Source: an uncultured Actinomycetota bacterium | Lineage (GTDB): Bacteria > Actinomycetota > Actinomycetes > Propionibacteriales > Nocardioidaceae | Length of the DNA stretch: 64,000 bases | Direction of reading: 5' to 3' | NCBI GenBank assembly: GCA_963759885.1 | Contig: CAVXBA010000001.1 | Span: 268,323-332,322 of the forward strand | In this document: piece after piece, positions 1-64,000 of the stretch | How the letters are laid out: each line of letters begins with the position of its first letter | Numbering within the stretch: position 1 is the stretch's first letter | The notes under the pieces: model-generated | The model's input: only the letters and a program-made list of their open reading frames with translations | Told to the model about the DNA's origin: nothing | Database searches by the model: none | Program-made: the position numbers and the translations under genes

Positions 1-1146
1 ACCGCCTTCGCGCAACCGGTCGGCGAAGCGCTGGGCCAGGCGGCAGTTGCGCTCCACCAGCGCCGCGACGCCTTCCCGTCCGAGCTCCTTGATCGCCGCC
101 CAGACAGCGAAACCCCGAGCACGTCGAGACGAACCGATCACCAGGTCTCCCCCGTGTGGCTCGCCTGTCCCGACCCCGGTCAGGTACGCGGCGGTGTACG
201 ACGCAGCCGCGACATGGACGTCGGGTCGTGCGACGAGGGCCAGGCCCGAGTCGTAGGGCACGTTCAGCCACTTGTGCGCGTCACACCCCCACGAGTCGGC
301 CAGCTCGAGCCCTCGGGTCAGGTGTCGATACGCCGGCGAGGCCGCGGCCCACAGGCCGAAGGCGCCGTCGACATGAGCCCAGCCGGCGTACTCGTGGGTC
401 ATGGCGATCGCCGACTCGAGATCGTCGCACGCCCCGGTGTTCACGTTGCCGGACTGCAGCGCCACGATCGTCGCGACGTCCGGCTCCTGGTCCAGCACGT
501 CCCTGAGCTGGTCGACGTCGATGGCGCCGTTGGCCTCGGAACGCACCGGTACCACCGCGTGGTTGCCGAGGCCGAGCAGCCGCAGCGAGCGGTCGATCGT
601 CGCGTGCCGCTCCTCACTGGCCAGCACCCGAACCCGCGGCGACCCGGCCAGCCCGTCCTGCTCGACGTCCCAGCCGCGTTCGGCAAGCAGGTGATGACGC
701 GCTGCGGCCAGTCCGACCGTGTTGGCCTCCTGCGCTCCGGTGACGAACCCGACCGAGGCCGTCTCGGGAACTCCCAGCAGCTCTTTGACCCACCGGCCCG
801 CGACGTGCTCGGCGGCCAGGGCAGCCGGGGACAACACCGCCGTGAAGCCGTTCTGATCCCAGCCCGTCGCCATCAGGTCAGCAGCCGTGGCGGAGCTCAA
901 CGACCCACCGACCACGAAGCCGAAGTAGCGAGGGCCCGCCGACGCGACGATGCCGGGCTCGGCGGCCTGAAGGAGCTGGGTCAGCACGTCGTCGGCGGTG
1001 GACGGCTGCTCGGGAACACTGGTCCCGAAGCCCTGCCGCAGGGACTCGACGTCGACCGGCTGTGCCACTGGTCGCTCGGCGAGGGTGGCACGGAAGGCAG
1101 CCACCTCGTCGGCAGCTCGTCGGATCACTTGGGACAGGTCGGACAT
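1..1146 (-). CDS. Group II pyridoxal-phosphate-dependent decarboxylase; C-terminus runs off the left edge
   Basis: Absent from the ORF track because it has no stop inside the window. My own minus-strand translation from ATG 1146 is uninterrupted: MSDLSQVIRRAADEVAAFRATLAERPVAQPVDVESLRQGF...AGPRYFGFVVGGS...SWGCDAHKWLNVPYDSGLALV. The DAHKW PLP-lysine motif is typical of group II decarboxylases. Third codon positions are G/C-rich. Confidence 0.85.
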   Translation of the reverse strand, partial: MSDLSQVIRRAADEVAAFRATLAERPVAQPVDVESLRQGFGTSVPEQPSTADDVLTQLLQAAEPGIVASAGPRYFGFVVGGSLSSATAADLMATGWDQNGFTAVLSPAALAAEHVAGRWVKELLGVPETASVGFVTGAQEANTVGLAAARHHLLAERGWDVEQDGLAGSPRVRVLASEERHATIDRSLRLLGLGNHAVVPVRSEANGAIDVDQLRDVLDQEPDVATIVALQSGNVNTGACDDLESAIAMTHEYAGWAHVDGAFGLWAAASPAYRHLTRGLELADSWGCDAHKWLNVPYDSGLALVARPDVHVAAASYTAAYLTGVGTGEPHGGDLVIGSSRRARGFAVWAAIKELGREGVAALVERNCRLAQRFADRLREGG

Positions 1147-1212
1147 GGGTTCGCTCACCCCGAGAACGTACGCCACCTGTCCATCTCCGAGCCTGTCCCG
1201 ACATCGAGACCA

Positions 1213-1900
1213 CCGCTCGTCTCCGGCCACCGCCTGACCGTTTCCCGGCGAGTGTCGGAAGACGTACGTCACACCAGCCGAGAGGTGACCGTATGCAGAC
1301 GAGTGCCGGAAAACGAACGCCACACCAGCCGAGCGCAGTTGCCGAGCGCCCACCGTTTGCCGGCGAGTGTCGGACAACGAACGCCACACCAGCCGAGAGC
1401 GGACCGTATGCAGACGAGTGCCGGACAACGAACGCCACACCAGCCGAGAGCGGACCGTATGCAGACGAGTGTCGGACAACGAACGCCACACCAGCCGAGC
1501 AGCCGACCGTATGCAGACGAGTGCCGGACAACGAACGCCACACCAGCCGCCAGCCGACCGTTACCCGGCGAGTGACGGAAGACGAACGCCACACCAGCCG
1601 AGCGCCGACCGTATGCAGACGAGTGCCGGACAACGAACGCCACACCAGCCGCGAGCCGACCGTTACCCGGCGAGTGCCGGACAGACGAACCCCACACCAG
1701 CCGAGCGCCGACCGTATGCAGACGAGTGTCGGACAACGAACGCCACACCAGCCGAGCGCCCACCGTTGCCAGGCGAGTGTCGGACAACGAACGCCACACC
1801 AGCCGAGCGCCCACCGTTTCCAGGCGAGTGTCGGACAACGCACGCCACACCGGCCGAGCGCCCACCGTATGCAGGCGAGTGTCGGAAGACGTACGCCTCA
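1213..1900. repeat. Tandem array, about 12 full plus 2 partial copies of a 51-bp unit
   Basis: Own reading. The unit is GAGTGYCGGACAACGAACGCCACACCAGCCGAG plus an 18-nt tail in 2-3 variants (..GGACCGTATGCAGAC, ..CCACCGTTTSCMGGC, ..CCGACCGTTACCCGGC). Units start at 1250, 1301, 1365, 1416, 1467, 1519, 1570, 1621, 1672, 1724, 1775, 1826 and 1877. The period is 51-52 nt, with one 64-nt unit. All six frames stay open, which explains the stacked track ORFs. Confidence 0.9.
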
Positions 1901-1982
1901 GTCGCCCGGCCCGGCTGTCCAGCGCGTCACGAGCGCGCAATAGCGGCCAGCGCTGGCAGCGCGGCCAGCTCGGCCAGCTCGG

Positions 1983-2207
1983 TCAGCGGGGGGTAGAGAC
2001 GGCTTGGACCACGAGCGGGTCGAGCTGGGAGTCGTCGCGAGCGATCTCCGCAGCCAGGTCCTCGCGCATCCGCGGGTCCCAGAACATCGACACATGCTGG
2101 GCGACAGCGGCAGCCGCCTGGTCATCCGGCAGGTGCGCGAACTGCCGCGCGATGTCGTTGGCCAGCCGGACCACCGGCGGTACCAACGGGACGTCGTGCT
2201 CAACCAC
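1983..2207 (-). CDS. fdsD: Formate dehydrogenase delta subunit (FdsD family)
   Basis: Track ORF 1983..2207. [35 protein letters not shown] matches the FdsD signature (..IA.QF...A...IA.Hi..FWDPRMR). It is the last gene of the fds operon. Confidence 0.8.
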
Positions 2208-2244
2208 GGCGACCCGACGCCGGCGCCGTGTCCCTCGTCGCCCC

Positions 2245-2400
2245 GGACACCGACGCCGACGCTGTGGCCGTCACCGACCCCGACACCGACCCCGACACCG
2301 ACCCCGACACCGACCCCGACACCGACCCCGACACCGACGCCGAGGCCGAGGCCGACACCGACCCCGACACCGAGGCCGACTCTGAGGCGGACCCCGACAC
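2245..2400. repeat. 12-nt microsatellite (GACCCCGACACC)n between the fdsA core and fdsD
   Basis: Own reading. Five perfect 12-nt units at 2276-2335, flanked by degenerate copies. On the minus strand it reads (GV)n, (SG/SV)n or (RC/RG)n, depending on frame. Confidence 0.9.
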
Positions 2401-5213
2401 GCCGGCCGTCTCGACGGGACAGCGCACCCTCGGCGTGATCCGTGGCCAGTCCTTCGCGAGCCTTCGCGACCTGGACGGCGGTCACCTTGTACTCCGGACA
2501 GTTCGTCGCCCAGTCGGAGTTCTCCGTCGTCACGACGTTGGCCCCGGAGACCGGGTGGTGGAACGTCGTGTAGACCACCCCGACCGGCATCCGGTCGGTG
2601 ATCTTGACGCTCATCGTCGTACTGCCCGACCCGGCTGCTCAAGGTGACCTGGTCCCCGTCGCTGATCCCGCGCACCTCCGCGTCGTGGGGGTGCACCTCG
2701 AGCACGTCCTCGGAGTGCCACAGCACGTTGGCGGTACGCCGGGTCTGGGCGCCGACGTTGTACTGCGAGAGGATCCGGCCGGTCGTCAGGATCAGCGGGT
2801 AGCGTCGGGTGCTGCGCTCGGTGGTGGCGACGTACGGCGTCGGGACGAAGTGGCCGAGTCCGCGCGCGAACTCCTTCGTGTGCATGATCTCGGTGCCCGT
2901 CGGGTTGTCGGCGTTGCACGGCCACTGGACGCTACCGACCTTGTCGAGCAGGTCGAACGACACGCCCGCGAAGGTCGGTGTCGTCTGCGCGATCTCGTCC
3001 ATGATCTGGCTGGCGTTGTCGTAGTGCATGTCGTAGCCCATCGCCTGCGCGATCTCGCAGGCGACCTGCCACTCGTGCTTGCCGACCCGCGGCGGCATCA
3101 CGGGGCGGACCCGGTTGATCCGGCGCTCGGCGTTGGTGAAGGTGCCGTCCTTCTCGAGGAACGACGTACCGGGCAGCAGCACGTGCGCGAACTTGGCGGT
3201 CTCGTTGATGAACAGGTCCTGGACGACGAGCAGGTCCAGCGCACCGAGCGCGGCATGCACGTGCTGGGTGTTCGGGTCGGACTGCGCGACGTCCTCGCCC
3301 TGGATGAACAGCGCGCGGAAGGAGCCGTCGAGCGCGGCGTCGAACATGTTGGGGATCCGCAGTCCTGGCTCGGCCAGGATCGTCGAGCCCCACAGGTCGT
3401 CGTAGATCGCCCGCACGTTCGGGTCCGACACGTGCCGGTAGCCCGGAAGCTCGTGCGGGAAGGAGCCCATGTCGCACGAGCCCTGCACGTTGTTCTGGCC
3501 GCGCAGCGGGTTGACGCCGACACCTTCGCGGCCGATGTTGCCGGTGGCCATGGCCAGGTTGGCCATTCCCATCACCATCGTGGAGCCCTGGCTGTGCTCG
3601 GTGACGCCGAGACCGTAGTAGATCGCGGAGTTGGGACCTGCCGCATACATCCGAGCGGCCGCGCGCAGGTCCGCCGCGTCCACGCCGGTGATGTCGGCCA
3701 GTGCCTCCGGGCTGTTCTCCGGCAACGCGATGAAGTCGGCCCATTCCTGGAACCCCTCGCACCGCTCGGCCACGAAGTCCTCGGCGATCAGGCCCTCGGT
3801 GACGACGACATGGGCCATCGCGTTGATCACCGCGACGTTGGTCCCTGGTGCGAGCTGCAGGTGGTACGACGCCTCGACGTGCGGCGTGCGGACCAGGTCG
3901 ATCCGGCGGGGGTCGACGACGATCAGCTTGGCGCCCTCGCGCAGCCGCCGCTTCATCCGGGAGGCGAAGACCGGGTGGCCGTCGGTCGGGTTGGCACCGA
4001 TCACGACCATCACGTCGGCCTGGTCCACGGACTTGAAGTCCTGCGTCCCGGCCGACGTGCCGAACGTCTGCTTCAGGCCGTACCCCGTCGGTGAGTGGCA
4101 GACCCGCGCACACGTGTCGACGTTGTTGTTGCCGAAGGCGGCGCGCACCATCCGCTGGACGACGTACACCTCCTCGTTGGTCGTTCGTGACGAGGTGATG
4201 CCGCCGATCGCACCGGCGCCGTGCTCCGCCTGGATCTCCCGGAAACGCCGGGCCACGAAGCCGATCGCCTCGTCCCACTCGGCCTCGCGCCACTCGTCGG
4301 TGATCTTCTCCCGCATCAGCGGCTTGAGGACCCGGTCGGCATGGCTCGCGTATCCGAACGCGAACCGGCCCTTCACACAGGAGTGGCCCTCGTTGGCGCC
4401 GCCGTCCTTGTAGGGCACCATCCGGATCAGCTCGCTGCCCCGCAGCTCGGCCTTGAAGGAGCACCCCACTCCGCAGTAGGCGCACGTCGTCAGCACCGAG
4501 CGGGTCGGCATGCCGAGCTCGACGACGGACTTCTCCTGCAGGGTCGACGTCGGGCACGCCTGGACACAGGCGCCGCACGAGACGCACTCGGAGTCCAGGA
4601 AGCTCTCTCCCGCGCTGGCGGAGACCACGGAGTCGAAGCCGCGACCGGAGATGGTGAGCGCGAACGTGCCTTGCACCTCTTCACACGCACGCACGCATCG
4701 CGAGCAGACGATGCACTTGCTGGGGTCGAAGTCGAAGTAGGGGTTGCTGGTGTCCTTGGGCGCCGCGAGGTGGTTGTCGCCGGCGTAGCCGTAGCGGACG
4801 TCGCGCAATCCGACGACGCCGGCCATGTCCTGAAGCTCGCAGTCCCCGTTGGCCGGACAGGTCAGGCAGTCCAGCGGGTGATCGGAGATGTAGAGCTCCA
4901 TCACGTTGCGACGCAGCCGGGCGAGCTTGTCGCTCTGGGTCGTGACCTTCATCCCGTCGGAGCAGGGCAGCGTGCACGACGCGGGCGTGCCCTTGCCGCC
5001 CTCGACCTCGACCAGACACAGACGACACGACCCGAACGGCTCGAGGCTGTCGGTCGCGCACAGCTTGGGTACGTCGACCCCGGCCAGCGCGGCAGCGCGC
5101 ATCACCGAGGTGCCTTCGGGCACGCTGACCGGCTGGCCGTCGATCTCGAGCGCGACGGTGGCCGGACCGGGCCGCTCGGGGGTGCCGAGGTCGGGTTCTT
5201 TGATGAGCGTCAT
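2271..5213 (-). pseudogene. fdsA: NAD-dependent formate dehydrogenase alpha subunit (Mo-bisPGD, Cys type), frameshifted near 2619-2630 as sequenced; 3' end unresolved
   Basis: Starts MTLIKEPDLG at 5213, with an ATGA overlap onto the fdsB stop. Motifs: 2Fe-2S CATDSLEPFGSCRLC; 4Fe-4S CIVCSRCVRACEE and CVSCGACVQACP; CAYCGVGCSF; active site CARVCHSPTG. The conserved C-terminus MSVKITDRMPVGVVYTTFHHPVSGANVVTTENSDWATNCPEYKVTAVQV lies in another frame (track ORF 1898..2614). Confidence 0.9.
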
Positions 5214-6844
5214 GGTGTGACCTCCGTGGTGCCTGCCCCTTGGGTGGCGGGCTGTTGCGGCGCTGCGTGCCGGTCGACGAGCTCGACCGTGGCGTGGGGG
5301 GGTGGGGTGACTCCGGGGCGGTCGAAGTCGTCGGGGAAGTGTTCGATGGCGCTGCGGACCGGCATGGGTGTCAACCCACCCATCGCACACAGCGAGCCCT
5401 CGACCATCGTCTCGCACAGGTCGTCGAGCAGGATCAGGTTGGCGTCGCGGTCCTGGTCGGCGATGATCTTGTCGATCACCTCGACGCCGCGCACCGAGCC
5501 GATCCGACAGGGCGTGCACTTGCCGCACGACTCCTCCGCACAGAACTCCATCGCGAACCGTGCCTGAACCGCCATGTCGACCGTGTCGTCGAAGACGACG
5601 AGTCCGCCGTGCCCGACCATGGCACCGGCCGCCGCGAACGCCTCGTAGTCGAGCGGGAGGTCGAACTGGTCCACCGGCAGGTAGGCGCCCAGTGGGCCCC
5701 CGACCTGCACCGCCCGGACCGGCCGACCGGACCGGGTCCCACCGCCGTAGGTGTTGACCAGGTCGCCCAGGCTGATGCCGAACGCGGTCTCCACGATGCC
5801 GCCGCGCGCGATGTTGCCGGCCAGCTGGAAGACCTGGGTGCCGCGCGACCGGTCGACCCCCAAGGCGGCGTACGACGCTCCGCCGTCTGCGAGCACGCCC
5901 GGCACGCTGGCCAAGGTGATCACGTTGTTGACCACCGTCGGCTTGCCGAACAGCCCGGCCAGGGCGGGGATCGGCGGCTTCGGCCGGATCACCCCACGCT
6001 TGCCCTCGAGGCTCTCCAGCATCGAGGTCTCCTCGCCACAGATGTAGGCGCCTGCGCCCATCCGGAGGGCGAGGTCGAACGATGTGTCCGAACCCAGCAC
6101 CGAGGTGCCGAGCAGGCCGCGGCTGTAGGCGATCTCGATCGCGGTGCGCAGGGTCTCCGCCGCGGCGGGGTACTCCGAGCGCAGGTAGAGGTAGCCCTGC
6201 GTCGCGCCGACCGCGCGCGCGGCGATCAGCATGCCCTCGATCAGGCAGAACGGGTCGCCTTCCATCAGCATCCGGTCGGCATAGGTGCCGCTGTCGCCCT
6301 CGTCGGCGTTGCAGCAGATGTACTTCTGGTCGGCCTGGGCCTGCAGCACGGTCCGCCACTTGATCCCGGCCGGGAAACCAGCGCCGCCCCGGCCGCGCAG
6401 TCCGGAGGTCACGACCTCCTCGGTCAGCTGCTCAGGGGACAGGTCGAGCGCGCGGCGCAGTCCCACGAGGCCGCCATGCTGCTGGTAGTCGTCGAGAGAC
6501 AGCGGGTCGATCACGCCGACCCGGGCGAACGTGATCCGGTGCTGGTCGCGCAGCCACGAGATCTCGTCGGTCGGTCCGTGGCAGAGCTCGTGGTCGGCCC
6601 CCCGAAGCAGACCGGCGTCGACCAGACCGGCGACATCGTCAGCGGTCACCGGGCCGTAGGCCACCCGCCCACGGTCGGTCTCGACCTCGACCAGAGGTTC
6701 GAGCCAGAGCAGCCCACGAGAGCCGTTGCGGACCACGTGGGCCGCGTCGCCGAGCCGAGAGCTCAGGGCGTCGGCGACGTCGTCGGCGCCGACCGACCGC
6801 GCGGCGCTGTCGCGCGGGACGTAGACGGTGACCGGCGTGCTCAC
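5210..6844 (-). CDS. fdsB: Formate dehydrogenase beta subunit (NuoF-like NAD/FMN/4Fe-4S subunit)
   Basis: Track ORF, 544 aa. Motifs GLRGRGGAGFPAGIKW, AYICGEETSMLESLEGKRG and ESCGKCTPCRIG. Start and stop codons overlap both neighbouring genes. Confidence 0.92.
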   Translation of the reverse strand: MSTPVTVYVPRDSAARSVGADDVADALSSRLGDAAHVVRNGSRGLLWLEPLVEVETDRGRVAYGPVTADDVAGLVDAGLLRGADHELCHGPTDEISWLRDQHRITFARVGVIDPLSLDDYQQHGGLVGLRRALDLSPEQLTEEVVTSGLRGRGGAGFPAGIKWRTVLQAQADQKYICCNADEGDSGTYADRMLMEGDPFCLIEGMLIAARAVGATQGYLYLRSEYPAAAETLRTAIEIAYSRGLLGTSVLGSDTSFDLALRMGAGAYICGEETSMLESLEGKRGVIRPKPPIPALAGLFGKPTVVNNVITLASVPGVLADGGASYAALGVDRSRGTQVFQLAGNIARGGIVETAFGISLGDLVNTYGGGTRSGRPVRAVQVGGPLGAYLPVDQFDLPLDYEAFAAAGAMVGHGGLVVFDDTVDMAVQARFAMEFCAEESCGKCTPCRIGSVRGVEVIDKIIADQDRDANLILLDDLCETMVEGSLCAMGGLTPMPVRSAIEHFPDDFDRPGVTPPPHATVELVDRHAAPQQPATQGAGTTEVTP

Positions 6845-7336
6845 GGGCGTGACTCCTCAGCCAGCAGGGCGTCGAGCCGGGCGTTGTCGACGCGACCGAA
6901 CAGCCGCCCGTCGAGCTCGACCGTCGGCCCGAGCGCGCAGTTGCCGAAGCAGAACACCTGCTGGAGCCCGACGTCGCCGTCCGGGGTGGACTGACCGAAG
7001 TCGACGCCGAGCCGCGACGTGGCGTGAGCCGCCAGCTCTCGCGCGCCGACACTCTGACAGGCCTCGGCGCGGCAGATCCGCAGGGTCCTTCGCGGAGCCG
7101 GCCGGTCGCGGAAGTCGTGGTAGAAGGTGACGACGCCATGGACCTCGGCCCGGGACAGGTTGAGCTCCTGCGCGAGGAGCCCGATCGCCGCGGGCGGGAT
7201 CCAGCCGATGGAGCCCTGCAGGGTGTGCAGGATCTCCATCAGCGGGCCGGGCTCGTCGTGGTGGGCGGCGACGGCGGAGCTGACCGCGTCGGCGAGCGCG
7301 GCGGCGTCGAACTCGGCTGCGCTGGTCCGGTGACAC
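6841..7336 (-). pseudogene. fdsG: Formate dehydrogenase gamma subunit (NuoE-like 2Fe-2S); N-terminus probably displaced by a +1 insertion near 7306-7325
   Basis: Track ORF 6841..7239 carries CRAEACQSVG...FCFGNCALGP. Upstream of ATG 7239 the same frame stays coding-like (EFDAAALADAVSSAVAAHHDEPGPL, third positions G/C) but has no start codon before the fchA stop. GTG 7336 (VSPDQRS) is in the -1 frame. Confidence 0.7.
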
Positions 7337-7344
7337 GGAGCTGC

Positions 7345-7966
7345 TCACGGCACCAGCCTGCCCCAGATCGCCTCGGTCAGTCGATGGGCACGCTCGAGCG
7401 TCTTGTCCACGTCTCCCATTGTGCTCCGCAGCCGCGACCTGGACGGTGCCGTCAGCGATGGCCTGCACGTTGGTCTCCACCGTGAGCCGGGAAGCGGTGC
7501 AGGCGGAGCGGACGGCCTCGACGCCCGCGGCCAGGTCGGCCAGGGCCTGCGGGTTGACGACGGGAGTCAGCCGCTCCGCCAGGTCGACCAGGCGCTCAGC
7601 CAGCTCCACCACCTGGAGGGGCGGCATCGTGGCCGCCTCCAGCGCTGCCGAGATCGCGCTCGCCCGGTCCGCGCGCTGCTCGTCATCGTGCCTGGGCAGG
7701 CGGTACGCCGCCGCCACGTCGCCGAAGGTCCGCTCGTCTGCCGTGGCCGCGGCCAGACTGCGGGCGCGGCAGTCGTCGGCGGCCTGAGCGATCTGTCCGA
7801 CGTCGTCGGCCGCGTCCGGGAACCGGTCAGCCGGCGTACACCGTGCGGCCATGCCGATCAGTGCCGCGCCCAGCCCCGCCTGGACCGCTGCCGCGGCACC
7901 GCCACCGGGGGTGGGGTTGCCGCCGGACAGCCGCTCGAGGAAGCCGTCGAGGGTCTCCGTCGGCAT
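7345..7966 (-). pseudogene. fchA: Methenyl-THF cyclohydrolase / formimidoyl-THF cyclodeaminase family protein, +1 insertion near 7415-7423
   Basis: The N-terminus [31 protein letters not shown] is the cyclodeaminase/cyclohydrolase signature. After ..TVQVAAAEH the plausible C-terminus MGDVDKTLERAHRLTEAIWGRLVP* (stop 7345-7347) is in the next frame. The literal ORF instead runs on through fdsG to 6857. Confidence 0.75.
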
Positions 7967-8150
7967 CGGTCCTGCCTTCTGTCAGCGTGGTGGGAGGCTG
8001 GATGAGGTCACCGGACCGTCGCTGTTGCGCATGGCACAACACGACGGCGCTAGGCGAGACAACCCAGGGGTTGCAAGGCTAACGTGGCGGCGGCCCCGCG
8101 TCACGGGTTCGGCGGGCCCATCATGCGATGACGACGTGGAAAGGGTCGAC

Positions 8151-9830
8151 ATGCTGTCGGACATCGAGATCGCCAACGCGGCGAAGCTCAAGCACATCTC
8201 GGAGGTCGCGCGCGACACTCTGGGGATCGACGAGGAGTACCTCGTCCCTTACGGACATTTCAAGGCCAAGGTCGACCTCGGCTATCTGACCAGCCTCGCG
8301 GACCGCCAGGAGGGTCAGCTGATCCTGGTCACGGCGATGTCGCCCACCCCGGCCGGGGAGGGCAAGACCACGACGACGGTGGGGCTCACCGACGCGCTGC
8401 ACGGTCTCGGACACCGCACGATCGCCTGCCTGCGCGAGCCGTCGATGGGACCGGTCTTCGGGATGAAGGGCGGTGCGGCCGGCGGCGGCTATGCCCAGGT
8501 CGTACCGATGACCGACATCAACCTGCACTTCACCGGTGACTTCGCCGCGATCGGGGCGGCCAACAACCTCTTGGCCGCGCTGATCGACAACCACGTCCAC
8601 CACGGCAACGCCCTGGACATCGACGTCCGGACGGTCACCTGGAAGCGCGTCCTGGATCTCAACGACCGCGCCCTGCGCGACACCGTCGTGGGCATGGGTG
8701 GAACGGCGAACGGCTTCCCGCGCGAGGAGGGCTTCGACATCGTCGTCGCCTCGGAGCTGATGGCGATCTTCTGCCTGACGGAGTCGTGGGCCGACCTGAA
8801 GAAACGGATCGGCGACATCGTCATCGGCTACGCCAAGGACAAGACTCCGGTGACCGCACGGGATCTCGGCGCCGACGGCGCGATGACCGTGCTGCTGCGC
8901 GACGCGCTCGCGCCCAACCTGGTGCAGACCCTGGAGCATGCTCCGGCGTTCGTGCACGGAGGACCTTTCGCCAACATCGCACACGGCTGCTCCTCGGTGA
9001 TGGCGACCCGGGCCGGTCTGCGGTTGGCGGACTTCGTCGTCACGGAGGCGGGCTTCGGCGCGGACCTCGGTGCCGAGAAGTTCGTCGACATCAAGTGCCG
9101 CAAGTCCGGCTTGCGTCCGGCTGCCGCCGTCGTGGTCGCCACGGTGCGAGCGCTGAAGTTCCACGGCGGGATCGAAGCGACGGACCTGAACGTCGAGAAC
9201 CTCGAGGCCATCGAGAAGGGCATGGCCAACCTGACCCGGCACCTGCACAACATCCGCGAGGTCTACGGCATCCCCTGTGTCGTGGCCGTCAACCGGTTCC
9301 CGAGCGACACCGACGCCGAGGTGGCGAAGGTGGTCGACCTGGTGGCGGCCGAGGGGGTCCAGGCGTTCCCTGCCACCCACTTCGTCGACGGGAGCGCCGG
9401 CGCCCGACCGCTGGCGGAAGGGCTGCTGCGCCTGCTCGACGAGCCTTCGCCGTACCGGTTCTCCTTCACCTACGACAACGAGCAGAACCTGACCGAGAAG
9501 GTCGAGACGATCGCCACCCGGTTGTACGGCGCCGCGGAGGTCACCTGGGACCCGAAGGCGCGGCGTCGCCTCCGGCAGGTCGAGCGGGACGGCTTCAGCC
9601 ACCTGCCGGTCTGCGTGGCCAAGACCCAGTACTCCTTCTCGACCAACGCCGCCTCCAGGGGCGCTCCCCTGGGTCACTCACTGCACGTGCGAGAGGTCCG
9701 ACTTTCTGCCGGCGCCGGCTTCGTGGTGCTGGTGTGCGGTGACGTGATGACGATGCCCGGACTGCCGAAGGACCCGTCAGCCGCCCGGATCGACCTCACC
9801 GACGACGGAACCATCCTCGGCCTGTCCTGA
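8151..9830 (+). CDS. fhs: Formate-tetrahydrofolate ligase
   Basis: Inside track ORF 7851..9830. ATG 8151 gives [20 protein letters not shown], and [15 protein letters not shown] is the FTHFS P-loop. About 559 aa, as expected for the family. Confidence 0.95.
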
Positions 9831-9954
9831 CCCGCACCCTTCCCGCCCATCGCGAGGGCTGTCGAATCTTGACAGTCAAGACACACCGGGCGTACACCCG
9901 TGAGGGAGGGTTCCGCGGCACGGCTGGGCCGTCCCACCATGTGTGGGGGTAATC

Positions 9955-11004
9955 ATGAGTGTCGACTCCGCCGTGGCCGATTCGAGATCGGTCGCGACTG
10001 CGGCCGCGGCCTTGCTCCGATCGGTGCGAGGCCAGGGAGCGGACGTCCAGACTGCCGTGGACCACCTCGAATTGCAGGCCCGGCGAACCATCGAGTCGTC
10101 GGTCCAGGGCTTCGACGCTGCGGACATCGACGTCAGCGAGGAGGACGTGCTGGCGGAGGCTCTCTCCCAGATCGGGATCGGCGTGACCCTCGTGACAGCG
10201 GAGTCGGCACTGGAGCAACCGCAAACGGTGGACCAACTTGACCGTGCCGTCACGTCCCTCGAAGCAAACGCGACAACGCTTGAGTCAGGCGGCGCCGTCG
10301 AGGCTGCGACCCACGGGTTCGATACAGCTCCCGATGGTGTCCTGCTCTCTGTCGACGACGCCGCGATCCAATCCCTCGACGAGATGTCCGCGACCGCCGC
10401 TGACGTTGCCTCGACCCTCCTCGACAAGGCCCGGAAACCGTTGATGACGTCAGTGCCCGAGCCGCTTCGCAACCCTGTTACCGCCCACGCGGACCAGATC
10501 GCGGGTCGGCTCCTGCGCTGGGGCCTTCGCGCCGTCGCCCGTGGACTGGACCTCCTGCTGAATCTCGTCGACCTCGCCGCGATCGAACGGGCACGCAACA
10601 AGCTCGAACGCATCCTGGCGGGCCTCGACCAGGGGGACGAACCGCACGTCCTGATGGCGTTCGCGATCGGAGCCCAAGAGGTCCGCGACCGGCTGGCACC
10701 GCCCGCCGGCGACTCCCGCTCCTCCGTCGACGACGCACGGCGCCGAACCGTTGAGGATCTCGCCGCGCTCGCCGACCGGTTCGCACGGCTTTGCGTCGTG
10801 CTGCGGCGGGTTGCCGCTGCCATCGTCGGGCTGGCCGGTGCGCTGGCCATGGTCCAGATCACCCTGCCGCACGCGACAGCAATCTCGATCGTCGGGCTCT
10901 GCCTGGTGCTCGGTGCGGTCGTCGTCCTCGGGAGGGACTACACCGGCGCCACTGATCTTCCTGGACGGGTCCGCGGAGTACGGTTCCTCGTCGGCGGGGC
11001 CTGA
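9955..11004 (+). CDS. Hypothetical tail-anchored membrane protein (operon gene A)
   Basis: Track ORF 9943..11004. ATG 9955 follows a GGGGG RBS-like run; GTG 9943 is also possible. The N-terminal ~290 aa are acidic, Ala-rich and helical, with no signal peptide. Two C-terminal hydrophobic helices: VAAAIVGLAGALAMVQITLP and ISIVGLCLVLGAVVVLG. I recognise no family. Confidence 0.7.
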   Translation: MSVDSAVADSRSVATAAAALLRSVRGQGADVQTAVDHLELQARRTIESSVQGFDAADIDVSEEDVLAEALSQIGIGVTLVTAESALEQPQTVDQLDRAVTSLEANATTLESGGAVEAATHGFDTAPDGVLLSVDDAAIQSLDEMSATAADVASTLLDKARKPLMTSVPEPLRNPVTAHADQIAGRLLRWGLRAVARGLDLLLNLVDLAAIERARNKLERILAGLDQGDEPHVLMAFAIGAQEVRDRLAPPAGDSRSSVDDARRRTVEDLAALADRFARLCVVLRRVAAAIVGLAGALAMVQITLPHATAISIVGLCLVLGAVVVLGRDYTGATDLPGRVRGVRFLVGGA

Positions 11005-11005
11005 C

Positions 11006-12151
11006 ATGCCAGTCGATCAGGGCAATCTGCTGGCGCTGAGGACAGCGGGCGAACGCGCCCGGATGCAGGACCTGCAATCGCTGCTTGCCCACAGCCTGGC
11101 CTCACCGGATGACGATCAACGACGCACGGCGCTCTCCAACCGCATCGACGATCGCGACAAGTGGGCTGCTGACCTGCACGGCCGTCCGGACGCCTGGGAG
11201 GAATGGCACAGCCAGGCCAGGTCCGCCGACACCCTCGTGGACGAGATCGTCGCCTTGCTGATGACCCGTCTTCTTCGTTCCGAGGGACTCGACGGTGGCG
11301 CCTTCGACTCGGCAGAGGCCTTGATCCATGAACTCACTCAGGCCGCGGGGGTGAAGCCTCTCGTCCTGGCACACACCCAGGAGATGGAGTCGATCGACCA
11401 CACCCGCAGCACCGTGTCCTTGCGGTTCCCGGGGTCGCGAATCTGGGATGTGCCATTCCTGGGTCACGAGTTCGGTCACCATGCAGTCGAGCAGGTTCAC
11501 CACCTCGAGCCGGCACTCTCGGATCGCAGGCCACTGCAGGAGATTGCAGACGCCACCGCCCAAACCCTCTCGGCAGCGGGCGAGACCGCCGACCGTTCGC
11601 GGAAGCACGCCGACGAGCTGATGGCAGATGTCCTCGCCACGATCAGCTGTGGGCCCACGTACCCCGTCGCCTGTCTTGTGCTGCGTGTTCCGGGCGACGC
11701 CCAAGCCTCCCGCGCCAGCAGCAGCCACCCCTCCTGGCGCGACCGGGTGGCGGTGATGCGCGAGACGCTCGACGCACTCACCGACATCACCGGCCACGCC
11801 CGCTACCAGCAACAGCGAGAGACCGTCGTCGATCCCCTGGCCTGTCAGGTTGTTGGCTCTCACCCCGCTGTCGCCGCCGCCGGAGAGCTCGCCTCGCGAC
11901 AAGCTGTCAAAGCCGTTCTCAAACACCGACCCGACCTCGTCTACCGCGATGCCGACCGCGCGATCCAGGTCTCGGGGCAACTTTCGTCGAAAGCCGAACG
12001 CAGGCTCCCCGAAGGCGCGTCGGTCCGCGCCATCGTCGACGGGGCGTGGCGCTGGCGACTTTCGCATCCCGGAGATGAGGAAACCACGATCGCAGGCATC
12101 GCCACCGGGTGGTGCCGCACGGTCCACGCAGCCCGAGGAGCCCCACGATGA
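11006..12151 (+). CDS. Hypothetical zincin-like metallopeptidase (HExxH), operon gene B
   Basis: ATG 11006 lies 1 nt after the gene A stop (TGAcATG). Motif IWDVPFLGHEFGHHAVEQVHH, with a downstream HADELMADVLATISCGP helix. Cytoplasmic: no signal peptide or TM segment. The fold assignment rests on motifs only. Confidence 0.7.
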   Translation: MPVDQGNLLALRTAGERARMQDLQSLLAHSLASPDDDQRRTALSNRIDDRDKWAADLHGRPDAWEEWHSQARSADTLVDEIVALLMTRLLRSEGLDGGAFDSAEALIHELTQAAGVKPLVLAHTQEMESIDHTRSTVSLRFPGSRIWDVPFLGHEFGHHAVEQVHHLEPALSDRRPLQEIADATAQTLSAAGETADRSRKHADELMADVLATISCGPTYPVACLVLRVPGDAQASRASSSHPSWRDRVAVMRETLDALTDITGHARYQQQRETVVDPLACQVVGSHPAVAAAGELASRQAVKAVLKHRPDLVYRDADRAIQVSGQLSSKAERRLPEGASVRAIVDGAWRWRLSHPGDEETTIAGIATGWCRTVHAARGAPR

Positions 12152-13614
12152 CCGAGACCGCTGATCTGCTCAAGATCCGCCTGGACGCGCTCGAGCTCGA
12201 CATCGCCAAGGTCGGACAGTGTGTGGACGTTGCCAAGAAGCGCGGTCTGCTGCTCGAGGACGCCATGGATGCGCTCCGCCCTCAGAAGCGAATTCTCAAG
12301 GCCTTGTCGGGTCGTCTCAACGACCTCGCGGACGCCATGGCCGAGGAACCAGAGCTCCGAGAGAGCCTCGCCGACGCTGTCATGGGACTCGACCAGGAAC
12401 TGCTCAAGGCACCCAAGATGATCGCCTCGGTCATCGACGCCGTCGGCGACACGGAGAACCGGCTCACCAAAGTGATGGCTACCACGGTCACGCTCGAGGA
12501 CGAGAACCTCACGCGCTTGCAGTCCAGCCTCAACCAACGCTGCGACAAGGTGAGGGACAAGGTTGTCGCACTGCGGCGCAAGGTGGAGGTCACCGGCGCC
12601 GATGAACGACGACTCCAGTGGCTCGAGTACCAGCAGCTGCTCGAGGACCAGGCGCGTCCGGTCTTCATGGAGTACGTCGACTTCCTCGGCGGTCTGACCG
12701 TGAGAGACACCGGCCTCGACGACCAGGTCTGCGAGATGACCGATGCGCTGCTCACCCGCTTCACGGGAGCGACGAACAAGTCACTTCCGCTGCCGGCTCG
12801 ACAGGCCGCTTTGGGCAGTGCGCTGGACAGCATCGTGCTGCTCGGTTTTCCCGAATGGTCGATCTGGGGCATCCCGTTGGTCGCGCACGAGGTCGGACTG
12901 GCCTACGCCAAGGACCGCAACAACCCAGCGCTCGCAGAGCTCATCGACCGCTTCGTCCTGAAGCGAACCGCACCCGACCAGACGGCCGGAACCCCGGGTA
13001 CGCCAGGCCGGACGAAGAACTATGTCAAGGAGCTTCTCGCTGATGCGTTCGCCGCGTACACCTTGGGGATGTCCTACGCGTGCGCGGCGCTGCTGCTCAG
13101 GTTGAGCCCTCGCCACGACGAGCCATACGATCCCGAGACGCCTCACGACATCGAACGTGCGCGCGTCATCATGCTGACCATGCTCATCGGCGGTGACACC
13201 GCCCCGCAGGCCGGTGGGTCGTTCACTGACGACGTGTCGAGGCTCGAAGAGACCTGGCGGAAAGCCGTGTCGGCGCACGCCGGCCCGGCAGCCGCAGCCG
13301 AGGCAGTCCAGGAGTCGATCGGGCCACCGCCCGAGACTGATTGGGTCGACGACTTCACCGAGGCGGCGGTTTCTCATTTCCGCCAGATGACCATGATCAT
13401 TCGGCCGTACGACGACGAGCGATGGAGGGCTTCGGAGCTCTGGTTGGAGGCCCTTCGTGAACAGACTGTCCCCCCAGGCTGGAACCCGGCCAGCGACGCC
13501 GTTCCCGATGTCCTGACGGCCGTCTGGCGTCTTCGGCTGACCCAAACAAACGACCCTGACGAACTCGCGAGCCAGGTCAAGCAGCTGTGGGTCGAGACCG
13601 GACGAGGAGGCTGA
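12148..13614 (+). CDS. Hypothetical coiled-coil protein, catalytically degenerate paralogue of gene B (operon gene C)
   Basis: ATG 12148 overlaps the gene B stop (ATGA), with a GAGGAG RBS upstream. About 170 aa of heptad-rich N-terminus. IWGIPLVAHEVGLAYAKD aligns with the HExxH block of B but lacks the second His. KELLADAFAAYTLGMSYACAALLLRL aligns with DELMADVLATISCGPTYPVACLVLRV of B. Confidence 0.7.
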   Translation: MTETADLLKIRLDALELDIAKVGQCVDVAKKRGLLLEDAMDALRPQKRILKALSGRLNDLADAMAEEPELRESLADAVMGLDQELLKAPKMIASVIDAVGDTENRLTKVMATTVTLEDENLTRLQSSLNQRCDKVRDKVVALRRKVEVTGADERRLQWLEYQQLLEDQARPVFMEYVDFLGGLTVRDTGLDDQVCEMTDALLTRFTGATNKSLPLPARQAALGSALDSIVLLGFPEWSIWGIPLVAHEVGLAYAKDRNNPALAELIDRFVLKRTAPDQTAGTPGTPGRTKNYVKELLADAFAAYTLGMSYACAALLLRLSPRHDEPYDPETPHDIERARVIMLTMLIGGDTAPQAGGSFTDDVSRLEETWRKAVSAHAGPAAAAEAVQESIGPPPETDWVDDFTEAAVSHFRQMTMIIRPYDDERWRASELWLEALREQTVPPGWNPASDAVPDVLTAVWRLRLTQTNDPDELASQVKQLWVETGRGG

Positions 13615-13615
13615 C

Positions 13616-16600
13616 ATGGCGATCTCGCGCGAAGCATCGCAGGACCGACTCCGAACGCTGAAGACAGGCACGCAGCGTCACCGCCCTTCGGCGTCCCCAT
13701 CGGCCGACGTCGAGGTCAGTCGGGTCCTGGCCGCGGTCGACCAAGGTGACGAAGACGTCGCCCGTTCGATCCTTCGTCCGATGGGTGGGTCGGCGGGTGG
13801 TCTCCGCACCCGAGTGGAAACTGAGCTCGAAGGCCTCACCGCGCGATCTTCCATCAGCGCTGAGCTGCAGGCGCTGGCCTGGGATGTCCTCTCTCGGTCA
13901 CGCGAGGCACATGGCCGTCACCACGACTCGCTCGAGGCCGCCCGTAACGCCTGGGACACGGCACCGTCACCGGCTCGATCGGCGCGGGTTGCGCTCCTCA
14001 CCCTGCGGTTCGTGGACCTCGATGAGGCAGGCGCCCTCGTCGCCGAAGGCCTGAGGACGTGGCCTGACGACGTGGATCTGCTCAGTGTCGCCGCACTTAC
14101 GGCGTTGGACCTCGGCAACTACGACGATGCCGGCGACCTTCTGGAGCGCGCCTATGAGCAGGACAGCCAACATCCCCTGATGCTCTCAGCGAGGGCGCGC
14201 TTCCTGATCCAGGCCGAGTCGCCGGAGCAGGCGTTGGTCTACGCCCGGGAAGTGGTCAGCGCCGAGCCGGCTCTGGGCCGGGCACTGGTCGCGGTCGCGC
14301 GCAGCGACGCCCAGTCGCTCGACGATGACCCGGGCGTCGTGGACGCCGTCTTGGCAAATCTCCCAACGGACTGGTGGGTGCTGAACAGGTTTGCGCTGGT
14401 GCTCATGACGATCAACCGACTTGACGACGCCCTGGGAGTCCTCGACCACGCGGTTGCTCTTGCGCAGCATCAACCCGTCGTGGTGGGCACCCGTGGCTAT
14501 GTGCAGGCGCTGCGCGGAGATCTGGACTCCGCTGACAGGGATCTCGGGTTGGCCGCTGAGAAAACCGGTGATCCGCAGCTGATGTGGGTTCGTGGCGAGG
14601 TCGCCAGGTTGCGCGGGGACTACACAACGGCGGTTACCGTCTTGTCGACGCTCTCGTCGGACGAGATTCCTAGCGTGGACACGTCCCTCGGCTCGGCCCT
14701 CACCGCTGCTGGTGACCTCCAGGGCGCGCAGGCGGCGTACGAGCGGGCCCTAGGTCGCAACCCGGACGATGTCGAGGCGCTGTGCGGGTTGGGTCAGATC
14801 ATCATGGGTGACGGCGACCTCGCTCGATCAAAGGACTTGTTCGAACGTGCTCGGGCCATCGACCCGCTGCAACCCAGTGCCCATGCTCTGGTCGCCGAGG
14901 CGATGCGACGAGACGGCCACGAGCTCGAGGCGCTCGAGGAGTTCGACCGCGCGCTGGAGCTCAGCCCCAGCTACGCGTACGCCTTGGCCTCCAAGGGGCA
15001 GGCACTTCTCTCCCTGGAAAGGCTCGAGGAGGGGATCGAACTGCTGGGGAAGGCCGCCGTGTCGGCCCCAACAACCGCCTGGATCCTCGACGAGCTCGTT
15101 CACGTGGTCGAGGCAGAAACACCAGCGACGGCGGACAGCGTGTTGCGACAGGTCCAGCGGACGATCCGTGCCGCGCAAGGGGACACCGACCCGCTCTGCC
15201 TGCGCAGGGCACGGCTGGCGACACGGCAAGAGCGTTGGTCCGATGCAGAGCGACTCTTCGGAGTAGTTCGACGCACGTACACCGCCGATGCCGGCCTGGC
15301 AGGGGAGCACGCCGACGTGTTGGCGGCCATGGGTCGGCAGACGGAGGCGCTGGGCGTACTCAGTGACATCGCCGATCCGGACGCTGATCTGCGGTGGCGC
15401 AGGATCGATCTGTTGTGGGGCCTGGACCGTCTCGATGAGGCGCACACGGAGCTCGAGCAGCTGTACGACGCCGATAACTCTCCACCTCTGGTGGCGGCCG
15501 CACTCGGCGAGATTCACCGAACCAAGGGGCGTCGCGACCAGGCTCGGCAACTCCTCACATCCGCGCTCGCCAGCGATCCCGAACACGTCTACACGCTGGC
15601 CTCCCTGGGTGCGCTCGAACGTGATGAGGGCAACCTTCAGGAGGCACGCAAACTGTTCAGCAAGGCACTCGAGAAGGACCCCACGTACGCCTTCGCTCTG
15701 GGTCTGTTGCTCACCATCGAGATCGAGACAGGCAACGAGACCGCTGCGCGTGACTTGCTTGAACGCGTCACATCCGAGGACGACCGTGCGCTTGTCGGGG
15801 TGCGTGCCAGTGGTCTGACGGAGCTCGGCGAGTTTGCGGCCGCGTGGCAGATCTGGGACGACTTCGCGATCGAGTACGGCGATGACCCCGATCTGCTACG
15901 TGCCCGAGGTTGGCTGGAGGTCGCCATGGGTCAGACCCAACGGGCGGCACGAAGTTTCCGTGCCTCTGCTGAGGTCGAAGACGTGCCATGGGGGTTGCTG
16001 GCCTCGGTCGACGGCCTGCTCAGGGTCGACCAGGTAGACGTCGCGCTGGAGCACATCGAACGCCAGCGAGACGGCGGGAATGTCTTCTGGAGGTCCGCCT
16101 TGGCCATGGTTTGGTACCACGTCGGCGGGTGGCCCATGTCCGCCAGGCTGGCATCCGCGGGCGCTGCCGCGAGCCCCACGAGCGGCCACATGGCCATCGT
16201 GGCCGCACACGCCCTGCGAATGGACCACCGTCTGGACGAAGCTGTCACGTACGCTCGTGCGGCTGTCAACCTCGCGCCCAACTACACCGCCTGGCTGGTG
16301 ACGCTGGCCGAGAATCTGTGGCTCACCCAGGACGTGGAGACCGCCACTGACGTGTTCGCGGACGTCCTCGAACGGCTTGAGCGCCGAAGCTTCCTCGAGC
16401 CCGACGAGCTGAGCCGCAAAGCCTGGTGCTTGCTTCGGTTGGATCGCCTGGACGAAGCGGCGGACGCGATGCTGCGTACGCTCAGCGCCACGGACCAGAC
16501 AGCGGAAGCCCTGCTGAACCTTCTCCTCATCACCTTGATCAAGGGCGACGCTCAGCAGGCCGAGATGCTGACAGTCCGCATCGCGCGTGAGCTGCGAACC

Positions 16601-16863
16601 GTGCGGCAGTCACGCGCCCGCGGTCTGCTCAGCACTTTCGCCTTCAACCTCCGCTCCGTGGAGGACAGGGTGCCGGAGTCGTCTCGACCGACAGCCAGGC
16701 GTGCACGCGATCAGTGCCAGGACGAGCTGCGCAAGCTGGACAAGGTCCTCGAGGAGGTCACCGCCAAGACGCGATGGGCCACGGATGAGAGCGCGCAAGA
16801 GCCAACGTGCCGGCACAGGCCCGCGCCCCCCAGGTCGACAGTCGGCAGGACATGCACACCTGA
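13616..16863 (+). CDS. Large all-TPR repeat protein, about 1080 aa (operon gene D); 3' end uncertain
   Basis: ATG 13616 lies 1 nt after the gene C stop (TGAcATG, GAGGAGG RBS). Repeated A..Y..AL...P motifs, e.g. AQAAYERALGRNPDDVEAL, ARKLFSKALEKDPTYAFAL and EEFDRALELSPSYAYAL. The literal track ORF runs to 17536, antisense through the next gene. Frame quality decays after about 16790, and a hairpin at 16874-16906 follows a TGA at 16861 in another frame. Confidence 0.75.
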
Positions 16864-16873
16864 CCGCTGTCGA

Positions 16874-16906
16874 CCGGCACCTTTCCGCAGCCGCGGGAGG
16901 TGCTGG
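16874..16906 (+). terminator. Hairpin between convergent gene D and the aldo-keto reductase
   Basis: CCGGCACCT-tt-CCGC-agcc-GCGG-g-AGGTGCTGG gives a 9+4 bp stem, with one G-U pair on the plus-strand RNA. No U-tract follows. Confidence 0.45.
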
Positions 16907-16914
16907 TCAGGGCG

Positions 16915-17940
16915 TCAGCTGCTGCTCGAACCGGCCCACAGGTCGATGCCGGCATTCACGGCGTACTCGTCGATGCGCTCGAGCTCCTCGTCGCTGAAGG
17001 CCAGGTTGTCCAGCGCCTTGACGTTCTCCTCGAGCTGCTTGACGCTGCTGGCGCCGATCACCAACGACGTCATCCGCTCGTCCCGGAGCGCCCAGGCCAG
17101 GGCCAGCTGGGCCAGCGACTGCCCACGGTCCTCGGCGATCGCGTTGAGTCCCCGGATCCGGGCCATGTTCTCGTCGTTGAGGAAGCTCCTGTCGAGGCTG
17201 CCTTCCGACGCCGCGCGCGATCCTTCGGGGATGCCGTCGAGGTACTTCCCGGTGAGCATGCCCTGGGCCAGGGCGGTGAAGCCGATGCAACCCGCCCCGA
17301 CCTCCTCCAGCGCATCGAGCAGGTCGGGCTCGATCCAGCGGTTCAGCATCGAGTACGACGGTTGGTGGATGAGCAGCGGCGTACCGAGGTCGCGGAGGAT
17401 CGCGGCGGCCTCGCGGGTGCGCTCGTCGGAGTACGACGAGACCCCGACGTACAGCGCCTTGCCCTGGCGGACCGCGCTGTCCAGCGCGCCCATCGTCTCT
17501 TCGAGCGGCGTGTCCGGGTCGAAGCGGTGGCTGTAGAAGATGTCGACGTAGTCCAGGCCCATCCGCTGCAAGGAGTCATCGAGGCTGGACAGCAGATACT
17601 TGCGGGACCCGAGGTCACCGTACGGGCCGGGCCACATGTCCCACCCGGCCTTGGTCGAGATGACCAGCTCGTTGCGGTACGGCGCGAGGTCCTCGGCCAG
17701 CAGCCGACCGAAGGCCTCCTCGGCGGCGCCGTAGGGAGGGCCGTAGTTGTTGGCCAGGTCGAAGTGCGTGATTCCGAGATCGAACGCCCGCCGGACGATG
17801 GCGCGCTTGACCTCGGCGTCCCGGTCGTCGCCGAAGTTCTGCCACAGACCCAGCGACAACAGCGGGAGCCGGAGCCCGCTGCGTCCGCAGCGCCGGTAGT
17901 CCATCGAGTCGTAGCGGTCGTCAGCGGCGAGGTAGGTCAC
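16915..17940 (-). CDS. Aldo/keto reductase, YghZ/Gpr-like (L-glyceraldehyde-3-phosphate reductase family)
   Basis: Inside track ORF 16915..18057. GTG 17940 gives VTYLAADDRYDSMDYRRCGRSGLRLPLLSLGLWQNFG, matching the YghZ-type N-terminus. Other AKR blocks: HFDLANNYGPPYG and IHQPSYSMLNR. Confidence 0.88.
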   Translation of the reverse strand: MTYLAADDRYDSMDYRRCGRSGLRLPLLSLGLWQNFGDDRDAEVKRAIVRRAFDLGITHFDLANNYGPPYGAAEEAFGRLLAEDLAPYRNELVISTKAGWDMWPGPYGDLGSRKYLLSSLDDSLQRMGLDYVDIFYSHRFDPDTPLEETMGALDSAVRQGKALYVGVSSYSDERTREAAAILRDLGTPLLIHQPSYSMLNRWIEPDLLDALEEVGAGCIGFTALAQGMLTGKYLDGIPEGSRAASEGSLDRSFLNDENMARIRGLNAIAEDRGQSLAQLALAWALRDERMTSLVIGASSVKQLEENVKALDNLAFSDEELERIDEYAVNAGIDLWAGSSSS

Positions 17941-18034
17941 GCCGCCAGTCTGGCAAAGGACTGACAACCCGGCACATCCGCACCAGGGAGGTAGCCCGGC
18001 GGGGCGGGTCAGGTCCGCCTGACATGATCGGTCC

Positions 18035-18361
18035 ATGGACGTTGCCTCGATCCACACCCTGGCCGAAGACCAGCTCGCGCTCGCAGTGCAGGCGCCAAGC
18101 GGGCGGAGCTCCGCCCGTGTCTACGGCCGACCGACCGCGCGATTGCGCCAGACCCTCGTCGCGCTTGCCGCCGGCCGCAAGATGGGCGAGCACAAGAGCC
18201 CCGGCGACGCCTCGCTGCTCTGCCTGCAAGGCGGCGTGATCCTCCATGCCGGTGATGCCAGTGTCGAGCTCGGGCCAGGCGATCTGCTGGCGCTCCCGCC
18301 TCAGCGACACGAGATCGAAGCGGTCAGTGCTTCGGTCCTCCTGCTGACCGTCGCGCACTGA
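18035..18361 (+). CDS. Small cupin-domain protein
   Basis: Track ORF, 108 aa. GEHKSPGDASLLCLQGGVILHAGDASVELGPGDLLALPPQRHEIEA is a cupin-like beta-barrel pattern. Confidence 0.55.
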   Translation: MDVASIHTLAEDQLALAVQAPSGRSSARVYGRPTARLRQTLVALAAGRKMGEHKSPGDASLLCLQGGVILHAGDASVELGPGDLLALPPQRHEIEAVSASVLLLTVAH

Positions 18362-18386
18362 CCTGCAGCGCGCTGCAGCCACTGTC

Positions 18387-19179
18387 ATGAGCCGGGACGA
18401 TCAGGCCGACGCCGCGCTCGGAGCTGCTCGGGCTCGGCGCTGGTGGGTCCGGGGCCGCCGGATCCGGTCCATCGAGCGAGCCGCGACGTTCATCGATGAC
18501 GTCGGCTTCGCTCTGCTGTTCCCGAGCGAGCGGCTGCTGGTGCCGACGCTGTGGGAGGCGGTGGCCGGTGAGGATGCCGAGCCGTTCGCCACGGGGATGG
18601 ACGCCGATGAGCAACGCGTGTGGTCGTGGAAGGACGAGCTGCCCCGGCGTGGGCTGGCCTGGTACGGCGGGTTCGTCGGCGGCCGCGGATCGTTCCTGTC
18701 CCCCGGTCTGCTCCAGCTGCTCTATCCGGGCGACGGCACGGAGGACGACCACCAATCGCTCGACCTCTCCCCGACAGCGCACGAGATCGCCCTGGCGCTG
18801 GTCGACGGTCCGTTGCCGAGCGCGACCTTGCGGGTGCTCGTCGGCGACCGCAACCGCTACCAGCGCGCGGCCACCGAGCTGCAGCGCAGTCTGATCGTCA
18901 CGACGGCCGGCGTCGTCGAGCAGTCCTCGGGTTGGCCCTCGTCCGTGCTGGACCTGACCTGCCGTCGCTTCGAGGTGGGAAGCGGACGCGATCCCGCGGC
19001 AGCAGCCGATCGATTCCTCGACGTCATCCTCCAGGCTCGGGCGGCGGACCTGTCACGGGCGCTGCGGTGGACGGTGCCCGAGGCACGGCAGACCCTCGAT
19101 GCCTTGGTGGAGGTCCGGCCAGGCGACCAGGCAGGGCAAGGTCTACCGCCCCGTGCCCACCCGGTCCGGCAGGGGATGA
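18387..19179 (+). pseudogene. Conserved hypothetical (winged-helix, AlkZ/YcaQ-like?) protein; +1 insertion near 19108-19113
   Basis: Track ORF 18387..19235. After ..ARQTLDALVE the natural-looking end GQATRQGKVYRPVPTRSGRG* (stop 19177-19179) is in the +1 frame. The family call is tentative. Confidence 0.55.
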
Positions 19180-19188
19180 TGGGCGGCG

Positions 19189-21729
19189 ATGTCTCTCGCC
19201 GCCCTTCCCCCACTCCTCTCGCAGCTCCCCACTGATCCCGACACCGGATGCGCTGTACGACGCCTTCGAGTCCTGGACCTCAGCGCAGGGCCTGACGCTC
19301 TACTCCGCGCAGACCGAGGCACTGATCGAGGTCGTGGACGGCGCCAACGTCATCCTTGCCACGCCGACGGGGTCGGGGAAGAGCCTGGTCGCGGCCGGCG
19401 CACACTTCGCCGCGCTCGCGCGAGGACAACGCAGCTACTACACCGCACCGATCAAGGCCTTGGTCTCGGAGAAGTTCTTCGCGCTCTGCGACATCTTCGG
19501 CGCCGACAACGTCGGCATGCTCACCGGCGACGCGGCCGTGAACCCGACGGCGCCGATCATCACCGCGACCGCGGAGGTGCTGGCCAACATCGCACTGCGC
19601 GAAGGATCCGATGCCGACATCGGTCTCGTGGTGATGGACGAGTTCCACTTCTACGCCGAGCCCGACCGCGGGTGGGCCTGGCAGGTGCCGCTGCTGGAGC
19701 TCACCCGGGCCCAGTTCGTGCTGATGTCGGCCACGCTCGGCGACATGACGCGGTTCCGTGACGATCTGACCCGCCGGACCGAGCGGCGTACGGCGATCGT
19801 CGCCTCGGCCGAGCGTCCGGTGCCGCTGATCTTCTCCTACGTCACCACCCCGATCCACGAGACCCTGGAGGAGCTGCTCACCACGCACCAGGCGCCCGTG
19901 TACGTCGTGCACTTCACCCAGGCCGAGGCGATCGAGCGGGCGCAGGCGCTGTCGAGCCTCAAGGTCGCGACTCGTGAGGAGCGCGACCAGATCGCCGCCC
20001 TGATCGGCGAGTTCCGCTTCACTGCGGGCTTCGGGCAGGACGCTGAGCCGGCTGATCCGGATGGGGATCGGGGTGCATCACGCCGGGATGCTCCCGCGGT
20101 ACCGCCGGCTGGTCGAGACGCTGGCGCAGGCAGGGCTGCTCAAGGTGATCTGCGGGACCGACACGCTCGGCGTCGGCATCAACGTCCCGATCCGCACCGT
20201 GGTGCTCACGGGCCTGGCGAAGTACGACGGCGTCCGGGTGCGGCACCTGCGGGCCCGGGAGTTCCACCAGATCGCCGGCCGGGCTGGACGGGCGGGCTAC
20301 GACACGGTGGGCACCGTCGTCGTGCAGGCTCCCGAGCACGAGGTCGAGAACGCGCGGCTGGTGCGCAAGGCCGGCGACGACCCCAAGAAGCTGAAGCGGG
20401 TCCAACGCAAGAAGCCGCCGGAGGGATTCGTCAGCTGGGGTGAGAAGACGTTCGAGCGACTCGTGGCGGCCGAGCCCGAGCCCCTGACGTCGAGCTTCGC
20501 CGTCACCCACTCGATGCTGCTCAACGTCATCGCCCGTCCGGGCGATCCGTTCGCCGCGATGCGTCGTCTGCTCACCGACAACCACGAGGACGAGACGGCC
20601 CAGCGCCGCCACGTCCGCCACGCCCTGGCGATCGGCCGATCGCTGTTGGCGGGTGACGTCGTCGAGCGGTCTGCCCGAGCCAGACCCTGACGGACGTGGT
20701 GTACGGCTCACGGTTGACCTGCAGGCGAACTTCGCGCTGGACCAGCCGTTGTCGGCGTTCGCGGTCGCCACCTTGGGCCTGCTCGACGCCGACTCACCGA
20801 CGTACGCGCTCGACGTCGTCTCGGTGATGGAGTCCACTCTGGAGGACCCCCGGCAGGTGCTGGCGGCCCAGCTCAACAAGGCCCGCGGTGAGGCCGTGGC
20901 AGCGATGAAGTCCGAGGGGATCGAGTACGACGAGCGGATGGAGCTGCTCGACGACGTGACTCACCCGAAGCCGCTCGCCGAGCTGTTGGAGGCGGCGTAC
21001 GAGACCTACCGCACCGGCCATCCCTGGGTCGCCGACCACCAGCTGCGCCCGAAGTCGGTGGTGCGCGACATGTACGAACGCGCGATGACCTTCGTCGAGT
21101 ACGTCGGCTTCTACCGCCTGGCGCGGTCCGAGGGACTGCTGCTGCGCTACCTCACCGACGCGTACCGGACGCTGCGGCACACGGTGCCCGCATCGGCGCG
21201 CAACGACGAGCTCGACGACTTCATCGAGTGGCTCGGTGAGATGACCCGCCAGGTCGACTCCTCCCTGCTCGACGAGTGGGAGAAGCTGGCGGCCGGTGAG
21301 GACGTGGACCTGACCGCTGCGGCACGACCTTCGCTCGACGCCGAGGTCAGGCCGGTGACCGGCAACCCACGCGCGTTCCGCGTCCTGGTGCGCAACGCGA
21401 TGTTCCGCCGGGTCGAGCTGGCCGCCCGCAGGGACTGGGCAGAGCTGGGCGAGCTCGACGAGGACGCCGGGTGGGATGCAGCTGCTTGGCAGGACACCAT
21501 GACGGCGTACTGGGAGGAGCACACCGTGCTGCTGACCGACGCCGACGCCCGTGGACCCGGGCTGCTGATCATCGACGACACGACCGAACCGGGCGTCTGG
21601 CACGTGCGGCAGATCCTGCACGATCCCGAAGGCTTCCACGACTGGGCGCTGCTGGCGTCGGTGGACCTGGCGGCCTCTGACGAGGCCGGCTACGCCGTCG
21701 TCCACCTCGACGACATCACCTCAGGCTGA
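19189..21729 (+). pseudogene. Superfamily-2 DEAD/DEAH-box helicase (Ski2-like, with a long C-terminal domain); three +1 insertions as sequenced
   Basis: Pieces come from track ORFs 19189.., 18620..20443, 20061..20690 and 20653..21729. Motifs: ATPTGSGKS (Walker A), VVMDEFHFY (motif II), LMSATLG, GIGVHHAGMLP and ICGTDTLGVGINVP. Frame changes at ~19238-19248, ~20034-20040 and ~20666-20673. Confidence 0.85.
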
Positions 21730-21753
21730 CGCGGCGCGTGATCGGCCGGTTCC

Positions 21754-22356
21754 TCAGCCGTCGGTTGGCGGCGCGTCAGGGCTGAGCGCGGCCCAGGTCC
21801 GCCCGATGTCACGAAGCATCCGCGGGTACACGAACAGATACCGAAACGGCCTGATCGCGGCCATGTACGCAGTTCCCAGGAGACCGTTGCGCTTCACGTA
21901 CACAGCCATCTGGCCGTGGTAGCACCCGTCCTGTCCCACCAACCAGCCGAGGTGCAGCACGCCGTGCACCGTCTGGTTGGCGATCTCGGCCGCGAACTCC
22001 CGGTCGGTCAGGTAGACCGGCCGGAACGGGAGCCCTTCGAAGCTCGGCCCGGACGGCCCTTCCCGGAGGTCGGCGGGGAGCCGATCGCGGAGGGTCGGCA
22101 CTCTCGCATCCACCCCGCCTTCGGCGTCGTCCCACCCGAGCAGGCCACCCAGCTTCCACCGGATCGCGAAAAGGCTGCGGACCGTTCGGGAGGTGCTCCT
22201 CCGAGGGTCCATGGACGCCGCCCCCTGCACCAGCAGGGGGAAATCATCGGGACCACCCGGGGTCGGCAGCGCCCATACGTCCTCGAGCCGGAAGTCGCGG
22301 GTCAGCTCGTGGATCCGCCACGGCTGGGAGGTGTGCGCTGTGTTGGGAAGCTTCAT
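21754..22356 (-). CDS. DUF2867-like protein
   Basis: Track ORF, 200 aa. The N-terminal PWRIHELTRDFRLEDVWALP pattern is one I recall from DUF2867 proteins; this assignment is from memory. Confidence 0.5.
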   Translation of the reverse strand: MKLPNTAHTSQPWRIHELTRDFRLEDVWALPTPGGPDDFPLLVQGAASMDPRRSTSRTVRSLFAIRWKLGGLLGWDDAEGGVDARVPTLRDRLPADLREGPSGPSFEGLPFRPVYLTDREFAAEIANQTVHGVLHLGWLVGQDGCYHGQMAVYVKRNGLLGTAYMAAIRPFRYLFVYPRMLRDIGRTWAALSPDAPPTDG

Positions 22357-22360
22357 GTCC

Positions 22361-23062
22361 TCACCCCAGACCGAGATAGCTCTCCTGGACCCGCTCGTCC
22401 GACAACAACTCGTCCGCCGACCCGGACAGCACGACCCGACCAGTCTCCAGGACGTAGGCGCGCTCCGTCACGCGGAGGGCGGCATCGACGTCCTGCTCGA
22501 CCAGCAGCACCGACGTGCCGGACGCCGCGATCTCCGGTAGCCGTTCGATGATCTCGTCCACCACCACCGGAGCCAGCCCCAAGGACAGCTCGTCGATCAT
22601 GATCAGGTCCGGCCTTCCCATCAGGCCGCGGGCGATGGCGCACATCTGCTGCTCACCTCCCGACATGCTGCCCGCTACCTGACTGAGTCGGGACTTCAGC
22701 CCGGGGAACATCTCCAGGACCGGGGCCAGGTCGACGTTCTTGTTGCGCCAGCCCCCCAGCCGCAGGTTGTCGCGCACGGTGAGCCCCGGAAACAGCCGTC
22801 GGCCCTCCGGCACGTGAGAGATGCCGCGGTCCACGATCTCCTCGATGGACCGGTTGCCGAGATCCTCGCCGCGGAACCGCACGCTCCCGGACTGGGCCGG
22901 CACGATCCCGGAGATCGCCCGCAGCAGCGTCGACTTCCCGGCGCCGTTCGGTCCGACCAGGGCGACCAGCTCACGCTCACCGACCCGGAGCTCCACATCC
23001 CAGAGAGCCTCGACACGGCCGTACGCCACGGTCAGCCCGGTGACCTCCAGCAGCTCAGCCAT
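22361..23062 (-). CDS. livF: Branched-chain amino-acid ABC transporter ATP-binding protein
   Basis: MAELLEVTGLTVAYGRVEALWDV..GPNGAGKSTLLRAISG..LSGGEQQMCAIARGL..IMIDELSLGLAP. ATG 23062 lies inside track ORF 22361..23167. Confidence 0.9.
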   Translation of the reverse strand: MAELLEVTGLTVAYGRVEALWDVELRVGERELVALVGPNGAGKSTLLRAISGIVPAQSGSVRFRGEDLGNRSIEEIVDRGISHVPEGRRLFPGLTVRDNLRLGGWRNKNVDLAPVLEMFPGLKSRLSQVAGSMSGGEQQMCAIARGLMGRPDLIMIDELSLGLAPVVVDEIIERLPEIAASGTSVLLVEQDVDAALRVTERAYVLETGRVVLSGSADELLSDERVQESYLGLG

Positions 23063-23823
23063 GACGCTGGCTCTCGCGACGCTCGGCATACCGTTTGCCG
23101 AGGTAGGCCTCGATGACCCGAGGGTCGGACAGCACGTCGTCGGGGTCCCCAGACGTGAGTACGCCACCTTGGTGCATGACGAGGATCCGGTCGCTCACCT
23201 CACGGATCGCCTTCATCACGTGCTCGACCACGATGATCGTCAGGCCCTGGTCGCGCAGCCGCCGCAACAGCTCGGAGGCTGGGCTCGATCTCGTTGTAGC
23301 GCAGCCCGGCCATCACCTCGTCGAGGAGGAGCAGCTCGGGGTCGAGCGACAGCGCCTTCGCGCAGCTCCAGCCGCCGGGCGTCGGCGGTGGACAGCTCGG
23401 CGGGAGCCCGGTCGCCGCTGGCGGTGAGTCCGACGTCGTCGATGACCTCGTCGGCCCGGGTCAGGGCCTGAGCCATCGTGGTCGCCCGGTGCGGGCCGTA
23501 CAGCACTCCGACCGCGACGTTCTCCCGCACGGTCATGCCGCGGAACGGCTTCACGATCTGGAACGTCCGCGCCACCCGGGCCTTCGCGATCCTCCACGGC
23601 TTGGCACCGGTGACGTCGACGCCGTTCACGAGCACGGTGCCGGTCGAGGGCCGGACGTGTCCGGTGACGAGATTGATGAAGGTGCTCTTGCCGGCTCCGT
23701 TGGGCCCGATGACGCCCGAGGATCTCTCCGCGCGGGAACGCTGAAGGACACGTCGGAGACGGCCTCCAGCCCTCCGAACCTGCGTCCGAGCCCGCGCGTC
23801 TCCAGCACCGGTGGACCGTTCAC
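23055..23823 (-). pseudogene. livG: Branched-chain amino-acid ABC transporter ATP-binding protein, about four +1 insertions as sequenced
   Basis: Fragments are spread over three frames: MNGPPVLETRGLGRRFGGLEAVSDVSFSVPA | GVIGPNGAGKSTFINLVTGHVRP...ELSTADARRLEL | (AKALSLDPELLLLDEVMAGL) | LLRRLRDQGLTIIVVEHVMKAI..VIEAYLG. Frame changes near 23715-23735 (two), 23358-23366 and 23271-23278. Confidence 0.85.
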
Positions 23824-24857
23824 AGACGGAACCTCCGTACGTTCGCCAGCAGCGAGTAGTCGCCGCTGCGCCGTGCCTCACGCACGTAGTTGACCAGGCC
23901 TTGGGGCAGGAAGACGACGGCCACGATGATGATCGCTCCGAGGATGAACGTGTGGGCGTTCGTGTAGTTGTGCCTGAGGTACTCCGACAGGTACTGCAAC
24001 CCCACCGCCCCGAGCAGCGGCCCGAGCACGGTGCCGCTGCCGCCGATGACCACCATCACCACCATGAGCACCGTGATCTCGACGTCGAAGAGCCGGTCGG
24101 GGAAGATCACCACCTGCTGGAAGGCGTAGCTGGCTCCGACCAGACCCGTCAGGAGACCTGACACGGCGAACGCGAGCACCTTGGCTCGGGTCGTGTTGAT
24201 GCCCATCGCCCCGGCGGCGTCCTCGTCCTGGTGGATGGCCCGCAGAGCGAACCCGAACCGGCTGCGCGAGATCACCAGCGCTGTCGCCACCGCGAGTCCC
24301 GCGATGGCCAGGAACAGCAGGTAGAAGCCATCGTTGCCGAGGTACGCCGTCGTCGCGTCCTCGCCGACGGTGGGCACCGTGATGCCGGCGCCACCACCGG
24401 TGAGGTCGGGCAGGTTGGTGACCACCTCGCGCATTCCTTCCGCCACGCCCAGCGTGGCGATCGCGAAGTAGTGACCCTTGAGCCGCAGCAGGGGGAGCCC
24501 GATGACCGCACCGAAGACAGCGGCGCCGATGCCACTGAGCGCCAACGCGAGCCAGAAGCTGACCTGCAGGTGCACCATCAGCACGGCGGTGGTGTAGCCA
24601 CCGATGCCGAAGAAGACGACCTGCCCGAAGCAGGCGTAGCCGGTGAATCCTCCGATGATGTTCCAGGCCTGGGCCAACGCCACGAACATCAAGATGGTGG
24701 TGACCGTGCGTTCCTGGCCGATGTAGAGCTGGCTCTGCAGCCCAAGCATCGCCACCAGCAGCAGGACCAGGGCACCCCATGGCAGCAGGCGCTGCCAGGT
24801 CTGCTCCCGCGCGCGCGGCGCGCGGTCGACGCTCGGGGCCTCCTTGACGTCGCTCAT
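23820..24857 (-). CDS. livM: Branched-chain amino-acid ABC transporter permease
   Basis: ATG 24857 (MSDVKEAPSV) lies inside track ORF 23820..24986. Multi-TM protein, with IGGFTGYACFGQVVFFGIGGYT and RLKGHYFAIATLGVAE typical of LivM. Confidence 0.88.
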   Translation of the reverse strand: MSDVKEAPSVDRAPRAREQTWQRLLPWGALVLLLVAMLGLQSQLYIGQERTVTTILMFVALAQAWNIIGGFTGYACFGQVVFFGIGGYTTAVLMVHLQVSFWLALALSGIGAAVFGAVIGLPLLRLKGHYFAIATLGVAEGMREVVTNLPDLTGGGAGITVPTVGEDATTAYLGNDGFYLLFLAIAGLAVATALVISRSRFGFALRAIHQDEDAAGAMGINTTRAKVLAFAVSGLLTGLVGASYAFQQVVIFPDRLFDVEITVLMVVMVVIGGSGTVLGPLLGAVGLQYLSEYLRHNYTNAHTFILGAIIIVAVVFLPQGLVNYVREARRSGDYSLLANVRRFRL

Positions 24858-25742
24858 CACACCTCCACCCGCGCTGCGTAGTAGGCACGTCCGACCAGAC
24901 CGGACGGCCGGACCGTGAGCACCACGACGAGGACCAGGAACGCCATCGCGTTCATCCAGGTACCGGACAGGTACAGGCCGGCCCACGACTCCACCAACCC
25001 GATCAGCAGGCCCCCGAGCAGGGCGCCGTACATGTTGCCGAGACCACCGAGGACGGCGATCACGAACGACAGCAGGGTGAAGCCACCCGCGGCCGCGGGG
25101 TTGAACGTGCCGATCGTGCCCACCATGGTCCCGGCGATCGCGGCGAGGGCGGCCGAGAGGCCGAACGTCAGTGCGTACACGTGGCGGGCGCGGATGCCCA
25201 TCAGCCGGGCGGCGCCGCGGTCCATGCCGGTCGCGATGATCGCCAGACCTGTGCGCGTGCGGTTGACCACGGCGACCAGCGCCACCGTGATCAGCACGGC
25301 GATGCCGAACGCCAGCAACCTCCCGAGCGGCACCCGCACGTCACCGAGGCTGATGCTGTTGCTCGCGTAGTCGGTCTGGATGCTCCGGTAGTTCGCGGAG
25401 AACACGATGTTCATGCCCTGCACGAAGAGCAGCGACAAACCGAACGTGAGCAGCAGCGTGATGAAGATCGGAGCGTTGACGACCAGGTTGATCAGCCAGC
25501 GCTGGAGGACGTAGCCGACCACGAACAGCACGCGCGGCAGCGACGAACATGCCCAGGAGCGGGTCGAGGCCGGCGTGGGCGTGCAGCTCCCATCCGATGT
25601 AGGCGCCCAGGATCACGAAGGAGCCGTGCGCGAGGTTGACGACGTTCATCACCCCCCACACGAGGGAGAAGCCGACCGCGACCAGCGCCAACAAACCTCC
25701 CTGGAGGAGGCCGTAGACCGTGGCTTGGAGGAAGGCCGTCAC
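24857..25742 (-). pseudogene. livH: Branched-chain amino-acid ABC transporter permease, +1 insertion near 25531-25545
   Basis: The N-terminal part VTAFLQATVYGLLQGGLLALVAVGFSLVWGVMNVVNLAHGSF starts at GTG 25742, with a GTGA overlap onto the SBP stop. The C-terminal part is track ORF 24857..25531 in the next frame. Confidence 0.85.
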
Positions 25743-26965
25743 GAGCCCGCCGCTGGCCACACGAACTCGGCCTCTGCCGCGTCCTTGGGCCAGACGGTCT
25801 TCACCGTGCCGTCCTGGACCTGGATGACCGACATCGGCTTGTAGACGTTCTGCCCCTTGTCGTTGAACTTGATGGTCCCGAAGAACGACTCGGTATCGAG
25901 AGCCGCCAGGCTGTCGCGCACCTCGTCAGGGTCAGTGGACCCGGCGTCCTCGACGGCCAGCACCATCGCCAGGCACGCGGCGCTGGCTTCGGCGTCGTGG
26001 TAGTCCGCTGGGTGCCCGTACGCCTTCTCGATGTCTGCGGCATAGTCCTTGGCCGTGCCGAAGTACTGGTCCTGGCCCGACGTCGTCTCGGTCCACTGGC
26101 TCGACCCGAGGACGCCGTCCGCCAGCCCGCCGAGGGTCTTGGCGAAGTCGGGGGTGGGCGGTGCGACGGTCTCGCCGAACCCCATCGGCTTGAGCCCGAG
26201 CTCGTGCGACTGCTTGACGATGGCCACGCCTTCTTCGAGGTGCACCGTGCCGATCACCACGTCCGGGTGGTCGGACTGGACATGGGTGATGGCCGAGCTC
26301 ACGTCGGTGCTGCCCTCGGCGAAGTACTGCACCGGGATGACCTGGTAGCCGAGCTTCTTCGCCTCGTCCATGCCGCCCTGAGCGCCGGTCTTGGAGAAGC
26401 CGTCGTCGGCGGACATGAAGGCGATCGACTTGGGCTGAGGAGTCGCGAGCTCGTTGATGGCCTTGATGATCGAGGCGGCGTACTCGGTCGCCGGCGAGAG
26501 CACCGCGAAAGTGCGCTGGTAGCCCTGCTGGAAGATCGCGTCGTCGGCGCCGGCGGAGTCCGCCATCACCTGACCGTTGCGCTCGATCACGGCTGCCTGG
26601 GCCTGCGTGTTCGCCGACCCGTACGAGCTGAGGATCAGCTTGACGCCCTGGTCGTTGAACTGGTCCACGAGCTGGGCGGCGACGTCGGGTTCAGACGTGT
26701 CGTCCTGGAACTTGATGTCGAGCTGGAGCTTCTTCCCGCCGACGTCAACACCTCCCGCGGCGTTCACCTTCTGCTGGCAGAGCTGGTAGCCCTCCTTGGT
26801 GAGCTGGCCCTCCCGAGCCAGCGAGCCGGTCAGGGACATCGCCGCGCCGATGGTCAGCGTGCCGGACTCGGTGTCGTCTCCGGACGACCCCTTCGAGCCA
26901 CAGCCGGCGGTGAGCAGGGCCGCAGCCGTCACGGCTGCCAGGACTGGTTGTGCCTTTGACCTCAT
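25739..26965 (-). CDS. Branched-chain amino-acid ABC transporter substrate-binding lipoprotein
   Basis: ATG 26965 gives MRSKAQPVLAAVTAAALLTAGCGS, with a lipobox. The rest is LivJ/K-type (type I periplasmic binding fold). First gene of the liv operon. Confidence 0.88.
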   Translation of the reverse strand: MRSKAQPVLAAVTAAALLTAGCGSKGSSGDDTESGTLTIGAAMSLTGSLAREGQLTKEGYQLCQQKVNAAGGVDVGGKKLQLDIKFQDDTSEPDVAAQLVDQFNDQGVKLILSSYGSANTQAQAAVIERNGQVMADSAGADDAIFQQGYQRTFAVLSPATEYAASIIKAINELATPQPKSIAFMSADDGFSKTGAQGGMDEAKKLGYQVIPVQYFAEGSTDVSSAITHVQSDHPDVVIGTVHLEEGVAIVKQSHELGLKPMGFGETVAPPTPDFAKTLGGLADGVLGSSQWTETTSGQDQYFGTAKDYAADIEKAYGHPADYHDAEASAACLAMVLAVEDAGSTDPDEVRDSLAALDTESFFGTIKFNDKGQNVYKPMSVIQVQDGTVKTVWPKDAAEAEFVWPAAGS

Positions 26966-27098
26966 CGGGTCACCTCTCGGGTGCGATCCCCCCTGGGTGC
27001 GGTCCCCCCGTGATTGCGCCCCACCATAACCACATAAACACCGGTTCGCATGGCGAGCTCTCGGCACCCGGGACCGACGCGACGCCGAGCCGAGGCGC

Positions 27099-28307
27099 TC
27101 AGGCGCGGCGCGACCCAGCGGGCAGGCTGATCGCAAGACCGACCCCGCAGGCCAGCAGGACGAGCACCGTGCCGACCTCCCCCGGCCAGCCGTAGCGGGT
27201 GAAGAACAAGCCGCTGCCGTACCCGATCACGCTCGAGCCGAGGTGGTAGCCGAACAGGTACAGGGCTGAGGCACGGGCACGTTGCTCCGCCGCCCAGGCG
27301 CTGACGAACCCGCTCGCGACCGCGTGGGTCCCGAAGAAACCGAACACCATGAGCGCGGTCGCCGCCAGCACGGTCGCGAGCACGTCCAGCAGCGACAGAG
27401 CAGCCCCGGCCGCCATGATCGCCAGGCCCAGCAGCATCACGCCGCGCCGGCTCCGGCGGTCGGCGAGCCGCCCCATCCAGTTCGCGCTCACCGTCCCGAA
27501 CAGATAGAACGCGAACACCAGCGAGACCACCACCGCGCCGAGCGCGAAAGGTGGCGCCGCGAGCCGGTACTGCAGGTAGTTGTAGTACGAGACCAGGCTC
27601 CCCATGATCACGAAGCCGCACAGCGCCAGCTTGAGCACGACCGGGTCACGCAGCGGGTGCCGGATCAGCGCGATCCGGGTGCCCAGACCGCCCGGTGAGG
27701 CGACGAAGTTGCGCGATGACGGCAGCCGGGTTGCGACCCAGGTCCCACCGATCAGGCACACGATCGCGACGACGGCCATCGCCAGTCGCCACGACCCGAC
27801 ACCGGCCAGCAGTCCTCCGCCGAGTCGGCCTGCCATCCCGCCGAGTCCGGTGCCGCTGACGTACAGCCCCATCGCGGTCCCCAGTCCCGAGGGGTGGAAC
27901 TCCTCGGCGACGTACGCCATCGCGACCGCCGGGAAGCCCGCGACCGTGATCCCGGTCAGCACCCGCAGCCCGAGCAGCACCGGGAAGCTCGGGCTCGCGG
28001 CTGCGGCCAACGTGAGCACACCGGCCCCGATCAGCGAGCCGACCAGCAGGCTGCGCCGGCCCTGCCCGTCGGACCAGGAGGCCAGCACCACCACCATGAC
28101 CGCGAGCGGCAGCGTCGTCAGCGAGAGCGTCAGGCTGGCCACCGCCGGAGACACCGAGAACTCCGCACTGACCGCGGGCATCGTGCCCTGCGCGACGTAC
28201 AGCATGGCGAACGTCATGAACCCGGCCACGAACAGCACCGCGCTGGTCTGGCGGTACTCCGGACTACCCCTCTGGAGCAGCAGGCCGTGCGAGGCGGGCG
28301 ACGTCAT
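27099..28307 (-). CDS. MFS transporter
   Basis: Track ORF, 402 aa, about 12 hydrophobic helices. Its stop overlaps the start of no other gene, and it sits immediately downstream of the acyl-CoA dehydrogenase. Confidence 0.8.
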   Translation of the reverse strand: MTSPASHGLLLQRGSPEYRQTSAVLFVAGFMTFAMLYVAQGTMPAVSAEFSVSPAVASLTLSLTTLPLAVMVVVLASWSDGQGRRSLLVGSLIGAGVLTLAAAASPSFPVLLGLRVLTGITVAGFPAVAMAYVAEEFHPSGLGTAMGLYVSGTGLGGMAGRLGGGLLAGVGSWRLAMAVVAIVCLIGGTWVATRLPSSRNFVASPGGLGTRIALIRHPLRDPVVLKLALCGFVIMGSLVSYYNYLQYRLAAPPFALGAVVVSLVFAFYLFGTVSANWMGRLADRRSRRGVMLLGLAIMAAGAALSLLDVLATVLAATALMVFGFFGTHAVASGFVSAWAAEQRARASALYLFGYHLGSSVIGYGSGLFFTRYGWPGEVGTVLVLLACGVGLAISLPAGSRRA

Positions 28308-29492
28308 CGGCGCCGGGCCGCGTCGCGCTCGACGATCTGGCGGGCGATCAGGCTGCGTTGGATCTCGTTGGTGCCTTCGCCGACGATCATCAGCGGGGCG
28401 TCCCGGAAGTAGCGCTCGATGTCGAACTCCGTGGAGTAGCCGTAGCCGCCGTGGATCCGTAGGGCGTCCAGCGCCACCTGCATCCCCGTCTCTGACGCAA
28501 AGAGCTTCGCCATGCCCGCCTCCAGGTCGGCGCGTTCGCCGGCGTCGATGCGCTCGGCCGCGTCGCGCGTGAGCAACCGGGCCGCCTGGAGCTTGGTGGC
28601 CATCTCGGCGAGGTAGTTGCCGATCGACTGGTGCTGCCAGATGGGCTTGCCGAAGGTCTCGCGCTCCTGCGCGTACCGCAGCGCATCCTCGTACGCGGCT
28701 CGACCGACCCCGACCGCCCGGGCCGCGACGTTGACCCGGCCCACCTCGAGTCCTCGCATCATCTGCGCGAATCCGCGACCCTCCTCGCCCCCGAGCAGCG
28801 CCTCGGCAGGGACCCGGACGTCGTCGAGGACCACCTCGCAGCTCTCGACGCCGCGGTAGCCCAGCTTGCTCAGGTCACGCGAGACCGTATAGCCGTGGGC
28901 CGGCTCGAGCAGCAGGATGCTCATGCCGCGATGGCGGGGCTCTGCGGCAGGGTTGGTCTTGCACAGCAGGGCGACGAGTCCGGACCGCCGGGCGTTGGTG
29001 ATCCACATCTTCGAACCCGTCACGACGTACGAGTCGCCTTCTCGCCGGGCGGTCGTGCGCATGGCCTGCAGGTCCGACCCGCCACCGGCCTCGGTGAGCG
29101 CCATCGTGGCCCGGATCGACCCGTCCGCCATCGCGGGGAGGAAGCGCTGTCGCTGAGCCTCCGTGCCGAACTCCGTCAGCAGGTGCGCGACCACGGTGTG
29201 GCCGCCGATCGCCCCCGCCAGGCTCATCCAGCCCCGGGCCAGCTCCTCGGTGACCAGGGCGTAGCAGGCGGTCGAGACTGATCCTTCCCCGTAAGGGGCG
29301 CGGCACGGCGAGGCCAAAACAGCCGAGCTGCTTCATCTGCTCGATCAGCGCTTCGGGGTAGGTGTTGGCGTGCTCGAGCTCGCGCGCCACCGGGCGGACC
29401 TCGCGGTCCACGAAGTCGGCGACCACGCCGACGACGGCGCGTTCCTCGACGCTCAGTCCCACGGGTACCTCCTGCCACGGCAGTGTAGACAT
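28304..29492 (-). pseudogene. Acyl-CoA dehydrogenase, +1 insertion near 29295-29310
   Basis: The N-terminal part MSTLPWQEVPVGLSVEERAVVGVVADFVDREVRPVARELEHANTYPEALIEQMKQLGCFGLAVP starts at ATG 29492. It continues in the next frame as PYGEGSVSTACYALVTEELARGW...MWITNA...IHGGYGYSTEFDIERYFRDAPLMIVGEGTNEIQ (track ORF 28304..29317). Confidence 0.88.
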
Positions 29493-29882
29493 CGGACATT
29501 CCGTCAGCATCCGGTGTGCTCGCGGCAGGCCAGGGGTGCGCTTGACATTGCCCTCGCTGTCCGAGAGGTTCGGGCACAACAGTTGTCGCCGACTCGAGCG
29601 CGCCCCCGCTTCGAGCCGTGCCGGCTGTGGGAGAGGACGCACGCAGATGGTTGCACCCACCATCAGCGCCGACCACCTGGTCGCGTCGCTGCGTGCTGTC
29701 TGCACCTCCCCGGCATCTCGATACGGACCGGATGCCCCGCATTCACGGTCGCCCAGGTTTCGTGCTGGCCGCTTCGGCGTGCCTCGAAACCGGTGCACAT
29801 CCCGAACCGACCACTGCTCTGCCGGCTCCCTCCGGCGTCCTGCCCCACGCACCCCGAGCACCTACGTCTGAAGGAGACAGGC

Positions 29883-31302
29883 ATGGCCACTTCCCACCGG
29901 TACTCACGACGGATCTTCCTGCAGCGAGCAGGCCTGGCCGCGATGGCAGTGGCAGGTGGTTCCGCCCTCAGCGCCTGCGCCAGCAGCGGAGGCGGCTCGG
30001 ACGAGGTCAGCGGGGGTGGCGCGGACAAGACCGCGGACAACCCGTTCGGCGTGAAGGCGACCGACCCGCTCGCTGTGGTCATCTTCAACGGCGGCTACGG
30101 CGACGAGTACGCCACCTATGACGAGGGCCTCTACAAGGACCACTTCTCAGGCGCCACGATCAAGCACACCGCGATCACCGACATCCGGCAGCAGATGCAG
30201 CCACTGTTCAACGCGGGCAACCCGCCGGACGTGCTGGACAACTCCGGTGCGGAGAAGATGCCGATCTCGACCCTGGCCGACACCGGTCAGCTCACCGATC
30301 TGACCGACCTGTTCGAGGGCGACGCCATGGGCGAGTCCGGCACCAAGGTCAAGGACACCCTCAACCCGGTGGCGATCGAGGCCGCTCAGTACGCCGGCAA
30401 GCCGATGGTGCTCAACTATGCGCTCCAGGTCTACGGCCTGTGGTACGACCGGGCGCTCTTCGACGAGAAGGGCTGGGAGCCGGCGCAGACCTGGGACGAC
30501 TTCATGTCGCTGTGCGACGAGATCAAGGGCGCAGGGATGGCCCCGATGGCCTACCAGGGCAAGTACCCCTACTACATCCAGCAGGTTCTGATGGACCTCG
30601 CCGTCAAGCACGGCGGACCCGACGTCGTGTACGCGATCGACTCCCTCGAACCGGACGCCTGGAAGCAGGAGTCGGTCACGCTGGCCGCGGAAGCGTTGCT
30701 CGAGCTGAACTCCAAGGGCTACATGCTGCAGGGCACGGAGGGACTCGACCACATCCAGTCGCAGACCCGCTGGAACGAGCACAAGGCCGCGTTCATCCCG
30801 TGCGGATCGTGGCTGGAGAACGAGCAGAAGAAGGTCGCCCCGGCCGGCTTCAAGACGACCGTGGCGCCGACGCCGTTGCTGTCGGGTGCGGCGCTGCCGT
30901 TCGACTGCACCCGCGTCGAGGCGGCGGAGGCGTTCGTCGTGCCGTCCAAGGCCGCCAACCAGGCCGGAGGAATGGAGTTCCTGACGGACCATGCTGTCCA
31001 AGGACGCGGCTGCGCAGTTCACCACGCTGACGGCCGCACCGACGGTGGTCGACGGAGCAACCGAAGGCCTCGACCTCACGCCGGGCGCCCAGTCCGCGGT
31101 CGACCTGATCGACTCCGGCGGTGACGACAACTGGAACTACTACTACTCGATCTGGTACTCCCCGATGGATCCGAAGATCCAGTCGGCCGTCGGTGAGCTG
31201 GCCGCCGCCCGGATCTCGGCCGACGAGTTCACCAGCCGGTGCCAGAAGGCGGCCGACGAGACCGCGAAGGACCCGGCGACGCAGAAGCGCACCCGAAGCT
31301 GA
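29883..31302 (+). pseudogene. CUT1-family sugar ABC transporter substrate-binding lipoprotein (possibly NgcE-like), +1 insertion near 30980-30985
   Basis: ATG 29883 gives MATSHRYSRRIFLQRAGLAAMAVAGGSALSAC, a Tat motif plus lipobox. ..ANQAGGMEFL joins RTMLSKDAAAQFT.. (track ORF 30991..31302) if one A is removed. Confidence 0.8.
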
Positions 31303-31349
31303 CCCGGCGTCCACCAGGACCACCGACCCTCGACAGGACGTGATCCTTC

Positions 31350-32258
31350 GTGCAGCACCGCAAGTACCCGTTCGTGGTGGGCTTCCTGATCCTGCCGCTC
31401 GCGGTGTACGCCGTCTTCGTGATCTCGCCGTTCGTCCAGGCGTTCCACTACTCGCTGACCGACTGGACCGGCGTGTCACCGGACTTCCACTACGTCGGGC
31501 TTGCGAACTTCCGGCAGCTGCTGGATGACTCGGTCTTCCAGCGCGCGATCCGCAACAACCTCGTGCTGCTGGTCGGTCTGCCGGTGCTCACCGTGCTGCT
31601 GGCTCTGGTCTTCGCCTTCCTGCTCAACGTCGGCGGCCGGTCTCGCGCAGGCGTGAGCGGGGTCCGCGGCAGCGGCTTCTACAAGCTGGCGTTCTTCCTG
31701 CCTCAGGTGCTGGCCGTGCCGGTGATCGCCGTGATCTGGTCGGTGATCCTGGACTCGACGCCGAGCGGTCTGGCCAACTCGGCCCTGGGCCGGGTCGGGC
31801 TCGGGCCGTCCGGGTGGCTGGCCGACCCGCGGCTCGCGCTGTGGTGCGTGCTGTGGGTGATGGTCTGGGGCAGCGTCGGCTTCTACCTCGTGCTGTTCAA
31901 CGCGGCGATGTCCTCGATCCCGCGCGACATCTTCGAGGCAGCCCTCCTCGACGGGGCCAGCCGGGTCTCCACGTTCGCCCGGGTCACACTGCCGCTGCTG
32001 TGGGACACGATCCAGACGTCGTGGGTCTACCTCGCCGTGCTTGCGCTCGACGCGTACGCGCTGGTCGCGGTGATGACGGCCGGGCCTGGTGGACCGGACA
32101 ACTCCACCCAGGTGATCTCCCTGCAGATCGCCCAGAACGGCTTCGAGTTCGGCAAGGCGGGGTACGCCTCGGCGATGGGGGTCGTGCTGTTCTTCTTCAC
32201 GCTGGTGATTGCGGTCGTCATGCTCCGCCTGACCCGCCGCGAACGGATCGAGTACTGA
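31350..32258 (+). CDS. Carbohydrate ABC transporter permease (MalF/UgpA type)
   Basis: Track ORF, 302 aa, 6 TM segments, with the EAA-like loop IFEAALLDGASRVSTFARVTLPLL. Confidence 0.88.
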   Translation: MQHRKYPFVVGFLILPLAVYAVFVISPFVQAFHYSLTDWTGVSPDFHYVGLANFRQLLDDSVFQRAIRNNLVLLVGLPVLTVLLALVFAFLLNVGGRSRAGVSGVRGSGFYKLAFFLPQVLAVPVIAVIWSVILDSTPSGLANSALGRVGLGPSGWLADPRLALWCVLWVMVWGSVGFYLVLFNAAMSSIPRDIFEAALLDGASRVSTFARVTLPLLWDTIQTSWVYLAVLALDAYALVAVMTAGPGGPDNSTQVISLQIAQNGFEFGKAGYASAMGVVLFFFTLVIAVVMLRLTRRERIEY

Positions 32259-33107
32259 GTGGCCGGCTCGATGAGGGTTCCGACCCGACGCCGCGACGTC
32301 GGCGTCAACGTGCTCTCCCACGTGGTGCTGATCGGCTGGTCCGTGCTGGTCCTGGTGCCGTTCGTCTGGGCCCTGGTCGCCTCGACCAAGACGTCGCGCG
32401 AGATCTTCGGCAGCCCCTGGTCGCTGCCGGACTCACCCCAGTGGGACAACTTCGCCGGCGCCTGGGACGCAGGCGTCGGGGACTACCTCGTCAACAGCCT
32501 GGTGGTGGTGACCGGCGGAGTCGCGCTGACGATGCTGCTCGGCTCGATGGCGGCGTACGTCCTCGCGCGGTACGACTTCTGGGGCAACCGGTTCGTCTAC
32601 TACCTGTTCGCCGCCGGGATGATGTTCCCGGTCTTCCTGGCGATCGTGCCGCTGTTCTTCGTGGTGCAGAACCTCGGGATGCTGTCGACGTACCACGGGC
32701 TGATCCTGGTGTACGTCGCATACTCGCTGCCGTTCACCGTCTTCTTCATGCACGCGTTCTTCCGTACCCTGCCGACCGAGGTGGCCGAGGCCGCGTTCAT
32801 CGACGGCGCGTCGCACACCCAGGTGTTCTTCCGGGTGATGTTGCCGATGGCGCGCCCCGGCTTGCTGAGCATCGGCATCTTCAACGTGCTCGGGCAGTGG
32901 AACCAGTTCGTGCTCCCGGCCTTCCTGTCCCCGGAGAAACCGGTGCTCGCCCAGGGCATCGCGACCCTGCTGGCGACGGAGCGGTATCGCGGCGACTGGG
33001 GCGTGCTGTTCGCCGCCTTGGCGGTGGCGATGGTCCCGATCGTCGTCGTCTACCTGGTGTTCTACCGCCAGGTCCAGGCCGGGCTCACGAGCGGGACCCT
33101 GAAGTAA
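32259..33107 (+). CDS. Carbohydrate ABC transporter permease (MalG/UgpE type)
   Basis: Track ORF, 282 aa, with the EAA loop VAEAAFIDGASHTQVFFRVMLPMARPG. Confidence 0.88.
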   Translation: MAGSMRVPTRRRDVGVNVLSHVVLIGWSVLVLVPFVWALVASTKTSREIFGSPWSLPDSPQWDNFAGAWDAGVGDYLVNSLVVVTGGVALTMLLGSMAAYVLARYDFWGNRFVYYLFAAGMMFPVFLAIVPLFFVVQNLGMLSTYHGLILVYVAYSLPFTVFFMHAFFRTLPTEVAEAAFIDGASHTQVFFRVMLPMARPGLLSIGIFNVLGQWNQFVLPAFLSPEKPVLAQGIATLLATERYRGDWGVLFAALAVAMVPIVVVYLVFYRQVQAGLTSGTLK

Positions 33108-33135
33108 GCTGCTCTCTCCTCCCGGGACCTCCCTG

Positions 33136-33781
33136 TCACCGCGCCGCGTAGGCGAGTTCGAGGGTGTCGGTGTGTCCGCTCCACTGCAGCGTCAGGTGCC
33201 AACAGCCGGGTTCGGGCAGGTCGATGATCGACGGGCCGGGACCTCCGTGGACCCTGCGCGTCACCGTTGTGGAGCCGTCCGCGAGACGTGCCGTGATGAG
33301 CAGGTCCGGCGAGGCCGGGTCAGCCGTCGCGTCGCCCGCGACCGGCGGGCTCGGTACCCACAGGATCTTGTTGGTGTGATCCGCGGCCGGCGGCGCCGTG
33401 AGCGGCTGCGCAAAGAGGATCGCGATGATGAAACCCCGATCACCCGAAACATACGCGACGCGCGGCCTCGGCTCGCCGAAGCCCGCACGAGCCCAGGTCG
33501 GCAGCACCTGGGCGGGCACGTTCGCGACGCAGGCCGGCCGCACGTCGGGTGTCGTGGAGTTCGATGCAGGCGGTACCGCATCGGGCTGCCGACCAGTCGT
33601 CAGCGAGATTCCGGCGATGACAAGCGGCAGCAGTCGCTGTGACACCCCCGGCCACGACGAAACGACGTCTCCTTCGCCTGTGATCGCCGGCCTCGGCCAA
33701 CCTGTCGGCCGGGGCGATCGCGATGTCGAGCTCGTCGGCCGCGGTTCGCAGCAACGCCGCGATGTCGTCGTCGCGGATCAT
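33136..33781 (-). pseudogene. Anti-sigma-like single-pass membrane protein downstream of the ECF sigma factor; probable +1 insertion near 33640-33660
   Basis: ATG 33781 overlaps the sigma-factor stop (ATGA). MIRDDDIAALLRTAADELDIAIAPADRLAEAGDHRRRRRRFVVAGG is coding-like, after which coding quality moves to the next frame: SQRLLPLVIAGISLTTG (TM segment) plus an extracytoplasmic domain (track ORF 33136..33645). Confidence 0.6.
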
Positions 33782-34329
33782 CGGTCCTCCTTGTGGGGCA
33801 TCGAGTCCTGCTGGCCGGGCTGCCGGGCGATGGGCAGGAGCCCGGTGAGCGACCCGTCCTCCGACAGCGCAGCGATCGCCCGAGATGCTCGGCTCTTGAC
33901 CGTTCCGGGCGCGATCCCGAGCACGTCGGCGATCTGGGACTCGGTCAGGTCCGCGAAGTAGCGCAGGACCAGCACCTGACGCTGCTCACGGCCGAGCCGT
34001 GCGAGCGCCGCCCGAACCGTCTGCCCCACCGAGACGTCGTTGGCGAGATCGCCTTCGCCGTCGGGCTCCGGCACCTGCTGGTACGGCGTCTCTCCACGCC
34101 ATCGGCGGCGACGGCCTCGCGAGATTCCGTTGATCAGCATCCGGTAGACGTACGCGTCCGGGTCGTTGGCGGCGGCGACGCGGGACCAGGAGGTGTAGCA
34201 CCTGATCAGGGTGTCCTGGGCCGCGTCCTCGGCGTCGTGGCGGCTGCAGCCGAACAGCACCGCCGCCCGCACCAGGGTGCGATAGCGCGCGACGACGAAA
34301 CCCTCGTACTCGCGATCGCCTGGTTTCAC
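33778..34329 (-). CDS. ECF-type RNA polymerase sigma-70 family factor
   Basis: Track ORF, 183 aa. Region 2: DAEDAAQDTLIRCYTSW. Region 4: QRQVLVLRYFADLTESQIADVLGIAPGTVKSRASRA. Confidence 0.9.
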   Translation of the reverse strand: MKPGDREYEGFVVARYRTLVRAAVLFGCSRHDAEDAAQDTLIRCYTSWSRVAAANDPDAYVYRMLINGISRGRRRRWRGETPYQQVPEPDGEGDLANDVSVGQTVRAALARLGREQRQVLVLRYFADLTESQIADVLGIAPGTVKSRASRAIAALSEDGSLTGLLPIARQPGQQDSMPHKEDR

Positions 34330-34416
34330 GCGTCGTCCTCAGCCGGCAGGGATCTGCACTCTCATGGACAAGAGCACCTGGCCCAGCTCAACGGTTCCAC
34401 GATCGAGGGTCGAGCG

Positions 34417-35412
34417 TCAGGCGAGGCGGACGCGGGGGTCGATGAAGCTGTAGGTGATGTCCACCAGCAGGTTGGCCACCACGACCAGCACCGCTGAGAC
34501 CAGGACCGTCGCCGAGATGATCGGGAAGTCGACGGGCGACAGCGCGCCGATCGACCACTTGCCCACGCCGTCGAGACCGAAGATGTACTCCGTGAAGATC
34601 GTCCCGGAGAGCAGCCCGGCGAAGTCGAGGCCGAAGATCGTGACGATGGGCACGATGGCCGCGCGCAACGCGTGACGGAAGATGACCCGTCGCGTCGAGA
34701 TGCCCTTGGCCATCGCGGTGCGGATGTAGTCCTCACCCAGCACCTCGGCCATCGACCCGCGGGTGAACCGGGCGTAGTCGGTCGAGAAGGTCACGCCCAT
34801 CACCAGCCAGGGCAGCAACAGGGTCCCGAACCACGCCGCGGGGTTGTCGGTGATCCCGCGATACTCGCCACCATCGGGGAAGAAGCCCCAGCTGTTGACG
34901 AGATAGATCCACGCCACCAGGCAGACGACGTAGTAAGGGATCGAGCTCACCAACAGGCTCCCCGCCACCAAGGACTTGTCCGACACCGAGCCGAGCCACC
35001 GTGCCGCCATCGAGCCCATCAGGATGCCCACGGTCAGGAAGATGATCGACGCCCCGATGGCCAACGACAAGGTGAGCGGGTAGCGCGACACCATCTCCTT
35101 GCGGACCTCCTGGCGCGAGGTGTAGGAGATGCCCAAGCAGGGCGCGTCGCAGTTGTAGGTGGGCCCCATCGTGATCTCGCGATCGACGAAGAGCCCCTTG
35201 ACGAAGGCGCCGTACTGCGACACCACGCTCTGGTCCAGTCCGAGCTCGTGCTCGATGAGCTGCTGACGGGCCTGCGTGCAGCGGCCGTTCGCGTTGCAGA
35301 TCGCATCGGCCGGGTTGCTGGGACCGAGGAAGAAGAGGGCGAAGACGAACATCGACGTCAGCACGATGACGATGAAGGACGCGACAAGGCGCCGGACGAT
35401 GTACCCGAACAT
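34417..35412 (-). CDS. Peptide/nickel (Dpp/Opp-type) ABC transporter permease, orphan
   Basis: Track ORF, 331 aa. DppB/OppB pattern: MFGYIVRRLVASFIVIVLTSMFVFALFFL..., and EDYIRTAMAKGISTRRVIFRHALRAAIVPIVT. No partner genes are adjacent. Confidence 0.85.
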   Translation of the reverse strand: MFGYIVRRLVASFIVIVLTSMFVFALFFLGPSNPADAICNANGRCTQARQQLIEHELGLDQSVVSQYGAFVKGLFVDREITMGPTYNCDAPCLGISYTSRQEVRKEMVSRYPLTLSLAIGASIIFLTVGILMGSMAARWLGSVSDKSLVAGSLLVSSIPYYVVCLVAWIYLVNSWGFFPDGGEYRGITDNPAAWFGTLLLPWLVMGVTFSTDYARFTRGSMAEVLGEDYIRTAMAKGISTRRVIFRHALRAAIVPIVTIFGLDFAGLLSGTIFTEYIFGLDGVGKWSIGALSPVDFPIISATVLVSAVLVVVANLLVDITYSFIDPRVRLA

Positions 35413-35594
35413 GGCGAGGCGGACTTCCTAGGCGGGCGCACCTCGGGAGGCGTGCCGATGACGGTCGCTGACACAGTACTGAGGCCGCCAAGGCAATTCG
35501 TAGCAGCGGCCCATCAGGTCGATATCGAACTGATCACGACGCCTAGCCCGCCGGACACGTCTCACCGGGCCGGACGCGATCAGCCCACCGCGGG

Positions 35595-38500
35595 TCAGTC
35601 GTCGAAGAGGGCGCGCACGTCGTCGGCGTCGATCGGCGTACCGGCCGCTCCGTCACCGTCGATCACCTGGGCGAACAGCGCGGCCTTGCGGGCCTTGAGC
35701 TCCATCACCTTCTCCTCGATGGTGCCGGTCGAGACGAGCCGGTAGACCATCACCGGCCGGGTCTGACCGATCCGGTGCGCGCGGTCCACGGCCTGCGCCT
35801 CGACGGCGGGATTCCACCACGGGTCGAGCACGAACACGTAGTCCGCCTCGGTCAAGGTCAGGCCCACTCCCCCGGCCTTGAGGCTGATCAGGAACACGGC
35901 GGCGTCACCCTGCTTGAACGAGTCGATCACCTCACCACGACGTCGGGTGCGGCCGTCGAGGTAGATCGACTCGATGCCCTCGCGGTCGAGCCGGTCACGC
36001 ACCCGCGCCAGGAACGACGTGAACTGGCTGAACACCAGCGCCCGGTGTCCCTCGGCCACGACCTCTGCCAGGTGGTCGACGAGGACGTCGGTCTTCGCCG
36101 AGCCGGCGCTCTCGTGAACCTCGTCGATCAGCGCCGCGTCGAGGCTGAGCTGCCGCAGCTTGGTGAGCGAACGGAAGATGGCGATCCGGTGCTTGTCGAA
36201 GTCCTCCTCGACCAGCCCGAGCACCGTCTGTCGCTCCCGCTGCAGGTGGGTGTCGTAGATCCGGCGGTGCCGCGGGGTCAGCTCGACCTCGAGGACCTGC
36301 TCCTGCTTCGGCGGCAGGTCGGCCGCGACCAGGTCCTTGGTACGCCGCAGCAGGAACGGCCGGACCCGGCGCCGGAACCGCTCGAGCGCCTCCGCGTCCC
36401 CCTCCTTCTCGACCGGGTCGGCGACCAGCTCCTTGAACTGCGCCGGGTGCGGGTAGAGGCCGGGTGCGACGATCGACAGCAACGACCACAGCTCCATCAG
36501 CCGGTTCTCCATCGGCGTGCCGGTCAGCGCAAGCCGGAACGGGGCCTCGATGCGACGCACGGACTGGTAGGTCTTCGCGCTGTGGTTCTTCACCGTCTGC
36601 GCCTCGTCCAGCACCAAGCCCTCCCACTCCTGGTCGGCGTACGCGTCGATCTCCAGCCGGAGCAGCGTGTACGAGGTGATGACCAGGTCCGCTCCCTCCG
36701 CCATCGAGGCGATCGACTCACGTCGCCGGGAGTCCGAGGCGGTCACGGTGCGGACCACCAGGCCGGGAGTGAACTGCGCTGCCTCGTGGGCCCAGGTCGA
36801 GACCACGCTCGTCGGGGCGACCACGAGGAACGGACCGGCGTCGTGCTCACGGGTGTGGGCGACCAGCGCGAGCGTCTCCAGCGTCTTGCCCAGCCCCATG
36901 TCGTCGGCGAGGATGCCGCCCAGCCGCGCCTGCCAGAGGAACGCCAGCCAGCGGAAGCCGTCGAGCTGGTAGTGCCGCAGCTCGGCCTTGACCCCGACCG
37001 GGTCGACCACCGGCAGCGCCTCGACGTCGCGCAGCGCCTGAGCGGCACGCACCCACTGGGCGGCCTGGGCGTCGACGATGCCGACCTCGTCGAGCTCCTG
37101 CCACAAGCCGAGGTCGTGGTGGCCGACCCGCACCCCGTCTCGCGGCTGCTCGTGCAGGGCGGCCGCGTCGTCGACGAGCTCGGCCAGATGGGCGAACTCG
37201 GGCCGGTCCACGGCGATGTGGTTGCCGCTGGGCATGATGACGCGCGGCAGGCCCAGGGTCAGGGCCTCGAGCAGCTTCGCGAGCGCGATGTACTGACCGT
37301 CGACGCTGATCGCCACCTCCAGGTCGAGCCAGTCGGGCTTGAGCGTGGGAGCAGCCTCGGAGGTCTCCCGCGAGGTGAAGTGAATGACGGGAGTGCCGGT
37401 CATCGCGCGGTAGGCCGGACGGACACCGACCTCGTCGATCTCGATCCGTCCGGTGTCGCGGTGCTCCTCCAGGGTGGGCAGCAGGTCCTCGGTGAAGCCG
37501 ATCGCCGCTTCGTTGGTGAACGTACGCCGTTCGAGCAGTCCTCGGTCGAGCCGGTGGCTGTCGCACAGCTGGAACACCTGATGGTCGGTGAGGTCGAGTG
37601 CGCTGACGATCTCGGATTCGAGGTCGGGACGTCGTACGCCACGCAGGCCACGCGTCTCGGCGTACCCGTAGATCCGGTCGGTGTCCCCGACCCGGTAGCG
37701 CCACGACCACGCCAGCGCCACCTCGTCGACGGCGACCCAGGTGATGGTCAGCGCCAGGCGGGGCTCCGGTGGTTTGGGGAGAACCACTGAACCGTCGGAG
37801 GAGACGACTGGCACGTGCCGCTGCAGCCGCGGGAGGTAGTCGGTGAGCAGGTCGTCTCGGGCATCGGCCGGGACGACCAGTGTGTCGTGCGCGGTGAGCA
37901 GCCGACGCAGCTGTGGGCCGGCCGGCCGGTCGAGCGGCGCCAGGGTGACGATGCCGTGCCCGTGGCGTTCGCCGGGCGACCACAACGCCACGCCGTGACC
38001 GGGATCGCCGAGCAGGTCGATGGACTCCGCGTCGTACCACTCCCCTTCGGCCGTCACGCCCAGCCTCAGCAGACCCGCCCGGCCTTCGGCTGCCTGGACG
38101 TCGAGCTGCAGGGTGAGGGGCTCGAGGAGCAGGTGCACGTCGTCGAGGCCAGGTCCGGGGAGCAAGGCGAGCCCGGCCCGTGCGGCGCGGTCGAGGGCAG
38201 CCCACAGCGATGACCCGAAGGTGGCGACCGTCAGGTGTGGCTCGCTGCCGTGGTAGTAGCCGAAACGGGCTGCCGCCTGATGGATGGCGGCCAGCTCGTT
38301 GAGGGCGGCGACCTGATCCGGATCGAGGCTGCGGTCGTTGCGCAGCGATGGGAGGTCCTGGAACGTGACCCCGGTCTTGACCCAGTTGCCCCGCGCGCTT
38401 CGCCGCAGAGGTCGCAGCTGCAGTGAGCCCCGGCTCGACGGATGGGCAGGCCGGCGCCAGGACCGCGGGTTGCCCAGCCGTCCCAGCTCGAGCTGGAGCG

Positions 38501-38957
38501 CCAGCGGCGTGGTCGTGGTTCCGGTCGCCGAGCGCTCGGCCTCGTCGTCGAGCTCGTCGAGCACGGAGCTGAGCTGGCGTTGCCACAGGATGCTGTCGCC
38601 GGAGCCGCTCACCGCGTGCTTGCGGTCCTGCTCGGCCCGGGCGGTCATGATCAGCGCCACGACGTGCTTGCAGTCGGCCTGCATCGGGCAGTCGCAACGG
38701 GTGGCGAACCACACGCCGTCACCGTCCAGCCCGGCGCTGACGTAGCCGTTGTAGGAGACACCGCGCGAGCCCAGCACCTGTCCGCGGATCCCGAGGTCGC
38801 CGTCGCTGTCGACTGCGTGGGTACAGGCCAGGACGTGCCCGTCGCGGAGGTAGCCCGCGGCACGTTCGTACGTCGGTGTGCCGAACCTGCGACGCAGGTC
38901 GTCCTCGCTCAGCAACACCGTCAGATCCATGGCACCCCCGACCCTATGTCCGTTCAA
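35595..38957 (-). CDS. SNF2-family helicase with N-terminal SWIM zinc finger (HelZ-like)
   Basis: Track ORF, 1120 aa; ATG 38930 (MDLTVLL) is an alternative start. SWIM: CDCPMQADCKHVVALIM. SNF2 motifs: ILADDMGLGKTLE, LVLDEAQTVKN, LTGTPMENRL, LVFSQFTSFL and GGVGLTLTEADYVFVLDPWWNPAVEAQAVDRAHRIGQ. Confidence 0.93.
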   Translation of the reverse strand: MNGHRVGGAMDLTVLLSEDDLRRRFGTPTYERAAGYLRDGHVLACTHAVDSDGDLGIRGQVLGSRGVSYNGYVSAGLDGDGVWFATRCDCPMQADCKHVVALIMTARAEQDRKHAVSGSGDSILWQRQLSSVLDELDDEAERSATGTTTTPLALQLELGRLGNPRSWRRPAHPSSRGSLQLRPLRRSARGNWVKTGVTFQDLPSLRNDRSLDPDQVAALNELAAIHQAAARFGYYHGSEPHLTVATFGSSLWAALDRAARAGLALLPGPGLDDVHLLLEPLTLQLDVQAAEGRAGLLRLGVTAEGEWYDAESIDLLGDPGHGVALWSPGERHGHGIVTLAPLDRPAGPQLRRLLTAHDTLVVPADARDDLLTDYLPRLQRHVPVVSSDGSVVLPKPPEPRLALTITWVAVDEVALAWSWRYRVGDTDRIYGYAETRGLRGVRRPDLESEIVSALDLTDHQVFQLCDSHRLDRGLLERRTFTNEAAIGFTEDLLPTLEEHRDTGRIEIDEVGVRPAYRAMTGTPVIHFTSRETSEAAPTLKPDWLDLEVAISVDGQYIALAKLLEALTLGLPRVIMPSGNHIAVDRPEFAHLAELVDDAAALHEQPRDGVRVGHHDLGLWQELDEVGIVDAQAAQWVRAAQALRDVEALPVVDPVGVKAELRHYQLDGFRWLAFLWQARLGGILADDMGLGKTLETLALVAHTREHDAGPFLVVAPTSVVSTWAHEAAQFTPGLVVRTVTASDSRRRESIASMAEGADLVITSYTLLRLEIDAYADQEWEGLVLDEAQTVKNHSAKTYQSVRRIEAPFRLALTGTPMENRLMELWSLLSIVAPGLYPHPAQFKELVADPVEKEGDAEALERFRRRVRPFLLRRTKDLVAADLPPKQEQVLEVELTPRHRRIYDTHLQRERQTVLGLVEEDFDKHRIAIFRSLTKLRQLSLDAALIDEVHESAGSAKTDVLVDHLAEVVAEGHRALVFSQFTSFLARVRDRLDREGIESIYLDGRTRRRGEVIDSFKQGDAAVFLISLKAGGVGLTLTEADYVFVLDPWWNPAVEAQAVDRAHRIGQTRPVMVYRLVSTGTIEEKVMELKARKAALFAQVIDGDGAAGTPIDADDVRALFDD

Positions 38958-39069
38958 CCGTCAGTTGTGGTTCCTTCTCCGGCCCTTGTGGTTGTCGTAT
39001 CGGCGTCTCTAACGGAATTGGCCTGTGGACAACGCACGTCCGGCGGTATGCCGGTATCAGGCTTGAGCC

Positions 39070-39513
39070 ATGACACCAGACGGACCACGCTCCCAGGCGC
39101 TGCCGCCGATCCACACCCAGGCCGACCTGACCAACGTCTGGTCGACGCTGATGGGCGAGCTCGGCTTCGGGTCACGATCGTTGTGGGTGATGTTCATCGG
39201 TAAGGACGACACGGTCCACCCGGCCCTGATGCAGGTCGAGCAGCTCGACGATCGGCCCGATGACCTGTTCGCCGCCAACCTGGTCCAGATCTGCAGCCAC
39301 TTCGTCGACGACGACCCGGCGCGCGGACGGGTCGCCCTGCTGCTGTCCCGGCCGGGACGGGCGACGTTGACGGGGAGCGACCGGGCCTGGGCCTCGATGC
39401 TGTACCGTGCCGTGCGGCTCGGCGGAATCGCCGCCGAACCGCTTCACCTGGCCAACGACGAGGAGCTCCGCCTGCTCGCCGTGGACGACACCGACCTCGG
39501 CGAGTCCGCATGA
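39070..39513 (+). CDS. Hypothetical protein
   Basis: Track ORF, 147 aa, with G/C-rich third positions. I recognise no motif. Confidence 0.55.
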   Translation: MTPDGPRSQALPPIHTQADLTNVWSTLMGELGFGSRSLWVMFIGKDDTVHPALMQVEQLDDRPDDLFAANLVQICSHFVDDDPARGRVALLLSRPGRATLTGSDRAWASMLYRAVRLGGIAAEPLHLANDEELRLLAVDDTDLGESA

Positions 39514-39719
39514 GCCAGAACACCCCCGACCCCCGACAACGCGCGAAAGTGCACCGCGACACGCCGTCGAAGACCTGCACCTTCCCGCACCGCGCAGGGC
39601 AGCGTGAGGCGTGACACGTATCAGTAACAGACCTGCAACGTCCTCGTTGGAGAGGCAACCATGGCGCCCACCCCGTCGTCATACAGGCAAAGACTCAGCA
39701 CGACACCTGGAGGTACCCG

Positions 39720-39989
39720 ATGACCGAGCTCAGCACGTTCGCCGGAGCGAGCGCGGTCGCCTCGTGCACGCTGGAAGCGGCTCATCGTCGCGACCACGAC
39801 CACACGGGCTCCGACCTGCGGTGCCACCCGCACACCGTCGAGGTGGTCCATCTCGGTGACCACGCAGCCATGGTCTGCCACGACTGCGGCACCGACTCGG
39901 GATTCATCCAGTACCGCGACGCCTGGCTGCTCGCCTGCGACCACCGGCGTGACACCGCCGCGGCCCCGCTGACCCCCCACGCTGCCTGA
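39720..39989 (+). CDS. Small Cys/His-rich protein (paralogue of 60157..60459)
   Basis: Track ORF, 89 aa, with a GGAGG RBS 7 nt upstream and strong G/C preference at third positions. The core [47 protein letters not shown] is shared with the second copy. Confidence 0.7.
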
Positions 39990-40123
39990 CCTCTGCCTCG
40001 CTCCTCCCGCCCAGCAACTGCGCGACGGAGCCCCACACCGCCGTGTCCGACGTCACGCCCGAATTCTCACCGATGTCGCCCTGCCGACATGACCGCGAAA
40101 CTTTGGTTCGACACTCTGGACCT

Positions 40124-40552
40124 ATGACCAGTACGCAGACCCGACGGATCGCCCTGGTGGCGCACGACAACAAGAAGGTCGACCTGCTCCAGTGGGCGGA
40201 GTTCAACCTCCCCACGCTGCGCCAGCACGAGCTGTTCGCGACCGGCACGACCGGCACGCTCCTCCAGCACGAGCTGGGACTGGAGGTCCACCGGTTCCTC
40301 AGCGGTCCGGTCGGCGGCGACCAGCAGATCGGCGCGAAGATCGCCGAGGGTGACATCGACATGCTCTTCTTCTTCTGGGACCCGCTGGAGCCTCAGCCGC
40401 ACGACCCGGACGTCAAGGCCCTGCTGCGGATCGCGGCCGTGTGGAACGTCCCCGTGGCCTGCAACCTCGCCAGCGCCGACCTGATCATCTCGTCTCCGCT
40501 GTTCAGCGACGGCTACCAGCACATACGGCCCGAGCTGGCCGTCGCCGTCTGA
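40124..40552 (+). CDS. mgsA: Methylglyoxal synthase
   Basis: ATG 40124 lies inside track ORF 40043..40552. [80 protein letters not shown] matches MgsA along its whole length. Confidence 0.93.
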
Positions 40553-40771
40553 TCGTGTCGTCCGGAGCACAGGAAACCACCTGACGAGGACCAAGGGACC
40601 TGTGGTGCTCATGGGGCGGGACTGCTCGAACGCGTCCGGTTTGCGAGGTGCGAGGGCTCCACGACTCTGGTAGGAAAGAGGACTTCGGGCCGGCTTCCGC
40701 CGCCCTGCGCACCACCTTCGGTCGGTCTTCGCGCCACCGGAGCACATCCCCTTCGCCCCAAGGAGATCTCT

Positions 40772-42697
40772 ATGCAGCGGAAGTCTTTCGCGCTTGCAAC
40801 ATCCCTTGCCGTGGCCGTGACCGCCTTCTCGGTCTCAGGTATCCCGGCACAGGCTCAGTCCCCGCAACCCACCTCCGCAGCCGACAAGGCCGCGACGGGT
40901 CAGGCCACCGCCGACGGACCTATCGCGCTCAGCGGTGCCGCCGCTGCGGCGTACCGCCTTCCCGACGACCTCGAGCGCGTCTGGAGCGCGACCTACCCGG
41001 ACGGGACCACGCAGACGCGCTACCAGCAGGTCGTAGCCGGAGCCGACGTGTTCAACGGTGAAGTGACCGTCCTGCGCGACCAGGCCGGCGCCGTGACCAG
41101 CGTGATCGGAGCGCACTACAGCGGTCTTCGACCGGCCAACTCGGTCAAGCTGACCCGGGCCGACGTGCGCGCCAAGGCCGCCCGGATCCTCGGCGACAAG
41201 GGCACCAGGTCCGCGTCCTTGCGCCTCGACCCGCGCGACGGTCGGCTGTTCTACGAGGTCGAGACGCAACGCTTCGCCCACCGCTGGGTGCAGTGGATGG
41301 ACGCCGCCACCGGCAAGGTCGACCGCACGTACGACGCGATCGCTGAAGGCGACGGCGTCGGGGTCAAGGGAGACCAGAAGACGATCGACACGACGCAGGC
41401 CAACGGCATGTGGCAGCTGATCACCGCCGACGGCAGGCAGAAGACGTACGACGCCAAGAACGGCACCACGCTGCCTGGTGATCTGATGACCGACGCCGAC
41501 AACCACTGGGACCTCGCCGTTCCGGGCAACCCGAGCCCGAGCCAACCGCCGGGTGTCGACGCGCACTACTACGCCAACGTCATCGACGACTTCTACGGCG
41601 CCATCTTCAGCCGCAACAGCATCGACGACGCCGGTATGCCGATCATCTCGACGGTGCACTACGACGCCGGCTACTGCAACGCCTTCTGGAACGGCGAGCA
41701 GATGACCTACGGCGATGGTGACGGAGCGGCCTGCAAGGCGCTCTCGGGCGGCCTCGACGTGGTGGGCCACGAGCTCACGCACGGCGTCACCGAGTTCACC
41801 TCCGGGCTCATCTACGAAGGCGAGTCCGGAGCGCTCAACGAGTCCTTCAGCGACATGATGGGCAACACGGCGGAGTTCTTCGCCGACAGCCGTGGTCTCG
41901 ACCCTGCCGCGCAGCCGGACTGGCTGATCGGTGAGGACGTCATCCCGGCCGGGGTGTACGGCGGCACGACCGCCGGCTTCCGCAACATGGGTGACCCCCG
42001 TGACGACGGCGACCCGGACCACTACTCCGAGAAGTACACCGGCACCTCGGACAACGGCGGAGTCCACACCAACAGCGGTATCCCCAACCACGCCTACTAC
42101 CTGGCCGTCAACGGTGGCCAGAATGCCGGCTGCGACACCACCGGCTCCGGTGGCCACACGCACACCGCCGACTGCGGGGTCACCGTTCCGGCGGTCGGAC
42201 TGGCCAAGGCTGAGCAGATCTTCTACAAGGGCTTCACGAGCATGTCGGAGTTCGCGAACTTCTGCGACGCTCGCTCGGCCACCCTCGCGGTTGCCGGCAA
42301 GAACAAGAAGGCGATCGACAAGGCGTGGGCCGCTGTCGGCGTCAAGACCGGCTGCACCCCTGGTGTCCCGCCGCCGCCGCCGTGCACGAGCGACCCGAAC
42401 GCGCAGATCCCGTTCGAGTCACCGCACCCGTACGGCAACAACGGCGACTGCACCTGGACCTACAACAACGGCACGAGCGGGTTCGCGTTCCACTTCGACC
42501 AGCTCGAGACCGAGGCGGGCTACGACTACGTCGTGATCTATGACGGCAACGGCACCGAGCTCGCTCGGTACGACGGGCCGCACCCCCTGGGCCAGACCAC
42601 GCCGTGCATCACGACGGCGGTCGGCAAGGTCCGCCTGATCAGCGACCCGGGCGTCACCGACCAGGGGTTCCACGTGGACTCGGTCTCACCCTGCTGA
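40772..42697 (+). CDS. Secreted M4 (thermolysin-like) metalloprotease with C-terminal CUB-like domain
   Basis: Track ORF, 641 aa, with an AAGGAG RBS and signal peptide MQRKSFALATSLAVAVTAFSVSGIPAQA. M4 motifs: VVGHELTHGV (HExxH) and GALNESFSDMMG (Glu ligand). The C-terminal ~104 aa show a CUB-like pattern. Confidence 0.9.
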   Translation: MQRKSFALATSLAVAVTAFSVSGIPAQAQSPQPTSAADKAATGQATADGPIALSGAAAAAYRLPDDLERVWSATYPDGTTQTRYQQVVAGADVFNGEVTVLRDQAGAVTSVIGAHYSGLRPANSVKLTRADVRAKAARILGDKGTRSASLRLDPRDGRLFYEVETQRFAHRWVQWMDAATGKVDRTYDAIAEGDGVGVKGDQKTIDTTQANGMWQLITADGRQKTYDAKNGTTLPGDLMTDADNHWDLAVPGNPSPSQPPGVDAHYYANVIDDFYGAIFSRNSIDDAGMPIISTVHYDAGYCNAFWNGEQMTYGDGDGAACKALSGGLDVVGHELTHGVTEFTSGLIYEGESGALNESFSDMMGNTAEFFADSRGLDPAAQPDWLIGEDVIPAGVYGGTTAGFRNMGDPRDDGDPDHYSEKYTGTSDNGGVHTNSGIPNHAYYLAVNGGQNAGCDTTGSGGHTHTADCGVTVPAVGLAKAEQIFYKGFTSMSEFANFCDARSATLAVAGKNKKAIDKAWAAVGVKTGCTPGVPPPPPCTSDPNAQIPFESPHPYGNNGDCTWTYNNGTSGFAFHFDQLETEAGYDYVVIYDGNGTELARYDGPHPLGQTTPCITTAVGKVRLISDPGVTDQGFHVDSVSPC

Positions 42698-42725
42698 CCA
42701 GGGCGCATCACCAAGCCCGTTGATC

Positions 42726-42767
42726 CGACGATGGCTCCCCTCAGGACTCTCGGGGGAGCCATCGTCG
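42726..42767. terminator. Bidirectional hairpin between the convergent M4 protease and SnoaL-like genes
   Basis: CGACGATGGCTCCCC-tcaggactctcg-GGGGAGCCATCGTCG, a perfect 15-bp stem. Confidence 0.6.
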
Positions 42768-42820
42768 CGTCCGGGCCGTGGCCCCGGCCAGCGGCAGCCG
42801 CCGGCCGAGCCCGCGCGGTG

Positions 42821-43237
42821 TCAGCCCGGCGCGTCGATGTGGCCAAGCTGACCGAGCATCGTCATCTGGTCGTACATGATCGCCCCCGCCGTGACCTTGC
42901 CCTCGTCGTCGAAGTGGAGCAGCTCCCAGAAGGGGTTGTCCATCCGGCGGTTGCTGGCCGAGAACGGCCCGATCGGGCCGTCGTTGTTCCCCACGCCCTG
43001 GAACGTGGCCAGGGAGAAGTCAGGCCCGTCGTGATAGCTGACCCGGCTGACCTCGGCGTCGGAGAACGACTGCTCCCATCCGCGCAGCCAGTCCTTGAAC
43101 TCGTCGACGTTCTTCGTGGTCATCCCTCGCGGGACGTCCTCATACGTCACGTCTGCCCGCATGTGCGGGTCCATGGCGTCCCAGTCGCGCGTGTTGAAAA
43201 AGTTGTGCAACGCCTTGTGCGTCTCTGCGTGTCCCAT
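42821..43237 (-). CDS. SnoaL-like / ester cyclase (NTF2-fold) protein
   Basis: Track ORF, 138 aa. HKALHNFFNTRDWDAMDPHMRADVTYED...GKVTAGAIMYDQMTMLGQLG is the typical ester-cyclase pattern. Confidence 0.7.
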   Translation of the reverse strand: MGHAETHKALHNFFNTRDWDAMDPHMRADVTYEDVPRGMTTKNVDEFKDWLRGWEQSFSDAEVSRVSYHDGPDFSLATFQGVGNNDGPIGPFSASNRRMDNPFWELLHFDDEGKVTAGAIMYDQMTMLGQLGHIDAPG

Positions 43238-43381
43238 CCGGCACCTCCATCGCCAACCCCCGTCAGTGCGGAGTGAACTCGTCCCCCCGGCGCATGTCCA
43301 CAGCGTTGTGCTGAATCTCCGCTAAGAACCTCGACGAGCCGTCGCGGCTCACCCGCTTCGTGGTGGTCGCGGTGGTGCGTC

Positions 43382-44809
43382 TCAGAGTCGCGGCTGCTGC
43401 TCAGCCCAGGGACTCAGGCGCTCGTGCGCCGCAGCCACGGCGAGCACCGTGGCGTCGGACCAGCGCGGCCCCATCACCTGCATCCCCAACGGCAGGCCGT
43501 CCCCGTCGAAGCCGGTCGGCACGCCGGTGCTCGGCAGCCCGGCCAGGTTGGCCGGCAGCGCGAGCATGCACCAGTCGTCGAAGAACGGATCGACCGGTAC
43601 GCCGTCGATCGCCTCCGGTCCCGCGACGTCCACACCGAAGGCCGGCAGCGGCATCGACGGCGTGAGCAGCACGTCGAAGTCGGTGAAGAACTCGGCCCAG
43701 ACCTGGGTGTACGCCGTTCGACGTGACTGCGCGTCCAGGTAGTCGGCGGCGGACACGTTGCGTCCGGACTCCACGATCTCGCGGGTCCCCTCGGCCAACC
43801 GGTCGCCCCACTCGGCGAGGAGCGGGCCCTCGGAGGCGAAACCCTCGGGCAGCGCGATGTCGTTCCACAGCGGTGTCGGGTAAGGAGTCTGCGGCATTGC
43901 CTCCACGACCTGGGCTCCGTCGTCGGCGAGGCGGTCCACGGCTCGGCGGAAGGCGGTCCGGACCACCGGCTCGACGGGTGCCCAACCCAGGTCCTCGGAC
44001 ACCGCGATCCGCAGCGTCGACCAGTCGATCGACCGGGTGACCGCGGCCAGCAGGTCGTCGTCCGGCGCCGGCCAGGTCAGGTCGTCCTCGGCAGCCGGAC
44101 CGGACATCACCGACAGGGCCAGCGCGGCGTCGCGCACGGTGCGGGTCAGGGGGCCGTCGACCGACAGCGTCGGCCAGCCGCGGAAGCCGGGCAGCTTCGG
44201 CACGCGACCAAAGGTCGGCTTGTGACCCACCAGGCCGCAGAACGCCGCCGGGATCCGGATCGAGCCGCCGCCGTCGGTGCCGAGGGCGATCGGGGTCGCA
44301 CCGTAGGCGACCGAAGCACCCGCTCCGCCACTCGATCCGCCAGGCGTGCGGTCCAGCGCCCACGGGTTGCGGGTCAGGCCCCACACGTCGTTGTCGGTGT
44401 AGCCGCGGTAGCAGAACTCTGGGTTGTTCGTCTTGCCCACGACGATCGCTCCGGCCGCCTTCAGCCGCGCCACGCAGACCGCGTCCTGGTCGGGAACGAA
44501 GTCCCGTAAGGCACGTGACCCGTTGGTCGCCGGGCTGCCGGCGAGCCAGATGTGGTCCTTCACGGAGACCGGTACGCCGAGCAGCGAGGGCAGGCCGCCA
44601 CCGCCCCCAGCTGGGCGCCCGCGGACCGCGTCGTCGGCAGCGCGGGCCGCCTCCCGTGCCTCGTCAGCCAGCACGACGGTGAAGGCGTTGACCTGGGGCT
44701 CGCAGGCGGCGATCCGCTCGAGCGCGATCGCGACGAGCTCGCCGGGGGTGGTCTGTCCCCGGCGTACCGCCTCCGCCATGCCCCAGGCGTCGTCCGTGTC
44801 TGCCCTCAC
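43382..44809 (-). CDS. Amidase (amidase-signature family)
   Basis: Track ORF, 475 aa, carrying the amidase signature GYTDNDVWGLTRNPWALDRTPGGSSGGAGASVA and the K..S..S catalytic context. Confidence 0.9.
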   Translation of the reverse strand: MRADTDDAWGMAEAVRRGQTTPGELVAIALERIAACEPQVNAFTVVLADEAREAARAADDAVRGRPAGGGGGLPSLLGVPVSVKDHIWLAGSPATNGSRALRDFVPDQDAVCVARLKAAGAIVVGKTNNPEFCYRGYTDNDVWGLTRNPWALDRTPGGSSGGAGASVAYGATPIALGTDGGGSIRIPAAFCGLVGHKPTFGRVPKLPGFRGWPTLSVDGPLTRTVRDAALALSVMSGPAAEDDLTWPAPDDDLLAAVTRSIDWSTLRIAVSEDLGWAPVEPVVRTAFRRAVDRLADDGAQVVEAMPQTPYPTPLWNDIALPEGFASEGPLLAEWGDRLAEGTREIVESGRNVSAADYLDAQSRRTAYTQVWAEFFTDFDVLLTPSMPLPAFGVDVAGPEAIDGVPVDPFFDDWCMLALPANLAGLPSTGVPTGFDGDGLPLGMQVMGPRWSDATVLAVAAAHERLSPWAEQQPRL

Positions 44810-44813
44810 CGCA

Positions 44814-46281
44814 TCAGACCACCTCGGGCCGGGCGTGCCGCGCGGCCTCTTGTTCGAGCACGGCCTGCTCGCGCTCGGCGACCTCGCTCTCGGCCTCGAG
44901 GTCGACGTTGCGACTCATCACGTAGTACAGGATCCCGGAGATCGGCAGACCGATGAACAGCGAGAAGTCCGCGCCGTCGACCGCGTCCGCGACCGGGCCT
45001 GAGTACAGCCCGGTGCTGAAGAACGGCACCATCGCCGCGAAGCCGACCAGGTACGAGATGATCCCGTTCCACCCCCAGCGACCGTAGATGCCGGTCGGGT
45101 TGAAGATCTCCGCGATCGCGTAGCGGCCCTTGCGGACGATGAAGTAGTCGACCAGGTTGACCGCGGTCCACGGGATGAACAGGTAGAGGACGAGCAGCAG
45201 GAAGTCCTCGAAGTTCGACAGGAACGACTCGGTGCTCAGCAGCGCCAGCACCAGGGAGATCGCGGCCGTCACGCCGATCGTCACGATCCGCACGGCCAGC
45301 GTGGGCTGCACGCGCTTGAACGAGTCCGACGCGCTGATCAGGGTGAGCGAGCCGCCGTACAGGTTCAGCGCAGTCACCGAGATCAGGCCGAGCGCGGAGA
45401 AGACCAGGATGATGTCGCCGAAGCCGGTGAACACCTGGTCGCCGGACTCCCGGAGCGAGCCGATGGTGTCGAAGTTCGCGCCGGCCCAGGCCGCGAGCGC
45501 CGAGCCGAGGCACATGATCCACACCGCACCGAGTCCGGAGCCGCCGTACGTCCACCAGAACGTCTTTTTCACGGTCACGTCGGGCGGCAGGTAGCGGGAG
45601 TAGTCCGAGACGTAGATCGCCCAGCTGATCTGGTAGCCCGCGACCACCGAGAACTGCAGCAGGAACGGCGCCAGGTCGAAGTTGCTCGAGGTCGAACGAG
45701 CCACCCGGGTAGTCGAGGGTGAGCACGACGATCGTCAGGATGCCGAACAGCACCAGGAAGCCGTACGTCAGCCCCTGCTCCATCTTGTGGATGAAGTCGT
45801 AGCCGACCAGCGCAGCCAGGACCGCGAGCACCATCGACACGACCACCCAGAACTTCACCGGTCCGGCGGTGGCGGTGTGCACCGCGTCGCCGGACAGGAT
45901 CGTGTTGAAGATGTTGAAGCCGGCGTACTGGATGTAGGCGAACGCCCAGACCAGGATCGCGCCGACGTACCCGAACTGCGGCCGCGACTGGATCATCTGA
46001 GGCAAACCGAGCTGGGGCCCCTGCGCTGAGTGCGCCGCCATGAAGAACGTGCCGGTGAAGACGCCGAGCACGATCGCGATCAGGGACCAGACGAGGTTGC
46101 CGCCGGTCGTGACCCCGAGGACTCCGACGGCCAGGGTGGCGATCTGGGCGTTGCTCATGAACCACAGCGGCCCGAGGTGCCACAGCTCGCCGTGCCGCTC
46201 GGTGAGGGGGACGTAGTCGATCGAGCGGACCTCCAGGCGGCTACTCCTGGTCGATGTGGGCTCGGTGTTGGTGCTCATCAC
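44814..46281 (-). pseudogene. NCS1-family (purine-cytosine/allantoin-type) permease, +1 insertion near 45684-45692
   Basis: The N-terminal half comes from track ORF 44806..46281 (..ERHGELWHLGPLWFMSNAQIATLAVG..QSRPQFGYVG..). The C-terminal half comes from ORF 44814..45704 (..LQFSVVAGYQISWAIYVSDYSRYLP..VNLVDYFIVRKGRY..). Confidence 0.85.
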
Positions 46282-46318
46282 TGGACTCTCTCCGTCTGGT
46301 GCGCGACGGACTGCTGGG

Positions 46319-47273
46319 TCAGTCGGCGCGCGCGATCACCGACAGCAGTTCATACCCGACATGTGCCGCGGCAATCCCGGTGACCTCCGCATGGTCGTAC
46401 GCCGGTGCGACCTCGACGATGTCGGCGCCGACGATGTCGCGACCCCCCAGGCCGCGCAGCGTGGCCAGCAGCTCCCGGCTGGTGAGGCCACCCGCCTCCG
46501 GTGTGCCGGTGCCGGGCGCCATGCCGGGGTCGATCACGTCGATGTCGACCGAGACGTAGACCGGGCCGTCACCAAGCCGGTCCCGCATCGCGTCGATGAC
46601 GCCGTCGAGGCCGAGCCGGTCGTAGTCGGTGCAGCTGATCGTGGCGTAACCGAGCCGGGTCGACTCCGCCAGGTCGGTGTCGGCGTACAGCGGGCCGCGG
46701 ATGCCGACGTGCAGCGACCGGTTCGCGTCGATCAGCCCTTCCTCGCTGGCCCGTCGGAAGGGCGTCCCGTGCGTGTACGGCTCGCCGAAGTAGGTGTCCC
46801 AGGTGTCGAGGTGGGCGTCGAAGTGCAGCACGGCGACCGGCCCGTGCCGGCGGTGCACGCGTCCGCAGCAGCGGGAGCGCGATGGTGTGGTCACCGCCCA
46901 GGGTGAGCAAGCGGCTCGCGTGCTCGAGGGTGGCCTCGGCACCGGCCTCGATCTGCTCGATGGCCTCGGCGATGTTGAACGGGTTGGCCGCGATGTCGCC
47001 GGCGTCGGCCACCTGCTGCGCCGCGAACGGCGAGACGTCCTGGGCCGGGTTGTAGGGGCGCAACAGCCGCGACGACTGGCGGATGTGGCTGGGCCCGAAG
47101 CGAGCGCCCGGCCGGTAGCTGACCCCGGAGTCGAACGGCACTCCGACGACGGCAATGTCGGCATGCCCGACCTGGTCAAGGCGCGGCAGCCGGGCGAAGG
47201 TCGGTGGTCCGGCGTACCGCGGGACCACCGTCGCGTCGACGGGCCCGATCGGCTCCTGCTGGTCCGCGACCAT
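46319..47273 (-). pseudogene. Agmatinase/ureohydrolase-family enzyme (agmatinase or guanidino-acid hydrolase), +1 insertion near 46855-46865
   Basis: ATG 47273 gives [64 protein letters not shown]. It continues in the next frame: [51 protein letters not shown]. These are the arginase-fold Mn-binding motifs. Confidence 0.88.
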
Positions 47274-47438
47274 GGACTGCCCACCTCCAAACCAGCCCGA
47301 AACTACCACCGGCGAGCCAGGTCCGCCGAGCCAGCACATGCGTGGTTCGCACTCCCAGCGCATGACCCGGTTGGGCCATGTCGCCGACCCGCTTGGCGGC
47401 CCCACACTGAGGGTCTCGGGATCGGACAGGAGGACGGC

Positions 47439-49037
47439 ATGGCGGAGCAGACTCGACTCGAGGACATGAGTGACGACGCACGTCTCTCGAGCTTGGGCTA
47501 CCGGCCGCAGCTCAACCGGGTGCTGGGACCGTTCGCGAACTTCTCGGTCGCCTTCACCTATCTCTCGCCGATGGTGGGCATCTACTCGCTGTTCGCGCTG
47601 GGAGTGGCGGCGGGCGGTCCGGCGTACGTCTGGCTGACCTGGCTGCCGGTGATCGGGATGTTGTTCGTGGCGCTGGTGTTCGGAGAACTGGCCAGTCACT
47701 ACCCGGTCGCAGGAGCGCTCTACCAGTACAGCAAGTTCTCGGTCGGCCCTTCGTACGGCTGGTTCGTCGGCTGGTTCTACGGCATCGCGCTGCTCATCAC
47801 CGTCGCCGCCGTCGACACCGGCGTCGTCGGATACGTCACCGCCCTGACGCACAACTGGTTCGGCTGGAACCTCGATCCGACGAGCCACGGCACGATCCTG
47901 CTCATCACGGTGATCCTGGTGGTGATCCAAACGACCCTCAACATCACCGGAGCCCAGGTGATGGGTCGCGTCGCACAGTTCGGTGTGTACGTCGAGATCG
48001 TGGGCACACTCGGAATCGCGCTGATCCTGGCGGTCAACGGCTTCCACCACGGGCTCGGGTTCCTGTTCACCACTCAGGGCGCCCAGAACGTCGACAGCAA
48101 CGCCCTTGGCCTGGACTTCGGCGGCAACTGGCTCACCGGAGCAGCGCTGATCGCCGTGCTGGCACCGGTCTACATCTTCTACGGCTTCGAGTCCGCCGGC
48201 GACATCTCCGAGGAGACCAAGGACGCCGGTGTCAAGGTGCCGCGCTCGATGCGACAAGCCCTGGTCTGGGGCGGGATCTCGTCGTTCATCCTGGTCGCCG
48301 CGTTGTTGTTGGCGATGCCGTCGAGCAGCGATCCGGTCGGCGACACCGTGAACGGCGGCGGGGTGCCGTTCATCCTGAGCGAGCTGCCCAACGGTCTGCA
48401 GGACTTCTTGCTGCTGCTGATCATCTTCGCGTTCTTCTCCTGCGGCACCTCGGTGCAGGGCGCTGGTTCTCGGCTGGCCTTCTCCTTCGCCCGCGACGGG
48501 GCGCTGCCCGGTTCGTCGTGGATCTCACGGGTCAACCCGCGGTTCCGTACGCCGACCAACGCGCTGCTCGCCGGAGCGGTGGTCACGATGCTGTTCGTGC
48601 TGCTGGTCTTCTACTCGCCCTCGAAGGACATCGAGATCGGATTCATCACCTACCCTGCCAACATCAACGCGCTGGTGTCCCTGGTCTCGTTCGGGGTGAG
48701 CGGCATCTATCTGTCGTTCCTGCTCACCGTGATCGGCGCTCTGGTCGCCCGGTCGCGTGGCTGGGTGCCGGAGGGCAGGTTCCAGCTCGGACGCTGGGGG
48801 TGGACGGTGACCGTGATCGCGGCGGCGTACCTCAGCTTGATGCTGGTCAACGTCGTCGCCCCGACCGGCCTGACGAGCCCACGCGCCTACTTCAACCTGG
48901 ACTGGATCACCCTGCTGGTCATGTTCATCGTGGCCGTGGTCGGGGTGGTCGTGTTCCTCATCGCCCGGCCGGAACGCGAGATCGCCGAGCACGTCCATGA
49001 CGAGGCCGAACCGACCGGGGCCGAGCGCCACGGCTGA
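47439..49037 (+). CDS. APC-family amino-acid/polyamine permease
   Basis: ATG 47439 with a GGACAGGAGGA RBS, inside track ORF 46794..49037. About 12 TM segments, with [17 protein letters not shown] typical of the APC family. Confidence 0.88.
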
Positions 49038-49125
49038 CCGCCGCGAGATCCACCCGAAACCACCCGTGTCTGGCGTCGCTGCCGCTCGTCTCGGTGATCC
49101 AGCCCAGGCGGGCTAGAGTGCGACC

Positions 49126-49962
49126 ATGGTCCATTGGGAGCTCGTCCGGCGTATCCATGTGGTTCGGACGATCGCCGAATACAACCGGATCGGGCGAAAG
49201 CGCTTCCTCGCCACGCACGGTTTCGAGCCGATCCGAGGGCACGTCCTGGTCCACGAGGGCGGCAACTACGACTCCAAGGCCATCGCCGGGGTGGCCCACG
49301 GCTACGCCACCGGGACGCCGCTGCAAGACGCCGACTTCGCCGACCGTGAGGACGGTGCAGCGAAAGTGCTCCGCGACCTGGGGTTCGTGGTCAGGAGTCG
49401 CGAGCCCGACAGCACGGACACGTACACCGAAGCCGAGACTCCCGACAGTGAACCGGCTCGCGAAGCCTGGACCACTGCGGCTCGTGCGGCATTGATCGAG
49501 ACCGCCCACTCCTATGGCGCGGTCGTGAACGCCAAGGACCTGGCCGCGCTGGTGGAGCGGATGTCTCGCGTCCGGTCGACCCAGCCGCCTCACCGCTGGA
49601 TCGGGCACATCCTGGCGCGGGTCGCCTCCGATTGCGCCGCCCGCGACGAACCCCTGCTGTCCTCTCTCTGCGTCCTCGCCTCCGGCAGCGTGGGAGCGGG
49701 CTATGCCGACACCGTCCTGGCCGTACAGGGGATGTCGCCCGCAGACCCCGATCAGCACGCGGCGGACGAACGACACCGCTGCTACCAGCACTTCGGCGCC
49801 ACCCTGCCCGCTGACGGCGGGACACCCATGCTGACCACGCAGCTCAGCACGCGGCGTGCTCGGGTCATCTCCACGGCCCGCGCCGCCGTGCGGCCGGCCA
49901 CGTTGTGCCCGATCCACCACGTCGAGATGCCCGCCACCGGCGTCTGCGAAGACTGCGAGTGA
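49126..49962 (+). CDS. Hypothetical protein with a ScoMcrA-type 'head'-like N-terminal domain and a C-terminal Cys/His cluster; no nuclease motif
   Basis: Track ORF, 278 aa. IAEYNRIGRKRFLATHGFEPIRGHVLVHEGGNYDSKAIAGVAHGYATG..GAAKVLRDLGFVV resembles the N-terminal module I recall from actinobacterial McrA-like HNH enzymes. The protein ends LCPIHHVEMPATGVCEDCE. Confidence 0.55.
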   Translation: MVHWELVRRIHVVRTIAEYNRIGRKRFLATHGFEPIRGHVLVHEGGNYDSKAIAGVAHGYATGTPLQDADFADREDGAAKVLRDLGFVVRSREPDSTDTYTEAETPDSEPAREAWTTAARAALIETAHSYGAVVNAKDLAALVERMSRVRSTQPPHRWIGHILARVASDCAARDEPLLSSLCVLASGSVGAGYADTVLAVQGMSPADPDQHAADERHRCYQHFGATLPADGGTPMLTTQLSTRRARVISTARAAVRPATLCPIHHVEMPATGVCEDCE

Positions 49963-50060
49963 CCTTGCAGCCCCCGTGGCGCGCTCCGAGTTCCGGGTAA
50001 GCCGTTTGCCCTGAGGAAAAATGCGGTGCCGACGGGAGCGGCGGTGGCTACCGTGCGTCG

Positions 50061-50972
50061 ATGGACGACGACATGAGCACTGAACTGAAGCTCCGTTTCA
50101 TCAGCGATCCCGCGGAGTTCCTGGACGCAGCCGGCGACTACCTGGCTGCCCAGCCGGTCGTCAGCACGGTTGTCGCCACGGTGGCGCACCAGGCGTGCTC
50201 TGATCGAGCTGAGGGGATCGCCCAGCCGGACCGCGATTGGTGGCTCGTCGTGGTCGACGGGTCCGGCACCGTGGTCGGCGCCGCGATGCGGACGGCGTCC
50301 TTCACCCCCTTCCCGCCGTATCTCCTGCCGATGCCCGACGCGGCCGCAACTGCCCTGGCCGGCGCCCTGCACGCACGAGGCGAACAGGTGCTCGCGATCA
50401 ACGGTGCCCTCCCGGCCGTGCAGGTGTGCGCCACTGAGCTGGCGCGCCTCACGGGAGGGCGCGTGGAGATCAGCCAGCACATGCGCCTGCACGAGCTCGA
50501 CGAGCTGATGTGGCCGGCCCCCTCGCCGGGCGAGCTCGTGGCGGCGACCGAGGACGACCTCGATCTCGCGATCGAGTGGTTCACCGCCTTCCTGGTCGAC
50601 GCAGACGAGCAGTCTGGGCACGAACCTGGCACCAGCGCTCACGAGGCGCCGACCCGCGACGAGCTGCTGCGGCGCATCAGAGCGGGTCGGATCTGGTTCT
50701 GGGTCGACGCGAACCGGCGACCGGTGCATGTCGGCGCGACCAGCTCTCCGTCGTACGGGGTCTGCCGCATCGGACCGGTGTACACACCGCCGCACGAGCG
50801 CGGCCGAGGCTGGGCCAGCAACGCAGTCGCCGAGCTGTCGGCACGGATCCGGGCCGACGGCTCCCGGGTCGCGTTGTTCACCGACCAGGCGAACCCGACC
50901 TCGAACAAGATCTACGCCGCCCTCGGCTACCGACCGGTGGTCGACATGGCCAGCGTTCGCATCCTCAGCTGA
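50061..50972 (+). CDS. GNAT-family N-acetyltransferase
   Basis: Track ORF, 303 aa. The C-terminal acetyl-CoA motif is IGPVYTPPHERGRGWASNAVAELS...ALFTDQANPTSNKIYAALGY. Confidence 0.8.
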   Translation: MDDDMSTELKLRFISDPAEFLDAAGDYLAAQPVVSTVVATVAHQACSDRAEGIAQPDRDWWLVVVDGSGTVVGAAMRTASFTPFPPYLLPMPDAAATALAGALHARGEQVLAINGALPAVQVCATELARLTGGRVEISQHMRLHELDELMWPAPSPGELVAATEDDLDLAIEWFTAFLVDADEQSGHEPGTSAHEAPTRDELLRRIRAGRIWFWVDANRRPVHVGATSSPSYGVCRIGPVYTPPHERGRGWASNAVAELSARIRADGSRVALFTDQANPTSNKIYAALGYRPVVDMASVRILS

Positions 50973-51702
50973 GGGTCCGTCCCCTCGCGCGGGCCATGGT
51001 CAGGGCAGCCTCCACCAACGCGGAATTGTCGCGCGCCGGTGTGCCGTCGGGCAGCGCCAGCACGTCCTCGAGCCCGATCCGGGTGTCCAGTCCCCGGCCG
51101 ATGGCGTGCCGAAGTGCCGGCCAACAGCTCGACCCCTCGCCATGCAGCAGCACCGGCAGCTCGTTGGCTCCAGCAGCCAGCGCCGCGAGCCAGCGGTCGG
51201 CATCTCGTTGGGTTGCTGCCTCGTCCGAGCCGTCGGGTAGCTCCAGGAGCACCCGGAGACACTTCGGCCGCGTCCGAGAGGCTAGCCACGCGTCGATGGC
51301 TGCGTCATGCCAGAGCCCTGCTTCGACACCGACACCCCTGGCGATCAACGCGTCCGCCAGCTCCTCAGCACCGGCCTCGTGCCAGTTGACCGACGCGAAG
51401 TCGGGCAGCACCTCCCAGCCCTTCACCGCCTCGAGACGCTCCTCCGGGTCCGCGGTCGCCCAGGCGCCGGTCGTCACCCCGACCGGCAAGCGCGGCACCG
51501 CGGCCCGCAACGCCAGCAGCACGGGCCCGACGACCTGACCCGAGAGGGTGTCCGCACCATCCGGGTCCTTGGCGTGCACATGGACAGCGTCGGCTCCAGC
51601 GGCAGCCACCCGTACGGCATCGGCCGCGATCTCGTTCGCACTGACGGGAAGCCGGTCGTGCTCGGTTGGCCTTCGCGAGCCGTTGATGCACGCCTTGAGC
51701 AT
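50965..51702 (-). CDS. BKACE (3-keto-5-aminohexanoate cleavage, DUF849) family enzyme
   Basis: ATG 51702 (MLKACINGSRRPTEHDRLP) lies inside track ORF 50965..52176. AVHVHAKDPDG..FASVNWHE.. is the BKACE TIM-barrel pattern. Confidence 0.7.
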   Translation of the reverse strand: MLKACINGSRRPTEHDRLPVSANEIAADAVRVAAAGADAVHVHAKDPDGADTLSGQVVGPVLLALRAAVPRLPVGVTTGAWATADPEERLEAVKGWEVLPDFASVNWHEAGAEELADALIARGVGVEAGLWHDAAIDAWLASRTRPKCLRVLLELPDGSDEAATQRDADRWLAALAAGANELPVLLHGEGSSCWPALRHAIGRGLDTRIGLEDVLALPDGTPARDNSALVEAALTMARARGRTLS

Positions 51703-51812
51703 CCCTGGATCCTGACATGCCCTCTGCCCGGCCGGCTCCCTGGCCGGGCGGCCGGTCGAACCCGCACCGCCCATCTTGCCAAATGCGTTAGTGACCACTA
51801 ACGTATTCGCAG

Positions 51813-52118
51813 ATGACCGACCCCTTCCTGGCTGCGGCCGAGCCGAACCGGCGGAGGATCTTGCAGCTGCTCGCGTCACGGCCTCGGACCGTGACCGACA
51901 TTGCCGGCGAGTTCCCCGTGACGCGTTCAGCGATCTCGCAGCACCTGGCCGTGCTGGCTGAAGCCGGCCTGGTCGACGCCGAAAAGGTCGGTCGCCAGCG
52001 GATCTACCGAGTCGTGCCCAGGGGTCTGCACAAGCTGCAGGCCGAGATCGACCGGTTCTGGACCAGCGAGCTCGATCAGCTCGTCGCCGATGCCCATTCA
52101 CTGAGGAGTACGTCATGA
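51813..52118 (+). CDS. ArsR/SmtB-family transcriptional regulator
   Basis: Track ORF, 101 aa. EPNRRRILQLLASRPRTVTDIAGEFPVTRSAISQHLAVLAEAGLV is an ArsR-type winged HTH. Confidence 0.9.
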   Translation: MTDPFLAAAEPNRRRILQLLASRPRTVTDIAGEFPVTRSAISQHLAVLAEAGLVDAEKVGRQRIYRVVPRGLHKLQAEIDRFWTSELDQLVADAHSLRSTS

Positions 52119-53097
52119 GTTTCACCAAGACCGCAGTCCTTCCCGTCTCTCCCGACGAGGCGTTCACGCTGATCACCGAGCCGGAGCGACTGCGTCGCTG
52201 GCAGACCGTGTCCGCGGTCGTCGACCTCCGCGCTGGTGGCGGCTACCGCTGGACGGTGACCCCCGGCCACGTAGCCGTCGGAACGTTCCAGGAGGTCGAG
52301 CCGGGCAAGCGCATCGTGTTCGGCTGGGGCTGGGAAGGCAGCGACGAGCTGCCGCCGGACGCCTCGACGGTCACCATCACCCTGGAGCCGGCCGACGGTG
52401 GCTCGCTGGTCACCCTGGTGCACGAGGGGCTCAGCGAGGAGCAGGCCGCCGCCCATGCCGAAGGCTGGAACCACTACGTCGACCGCCTCGAGATGCTCGC
52501 CGTCAAGGGTGACGCCGGTCCCGACGAGTGGGCGTTCGCACCCGAGGACCTGGACCCGATCGTCGCGTCCGAGGCCGCCCTGGCCGTCATCCAGCCCGTG
52601 CTGCGCGGGCTGACCCGAGAGGACCAGCCGAAGCAGACCCCGTGCGCCGACTTCACCTGCCACGAGCTGGCCGAGCACCTGATGACCTCCATCGCCCAGC
52701 TCGGCGCGATGGCCGGCGCCGAGGTGGTCAACCCCGAGGCAAGGCTCCCTGGAGAACCGGGTCTCGGTGATGGCCGCCCAGGCGATCGACGGCTGGCGCC
52801 GGGCCGGCCTCGACGGCATGGTTCCCGGACCCGGCGGGGCGGAGCTGCCCGCGTCCTTCGCCGCCAGCATCCTGCCGGTCGAGCTCGTGCTGCACGGCTG
52901 GGACCTGGCCCAGGCCAGTGGTCAGCCGCTGCACATCTCCGACGAGCTGGTGGCGTACCTCCGTGGCCTGGCCGAGGGACTCGTCCCCGGTGGACGCGAG
53001 GGTGGCTCGTTCGGTCCCGAGGTGGCCCCTGCCGACGACGCCAGCCCGCGTCGACCAGCTCGCGGCGTACGCCGGTCGCACCCCCATCGCCGCATGA
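52115..53097 (+). pseudogene. SRPBCC (AHSA1-like) domain fused to a DinB/TIGR03086-like domain; two +1 insertions (~52736-52745 and ~53040-53052)
   Basis: ATGA overlap with the ArsR stop. N-terminal domain: VSPDEAFTLITEPERLRRWQ..GKRIVFGWGW..HEGLSEEQAAAHAEGWNHYVDRL. The second domain is split over three frames: ..CHELAEHLMTSIAQLG | GSLENRVSVMAAQAIDGWRRAG..VELVLHGWDLAQASGQP | VDQLAAYAGRTPIAA* (stop 53095-53097). Confidence 0.75.
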
Positions 53098-53140
53098 CCC
53101 ACCACTCCACAACTCACCGCCACCACCAAGGAGCAACACC

Positions 53141-53479
53141 ATGACGAAGTTCGTGTTCATCTACCACGCACCGATGACCCCCGCCGACGCCACACCGCCC
53201 TCCAAGGAGCAGATGGAGGCGGTCATGGCCGAGTGGATGGCGTGGAGCGGCAAGGTCGGCGACGGCATGGTCGACTTCGGTACGCCGCTGGCCGGCGGCA
53301 CCCGGGTCAGCCCCGGAGGCGCCACCTCGCCGAGCACCCGCGAGGTGGCCGGCTACTCGATCATCGAGGCCGAGGACATGGACGCCGCGCTCAACCTCGC
53401 CAAGGACCACCCCCACCTCAACATGCCCGGCGGCTGCGAGATCGAGGTCCACGAGGCACTGCCCGTCCCCGGCATGTGA
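53141..53479 (+). CDS. YciI-like (DGPF-domain) protein
   Basis: ATG 53141 with an AAGGAG RBS. MTKFVFIYHAP...MEAVMAEWMAWSGKVG...GYSIIEAEDMDAALNLAKDHPHL is the YciI-family pattern. Confidence 0.75.
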   Translation: MTKFVFIYHAPMTPADATPPSKEQMEAVMAEWMAWSGKVGDGMVDFGTPLAGGTRVSPGGATSPSTREVAGYSIIEAEDMDAALNLAKDHPHLNMPGGCEIEVHEALPVPGM

Positions 53480-53498
53480 CGCCTCACCTAGCAGCACG

Positions 53499-54968
53499 TC
53501 AGTCGGTGTACGCCGACATCGCCTCGACGGCGCGTAGCCAGCGCTGGTACGCGTCGTCGAGGTCGGCCACGGGCGCAGCGGCGACGTGCACCACGTCGGC
53601 CTTGATCCGCAGGTCGACCCCGGCGCCGCGGGCCGCCAGCACAGCAGCGCCCACCGCGGACGCACTGCGCAACGGCACGTAGGCGAGGGGACGGCCGAGC
53701 AGGTCTGCGATGAGCTGACGCACCCAGGGGTCCCGCGCCCCGCCACCGGACACGACGATGCGCGAGTCCTGCGCACCGAGCAGCTCGATCCCGCGTCGGA
53801 TCGTGGACGCCAGCGCCTCGAACGACGAGCGGGCGAGCTCCGCCCGACCCACGGACGGCGTCCCACCGAGCCAGCCCGCGCGAGCGCCCGGCCCGGCCAG
53901 CCCGCCGCGCTCACCGGTGAGGAACGGCACGAACGACAGACCGCCCGAGCCCGGCTCGGCGGATCGGGCGAGGGTCACGAAGTCGTCCCAGTCGAGGCCC
54001 AGGACCTGCTGCGCCCACGAGAGGGCGAGGCCACCGTTCTGCACGGCGAGCATCTCGTACCAACCACCGTCGGCGTCGGCGTACAGGTGACTGATCGGCG
54101 CCTCTCGAGCTTCGGCGGCGACCCCAGGACGAACCAGCTGCACCCCGGTCCCGACATTGACGACGACGGTGTCTGCCCACACGTCGCCGACCTCGCTGGC
54201 CTTCAGCGCCGAGAGGGCACAGGCGGTGTCCGCTCCCCCGGCAACGACCTGCACGCCGGACCCTCCGGCGCCGTCGACCCTCTCGTCGCCCGGTGGCCAC
54301 GACGCTTGCCCCACGTTCGCGTCGCTGTCGACCAACGCCGGCAGCTGGCTCGACTCGACGCCCGCCATGGCCACCGCGGTGGATGACCAGGCGTCGCTGG
54401 TCACGTCCCACAGCAGGGTGGCCGACGCGTCACTGCGCTCGGTGACCTGGTCGCCGGTGAGCTGAGCGCGCAGCCAGTCCTTGGGTGATCGGACGAGCCG
54501 GGTGGAGTCCACGACGGCTGGTTCGTGCTCGCGCAGCCAGGTCAGCATCGGCCCGGCCATGCCGGCGAAGACTGGATTCGACAGCGCCGACCGATCAGCC
54601 GGGGCCATCGCCTCCCAGGCCGGGAGCGCCGATGCGGCCCGCTGGTCCGGCCACAGGATCGCCGGTCGGACCGGTCGACCGGCGAAATCCGACAGCACGA
54701 TGCCGTGCATCTGACCGGTGACCGCGACAGCCACCGGGACGGCAGCCGGCCCGCTGTCCTGCGTGGTCAGCGACAGCTGGGCAGCGGCAGTCCGGAGCGC
54801 GGCCAGCCACAGGTCCGGATCGGTCTCGGCGAACCCCGGCTGCGGTGTCCGCACGGCGTACGACGCCTCGGACTCGGCGAGGACCGAGCCGTCGTCACCG
54901 ACCAGCGTCAGCTTGAGTCCGCTCGTGCCGAGGTCGATGCCGAGGAAGCTCGTGCGAGGCCGGGTCAC
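53499..54968 (-). CDS. FGGY-family carbohydrate kinase (xylulokinase-like)
   Basis: GTG 54968 overlaps the epimerase stop (GTGA). FLGIDLGTSGLKLTLV is the N-terminal FGGY motif, and VVSGGGARDPWVRQLIADLLGRP is the C-terminal FGGY motif. Confidence 0.88.
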   Translation of the reverse strand: MTRPRTSFLGIDLGTSGLKLTLVGDDGSVLAESEASYAVRTPQPGFAETDPDLWLAALRTAAAQLSLTTQDSGPAAVPVAVAVTGQMHGIVLSDFAGRPVRPAILWPDQRAASALPAWEAMAPADRSALSNPVFAGMAGPMLTWLREHEPAVVDSTRLVRSPKDWLRAQLTGDQVTERSDASATLLWDVTSDAWSSTAVAMAGVESSQLPALVDSDANVGQASWPPGDERVDGAGGSGVQVVAGGADTACALSALKASEVGDVWADTVVVNVGTGVQLVRPGVAAEAREAPISHLYADADGGWYEMLAVQNGGLALSWAQQVLGLDWDDFVTLARSAEPGSGGLSFVPFLTGERGGLAGPGARAGWLGGTPSVGRAELARSSFEALASTIRRGIELLGAQDSRIVVSGGGARDPWVRQLIADLLGRPLAYVPLRSASAVGAAVLAARGAGVDLRIKADVVHVAAAPVADLDDAYQRWLRAVEAMSAYTD

Positions 54969-55819
54969 GACCTGGTGAGCCGCTTCGCGATGAACTCCCG
55001 GGCGTGCCGGGCCAGGTCGTCGCCATCGCTCCACAGGTTGCGCCAGACGGCGAGCTGGTTGCTCAGCTCCGGGTGGACGACTGCGGAGCTGAAGCTCTCG
55101 AAGGTCACGGGACCGTCATAGCCGGACGCCACCAATGCCCCGAAGAACGAGTCGAAGTCGATCGTGCCGGTGCCGAGGTAGCCGCGATGCGACTCCCCGA
55201 TGTGGACATACCCCAACCGGTTTTTGCACTCGTCGACGGGCTTGACGAAGCCGTCCTCCTCGATGTTCATGTGGTACGTGTCCAGGTGGACGGCGACGTC
55301 GGAGCCGGTCTCGTCGAGCAGCTCGAGCATCTGGGCGGCGGTGTTGACGACGTTGGTCTCGTAGCGGTTCACCACCTCGAGGCTGACGCGCACTCCGGCC
55401 TGGCCGGCGTCGGCGGCCAACGACTGAACCGCCTCGACCACATGCGCGCGTGAGCGCGGCGTGACCGGCGCTGGATACTTGCCGAGCTGCGAGTACAAGA
55501 CGCCGCAGAGATAGTCCGCTCCGAGCTCGTGGGCGACCTCTACCGCTCGGCTCAGCAGCTTCTTGCCGTTCGCGAGGACCGCCGGGTCCTCGCTCGACAC
55601 GTCGGCATCCGCCGGCAGGCCCATCGAACACGCGCTGCGGATGCCGTGCTCGTCCAACAGCCGCCGGGTCATCGCGGTGTCGATGCCGAACGGGTCGAGG
55701 ATCGGCACCTCGATCAGGTCGAAGCCGGCCGCGGCGGCCGAGGAGATGGCATGGCGCGCAGCGGGCTCGTCCCACGTTCCGCTCCAGACCAGGGCATGCA
55801 CCCCGAGCAGGCTGGTCAC
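54965..55819 (-). CDS. Sugar-phosphate isomerase/epimerase, ketose 3-epimerase-like (xylose-isomerase-like TIM barrel)
   Basis: Track ORF, 284 aa. LEVVNRYETNVVNTAAQ..HLDTYHMNIEE..GYVHIGESHRGYLGTG are the metal-ligand blocks of the tagatose/psicose 3-epimerase family. Confidence 0.8.
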   Translation of the reverse strand: MTSLLGVHALVWSGTWDEPAARHAISSAAAAGFDLIEVPILDPFGIDTAMTRRLLDEHGIRSACSMGLPADADVSSEDPAVLANGKKLLSRAVEVAHELGADYLCGVLYSQLGKYPAPVTPRSRAHVVEAVQSLAADAGQAGVRVSLEVVNRYETNVVNTAAQMLELLDETGSDVAVHLDTYHMNIEEDGFVKPVDECKNRLGYVHIGESHRGYLGTGTIDFDSFFGALVASGYDGPVTFESFSSAVVHPELSNQLAVWRNLWSDGDDLARHAREFIAKRLTRS

Positions 55820-56655
55820 GATGTCTCCTCGTCCACGATCGGGGTCGGGTCCTGCGCCGCCTCGTGCGGGTCACGAACCGCACCGGTCACCAGACCGACC
55901 AGCTCCTGGCCGTCTGTCTCGGTGGTGCGTCGCCGCGCGACCGTCCGGCCGGCGCGCATCACGACGACCTGGTCGCTGAGCCGGAGCACCTGCTCGAAGT
56001 TGTGGCTGATCAGCAGGATGGTCATGCCGCGCTCCTTCAGCGAGAGCACGAGCTGCTCAACCCGCTCGGTCTCCTGCACTCCGAGCGCGGCCGTCGGCTC
56101 GTCCAGGATGACGACCTTGGAGCTCCATCCGGCGGCACGAGCCAGGGCGACGGCCTGCCGCTGGCCACCGCTCAAGCGGCGTACCCGTGAGGTCACCTGA
56201 GGGACGTTGATGGCGAGCTGGCTAACCATGTCCAGGGCCTCACGTCGCATCCGCCGGCGGTCGAGGAAGCGGAACGGCCCGAAGGAGCGCGTGGCCTCCC
56301 GACCGAGGAAGAGGTTCTGCGCCACCGAGAGGTCCTCGACCAGGGCAAGCTCCTGGAACACCGTCTCGATCCCCGCCGAGCGGCCCTGTTCGGGGTTGAC
56401 GAACCGCACAGGTTCGCCCTCGAGCCGGACCTCACCGGCGTCGGCGGTGTGGACTCCGACGAGGCAGCGCACCAAGGTGGACTTGCCGGCGCCGTTGTCG
56501 CCGATCAACGCGGTGACTTGGCCGCGCGGCAGGGTCAGGGTGGCTTCCCGCAGGGCGTGGACCCGACCGAAGGTCTTGCCGAGTCCCGTCACGCTCAGGA
56601 CGTCATCGTTGACGTCGGTCTGGCGGGGAGCGGGTGTGGTAGCAGTGGTCATCAT
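55816..56655 (-). CDS. Sugar ABC transporter ATP-binding protein (single-cassette Rbs-type)
   Basis: ATG 56655 (MMTTATTPAP) lies inside the composite track ORF 55816..57801. Motifs: GDNGAGKSTLVRCL, LSGGQRQAVALARA and VILDEPTAALG. Confidence 0.9.
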   Translation of the reverse strand: MMTTATTPAPRQTDVNDDVLSVTGLGKTFGRVHALREATLTLPRGQVTALIGDNGAGKSTLVRCLVGVHTADAGEVRLEGEPVRFVNPEQGRSAGIETVFQELALVEDLSVAQNLFLGREATRSFGPFRFLDRRRMRREALDMVSQLAINVPQVTSRVRRLSGGQRQAVALARAAGWSSKVVILDEPTAALGVQETERVEQLVLSLKERGMTILLISHNFEQVLRLSDQVVVMRAGRTVARRRTTETDGQELVGLVTGAVRDPHEAAQDPTPIVDEETS

Positions 56656-57638
56656 CGGTTGAACCTCGTGAGGAAGGCGGCGAGTACGACGACAACGCCG
56701 ACGGTGAGGGGCTGGTAGAACTCCGAGAGCCCGACGCGGGTCAGGCCGTTGACCAGAGCGGTGAGCAGCAGCGCGCCCATGACCGGCGCGAAGATGGTCG
56801 CCCTGCCCCCGAACAGGCTGACCCCGCCGAGGACGACCGCGGCCACGGAGTTGAGGAGGAAGCTGGTGTTGGCCGCCGGTTCGGCAGCACCGACCCGGGC
56901 CACCAGGAGCAGGGCGGCGACGCCGGTGAGACCCGCTGAGATGACATAGACGCCGGTCTTGACCATCCAGACCTTGATCCCGAGCGAGCGGGAGCTCTCC
57001 GCGGAACCGCCGATCGCGAGCACGTGGACGCCGAACGCCGTATGGAAGAGCACCACGTGCGCCAGCACAGCCAGCACGATTGCGATGATGACCGCCCACG
57101 AGAACAGCCCGATCCCGTTGACGGACAGCTTGATCAGAACCGGTTCGATGATCGTGGTCTTCTTGCCGTCGGAGATGATCAGCGCCAGGCCGGAGGCGGC
57201 CGACAGCGTACCCAGGGTGACGATGAAGTCGGTGATGCCGCCCTTGCTGATGATCAACCCGTTGACGAGGCCGACCACGAGGGTCGCGACGAGCCCGGCG
57301 ACCGCCGCCAGCCAGATGTTCCAGCCCTGGGCGTAGAACTCTCCGAGGACGACGGCACCCAAGGTCATCGTCGACGCCACGGACAGGTCGATCCCGCCCG
57401 TGGCGACGACGAACGTCTGACCGATGGTGAGGATGATGAGGATGGCGGCCGCCTGCAGGATCGCGGACACGTTTCCCTGGCTCAGGTACCCCGGGTTCGC
57501 GATCCCGAAGAGGATCGCCAGTCCGACCAGGCCGAACAACGACGCCAGCTCCGGCCAGGGGAGCTCTGCAGCGCGTCGCCGGTAGTCGTCGACGCTTCGC
57601 CGACCCGCGGTTGCTTGGGCGGTCGTCATCATCATCAC
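56652..57638 (-). CDS. Sugar ABC transporter permease (RbsC-type)
   Basis: Track ORF, 328 aa, about 9-10 TM segments, with GGIDLSVASTMTLGAV typical of RbsC/XylH permeases. Confidence 0.9.
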   Translation of the reverse strand: MMMMTTAQATAGRRSVDDYRRRAAELPWPELASLFGLVGLAILFGIANPGYLSQGNVSAILQAAAILIILTIGQTFVVATGGIDLSVASTMTLGAVVLGEFYAQGWNIWLAAVAGLVATLVVGLVNGLIISKGGITDFIVTLGTLSAASGLALIISDGKKTTIIEPVLIKLSVNGIGLFSWAVIIAIVLAVLAHVVLFHTAFGVHVLAIGGSAESSRSLGIKVWMVKTGVYVISAGLTGVAALLLVARVGAAEPAANTSFLLNSVAAVVLGGVSLFGGRATIFAPVMGALLLTALVNGLTRVGLSEFYQPLTVGVVVVLAAFLTRFNR

Positions 57639-57662
57639 CTCTCCTCGTGCCTCGGACTTCGC

Positions 57663-58676
57663 TCAGCCGAGCGGGTTGTCGAAGGGCTTGAACGGAGCCG
57701 GGAACTTCGCCAGGGCCTGGTCCGCGTCGTCCTTGGTGACGACGGCGACGGGCGCCGTGATGTTCTCCGGCAGGCTCTCGCCCGCGGCGGCCATCTCGCA
57801 AGCCTGCACGCCCATCTGGCCGATCGCGTACGGGTACTGAGCCACCGTGGCGTACAGGTCACCGGCCTGGACGGCCTTCAACGCATCCTCGACGCCGTCG
57901 ACGCTGATGATCGCGATGTCACCGGTCTTGTTCGCGTTCGCGACCGCGCGGGCGATGCCGAGAGCCATGTCGTCGTTGGCGGCGAAGAAGCCCTTGACGT
58001 CCTTGTTGGCCGACAGGATGTCGGTCGCCTTGGTCAGCGCGACCTGTCGGTCCCAGTCGGCAGCGACGACCGGCAGGGTCGTCAGCTGACCGTCGACGGC
58101 AGAGGTGAAGCCGTCGATGCGAGCGGCACTGGTCACGTCACCGGAGATGCCTCCGATCAGTGCCACGGTGCCGGAGCCGCCGAGCGCGTCCAGCATCGTG
58201 TCACCGGCCATCTTGCCGGCCTCGGAGTTGTCGGTGCCGATGTACGTCGTCACCTTCAGGTCGGCCTTGGCCGCAGCGTCAGCCTCGATCGGGCTGTCGA
58301 TGTTCACGACCGGGGTGTCCTGGGCGGCGATCCGGGCAAGTCCCTGGATCAGGTTGGTCCCGGAGATCGGGTTGACGACGTAGCAGTCGTAGCCCTGCTG
58401 GGCCATCGCGTCGAGCTTGTCAGCCTGACCGCTGGTGTCGGTGATGCTCTGAGCCGCCTGGACCTCGACGCTGACATCGTCGCTCTTGGACTGGGCGTTG
58501 ATACCCTCCTCCATCTGCTGGAAGAAGGGGTTGTCGAGACCCTTGATGACCGCGGCGTACGACGAGGACGACCCGTTGCCGCCGGTGCTGGCCTGGGGGT
58601 CGTCGCCGCAGCCGGCGAGGGTGATGAGGCCGAGACTGGCAATGGTGCCGATCACGAGACGCCTGGATGTGTTCAT
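57663..58676 (-). CDS. Sugar ABC transporter substrate-binding lipoprotein (RbsB-type)
   Basis: Track ORF, 337 aa. Lipobox in MNTSRRLVIGTIASLGLITLAGCGD. The rest has the periplasmic-binding-protein type I pattern. Confidence 0.9.
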   Translation of the reverse strand: MNTSRRLVIGTIASLGLITLAGCGDDPQASTGGNGSSSSYAAVIKGLDNPFFQQMEEGINAQSKSDDVSVEVQAAQSITDTSGQADKLDAMAQQGYDCYVVNPISGTNLIQGLARIAAQDTPVVNIDSPIEADAAAKADLKVTTYIGTDNSEAGKMAGDTMLDALGGSGTVALIGGISGDVTSAARIDGFTSAVDGQLTTLPVVAADWDRQVALTKATDILSANKDVKGFFAANDDMALGIARAVANANKTGDIAIISVDGVEDALKAVQAGDLYATVAQYPYAIGQMGVQACEMAAAGESLPENITAPVAVVTKDDADQALAKFPAPFKPFDNPLG

Positions 58677-58690
58677 GGAAAGACCTCCGT

Positions 58691-58714
58691 TTAATGTCTT
58701 GGGCTAGACATTAA
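58691..58714. promoter_or_regulatory. Perfect 9-bp inverted repeat TTAATGTCT-N6-AGACATTAA, candidate operator in the divergent ROK / ABC promoter region
   Basis: Own reading. It lies in the only AT-rich stretch of the 58677-58789 intergenic region, between the SBP start (58676) and the ROK start (58790). Confidence 0.5.
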
Positions 58715-58789
58715 GATCTGGTTTACTGTCTGTCAATAGGCAAAATTCAAGGGCCGGTCGCCCGAGGATCGTTTTCCCTGCTGGAGGAG

Positions 58790-59980
58790 TTGTCGTTGAG
58801 CACCTTCGTAGCCCCCGTAGCGACCCCGGCCGACCTGGACGCGGGTGCGGTGCACCTGCTCAACCTGGTCCGCCGCAGCGGCTCCCTGACCCGCGCGCAG
58901 ATGAACGAGCAGACCGGCTGGGCCCGGATGACCGTGACCGGTCGGCTCGACCAGTTGCTCTCGGTCGGCCTGCTGGTCGCGGATGATCCCGAGCCGAGCG
59001 GCCGGGGTCGACCGGTCACCCGATTCCGGGTGACCGCCGACCGGGCGGCCATCATCGTGGCCGACGTGGGCGCGCTGGGGGCTCGACTGGCCCGGTGCGA
59101 CCTCGTCGGCAGGGTCGAGCAGACGGCTGACCGGGCGTGCCTGATCGGGGACGGACCCAGCGTGGTGCTGCCGTTGATCCGCTCCGCGATGCTCGAGCTG
59201 ACGGTGGGGCTCGGCGACCGCCCGGTGTGGGGGGTCGGGATCAGCCTTCCCGGTCCGGTGGAGTTCGACGCCGGCCGGGTGGTCAGCCCACCCATCATGA
59301 CCGGCTGGGACGGGGTCGTCGTACGGGATCTCCTGACCGACTGGTTCGACACCCCCGTCCTCGTCGACAACGACGTCAACGCCATGGCAGTCGGCGAGCA
59401 GGCCCTCTCCTACCCGGACGCGTCCGACCTGTTCGTCGTGAAGGTCGGCACCGGCATCGGGTCGGGCATCATCTCCAACGGCCACGTGCTCCGAGGCGTC
59501 TCGGGCGCGGCCGGCGACATCGGTCACACCTGGGCCGACGCCGAGGGCATCCGGGCCGACAGTCCGGTGTGCCGGTGTGGCAAGCGCGGCTGCGTCGAGG
59601 CCTACTGCGGGGGCTGGGCGATCGCACGGGACGCGAGTCGTGAGCACGGACGGGACCTCGACGTCGACGAGGTGGTGGACCTGCTCCACGCCAACGACCC
59701 GGTGACTGTCCGGCTTGTCCGCGATGCCGGCCGGATCCTCGGCGCCAGCGTCGCCACGGCCGTCAGCCTGCTCAACCCGGCCGCGGTCGTGCTCGGTGGA
59801 CAGGTCGCGGCCGAGGCAGGTGAACATCTGCTGGCCGGACTGCGCGAGCGCATCTATGCCCGCTCCCTGCCGTTGGCCACACGCAACCTCCCGATCGAGG
59901 TCAGCACGCTCTGGCCGGACGCCGGTGTCCAGGGCCTGGCCCGCGGAGTGGCCGACCTGGTGTTCTCCCCCGCCGCCTGA
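58790..59980 (+). CDS. ROK-family transcriptional regulator
   Basis: Track ORF, 396 aa; TTG 58796, 6 nt after GGAGGAG, is an alternative start. N-terminal wHTH: LLNLVRRSGSLTRAQMNEQTGWARMTVTGRLDQLL. ROK motifs: GVGISLPGPV and CRCGKRGCVEAYCGG. Confidence 0.9.
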   Translation: MSLSTFVAPVATPADLDAGAVHLLNLVRRSGSLTRAQMNEQTGWARMTVTGRLDQLLSVGLLVADDPEPSGRGRPVTRFRVTADRAAIIVADVGALGARLARCDLVGRVEQTADRACLIGDGPSVVLPLIRSAMLELTVGLGDRPVWGVGISLPGPVEFDAGRVVSPPIMTGWDGVVVRDLLTDWFDTPVLVDNDVNAMAVGEQALSYPDASDLFVVKVGTGIGSGIISNGHVLRGVSGAAGDIGHTWADAEGIRADSPVCRCGKRGCVEAYCGGWAIARDASREHGRDLDVDEVVDLLHANDPVTVRLVRDAGRILGASVATAVSLLNPAAVVLGGQVAAEAGEHLLAGLRERIYARSLPLATRNLPIEVSTLWPDAGVQGLARGVADLVFSPAA

Positions 59981-60156
59981 TCCTGCAAGGCGGCCGGTGG
60001 TGACTTCCTGGCTTATGTGGCCTTGGCCCGTGACGTGCTAGATGTGAGAAGCGATAGCCGCGACGGCAGCGCCGGGGAACGGGGAGACGTCGCACCTCTG
60101 GCTGCGATGAAACGGGCACATCGGGGGCGCGCCTCCCCCCGGGCGCGTACGCACCA

Positions 60157-60459
60157 GTGAACGGTAGATACATGAAACAGCCGCAATGGCAGTCCAGCTC
60201 CCCTCAGGTGGCGACGTGCACCGTCGAAGCCGCCCACCGGCGTGACCATCACCATGTCGGCGCCGACGACGCATGCCACCCGCACGCGGTCGAGGTCGTC
60301 CGACTCGGTGACCGCGCCGTGATGGTGTGCCATGACTGTTGCACCGACTCCGGGTTCGTCGCCGCGCGTGAGGCCGACCACCGGGCGCACCAACACCGCA
60401 TCGACACGCTGGCCGAACCTAGCTGGCACGTCGTGGAGCTCGACGCGTCGGTCGTCTGA
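60157..60459 (+). CDS. Small Cys/His-rich protein (paralogue of 39720..39989)
   Basis: Track ORF, 100 aa; ATG 60172 is an alternative start. The core [47 protein letters not shown] is about 65 % identical to the first copy. Third codon positions are G/C-rich. Confidence 0.65.
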   Translation: MNGRYMKQPQWQSSSPQVATCTVEAAHRRDHHHVGADDACHPHAVEVVRLGDRAVMVCHDCCTDSGFVAAREADHRAHQHRIDTLAEPSWHVVELDASVV

Positions 60460-60468
60460 CCCTGGTGA

Positions 60469-60505
60469 CTGAAGGTTCGTGTTCACGCCTCTCACGAATC
60501 TTCAG
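60469..60505. terminator. Hairpin between convergent genes
   Basis: CTGAAGGTTCGTG-ttcacgcctct-CACGAATCTTCAG, a 13-bp stem with one G-T pair. Confidence 0.5.
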
Positions 60506-60523
60506 CCACCAGCCCTGCGGGCC

Positions 60524-61036
60524 TCACGATTCCGTCAGACTCTTGCTTTCGGCCGCGGCCTTGATCGAGTTCAGTGACGTGATGATTCCGGCTCGCTGCT
60601 TCTTCGGCAGGCCGAGGACGGCATACATCAGCTTCTGGGCAGCCGCGCCCTTCTGCGGCGGCAGCACCTGCATGCTGTGGGTCAGCCGCGTCCCTGCTCC
60701 GGACGGGTCGACGACGAAGCTCCACAGGACCCGACCGCCCTCACCGCGGTTGGCGTCCTTCATCGGCGGGTAGCTGACCCAGGCGAACTCCTGGCCGGGT
60801 TCGAGCGTCGTGACGTCTGAGGGCGCATCGAACTTCGAGGGTCCGAACTTCTCGTGAGCGATCCAGCGGTCCCCCACATGGGGTGGCCCGTCGAACTCGA
60901 TGGCCTTGGTGATGCTCTTCGGGCCCGCGAACTCCGGATGGCGCTTGACGTCGGTCACCAGATGCCACACGACGTCCGGAGGGGCGTCGACCTGGACGCT
61001 TTCAGTGATGTCGACCAGAGGTGTCGGCATAGTCAT
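60524..61036 (-). CDS. SRPBCC-family (START/Bet v1-like) protein
   Basis: ATG 61036 (MTMPTPLVDITESVQVDAPPDVVWHLVTDVKRHPEF) forms the last 170 codons of the composite track ORF 60524..62614. Confidence 0.8.
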   Translation of the reverse strand: MTMPTPLVDITESVQVDAPPDVVWHLVTDVKRHPEFAGPKSITKAIEFDGPPHVGDRWIAHEKFGPSKFDAPSDVTTLEPGQEFAWVSYPPMKDANRGEGGRVLWSFVVDPSGAGTRLTHSMQVLPPQKGAAAQKLMYAVLGLPKKQRAGIITSLNSIKAAAESKSLTES

Positions 61037-61237
61037 CGCAACCTCCTTGCGTTGCTTGTGCTGCGAGGATGCGCTGCGTTCGGGACGTCGGCAACCGGCT
61101 GTGGTCGTTATGGTCGGTTCAGCTCGGTACGCCGTGGGAGAACTTCCCGGCTGACCCGGGAACGCGCCCGATGGCAGGCGGGCTCGAGGCCGAGACGCTG
61201 TGGGACGACAGCAGTTCTCGAGCCTTGGGAGGCCAGT

Positions 61238-61930
61238 ATGACCACCACCGTCCACACCGCGCCTGACGTCGAACGTTCCCGCATCACCCCCGTCATGTGG
61301 CGGGTCGCCGGCGGCCTCGCGTTGGCGCACGTCGTCCTGCTCTTCGCCGGGTTCAGCCAGGAGAAGTCGCTGCTCTTCGGCGCCTCGGTCGCGGATGCCA
61401 AGGCGGCGTACGTCGACAGCGACATGGGACGCATCCTCGCCGGGGGCTTCGTCGAGAGCCTCGGCTTCGTCGTGCTGGTGCCTGCGTTCATCTTCTTGAC
61501 CCGGGTGATCGGACGGCGTACGGAGATCGGCCGCTGGGCAAGCCAGACATCGCTCGCGGCCGGCCTCGGGTACGTCATCGTCACGCTTGCCACCGGGATG
61601 CCGCCCCTCGGTGCAGCGCTCTACGCCGCTCAGCACGGTGCCGATCTGCACGCCGCGATCATGGTGACCTATATCCGCAACTTCGCGTTCGTGCTCAGCC
61701 TGATGCTGCTCGCCCTGCAGGCGTTCGCGCTCGGCATCGCCGCGATCAACGACGGCCGGTTCTCCCGGTGGATCGGACGGGGCGGTGTGGTCATCGGCGT
61801 ACTGCTGCTCGGCGGTGTGGCCGGCGGAGGCCTGGAGCTGTACAACTACATGTCGATGCTGTGGTTCGTGTGGTGGATCGGTGTCGCCGTCACCCTGCTG
61901 CGCGCACCCGGCCGGCGCGAAACCGCATGA
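61238..61930 (+). CDS. Integral membrane protein (DUF4386-like?)
   Basis: ATG 61238 lies inside track ORF 60854..61930. Six hydrophobic helices. The family call is tentative. Confidence 0.6.
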   Translation: MTTTVHTAPDVERSRITPVMWRVAGGLALAHVVLLFAGFSQEKSLLFGASVADAKAAYVDSDMGRILAGGFVESLGFVVLVPAFIFLTRVIGRRTEIGRWASQTSLAAGLGYVIVTLATGMPPLGAALYAAQHGADLHAAIMVTYIRNFAFVLSLMLLALQAFALGIAAINDGRFSRWIGRGGVVIGVLLLGGVAGGGLELYNYMSMLWFVWWIGVAVTLLRAPGRRETA

Positions 61931-61978
61931 CGTCGACGACCTGTCCATGCGGACGAAACGCCTACTCGCGGCCTGACG

Positions 61979-63965
61979 ATGGGCCATTCTGAAGCCGTGC
62001 GGCGAACGATCGTACGGGTGCTGGCGGCGCTGGTGAGCGCCGCCGGCGCCGTGCTGTCTGCCGTGGTGGCGCTCGACCACGCGATGGCGTTGAACGAGGG
62101 CGCCGTCGCGCTGGCCGTGATCGCCTATCTGGCAGTCGGCCTGCTTATCCTGGGGCACCACCCGACGCATCCGGTCGGTCGCCTCGTGCTGTACGCCGCT
62201 GTGGTCTGGGGCCTCGGGGAAGGTCTGCTCGGCGTCGCTGTCGCGAGGCTGGACCAGCCGCCGTACCCGACCGTGGACCGGCTCGCAGCAGTGGTGGGGT
62301 CCTTCGGACGGGGTCTGGGCTGGCTGTTGCTCGTGCTGTGGCTGCCGCTGATCTTCCCTGACGGCGTACGTGCCGGGCCGCAAGGACGGCAGCGCTGGGC
62401 CGGGCGATTCGCGGTCGCGGCCCTGGCGGCGTTCACGGTGAACGAGGTGCTCTCCCCCACCCAGACCGACCTGCGCCTGGACGGCATCGACAACCCGATC
62501 GGCCTGCCGCACGCTTTCGCTGACGCGATGGGTCCGGTGGCGATGCTGTCGCTGCTGCTGGCGGTCATCGCGATCGGGCTGGCGGTGTCCTGCCTGGTGC
62601 ATCGGTGGCGGCACGACACCGGCTTGGTGCGTCAGCAGATGCTGTGGTTCGCGCTGGCGTTCCTGCCGCCGATCTCCCTGATGGTGCTGTCGGTGTGGGA
62701 CGTGGCGTCGCCGTGGATGTTCGCCGTGGCGAGCGTGCCGGTGCCGGTGGCGATCGGCGTGGCCGTGCTGCAGCGGCGGCTGTACGACATCCAGCTCGTG
62801 GTCAACCGCTCGGTCACCTACGGCGCGCTGTCGCTGCTGATCGCGGGGCTGTACGCCGTGACGGTCGGCGGCGTGGGGGCGATGCTCCGGCAGGAAGGTG
62901 CGTCGTGGCTGCCCTGGGTGGCTGCCGGGGTCGTCGCGGTGTCGTTCGCGCCGTTGCGGGACGGGTTGCAGCGGGGCGCAAACCGGCTGACGTACGGGCA
63001 GTGGTCCCAGCCGACCGAAGTGCTGGCGGCGACCGGGCGGCGCCTCAGCGATGCCGCGGACGTGCCGGGCCTGCTACGGACACTGGCTGCGGATCTCGCG
63101 ACCGGGCTCGATCTGAGCTTCGTGGCGATCCGGGACTCCGGGGGGGACACGATGGCCGAGGAAGGCTCGAGGCCGGCCGAGGTGGATCAGCTGCCTCTGC
63201 TGGCCTACGGCGCGCAGGTCGGTGCGTTGGAGTGGGGGCGGCGACCGCTGCGTGACGTCGACAGGGCATTGCTGGTCGACGTCGCGAACCAGCTCGGGGG
63301 CGTCGTCCACTCGGCAGGACTCGTGCAGGCGGTGCGCGCGTCGCAGGAGAGGCTCGTCCTCGCCCGAGAGGAGGAGCGCAAGCGGCTGCGGCGCGACTTG
63401 CACGACGGGCTCGGTCCGGCGCTGGCGGGGCTGTCGCTTCAGGTGGACACGCTGCGCAACCAGCTGCCGGTCGAGGCGTCCTCGGGTCTGTTGGACCTGC
63501 GGTCGGGGATCCAGTCGACGGTGCTCGACGTACGCCGGATGGTAGAGGGCTTGCGACCGCCGGCGCTCGACGAGCTGGGCCTCGTGGGCGCGGTCGAGCA
63601 ACTCGCCGCGCGGCTCGAGCGACCAGGCTCGCTGCAGGTTGACGTCGTGGCGTCGGACCTGCCCGTCGTACCCGCGGCGGTGGAGGTCGCGGCGTACCGG
63701 ATCGTGCAGGAGGCGGTCACCAACGCAGCGCGCCACTCGGGCGCTGGGTTGGCGCGGGTGGCGCTGTGCGCGCGGCCGGGTGGTCTGTCAGTCGAGGTGT
63801 GCGACGACGGGTCGGGCCAGGTGTCGCCGCGTCCAGGTGGTGTCGGGTTGACGAGCATGCGGGAGCGGGCGGAGGAGATCGGCGGCCACGCTTCCGTCGA
63901 GGGGGTCCCGGGGAGTGGTACGACGCTGAGCCGCGTGGCTGCCGATCCCGGAGGGGGCGTCGTGA
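61979..63965 (+). pseudogene. NarL-type sensor histidine kinase (HisKA_3), +1 insertion near 63929-63934
   Basis: Not in the track because, as sequenced, it has no stop. My own translation from ATG 61979 shows a multi-TM N-terminal half, then EEERKRLRRDLHDGLGPALAGL (H-box), ..VQEAVTNAARHS.. and GVGLTSMRERAEEIGG. Removing one C restores the typical end GTTLSAWLPIPEGAS* (TGA 63963-63965). Confidence 0.85.
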
Positions 63966-64000
63966 TCCGGGTGCTGATCGTGGACGACCACCCGTTGTTC
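63962..64000 (+). CDS. LuxR/NarL-family response regulator, N-terminal 13 codons only
   Basis: GTG 63962 overlaps the kinase stop (GTGA). VIRVLIVDDHPLF is the canonical NarL-type receiver N-terminus. Truncated by the window edge. Confidence 0.7.
   Translation, partial: MIRVLIVDDHPLF

Follow-up and report, generated by a model that had tools for sequence, protein, structure and literature searches.

A conserved, unnamed four-gene bacterial cassette with a predicted zincin, its degraded paralogue and a giant TPR protein as a possible proteolytic switch at the membrane

What could be the common task of four tightly coupled genes, three of which belong to no named family? This question is raised by a locus (genes A, B, C and D) of an uncultured actinobacterium of the Nocardioidaceae, located within the window, i.e. 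the whole 64,000-nucleotide stretch of DNA analyzed here. The original prediction described the locus as one operon and suggested that its products form a proteolytic switch, or a conflict or quality-control module.

Organization of the locus

Annotation of the window revealed four same-strand ORFs, and all features described below lie on the forward (+) strand. Gene A (9955-11004) encodes a protein of 349 aa, gene B (11006-12151) of 381 aa and gene C (12148-13614) of 488 aa, while gene D (13616-16863) encodes a giant protein of approximately 1081 aa in its intact allele. The genes are joined, as had been proposed, by the junctions TGAcATG (11002-11008), ATGA (12148-12151) and TGAcATG (13612-13618). 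The predicted purine-rich ribosome binding sites were also recognized, as a G/A-rich run precedes each junction (GGCGGGG, GAGGAG and GGACGAGGAGG, respectively). A Shine-Dalgarno-like GGGGG run is located 5 nt 5′ of the start of gene A, and the related contig L010 yields an identical 349-aa call for this gene. Housekeeping genes flank the locus, encoding FTHFS (E 5e-255) and an aldo/keto reductase (E 6e-72). The GC content and codon usage, previously described as host-like, match the host only roughly: at 66.5% GC vs 69.0% for the window, the cassette is the 6.9-kb stretch of lowest GC, and the GC3 of its genes is 0.77-0.81, compared with 0.86-0.96 for the neighbouring genes.

Protein D consists of TPR repeats from end to end, in agreement with the earlier description: TPR families were matched at E 1e-17 to 5e-37, and the NCBIfam matches were of TPR type only. 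Its gene had been thought to end at position 16906, but 16904-16906 reads TGG, and in the window the ORF continues to 17536. This literal ORF (13616-17536, 1306 aa), which runs antisense through the reductase gene, arises from a frameshift close to the 3′ end, caused by a 2-bp AG insertion (16798-16801; AGAG vs AG in L010) 21 codons before the stop. BLASTN comparison showed that L010 and the window are 99.9% identical, with this single 2-bp gap across 7137 aligned positions. The D gene of L010 stops with TGA at the equivalent of 16861-16863 and encodes 1081 aa; D orthologues have 1060-1068 aa.

Active and degraded zincin-like domains

The enzymatic signature reported for protein B was confirmed. 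The motif HEFGH (11465-11479; aa 154-158) is placed on helix 151-163, and the motif ELMAD (E204..D208; 11615-11629; aa 204-208) on helix 195-215, where E204 is a candidate third zinc ligand. A further motif, HPS (11726-11734; aa 241-243), is retained by B-type domains and has been lost from those of C type. Close homologues of B number 28, and an exhaustive profile search distinguished 1105 B/C-like clusters at E<=1e-3, none of which carries a name. Residues H154, E155, H158, E204, D208, P242, R247 and W348 are invariant among 93 diverse members (approximately 20-60% identity), while HExGH, E204..D208 and HPS241-243 are intact in all 20 B-type domains examined. The AF2 model of B (pLDDT 92.5) comprises a three-stranded sheet, the HExxH helix and then the helix with the invariant Glu, a gluzincin-like order that agrees with the predicted zincin fold. 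Foldseek returned nothing significant for B (best E 0.099, probability <= 0.35), and its consistent weak neighbours were zincins only, i.e. ACE/ACE2, M61, collagenase, IrrE and jannalysin.

Protein C is a full-length paralogue of B (BLASTP E 1e-12). Comparison of the two families with hhalign gave a probability of 100% (E 2e-56, 364 columns), with residues 8-377 of B aligned to 94-485 of C, so that the helical N-terminal extension of C amounts to about 95 aa relative to B, instead of the approximately 170 aa estimated originally. HEFGH is replaced by HEVGL (12886-12900; aa 247-251), in which Leu occupies the place of the second zinc-binding His. Each C-type domain lacks at least one of HExGH, E..D and HPS, and the description of C as a dead paralogue therefore holds at every locus examined. 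In some relatives of 787-868 aa a degraded domain is fused to one in which HEFGH is intact, and a distinct C gene still lies downstream; such dead-live fusions indicate, at the level of gene architecture, that the B-like domains act together.

It may be asked whether B is a peptidase acting on A at all. It might instead cleave a lipid-linked, peptidoglycan-derived or small-molecule amide or serve as a metal-dependent binding module, with A-D forming a structural or assembly complex. The lack of a significant structural match to characterized peptidases would fit this explanation, as would the observation that at least half of the system's zincin-like domains are catalytically dead, as predicted from motif loss, and binding functions therefore clearly exist in the family. 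However, HExxH, Glu and Asp are strictly kept in one domain per system across approximately 1,100 clusters, which argues for catalysis. Moreover, the consistent weak structural neighbours are all peptidases, and one B relative matches the anthrax lethal factor model (E 1e-4). We consider a non-peptidase B improbable, and B is presumably the sole catalytically competent subunit, with putative protease activity.

The membrane-anchored protein A

Protein A is acidic and Ala-rich, as noted before (47 D+E vs 32 K+R; Ala 17%), and its 14 close homologues are all annotated as hypothetical. Among the four proteins, hydrophobic segments (Kyte-Doolittle, 19-residue windows >1.6) occur in A alone. These form a hairpin (10810-10932) of two helices (aa 286-303 and 308-326) linked by LPHA, a short conserved loop containing Pro. 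The two helices had been foreseen, although not their exact position: they do not form the extreme C-terminus, since a 24-residue tail follows. The hairpin is kept by every distant A-type protein. The tail carries the motif GRDYTGATDLPGRVRGV (10930-10980), which is nearly invariant across A2 and still discernible, as [GA][RM]DY.D....L..RV.GV, in loci whose B proteins share 25-35% identity. The tail and the cytoplasmic N-terminal domain are predicted to face the same side of the membrane. The AF2 model of A (pLDDT 79, pTM 0.82) is helical throughout and found no Foldseek match in PDB or BFVD.

Peptide-processing systems with comparable components have been described (PMC7159879). The actinobacterial FxSxx-COOH system, for instance, is composed of an HExxH peptidase, a TPR protein and a precursor. 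Elements resembling these are present in the cassette (HExxH in B, TPR repeats in D and the conserved motif near the C-terminus of A), and A-D could in principle be a maturation system of the FxSxx-COOH or RiPP leader peptidase kind, with the tail of A as the processed product. Against this, B does not match the HExxH maturase models of NCBIfam and D matches only generic TPR models, while genes for a radical-SAM enzyme, a cyclase, a transporter or a small precursor are absent from all loci. In addition, A is a 350-aa membrane protein whose tail is cytoplasmic and lies beyond the membrane hairpin. A maturation role is thus very improbable.

Search for known families and systems

A, B and C proved to be as family-less as had been claimed, with no match in Pfam, NCBIfam or PADLOC, and PDB sequence and profile searches with these three proteins were likewise negative. 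Foldseek searches with the B and A models gave nothing at E < 0.09. In a Pfam scan of 93 diverse B relatives no family was matched by more than one member. None of the cassette family members matched a PADLOC model, and none was found in IMG/VR, the INPHARED phages or the PLSDB plasmids. The profile and structure searches thus place none of the proteins in a characterized system.

Distribution and genomic context

Co-occurrence of the genes outside this genome was confirmed, as the order A-B-C-D is kept from 64% down to approximately 25% identity. It recurs, with each stop overlapping or adjoining the next start, wherever the contig is long enough, and A is immediately 5′ of B in 16 of the 20 informative loci. 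The GC backgrounds range from 35% to 76% and the chromosomal contexts are unrelated. The cassette is therefore a real, conserved, unnamed bacterial four-gene set, and its gene order points to one functional unit, and unit of selection.

The close clade comprises only 8 loci (one genome each from 185,579 species), and the chromosomal position differs between relatives. At three loci (L018, L019 and L021) and on the P0143 contig, transposases, integrase, resolvase or T4SS genes adjoin the cassette. With its patchy spread, low GC and the mobility genes beside some loci, the cassette is accessory in character. In the window and nine actinobacterial loci the neighbours are mainly metabolic or transport genes, for which PADLOC gave only generic ATPase, kinase and TatD matches, so there is no general defence-island enrichment.

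At locus L008 the cassette lies directly 3′, on the same strand, of genes matching Tail_P2_I (weakly), DUF6519 (E 2e-48) and PG_binding_1, which is reminiscent of phage-tail-like contractile injection systems. In Streptomyces such systems require a membrane protein for firing (PMC12237407), and A-D might be an accessory module of this kind, e.g. a membrane adaptor with processing enzymes. However, this is 1 locus in approximately 20; no tail-like genes lie close to the cassette in the window or at the other loci, and we regard such a role as the least probable of the explanations considered here.

The genomic setting also bears on a non-lethal function. A module for regulated proteolysis or quality control at the membrane would use A as a tether, membrane-anchored regulator or substrate, and a B/C/D complex would process A, or clients recruited by the TPR protein, upon envelope or developmental stress, leading to signalling or turnover. 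This would suit the housekeeping neighbours of the window and most actinobacterial loci, near which no mobility or defence genes were found, and the cytoplasmic or membrane-associated nature of all four proteins. TPR-plus-zincin combinations also exist in envelope quality control, e.g. BepA, the TPR part of which matches D weakly. In contrast, the cassette encodes no transcription factor, sigma factor or kinase, its composition is atypical, and its very patchy distribution and differing chromosomal positions also speak against such a module. Further evidence comes from variants of the cassette.

Variants lacking A

In a survey of bacterial gasdermins (bGSDM), 43 of 50 were encoded beside a protease that cuts off a C-terminal peptide of approximately 20 aa (10.1101/2021.06.07.447441). 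At locus L011 A is absent and a bona fide gasdermin (PADLOC bGSDM, E 3e-55; PDB 7n51/8sl0, E 2e-22) is encoded 146 bp from B, a link seen on a single short contig and with the gene divergent from B, not co-oriented. No second protease was found on this contig; a TIR-nSTAND-WD40 gene is close by. At loci L015 and L021 A is also absent and a conserved protein of approximately 250 aa (protein X), with no similarity detected to gasdermin or anything else, is coupled to the end of D.

Such a variable A position is as expected for an effector. Protein A could equally act as a tether or as a sensor; because the A position alone is swapped in relatives, an output role, as effector or substrate, is more likely than that of a passive tether. 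The presence of a gasdermin or the unrelated X in the place of A would hardly be expected of a dedicated regulator substrate, and a quality-control module is, on balance, unlikely.

Proposed mechanism and candidate cleavage sites

The reading that we tentatively favour, as a real possibility, is a cytoplasmic, membrane-associated proteolytic switch composed of a sensor, a protease and a membrane effector activated by cleavage. The original proposal of such a switch gained support, as none of the three analyses that could have contradicted it (the search for a characterized system, the co-occurrence of the genes and the modelled fold of B) went against it. D, a TPR array of roughly 1,000 residues, would be a ligand-binding sensor or scaffold responding to a presumed ligand. 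B would be a gluzincin-like metallopeptidase subunit with HExGH, Glu204 and HPS241-243, and C, catalytically dead, would pair with B in a regulatory or adaptor role, probably as a hetero-oligomer. A would constitute the output, an autoinhibited helical protein anchored by its C-terminal transmembrane hairpin. Its hairpin-plus-tail fragment, released by B, might perturb the membrane and cause growth arrest or death. We infer a switch function of this type (protease-triggered membrane damage), with a logic akin to that of the gasdermin-based cell-death systems of bacteria, and a plausible physiological role would be abortive infection or another conflict response.

B may cleave A within exposed linkers bearing a G-F-[D/E] motif, and A, X and the gasdermin are putative substrates activated by such cleavage. 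The motif, of three residues only and spotted post hoc, is common to exposed linkers of these three proteins, at a background frequency of 0.44 per 1000 aa, and has no counterpart in B, C or D. It recurs in distant A proteins, but not in all of them, being missing from those of L007, L008 and L012. A contains two conserved motifs of the form [G/R]-F-[D/E]-[T/A/S] in low-pLDDT linkers, both candidate protease cleavage or docking sites. The first, G52-F53-D54 (10108-10116), is located where a low-confidence linker begins (residues 53-55 at pLDDT <50), and F53 is invariant in A2. The second, G121-F122-D123 (10315-10323), lies within the disordered loop 112-132 (block pLDDT 56-65), and neither F122 nor D123 varies in A2. 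X carries LGFD[TS][DE]DDPG 20 aa before its C-terminal end, while the L011 gasdermin has FGFEG 27 aa before its end, at the usual position of bGSDM cleavage loops.

Gene organization of the cassette

The four same-strand genes of the cassette make up a widespread, tightly conserved module that has no name. They encode a membrane-hairpin protein (A, 9955-11004, plus strand, 349 aa), a predicted zincin (B, 11006-12151, plus strand, 381 aa), a pseudo-zincin paralogue of B (C, 12148-13614, plus strand, 488 aa) and a giant TPR protein (D, plus strand, starting at 13616). The junctions between them are exactly those originally described: TGAcATG (11002-11008), ATGA (12148-12151) and TGAcATG (13612-13618). 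A G/A-rich stretch lies upstream of every junction, and GGGGG is located 5 nt 5′ of the ATG of A. Contig L010, an independent assembly 99.9% identical to the window, gave the same gene calls for A, B and C (349, 381 and 488 aa). An ORF artefact was rejected, since the gene calls are identical in the independent assembly and the genes are kept across phylum-level GC differences.

The end of D had been placed at 16906, but codon 16904-16906 reads TGG, and the frame continues without a stop as far as 17536 (1306 aa). Its 240 extra codons lie antisense to the aldo/keto reductase gene, which is convergent (16915-18057, minus strand). The loss of the stop codon is due to a single 2-bp insertion in the window relative to the L010 alignment, i.e. 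AGAG versus AG at 16798-16801. Without it, D terminates at the TGA equivalent to 16861-16863 and is 1081 aa long, as in L010; its orthologues have 1060-1068 aa. The AG duplication is either a real 3′-terminal frameshift allele or an assembly error, and it touches only the last ~20, non-conserved residues of D.

The composition of the cassette was said to match that of the host. This holds only roughly, as no other 6.9-kb stretch of the 64-kb window is as poor in GC as the cassette (66.5% vs 69.0%). The same statement on codon usage needs softening, the GC3 of the cassette being 0.77-0.81 versus 0.86-0.96 in neighbouring genes. Scans of the window revealed no tRNA, Rfam family, or bounding or flanking repeat, and promoter and terminator scans of the window gave nothing informative. 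The original observation is real and largely accurate; the corrections made here concern where D ends, how the GC content compares and the tail that follows the hairpin of A.

Distribution

The gene context of B was read in about 20 independent loci with an overall GC content of 35% to 76%, and the expected co-occurrence outside this genome was borne out, the order A-B-C-D recurring across them. An A-type protein, recognized by an HMM or by a hairpin plus a [GA][RM]DY.D....L..RV.GV tail, is encoded immediately 5′ of B in 16 of the 20 informative loci. A C-type gene is found 3′ of B wherever sequence exists, and the cut-off ORFs of relatives L011, L016 and L017 open with the C-type N-terminal signature. 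A large TPR protein is encoded 3′ of C in every sufficiently long contig.

When one genome was scanned for each of 185,579 species, only eight close-clade loci were identified, all from Actinomycetota or unassigned MAGs; Umezawaea endophytica, Actinoplanes sp. and a Nocardioides MAG are among them. An exhaustive profile search of 1.84 billion representatives yielded 1,105 B/C-like clusters (counted at 50% identity) at E<=1e-3 and 645 at E<=1e-10. At least two loci were found in a metagenome scan with a narrower alignment, and a third, word-indexed homologue search with a broad profile added two usable distant proteins. Whatever its function, B/C is a large family without a Pfam, NCBIfam, PADLOC or PDB representative, and its strictly conserved four-gene context makes it readily open to experiment.

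Protein B, a predicted zincin

As originally stated, A, B and C could not be placed in a named family: no Pfam-A 2025, NCBIfam r20 or PADLOC model matched them, and their closest listings in Pfam-A 2025 and NCBIfam r20 were at chance level (E 0.005-0.06, far under the curated cut-off). The 28 close homologues of B retrieved by the word-indexed search are all annotated as hypothetical. Zincin Pfam models matched neither B nor 92 of its 93 diverse relatives; the remaining one matches the lethal-factor model (E 1e-4). Across these 93 relatives the Pfam scan gave five families with one member each, none of them recurrent. Nothing consistent emerged from a Pfam scan of 10 long or fused forms, and seven fused forms had no family. 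When B and the 93-sequence profile were compared with the PDB, only chance coiled-coil matches were obtained.

The AlphaFold model of B (pLDDT 92.5) is composed, in order, of an N-terminal helical region, a three-stranded sheet (120-140), the HEFGH helix (151-163), the E204..D208 helix (195-215) and a C-terminal helical domain; strands 120-124, 129-131 and 136-140 precede the HExxH helix. This predicted order of elements is that of the gluzincins. Residues H154, E155, H158, E204, D208, G216, P242, R247 and W348 are invariant in the 93 diverse members (~20-60% identity), so that the HExxH motif on the active-site helix and the Glu on the following helix (E204), two gluzincin hallmarks, are conserved family-wide, and the sheet stands before the active-site helix as in gluzincins.

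ImmA/IrrE (MEROPS M78), minigluzincins (jannalysin-type), MtfA and anthrax lethal factor likewise combine an HExxH helix with a Glu ~45 residues on, in a second helix, and as in these gluzincins the second-helix Glu of B sits in an E-x-x-A-D/N-x-x-A context. Unlike the small gluzincins, B (380 aa) has extra helical domains of ~115 aa at the N-terminus and ~150 aa at the C-terminus. Foldseek of the B model against the PDB gave a best E of 0.099 (ACE), which is not significant. The weak matches are mostly zincins (ACE/ACE2, M61, collagenases, IrrE and jannalysin), those to IrrE and jannalysin being non-significant (E 3.4, probability 0.13-0.35); for ImmA/IrrE and other small gluzincins the probabilities were <= 0.35 and the query TM-scores ~0.14-0.19. 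B thus has the motif and topology of the gluzincins, but its resemblance to solved zincins, consistent in kind, is not significant. Membership in ImmA/IrrE was rejected, as there was no Peptidase_M78 profile match and no HTH repressor gene in the cassette. B might instead have a non-peptidase or structural role; set beside the non-significant structural matches on one side and the family-wide HExxH motif on the other, this appears improbable.

Protein C and the pairing of live and dead domains

C is a full-length homologue of B (family hhalign probability 100%, E 2e-56; B 8-377 vs C 94-485), with ~95 additional N-terminal residues and a degraded site, HEVGL. When the B- and C-type domains of all loci were aligned to the B profile, HE[FL]GH, E204..D208 and HP[SA] at 241-243 proved intact in all 20 B-type domains, whereas no C-type domain retains the full set. 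Most C-type domains have Leu, Gln, Met, Arg or Ser in place of the second His, and all but one lack the HPS His. Judged from these residues the split is clean, with one predicted live and one predicted dead zincin-like enzyme per system.

A sub-family of 787-868 aa proteins carries a degraded domain (HDYGH, AYAHGQ or HELGL) in tandem with an intact HEFGH domain. Such dead/live fusions are encoded at 10001-12400 of L013 and 6113-8497 of L020 (proteins P0102 and P0118), and P0122, P0152, P0170, P0186 and P0187 are built alike. In the two loci read, L013 and L020, a separate C gene and a TPR gene still lie 3′ of the fusion, giving three zincin-like modules per system. Since dead and live domains are fused, B-like domains may act as hetero-oligomers, and by inference this backs the original view of B and C as physical partners.

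In U. endophytica DSM 103496 (L005), a cultured type strain that would otherwise make a handy host for experiments, a frameshift at ~11650-11660 splits the C orthologue within the conserved TVRDTGLDD segment, which makes it either a pseudogene or the result of a sequencing error. In two long-read soil assemblies, L018 (11439-12596) and L021 (11175-15927), gene decay or indel errors could explain why C and D are split over several short ORFs.

Proteins A and D

A is acidic and Ala-rich, and is the only one of the four proteins with hydrophobic segments (aa 286-303 and 308-326), which are linked by a 4-residue Pro-containing loop. This hairpin does not form the extreme C-terminus, as first proposed, but is followed by a 24-residue tail holding GRDYTGATDLPGRVRGV, which is nearly invariant in the A-family alignment. 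The AlphaFold model of A is all helix (pLDDT 79, pTM 0.82), and Foldseek with this model against the PDB and BFVD gave no significant or informative neighbour. No match of A to the PADLOC bacterial gasdermin (bGSDM) model was obtained even at E 10, and no adaptor domain common to the A family and the B or C family came to light with hhalign. All 14 close homologues of A found by the word-indexed search are annotated as hypothetical.

D bears multiple TPR profile matches along its length, from ~residue 64 to ~980, the best in Pfam being TPR_19 (5e-37), TPR_2 (6e-35) and TPR_14 (8e-27). It matches nothing but TPR in Pfam, and only generic TPR models are present among the best 25 of 26 NCBIfam families. 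In PADLOC, D gave weak TPR-type matches (E >= 0.004).

Variant loci and a candidate cleavage motif

Component A is the sole part that varies between systems in the loci examined. Relative L011 (53% GC) has no A gene, and its B lies 146 bp from a divergent gene whose product, 275 aa long, is a genuine bacterial gasdermin (PADLOC bGSDM, E 3e-55; PDB 7n51/8sl0, E 2e-22). No second protease is recognisable on this 9.4-kb contig. Its segment 1022-7640 contains a TIR-nSTAND-WD40 gene, the gasdermin and three partial ComM/YifB-like N-termini (Lon_C/ChlI). The contig looks like a defence island, and the three partial ComM/YifB-like copies suggest repeated insertion into comM.

A is also absent from L015 and L021, whose B proteins are 52% identical to each other. 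In both, a conserved protein of ~250 aa, X, is encoded directly 3′ of D in translational coupling with it (L015, 11989-12747, with an ATGA overlap; L021, 15955-~16500). Its C-terminus reads ...KLSGFKRGGW...LGFD[TS][DE]DDPG.LDEL. X has no detectable family. The possibility that it is a gasdermin was rejected, as searches of Pfam, PADLOC (to E 10) and the PDB were negative, and so were BLASTP and an hhalign comparison with the gasdermin of L011. On the contig encoding the relative P0143, a 134-aa gene occupies the place of A 5′ of B. The same contig carries, 3′ of B-C-D (7212-10701), genes for an unknown 399-aa protein, a caspase-like Peptidase_C14, a Y4kD_C protein and an IS110 transposase. Were A the output of the system and not a passive tether, one would expect a B-C-D core that stays fixed and a membrane-active partner that can be exchanged, and this is the pattern seen.

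Two conserved [G/R]-F-[D/E]-[T/A/S] motifs are present in A (G52-F53-D54 and G121-F122-D123); F53, F122 and D123 do not vary among the 14 aligned sequences. In the model, both motifs fall in linkers of low confidence (pLDDT < 50 at residues 53-55; loop 112-132 disordered). Distant A proteins contain one to four copies of the motif in L004, L009, L013, L018, L019 and L020, and none in L007, L008 and L012. In X, LGFD[TS][DE]DDPG is found 20 residues before the C-terminus, and in the L011 gasdermin FGFEG is found 27 residues before it. Bacterial gasdermins have a protease-accessible loop just before an inhibitory peptide of about 16-30 residues (10.1101/2021.06.07.447441), with which the position of FGFEG agrees. 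Among the other 43 ORFs of the window, GF[DE] has a background frequency of 0.44 per 1000 residues; B, C and D contain none. As the motif is short and was spotted post hoc, G-F-[D/E] is a lead for a candidate cleavage or docking site and does not count as evidence of cutting.

Proposed mechanism

We hypothesize that the cassette combines a TPR sensor, a zincin/pseudo-zincin protease and a cleavage-activated membrane effector, A, a reading that we hold with slightly less than even confidence. D would be the sensor or scaffold, and B, paired with its dead paralogue C, the protease. A would be cut in its exposed linkers, and the membrane would be damaged by the freed part with the C-terminal hairpin and tail; this role would fall to the gasdermin or X where systems vary. 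By analogy, the logic would be that of gasdermin-protease and other sensor/protease/effector conflict systems. The more cautious original interpretation, a possible proteolytic switch or a conflict or quality-control module, survives as well: the proteins were placed in no known system, the genes co-occur elsewhere and the model of B is compatible with a zincin fold.

The evidence against this mechanism is substantial. Components A, B and C had no match among the known or candidate anti-phage systems of PADLOC-DB 2.0, and B and a distant relative had none by tblastn in PLSDB plasmids or INPHARED phages, nor in an IMG/VR scan. The neighbours in the window and in nine actinobacterial loci are ordinary metabolic or transport genes; a defence-island check of 50 neighbours of nine loci (Pfam, PADLOC) found them mostly metabolic, with generic defence matches alone. 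The gasdermin link, which favours the switch, consists of one short contig. The main rival explanation, a non-lethal membrane-associated regulated-proteolysis or quality-control module, we consider rather unlikely.

A broader form of the effector hypothesis is put forward only tentatively. The B family may represent unrecognised effector-activating metalloproteases, which would function as live-plus-dead zincin pairs governed by a free-standing TPR sensor and would recognise G-F-[D/E] linkers, and the A proteins new alpha-helical effectors that disrupt membranes once cleaved and are interchangeable with gasdermins; together they might form a widespread (~1,100 clusters), undescribed system of regulated cell death or immunity in bacteria. 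If so, a metalloprotease branch would join the caspase-, trypsin- and subtilase-type arming of bacterial and fungal pore-forming death proteins, and a new helical, non-gasdermin membrane effector would be activated likewise. The cassette would also show clearly that a proteolytic switch of prokaryotes can have a pseudo-enzyme as an obligatory partner, whether encoded separately or fused to the active domain.

Comparison with known systems

The nearest systems in logic appear to be those of bacterial gasdermins and TPR-protease switches such as Craspase; the cassette is a member of none of these and rests on a protein family that is itself undescribed. In the literature we found no description of a zincin/pseudo-zincin/TPR/membrane-hairpin system, nor of a metalloprotease partner of bacterial gasdermins.

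Craspase is the type III-E CRISPR TPR-CHAT protease Csx29, which cleaves Csx30. The proposed mechanism would share with it a TPR-associated protease that is inactive until a sensor event and then makes a site-specific cut in a partner from the same operon. In contrast to Craspase, the predicted protease is of another class, there are no CRISPR components or RNA guide, and the output would be a membrane protein. The two-TM effectors of CBASS, Pycsar and retrons carry a small cytoplasmic domain on two membrane helices and are thought to disrupt the membrane when activated. They are activated by nucleotides, not by proteolysis, and unlike in A their helices are usually N-terminal; no sequence similarity of A to these effectors was detected in PADLOC.

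In bGSDM operons, dedicated proteases are fused to TPR, WD40, LRR or NACHT sensors (Johnson et al., 10.1101/2021.06.07.447441). The cassette would resemble these systems in having a repeat-type sensor, a protease and a membrane permeabiliser that is switched on only by site-specific cleavage of an exposed loop, and in L011 B stands beside a genuine bGSDM with G-F-E at the cleavage-loop position. Adjacency and this candidate motif at the right position are the L011 features bearing on a possible cleavage of a C-terminal inhibitory peptide by the adjacent protease. Several features set the cassette apart from bGSDM systems: its predicted protease belongs to the zincins rather than to the caspase-like, CHAT, trypsin or subtilase enzymes, the proposed sensor of 1,000 aa is encoded on its own, a dead paralogue is obligatory, and the usual fourth partner, A, is all-helical with a transmembrane hairpin and no gasdermin similarity. 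No gasdermin is encoded in the operon of the window, where A lacks a bGSDM match and has an all-helical model; L011 is the only relative with one.

FxSxx-COOH systems consist of a zincin-like peptidase, a TPR protein and a precursor (PMC7159879). They resemble the cassette in being actinobacterial and in pairing an HExxH enzyme with a large TPR protein. The cassette differs by its pseudo-enzyme and membrane protein, and no radical-SAM or small precursor gene was present in any locus examined. Assignment to this type was rejected, as B had no NCBIfam match and D gave generic TPR models among the best 25 of 26 families; that the cassette is a peptide-maturation system of the FxSxx-COOH type is highly improbable.

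Genomic neighbourhoods

The flanks of the cassette in the window are housekeeping genes, as described originally, encoding a formate-tetrahydrofolate ligase (FTHFS, E 5e-255) and an aldo/keto reductase (E 6e-72). Relative L002 shares these flanks, with the ligase upstream and the reductase downstream. Other loci have a glycoside hydrolase 15 gene upstream and PadR downstream (L001), or dxr and rseP upstream (L013). Genes for an integrase, a resolvase, TraG and ParA were found in the vicinity of L018, DDE and rve transposases near L019, and IstB and a resolvase near L021. With flanking genes that vary in this way, the cassette is a portable unit.

In the Nocardioides MAG locus L008 (23-8431), A-B-C-D is located directly 3′ of, and on the same strand as, a phage-tail/contractile-injection-like block with a weak Tail_P2_I match, a DUF6519 match (E 2e-48) and a PG_binding_1 protein. 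The cassette could on this ground be an accessory of a phage-tail-like injection system, but tail-like genes were seen at L008 alone, and such a role is hardly credible.

The mechanical ORF of the formate-tetrahydrofolate ligase upstream of A (7851-9830) begins ~100 codons 5′ of the FTHFS-profile match (8151-9830), and the true start of this gene is probably near 8150.

What the first reader, a model, noticed from the sequence alone, without database searches (positions are those of the whole stretch)
11006..13614. Adjacent active/inactive zincin paralogue pair (B: HEFGH, C: HEVGL)
Blocks align across the two proteins:
- B VSLRFPGSRIWDVPFLGHEFGHHAVEQ / C VLLGFPEWSIWGIPLVAHEVGLAYAKD
- B DELMADVLATISCGPTYPVACLVLRV / C KELLADAFAAYTLGMSYACAALLLRL
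- B SHPSWRDRVAVM / C TPHDIERARVIM
- further upstream, B GLDGGAFDSAEALIHELTQ / C GLDDQVCEMTDALLTRFTG

C keeps His-Glu but has lost the second metal-binding His, and it has gained a long coiled coil. Enzyme plus pseudo-enzyme pairs encoded by overlapping genes (ATGA) usually form regulatory heterodimers.
Basis: seen in the sequence. Interest (0 to 1): 0.6.

Follow-up and report, generated by a model that had tools for sequence, protein, structure and literature searches.

The report
Hidden M48-type protease with dead partner
Two overlapping genes encode an unannotated zinc protease of the M48 (HtpX/BepA) type and a conserved, catalytically disabled copy of it. The two are always inherited together, and are sometimes fused, inside a four-gene cassette with a membrane protein and a giant TPR protein whose function is unknown.

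Summary
B (11006-12151) and C (12148-13614) overlap by ATGA and are true paralogues (BLASTP E=1e-12; profile-profile 98.9 %, 287 columns).

- **B:** it carries the three motifs that define M48 peptidases: HEFGH, ExxAD and the autoinhibitory plug HPx4R. The published M48 pattern is present in 26/26 full-length orthologues and 131/133 distant relatives, yet no Pfam, NCBIfam, PADLOC or PDB model detects the family.
- **C:** it has HEVGL, a variable third ligand and no plug His (M48 pattern in 0/61). It adds a ~185-aa coiled coil and evolves more slowly than B (dN/dS 0.145 against 0.255), so it is a working pseudoenzyme.
- **Pairing:** all 21 loci examined have one complete module plus one or two degenerate ones (19 by the strict pattern, 2 technical). 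In five metagenomic loci a degenerate and a complete module are fused in one ~850-aa protein. Trees of the active and degenerate modules mirror each other.
- **Cassette:** A (membrane hairpin)-B-C-D (TPR) is rare, patchy, and sits in unrelated chromosomal contexts.

A B-C complex is strongly suggested but not shown. The substrate and biological role are unknown. Two C orthologues regained HExxH but still lack other signature residues. An earlier scan note flagged the same operon on this same DNA.

The parts
9955..11004 (+). Gene A: 349-aa helical protein with a C-terminal hydrophobic hairpin and a conserved tail (GRDYTGATDLPGRVRGV). First gene of the cassette.
   Evidence: ORF. Its homologues are all 'hypothetical' and carry no Pfam domain. 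Alignment A4 includes the ~400-aa upstream genes of the fusion loci. Kyte-Doolittle 19-residue windows reach 2.67 around residues 285-321.
11006..12151 (+). Gene B: 381-aa soluble, M48-like zinc metallopeptidase with the complete signature.
   Evidence: (AF2 pLDDT 92.8).
11465..11479 (+). B HEFGH (H154 E155 H158): two zinc ligands and the catalytic base.
   Evidence: Invariant in 28 orthologues and in 38 diverse core sequences. Coordinates checked.
11615..11629 (+). B ELMAD (E204...D208): the third zinc ligand, on the 'glutamate helix'.
   Evidence: Invariant. This helix aligns to the M48 ExxAD helix in hhalign at 86.6 %, E=4.5e-6.
11726..11746 (+). B HPSWRDR: the HPx4R active-site plug motif of M48 peptidases.
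   Evidence: H241, P242 and R247 are invariant. The motif is defined in PMC7950410.
12135..12140 (+). GAGGAG ribosome-binding site for C, lying inside the end of B.
   Evidence: Read directly from the sequence.
12148..12151 (+). ATGA overlap of the B stop and the C start.
12148..13614 (+). Gene C: 488-aa paralogue of B without a complete metal site, read here as a pseudo-peptidase.
   Evidence: (AF2 pLDDT 84.9).
12148..12702 (+). N-terminal ~185-aa coiled-coil or helical extension of C, absent from B.
   Evidence: AF2 predicts helices 7-66, 68-77, 81-112, 119-148 and 151-183. The profile gives generic coiled-coil matches in the PDB.
12886..12900 (+). C HEVGL: the degenerate HExxH, with the second His replaced by Leu.
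   Evidence: Among 57 orthologues the five positions read H 57, E 55, V 50, G 55 and L 50.
13027..13044 (+). C KELLAD: counterpart of ExxAD. The Glu is present here but is not conserved in the family (E 19, Q 24 of 57), whereas the Asp is conserved (56/57).
13138..13158 (+). C TPHDIER: remnant of the plug. The P and R of HPx4R are kept and the zinc-binding His is lost.
   Evidence: Column counts.
13616..16860 (+). Gene D: giant TPR protein of about 1,050-1,080 aa, last gene of the cassette. Its 3' end is uncertain.
   Evidence: TPR families score down to E=5.6e-38. Orthologues are 1,060-1,221 aa. The literal ORF runs on to 17536.

Best explanation
**Proposed roles**
- B is a soluble, previously unrecognised relative of the M48 zinc metallopeptidases (Ste24/HtpX/BepA/Oma1 type). 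Its ligands would be H154, H158 and E204, its catalytic base E155, and its autoinhibitory plug the HPx4R loop (H241).
- C is an ancient paralogue that has lost the second His, usually the Glu ligand, and the plug His. It kept the fold-defining residues and gained a coiled coil, so it is a non-catalytic pseudo-peptidase.

**Proposed mechanism**
- The two proteins are made in coupled fashion and act as one heteromeric unit.
- C serves as the regulatory or targeting subunit. For example, it could hold or release B's plug, or form the other half of a substrate-binding chamber.
- The unit works at the cytoplasmic face of the membrane together with the hairpin-anchored protein A and the TPR protein D. 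A is the most likely anchor and/or substrate.

**Status of each step**
- Shown: paralogy, the motif states, their conservation, purifying selection, co-inheritance, and gene fusion in relatives.
- Inferred: zinc binding and proteolysis by B, inactivity of C, the physical B-C complex, the role of the plug, and any link to A and D beyond the shared operon.
For: **Paralogy**
- BLASTP E=1e-12; hhalign 98.9 % over 287 columns.

**M48 signature in B**
- H154, E155, G157, H158, E204, D208, H241, P242 and R247 are invariant in orthologues and in 38 diverse cores drawn from a 1,102-cluster superfamily.
- The published M48 pattern H-E-x-x-H-x(30,140)-H-P-x(4)-R (PMC7950410) is found in 26/26 full-length B orthologues, 131/133 distant representatives and 0/61 C orthologues.
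- The Glu helix aligns to a profile of genuine M48 domains at 86.6 %, E=4.5e-6.
- AF2 (pLDDT 92.8) places three beta-strands before the HExxH helix and then the Glu helix, which is the zincin order.
- The weak top Foldseek hits are gluzincins: ACE, M61, jannalysin and IrrE.

**C is functional but not catalytic**
- dN/dS between congeners is 0.145 for C and 0.255 for B.
- C has shorter branches than B in the module tree.

**B and C act as a unit**
- All 21 loci have one complete module plus one or two degenerate ones. Nineteen meet the strict pattern; the other two are technical (ExxCD, and a truncated ORF).
- The two module types are fused in one ORF in loci L018 and L020-L023 and in proteins P0154, P0169, P0174, P0208, P0213, P0229 and P0234.
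- The active and degenerate subtrees mirror each other.
- The genes are joined by the ATGA overlap with a Shine-Dalgarno site.

**Cassette**
- A-B-C-D is conserved in at least nine unrelated chromosomal contexts.
- A has a membrane-grade hydrophobic hairpin, whereas B, C and D have none.
- M48 enzymes are known to be plug-autoinhibited, and BepA pairs the protease with a TPR domain (PMC7950410; abstract of PMC13655028 as listed).
Against: - No Pfam, NCBIfam or PDB sequence model detects B, including PF01435 at E<=1.
- Foldseek finds no significant structural neighbour for B or C.
- The hhalign match to M48 covers only 35 columns. With the narrow B alignment it was weak (22.6 %).
- Model coordinates could not be inspected, so the ligand geometry is unverified.
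- No multimer prediction or experiment supports a B-C contact.
- Within the close C clade, H247 and E248 are nearly invariant (57/57 and 55/57), which is unexpected for a purely dead site and leaves room for a residual chemical role.
- Two C orthologues carry HExxH again.
Confidence: 0.62

Rival explanations
1. C is still an enzyme. It would use a different ligand set (H247 and E248 plus E295/D299 or a residue supplied in trans), so that the pair is two active peptidases, or one composite active site, rather than an enzyme and a pseudoenzyme.
For: - H247 and E248 are kept in 57/57 and 55/57 close orthologues, and the surrounding PEWSIWGIPLVGHEVGLAY block is more conserved than the equivalent block of B.
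- The Glu of the HE pair survives in most degenerate modules even across distant systems.
- P0031 has HEVAH plus ELLAD.
Against: - Across systems the same position reads REIGL, YHAGL, HAYGF, RALGL, YPLGH or HHAGA, so no common ligand set survives.
- The third-ligand column is Q, E, H or D in the close clade.
- The plug His is gone.
- The M48 pattern is found in 0/61 C orthologues.
Confidence: 0.1
2. C is a coiled-coil adaptor only. It tethers B to A and/or D and has no effect on B's catalytic state. The homology to B is a historical leftover, and the pair is not a regulatory heterodimer in the strict sense.
For: - C gained a ~185-aa coiled coil, typical of tethers.
- C is the slowest-evolving component, as expected for a hub with many partners.
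- Systems with three modules exist, which suggests scaffold-like multiplicity.
Against: - The groove-forming blocks of the zincin fold (PxW..W..P and ADAFATY..G..Y) are the most conserved parts of C, not the coiled coil.
- The fused proteins join the two zincin bodies directly, without the long coiled coil.
Confidence: 0.2
3. B and C do not work together. C is a decaying duplicate that is merely co-transcribed with B.
For: C has lost catalytic residues. In Umezawaea endophytica the C gene is split by a frame change.
Against: - dN/dS is 0.145, lower than for B.
- There are more than 57 full-length orthologous clusters with strongly conserved blocks.
- A degenerate module is present in all 21 loci, fusions exist, and the trees mirror each other.
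Confidence: 0.03

Closest known systems
M48 zinc metallopeptidases (Pfam PF01435: HtpX, Ste24, Oma1, LoiP, and especially BepA)
   Same: - The same three-block signature in the same order: HExxH, ExxAD on a later helix, and the HPx4R plug with identical His-to-Arg spacing.
- The Glu helix aligns profile-to-profile.
- BepA combines the protease with TPR repeats, and here a TPR protein is encoded in the same operon.
- From established knowledge, M48 enzymes typically act on membrane-associated substrates, and here a membrane hairpin protein heads the operon.
   Different: - The PF01435 model does not detect B.
- There are no transmembrane segments or signal peptide, so the protein is soluble and cytoplasmic.
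- It has extra N- and C-terminal helical domains, for 381 aa in total.
- It is always accompanied by one or two degenerate paralogues, which to my knowledge is not described for M48. A literature search found nothing on this.
- The TPR part is a separate protein of about 1,000 aa or more.
M16 processing peptidases: mitochondrial MPP alpha/beta and bacterial M16B heterodimers, compared with single-chain pitrilysin/IDE
   Same: The logic is the same. A catalytic zinc subunit is paired with a homologous non-catalytic subunit, and related lineages fuse the two halves into one chain (MPP heterodimer: abstract of PMC12670562; the rest from established knowledge).
   Different: The fold and motif are unrelated (inverzincin HxxEH). 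The fusion order differs, with the degenerate half N-terminal here. No structural evidence for a clamshell exists here.
Clostridioides difficile Csp subtilisin-like proteases (CspB active; CspA and CspC pseudoproteases; CspBA fusion)
   Same: One active protease is combined with pseudoprotease paralogues, one fused and one separate, within a single locus. This matches the three-module variants found here (abstract of PMC7200643).
   Different: Those are serine proteases in a spore-germination signalling pathway. They are unrelated in sequence and in host biology.
Trypanosome AdoMetDC-prozyme (a dead paralogue relieves autoinhibition)
   Same: It gives a mechanistic precedent for the proposal that C relieves B's plug autoinhibition (abstract of PMC5201418).
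   Different: It is not a protease and is eukaryotic. It serves as an analogy only.
Bacterial gasdermin-protease-repeat-domain defence operons
   Same: The architecture is analogous: a membrane-active protein, one or more proteases and a TPR-type repeat sensor in a compact, patchily distributed cassette (from established knowledge; not tested here).
   Different: - A is helical with a hydrophobic hairpin and is not a gasdermin.
- The protease belongs to a different class.
- There are no PADLOC hits and no defence-island context.

Membership tests
M48 metallopeptidase (PF01435) | HExxH zinc-binding and catalytic motif | tested here: met
   B has HEFGH at residues 154-158. It is invariant in 28 orthologues and in 38 diverse cores. 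C does not have it (HEVGL).
M48 metallopeptidase (PF01435) | Third zinc ligand Glu on a downstream helix, in an ExxAD context | tested here: met
   E204 and D208 of B are invariant. This helix aligns to the ExxAD helix of a profile of 20 true M48 domains at 86.6 %, E=4.5e-6. In C the Glu position is variable.
M48 metallopeptidase (PF01435) | HPx4R active-site plug, 30-140 residues after HExxH (diagnostic pattern of PMC7950410) | tested here: met
   B has HPSWRDR at residues 241-247. The pattern is present in 26/26 full-length B orthologues, 131/133 distant representatives and 0/61 C orthologues.
M48 metallopeptidase (PF01435) | Score above the Pfam gathering threshold for PF01435 | tested here: not met
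   B, C and ten distant relatives give no PF01435 hit, even at E<=1 or 0.1. I therefore call B 'M48-like', not a PF01435 member.
M48 metallopeptidase (PF01435) | Zincin fold: beta-sheet, then the active-site helix, then the Glu helix | tested here: inconclusive
   The AF2 secondary-structure order fits: strands 120-140, helix 151-163 with HExxH, helix 195-215 with E204. Foldseek gives no significant hit. The best weak hits are gluzincins (E>=0.09, TM about 0.2; jannalysin TMt 0.46).
M48 metallopeptidase (PF01435) | Zinc-dependent peptidase activity | not testable with these tools
   This needs purified protein.
Enzyme / pseudoenzyme paralogue pair (MPP alpha/beta type) | The partner is homologous to the enzyme over the catalytic domain | tested here: met
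   hhalign gives 98.9 % over 287 columns.
Enzyme / pseudoenzyme paralogue pair (MPP alpha/beta type) | The partner lacks catalytic or metal residues but is under purifying selection | tested here: met
   Motif states are. dN/dS is 0.145.
Enzyme / pseudoenzyme paralogue pair (MPP alpha/beta type) | The two proteins form a physical complex | not testable with these tools
   Support is indirect only: fusion proteins, obligate co-occurrence and mirrored trees. No multimer prediction was available.
Known anti-phage defence systems (PADLOC-DB 2.0) | Match to a model of a known or candidate defence protein | tested here: not met
   A, B and C give no hits, and D gives only weak TPR noise.
Known anti-phage defence systems (PADLOC-DB 2.0) | Location in defence islands or on mobile elements | tested here: not met
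   The neighbours are ordinary metabolic and housekeeping genes in seven annotated contexts. No relatives were found in viral contigs. The patchy distribution is compatible with an accessory role.

The most novel reading that the evidence does not exclude
The A-B-C-D cassette may be a new kind of protease-triggered membrane-effector system, either immunity/abortive infection or a stress-induced suicide or dormancy switch. In this reading the fast-evolving TPR protein D senses a trigger. The pseudo-peptidase C then transmits the signal by displacing the HPx4R plug of the M48-like peptidase B. B then cleaves the hairpin protein A, freeing a colicin- or Bcl-2-like hydrophobic hairpin that permeabilises the membrane. 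This would be the first M48-based, pseudoenzyme-gated effector system. Functionally it would parallel gasdermin-protease-TPR operons without being homologous to them.
Probability: 0.15. Interest if true: 0.85.

Novelty: new variant of a known kind. Interest (0 to 1): 0.55.

Why it matters
- **A hidden family.** M48 proteases (HtpX, Ste24, Oma1, BepA) are a major class of quality-control and processing enzymes. How their autoinhibitory plug is released is a current question (PMC13655028). Here a large family, 1,102 clusters at 50 % identity, carries the full M48 signature yet escapes every curated model.
- **A natural regulatory pair.** The family is always partnered with a disabled copy of itself, which is not described for M48. 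If C gates B's plug, it would be a natural, genetically separable example of plug control by a pseudoenzyme.
- **A cassette to name and test.** The four genes (membrane hairpin protein, enzyme, pseudoenzyme, TPR giant) are compact, portable and wholly unannotated, so they are a concrete target for naming and for functional tests.
- **A better diagnostic.** Counting HExxH alone is a poor test of activity. The complete three-motif signature separates active from inactive modules cleanly.

Tried and rejected
- **Curated libraries.** Pfam, NCBIfam, PADLOC and PHROGs scans of A, B, C and the fusion proteins returned nothing but noise.
- **PDB by sequence.** Searches with single sequences and with profiles gave no relative. 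C matched only generic coiled coils.
- **Structure comparison.** Foldseek of the B and C models against the PDB, and of B against BFVD, gave no significant match.
- **First M48 comparison.** hhalign of the narrow B alignment against M48 was weak (22.6 %). It rose to 86.6 % only after I rebuilt the profile from 38 diverse cores, and even then covers only the Glu helix.
- **Viral contigs.** The scan found no relatives.
- **Literature.** Searches for M48 pseudoenzymes or for TPR/metalloprotease defence systems found nothing specific.
- **Structure limits.** Model coordinates are not exposed, so ligand distances could not be measured.
- **'Decaying duplicate' idea for C.** Rejected on selection and conservation.
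- **Simple rule that 'no C orthologue has HExxH'.** Rejected: two do. I replaced it with the full-signature rule.
- **Site in congeners without the cassette.** In G004 and G007, fhs is not within about 12 kb of the reductase, so an 'empty site' comparison was not possible.
Full report
**Anatomy**

The window is high-GC (about 0.68) and belongs to a 3.6-Mb, three-contig actinobacterial genome. Between the formate-tetrahydrofolate ligase gene and a convergent aldo/keto reductase gene lie four tightly packed genes on the + strand:
- A, 9955-11004, 349 aa.
- B, 11006-12151, 381 aa.
- C, 12148-13614, 488 aa.
- D, 13616 to about 16860, a giant TPR protein.

The A/B and C/D junctions are both cTGAcATG. 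B and C overlap as ATGA, and a GAGGAG site lies 7 nt upstream of the C start. A has a membrane-grade hydrophobic hairpin near its C terminus (Kyte-Doolittle 19-residue maximum 2.67). B, C and D have no such segment (maximum about 1.4).

**Observation check**

B and C are homologous by any standard.
- BLASTP gives E=1e-12, with 32 % identity over 152 residues.
- Comparing the family profiles (28 B orthologues, A1; 57 C orthologues, A2) gives probability 98.9 %, E=2.7e-17, over 287 columns. This spans B 59-369 and C 153-480 and includes a shared C-terminal (A/V)WR(W/L)RL motif.
- The extra N-terminal ~185 residues of C are predicted as long helices (AF2 pLDDT 84.9) and match coiled-coil proteins generically.

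**What B is**

No curated library recognises A, B or C. This covers Pfam, NCBIfam, PADLOC, PHROGs, and the PDB by sequence or by profile. The AF2 models of B (pLDDT 92.8) and C have no significant Foldseek neighbour. The weak top hits for B are gluzincins: ACE/ACE2, M61, jannalysin and IrrE.

The family is nevertheless large. A profile search of 1.84 billion representative proteins finds 1,102 clusters at E<=1e-3 and 646 at E<=1e-10.

Across 38 diverse cores the invariant residues, in B numbering, are W147, H154, E155, G157, H158, E204, D208, A211, G216, H241, P242 and R247. These form three blocks: HExxH, ExxAD and HPx4R.

I built a profile of 20 genuine M48 domains from related genomes. Its invariant residues are H-E-x-x-H, R..E..AD and H-P-x4-R, with the same His-to-Arg spacing. 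Profile-profile comparison aligns the Glu helices at 86.6 %, E=4.5e-6. With the narrow B alignment the match was only 22.6 %.

The BepA structure paper states that the HPx4R active-site plug is conserved throughout PF01435. In it the His is the fourth zinc ligand and is autoinhibitory. The paper also states that H-E-x-x-H-x(30,140)-H-P-x(4)-R specifically identifies the family (PMC7950410). That pattern is present in 26/26 full-length B orthologues, in 131/133 distant representatives, and in 0/61 C orthologues.

I therefore read B as a divergent, soluble, M48-like peptidase. Because the PF01435 model does not reach it, I do not file it as a PF01435 member.

**What C is**

In 57 orthologues the first His is kept in 57/57 and the Glu in 55/57. 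The second His is Leu in 50, Met or Val in 2 each, Thr in 1, and His in only 2. The third-ligand column is Q 24, E 19, H 6 and D 5. The plug keeps its Pro (44/57) and Arg (56/57), but the His is replaced by E, R, Q and other residues.

In more distant systems the same motif reads REIGL, YHAGL, HAYGF, HEFGQ, YEYGQ, HEYGY, RALGL, FEYGF, YPLGH, REYGH or HHAGA. The scaffold blocks (PxW..W..P and ADAFATY..G..Y) stay conserved.

C is not decaying. Between this genome and a congener that carries the cassette at the same site (G006), the values are as follows:

| Gene | dN/dS |
|---|---|
| fhs (flank) | 0.055 |
| reductase (flank) | 0.11 |
| A | 0.22 |
| B | 0.255 |
| C | 0.145 |
| D | 0.175 |

C is thus the most constrained cassette gene: 81 % identity against 64 % for B.

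**Do B and C work as a unit?**

Three independent lines of evidence say yes.

1. *Co-occurrence.* In 21 loci from genomes and metagenomes, every locus has one module with the complete signature and one or two degenerate modules. Nineteen meet the strict pattern. The other two are technical: one has ExxCD, and one ORF is truncated.
2. *Fusion.* Seven ~790-870-aa database proteins consist of an N-terminal degenerate module (HDYGH, HELGL, HDLGY...) and a C-terminal complete one (HEFGH, ExxAD, HPx4R). The same holds for single continuous ORFs in five metagenomic loci of differing GC (L018, L020-L023). In those loci a third, separate degenerate paralogue follows.
3. *Co-diversification.* In a tree of 45 modules, the active and degenerate modules fall into separate supported clades whose internal topologies mirror each other. 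A single origin of the degenerate state is not excluded.

The C orthologue with HEVAH (P0031, locus L035) nests inside the HEVGL clade, so it is a secondary L-to-H reversion, and it still lacks the plug. The distant G197 C has HEMAH, but Ser replaces the Glu ligand and there is no HP.

**The cassette**

A-B-C-D, with overlapping or abutting genes, recurs in several genomes:
- an uncultured Actinomycetota genome, Umezawaea, a Mycobacterium MAG, Kribbella and Lentzea;
- two further MAG chromosomes;
- the congener G006.

In each genome other than the syntenic congener G006 the neighbours are different and ordinary, with no mobile-element or known defence genes.

The ~400-aa gene upstream of the fusion proteins is an A homologue. 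It has the same hydrophobic hairpin and the same C-terminal G(M/R)D(Y/F)(A/T)(D/G)T...GV tail. The gene downstream is again a giant TPR protein.

The cassette is rare and patchy. It was found in 1 of 7 congeners, 0 of 33 other relatives from the same family and order, and 1 of 400 sampled genomes of the phylum. In that last search only four candidates per genome were scored. No relatives occur in 2.9 million viral contigs. Synonymous divergence of the cassette between the two congeners (0.85-1.15) exceeds that of the flanks (0.42 and 0.73).

**Mechanism proposed, with status**

- *Shown:* homology, motif states, selection, co-inheritance and fusion.
- *Inferred from M48 biology* (PMC7950410; the abstract of PMC13655028 seen): B is a zinc peptidase held inactive by its HPx4R plug.
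- *Inferred from the data here:* C is a non-catalytic subunit that binds B and either controls the plug, completes a substrate chamber, or tethers B through its coiled coil.
- *Speculative:* the complex acts at the membrane on or with A, and D acts as a TPR scaffold or sensor. Whether this serves regulated proteolysis or quality control (as for HtpX and BepA), or a conflict/abortive function, is open. The patchy distribution, portability and fast-evolving D lean towards an accessory, possibly conflict-related role. The ordinary genomic contexts and the lack of PADLOC hits lean against a classical defence island.

**Novelty and verdict**

Active/inactive protease pairs are known, for example M16 MPP alpha/beta and the C. 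difficile Csp proteins. M48 enzymes are well studied. An M48-type family with an obligate pseudo-paralogue, hidden from all curated models and embedded in a conserved four-gene cassette, appears undescribed in the libraries and literature I could search. I rate it a new variant of a known kind, of moderate to good interest.

Noticed in passing
window 16770-17536: The literal D ORF has no stop until 17536 and runs about 620 nt antisense through the convergent aldo/keto reductase gene (16915-18057, minus strand). The G006 orthologue ends about 30 codons after the last conserved block, and D orthologues elsewhere are 1,060-1,221 aa. A frameshift, an assembly indel or a lost stop near 16790-16860 is likely.
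   Followed up: partly
window 11000-11008 and 13610-13618: The A/B and C/D junctions are the same 8-mer, cTGAcATG (stop, one base, start). B/C uses ATGA. All three junctions therefore imply translational coupling.
   Followed up: partly
window 9943-16860 versus L017 (G006:C26): Synonymous divergence of the four cassette genes between the two congeners (dS 0.85-1.15) is higher than that of the flanking fhs (0.42) and reductase (0.73). This could reflect allele replacement by recombination, or weaker codon bias in the cassette.
   Followed up: no
L002:9104-10502 (Umezawaea endophytica DSM 103496): The C orthologue is split between two reading frames: the coiled-coil part and the pseudo-zincin part. 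NCBI annotates only a 281-aa product. This is either a real frameshift or a sequencing error in an isolate genome.
   Followed up: no
L035:11140-12597 (protein P0031): This C orthologue, 67 % identical to the window's C, reads HEVAH plus ELLAD, a regained HExxH with the Glu ligand. It has no HPx4R plug. It nests inside the HEVGL clade, so it may be a natural 'resurrection' experiment.
   Followed up: partly
L018, L020, L021, L022, L023 (metagenome contigs): These are three-module variants of the system. The order is an A-like gene, a fused degenerate-plus-active protein (817-871 aa), a third degenerate paralogue (437-599 aa; HEFGQ, YEYGQ, HEYGY) and a TPR giant of up to 1,517 aa.
   Followed up: partly
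L036 (ENA contig_72191): Here the cassette downstream of B is broken into many short called genes (187, 317, 331, 150 and 119 aa...). This is probably indel noise in a long-read assembly rather than biology.
   Followed up: no
A family alignment A4 (window 9955-11004): The A proteins carry two conserved GFD motifs in the cytoplasmic helical domain and an invariant Gly in the tail after the hydrophobic hairpin. These are candidate recognition or cleavage sites for the peptidase, but this is untested.
   Followed up: no
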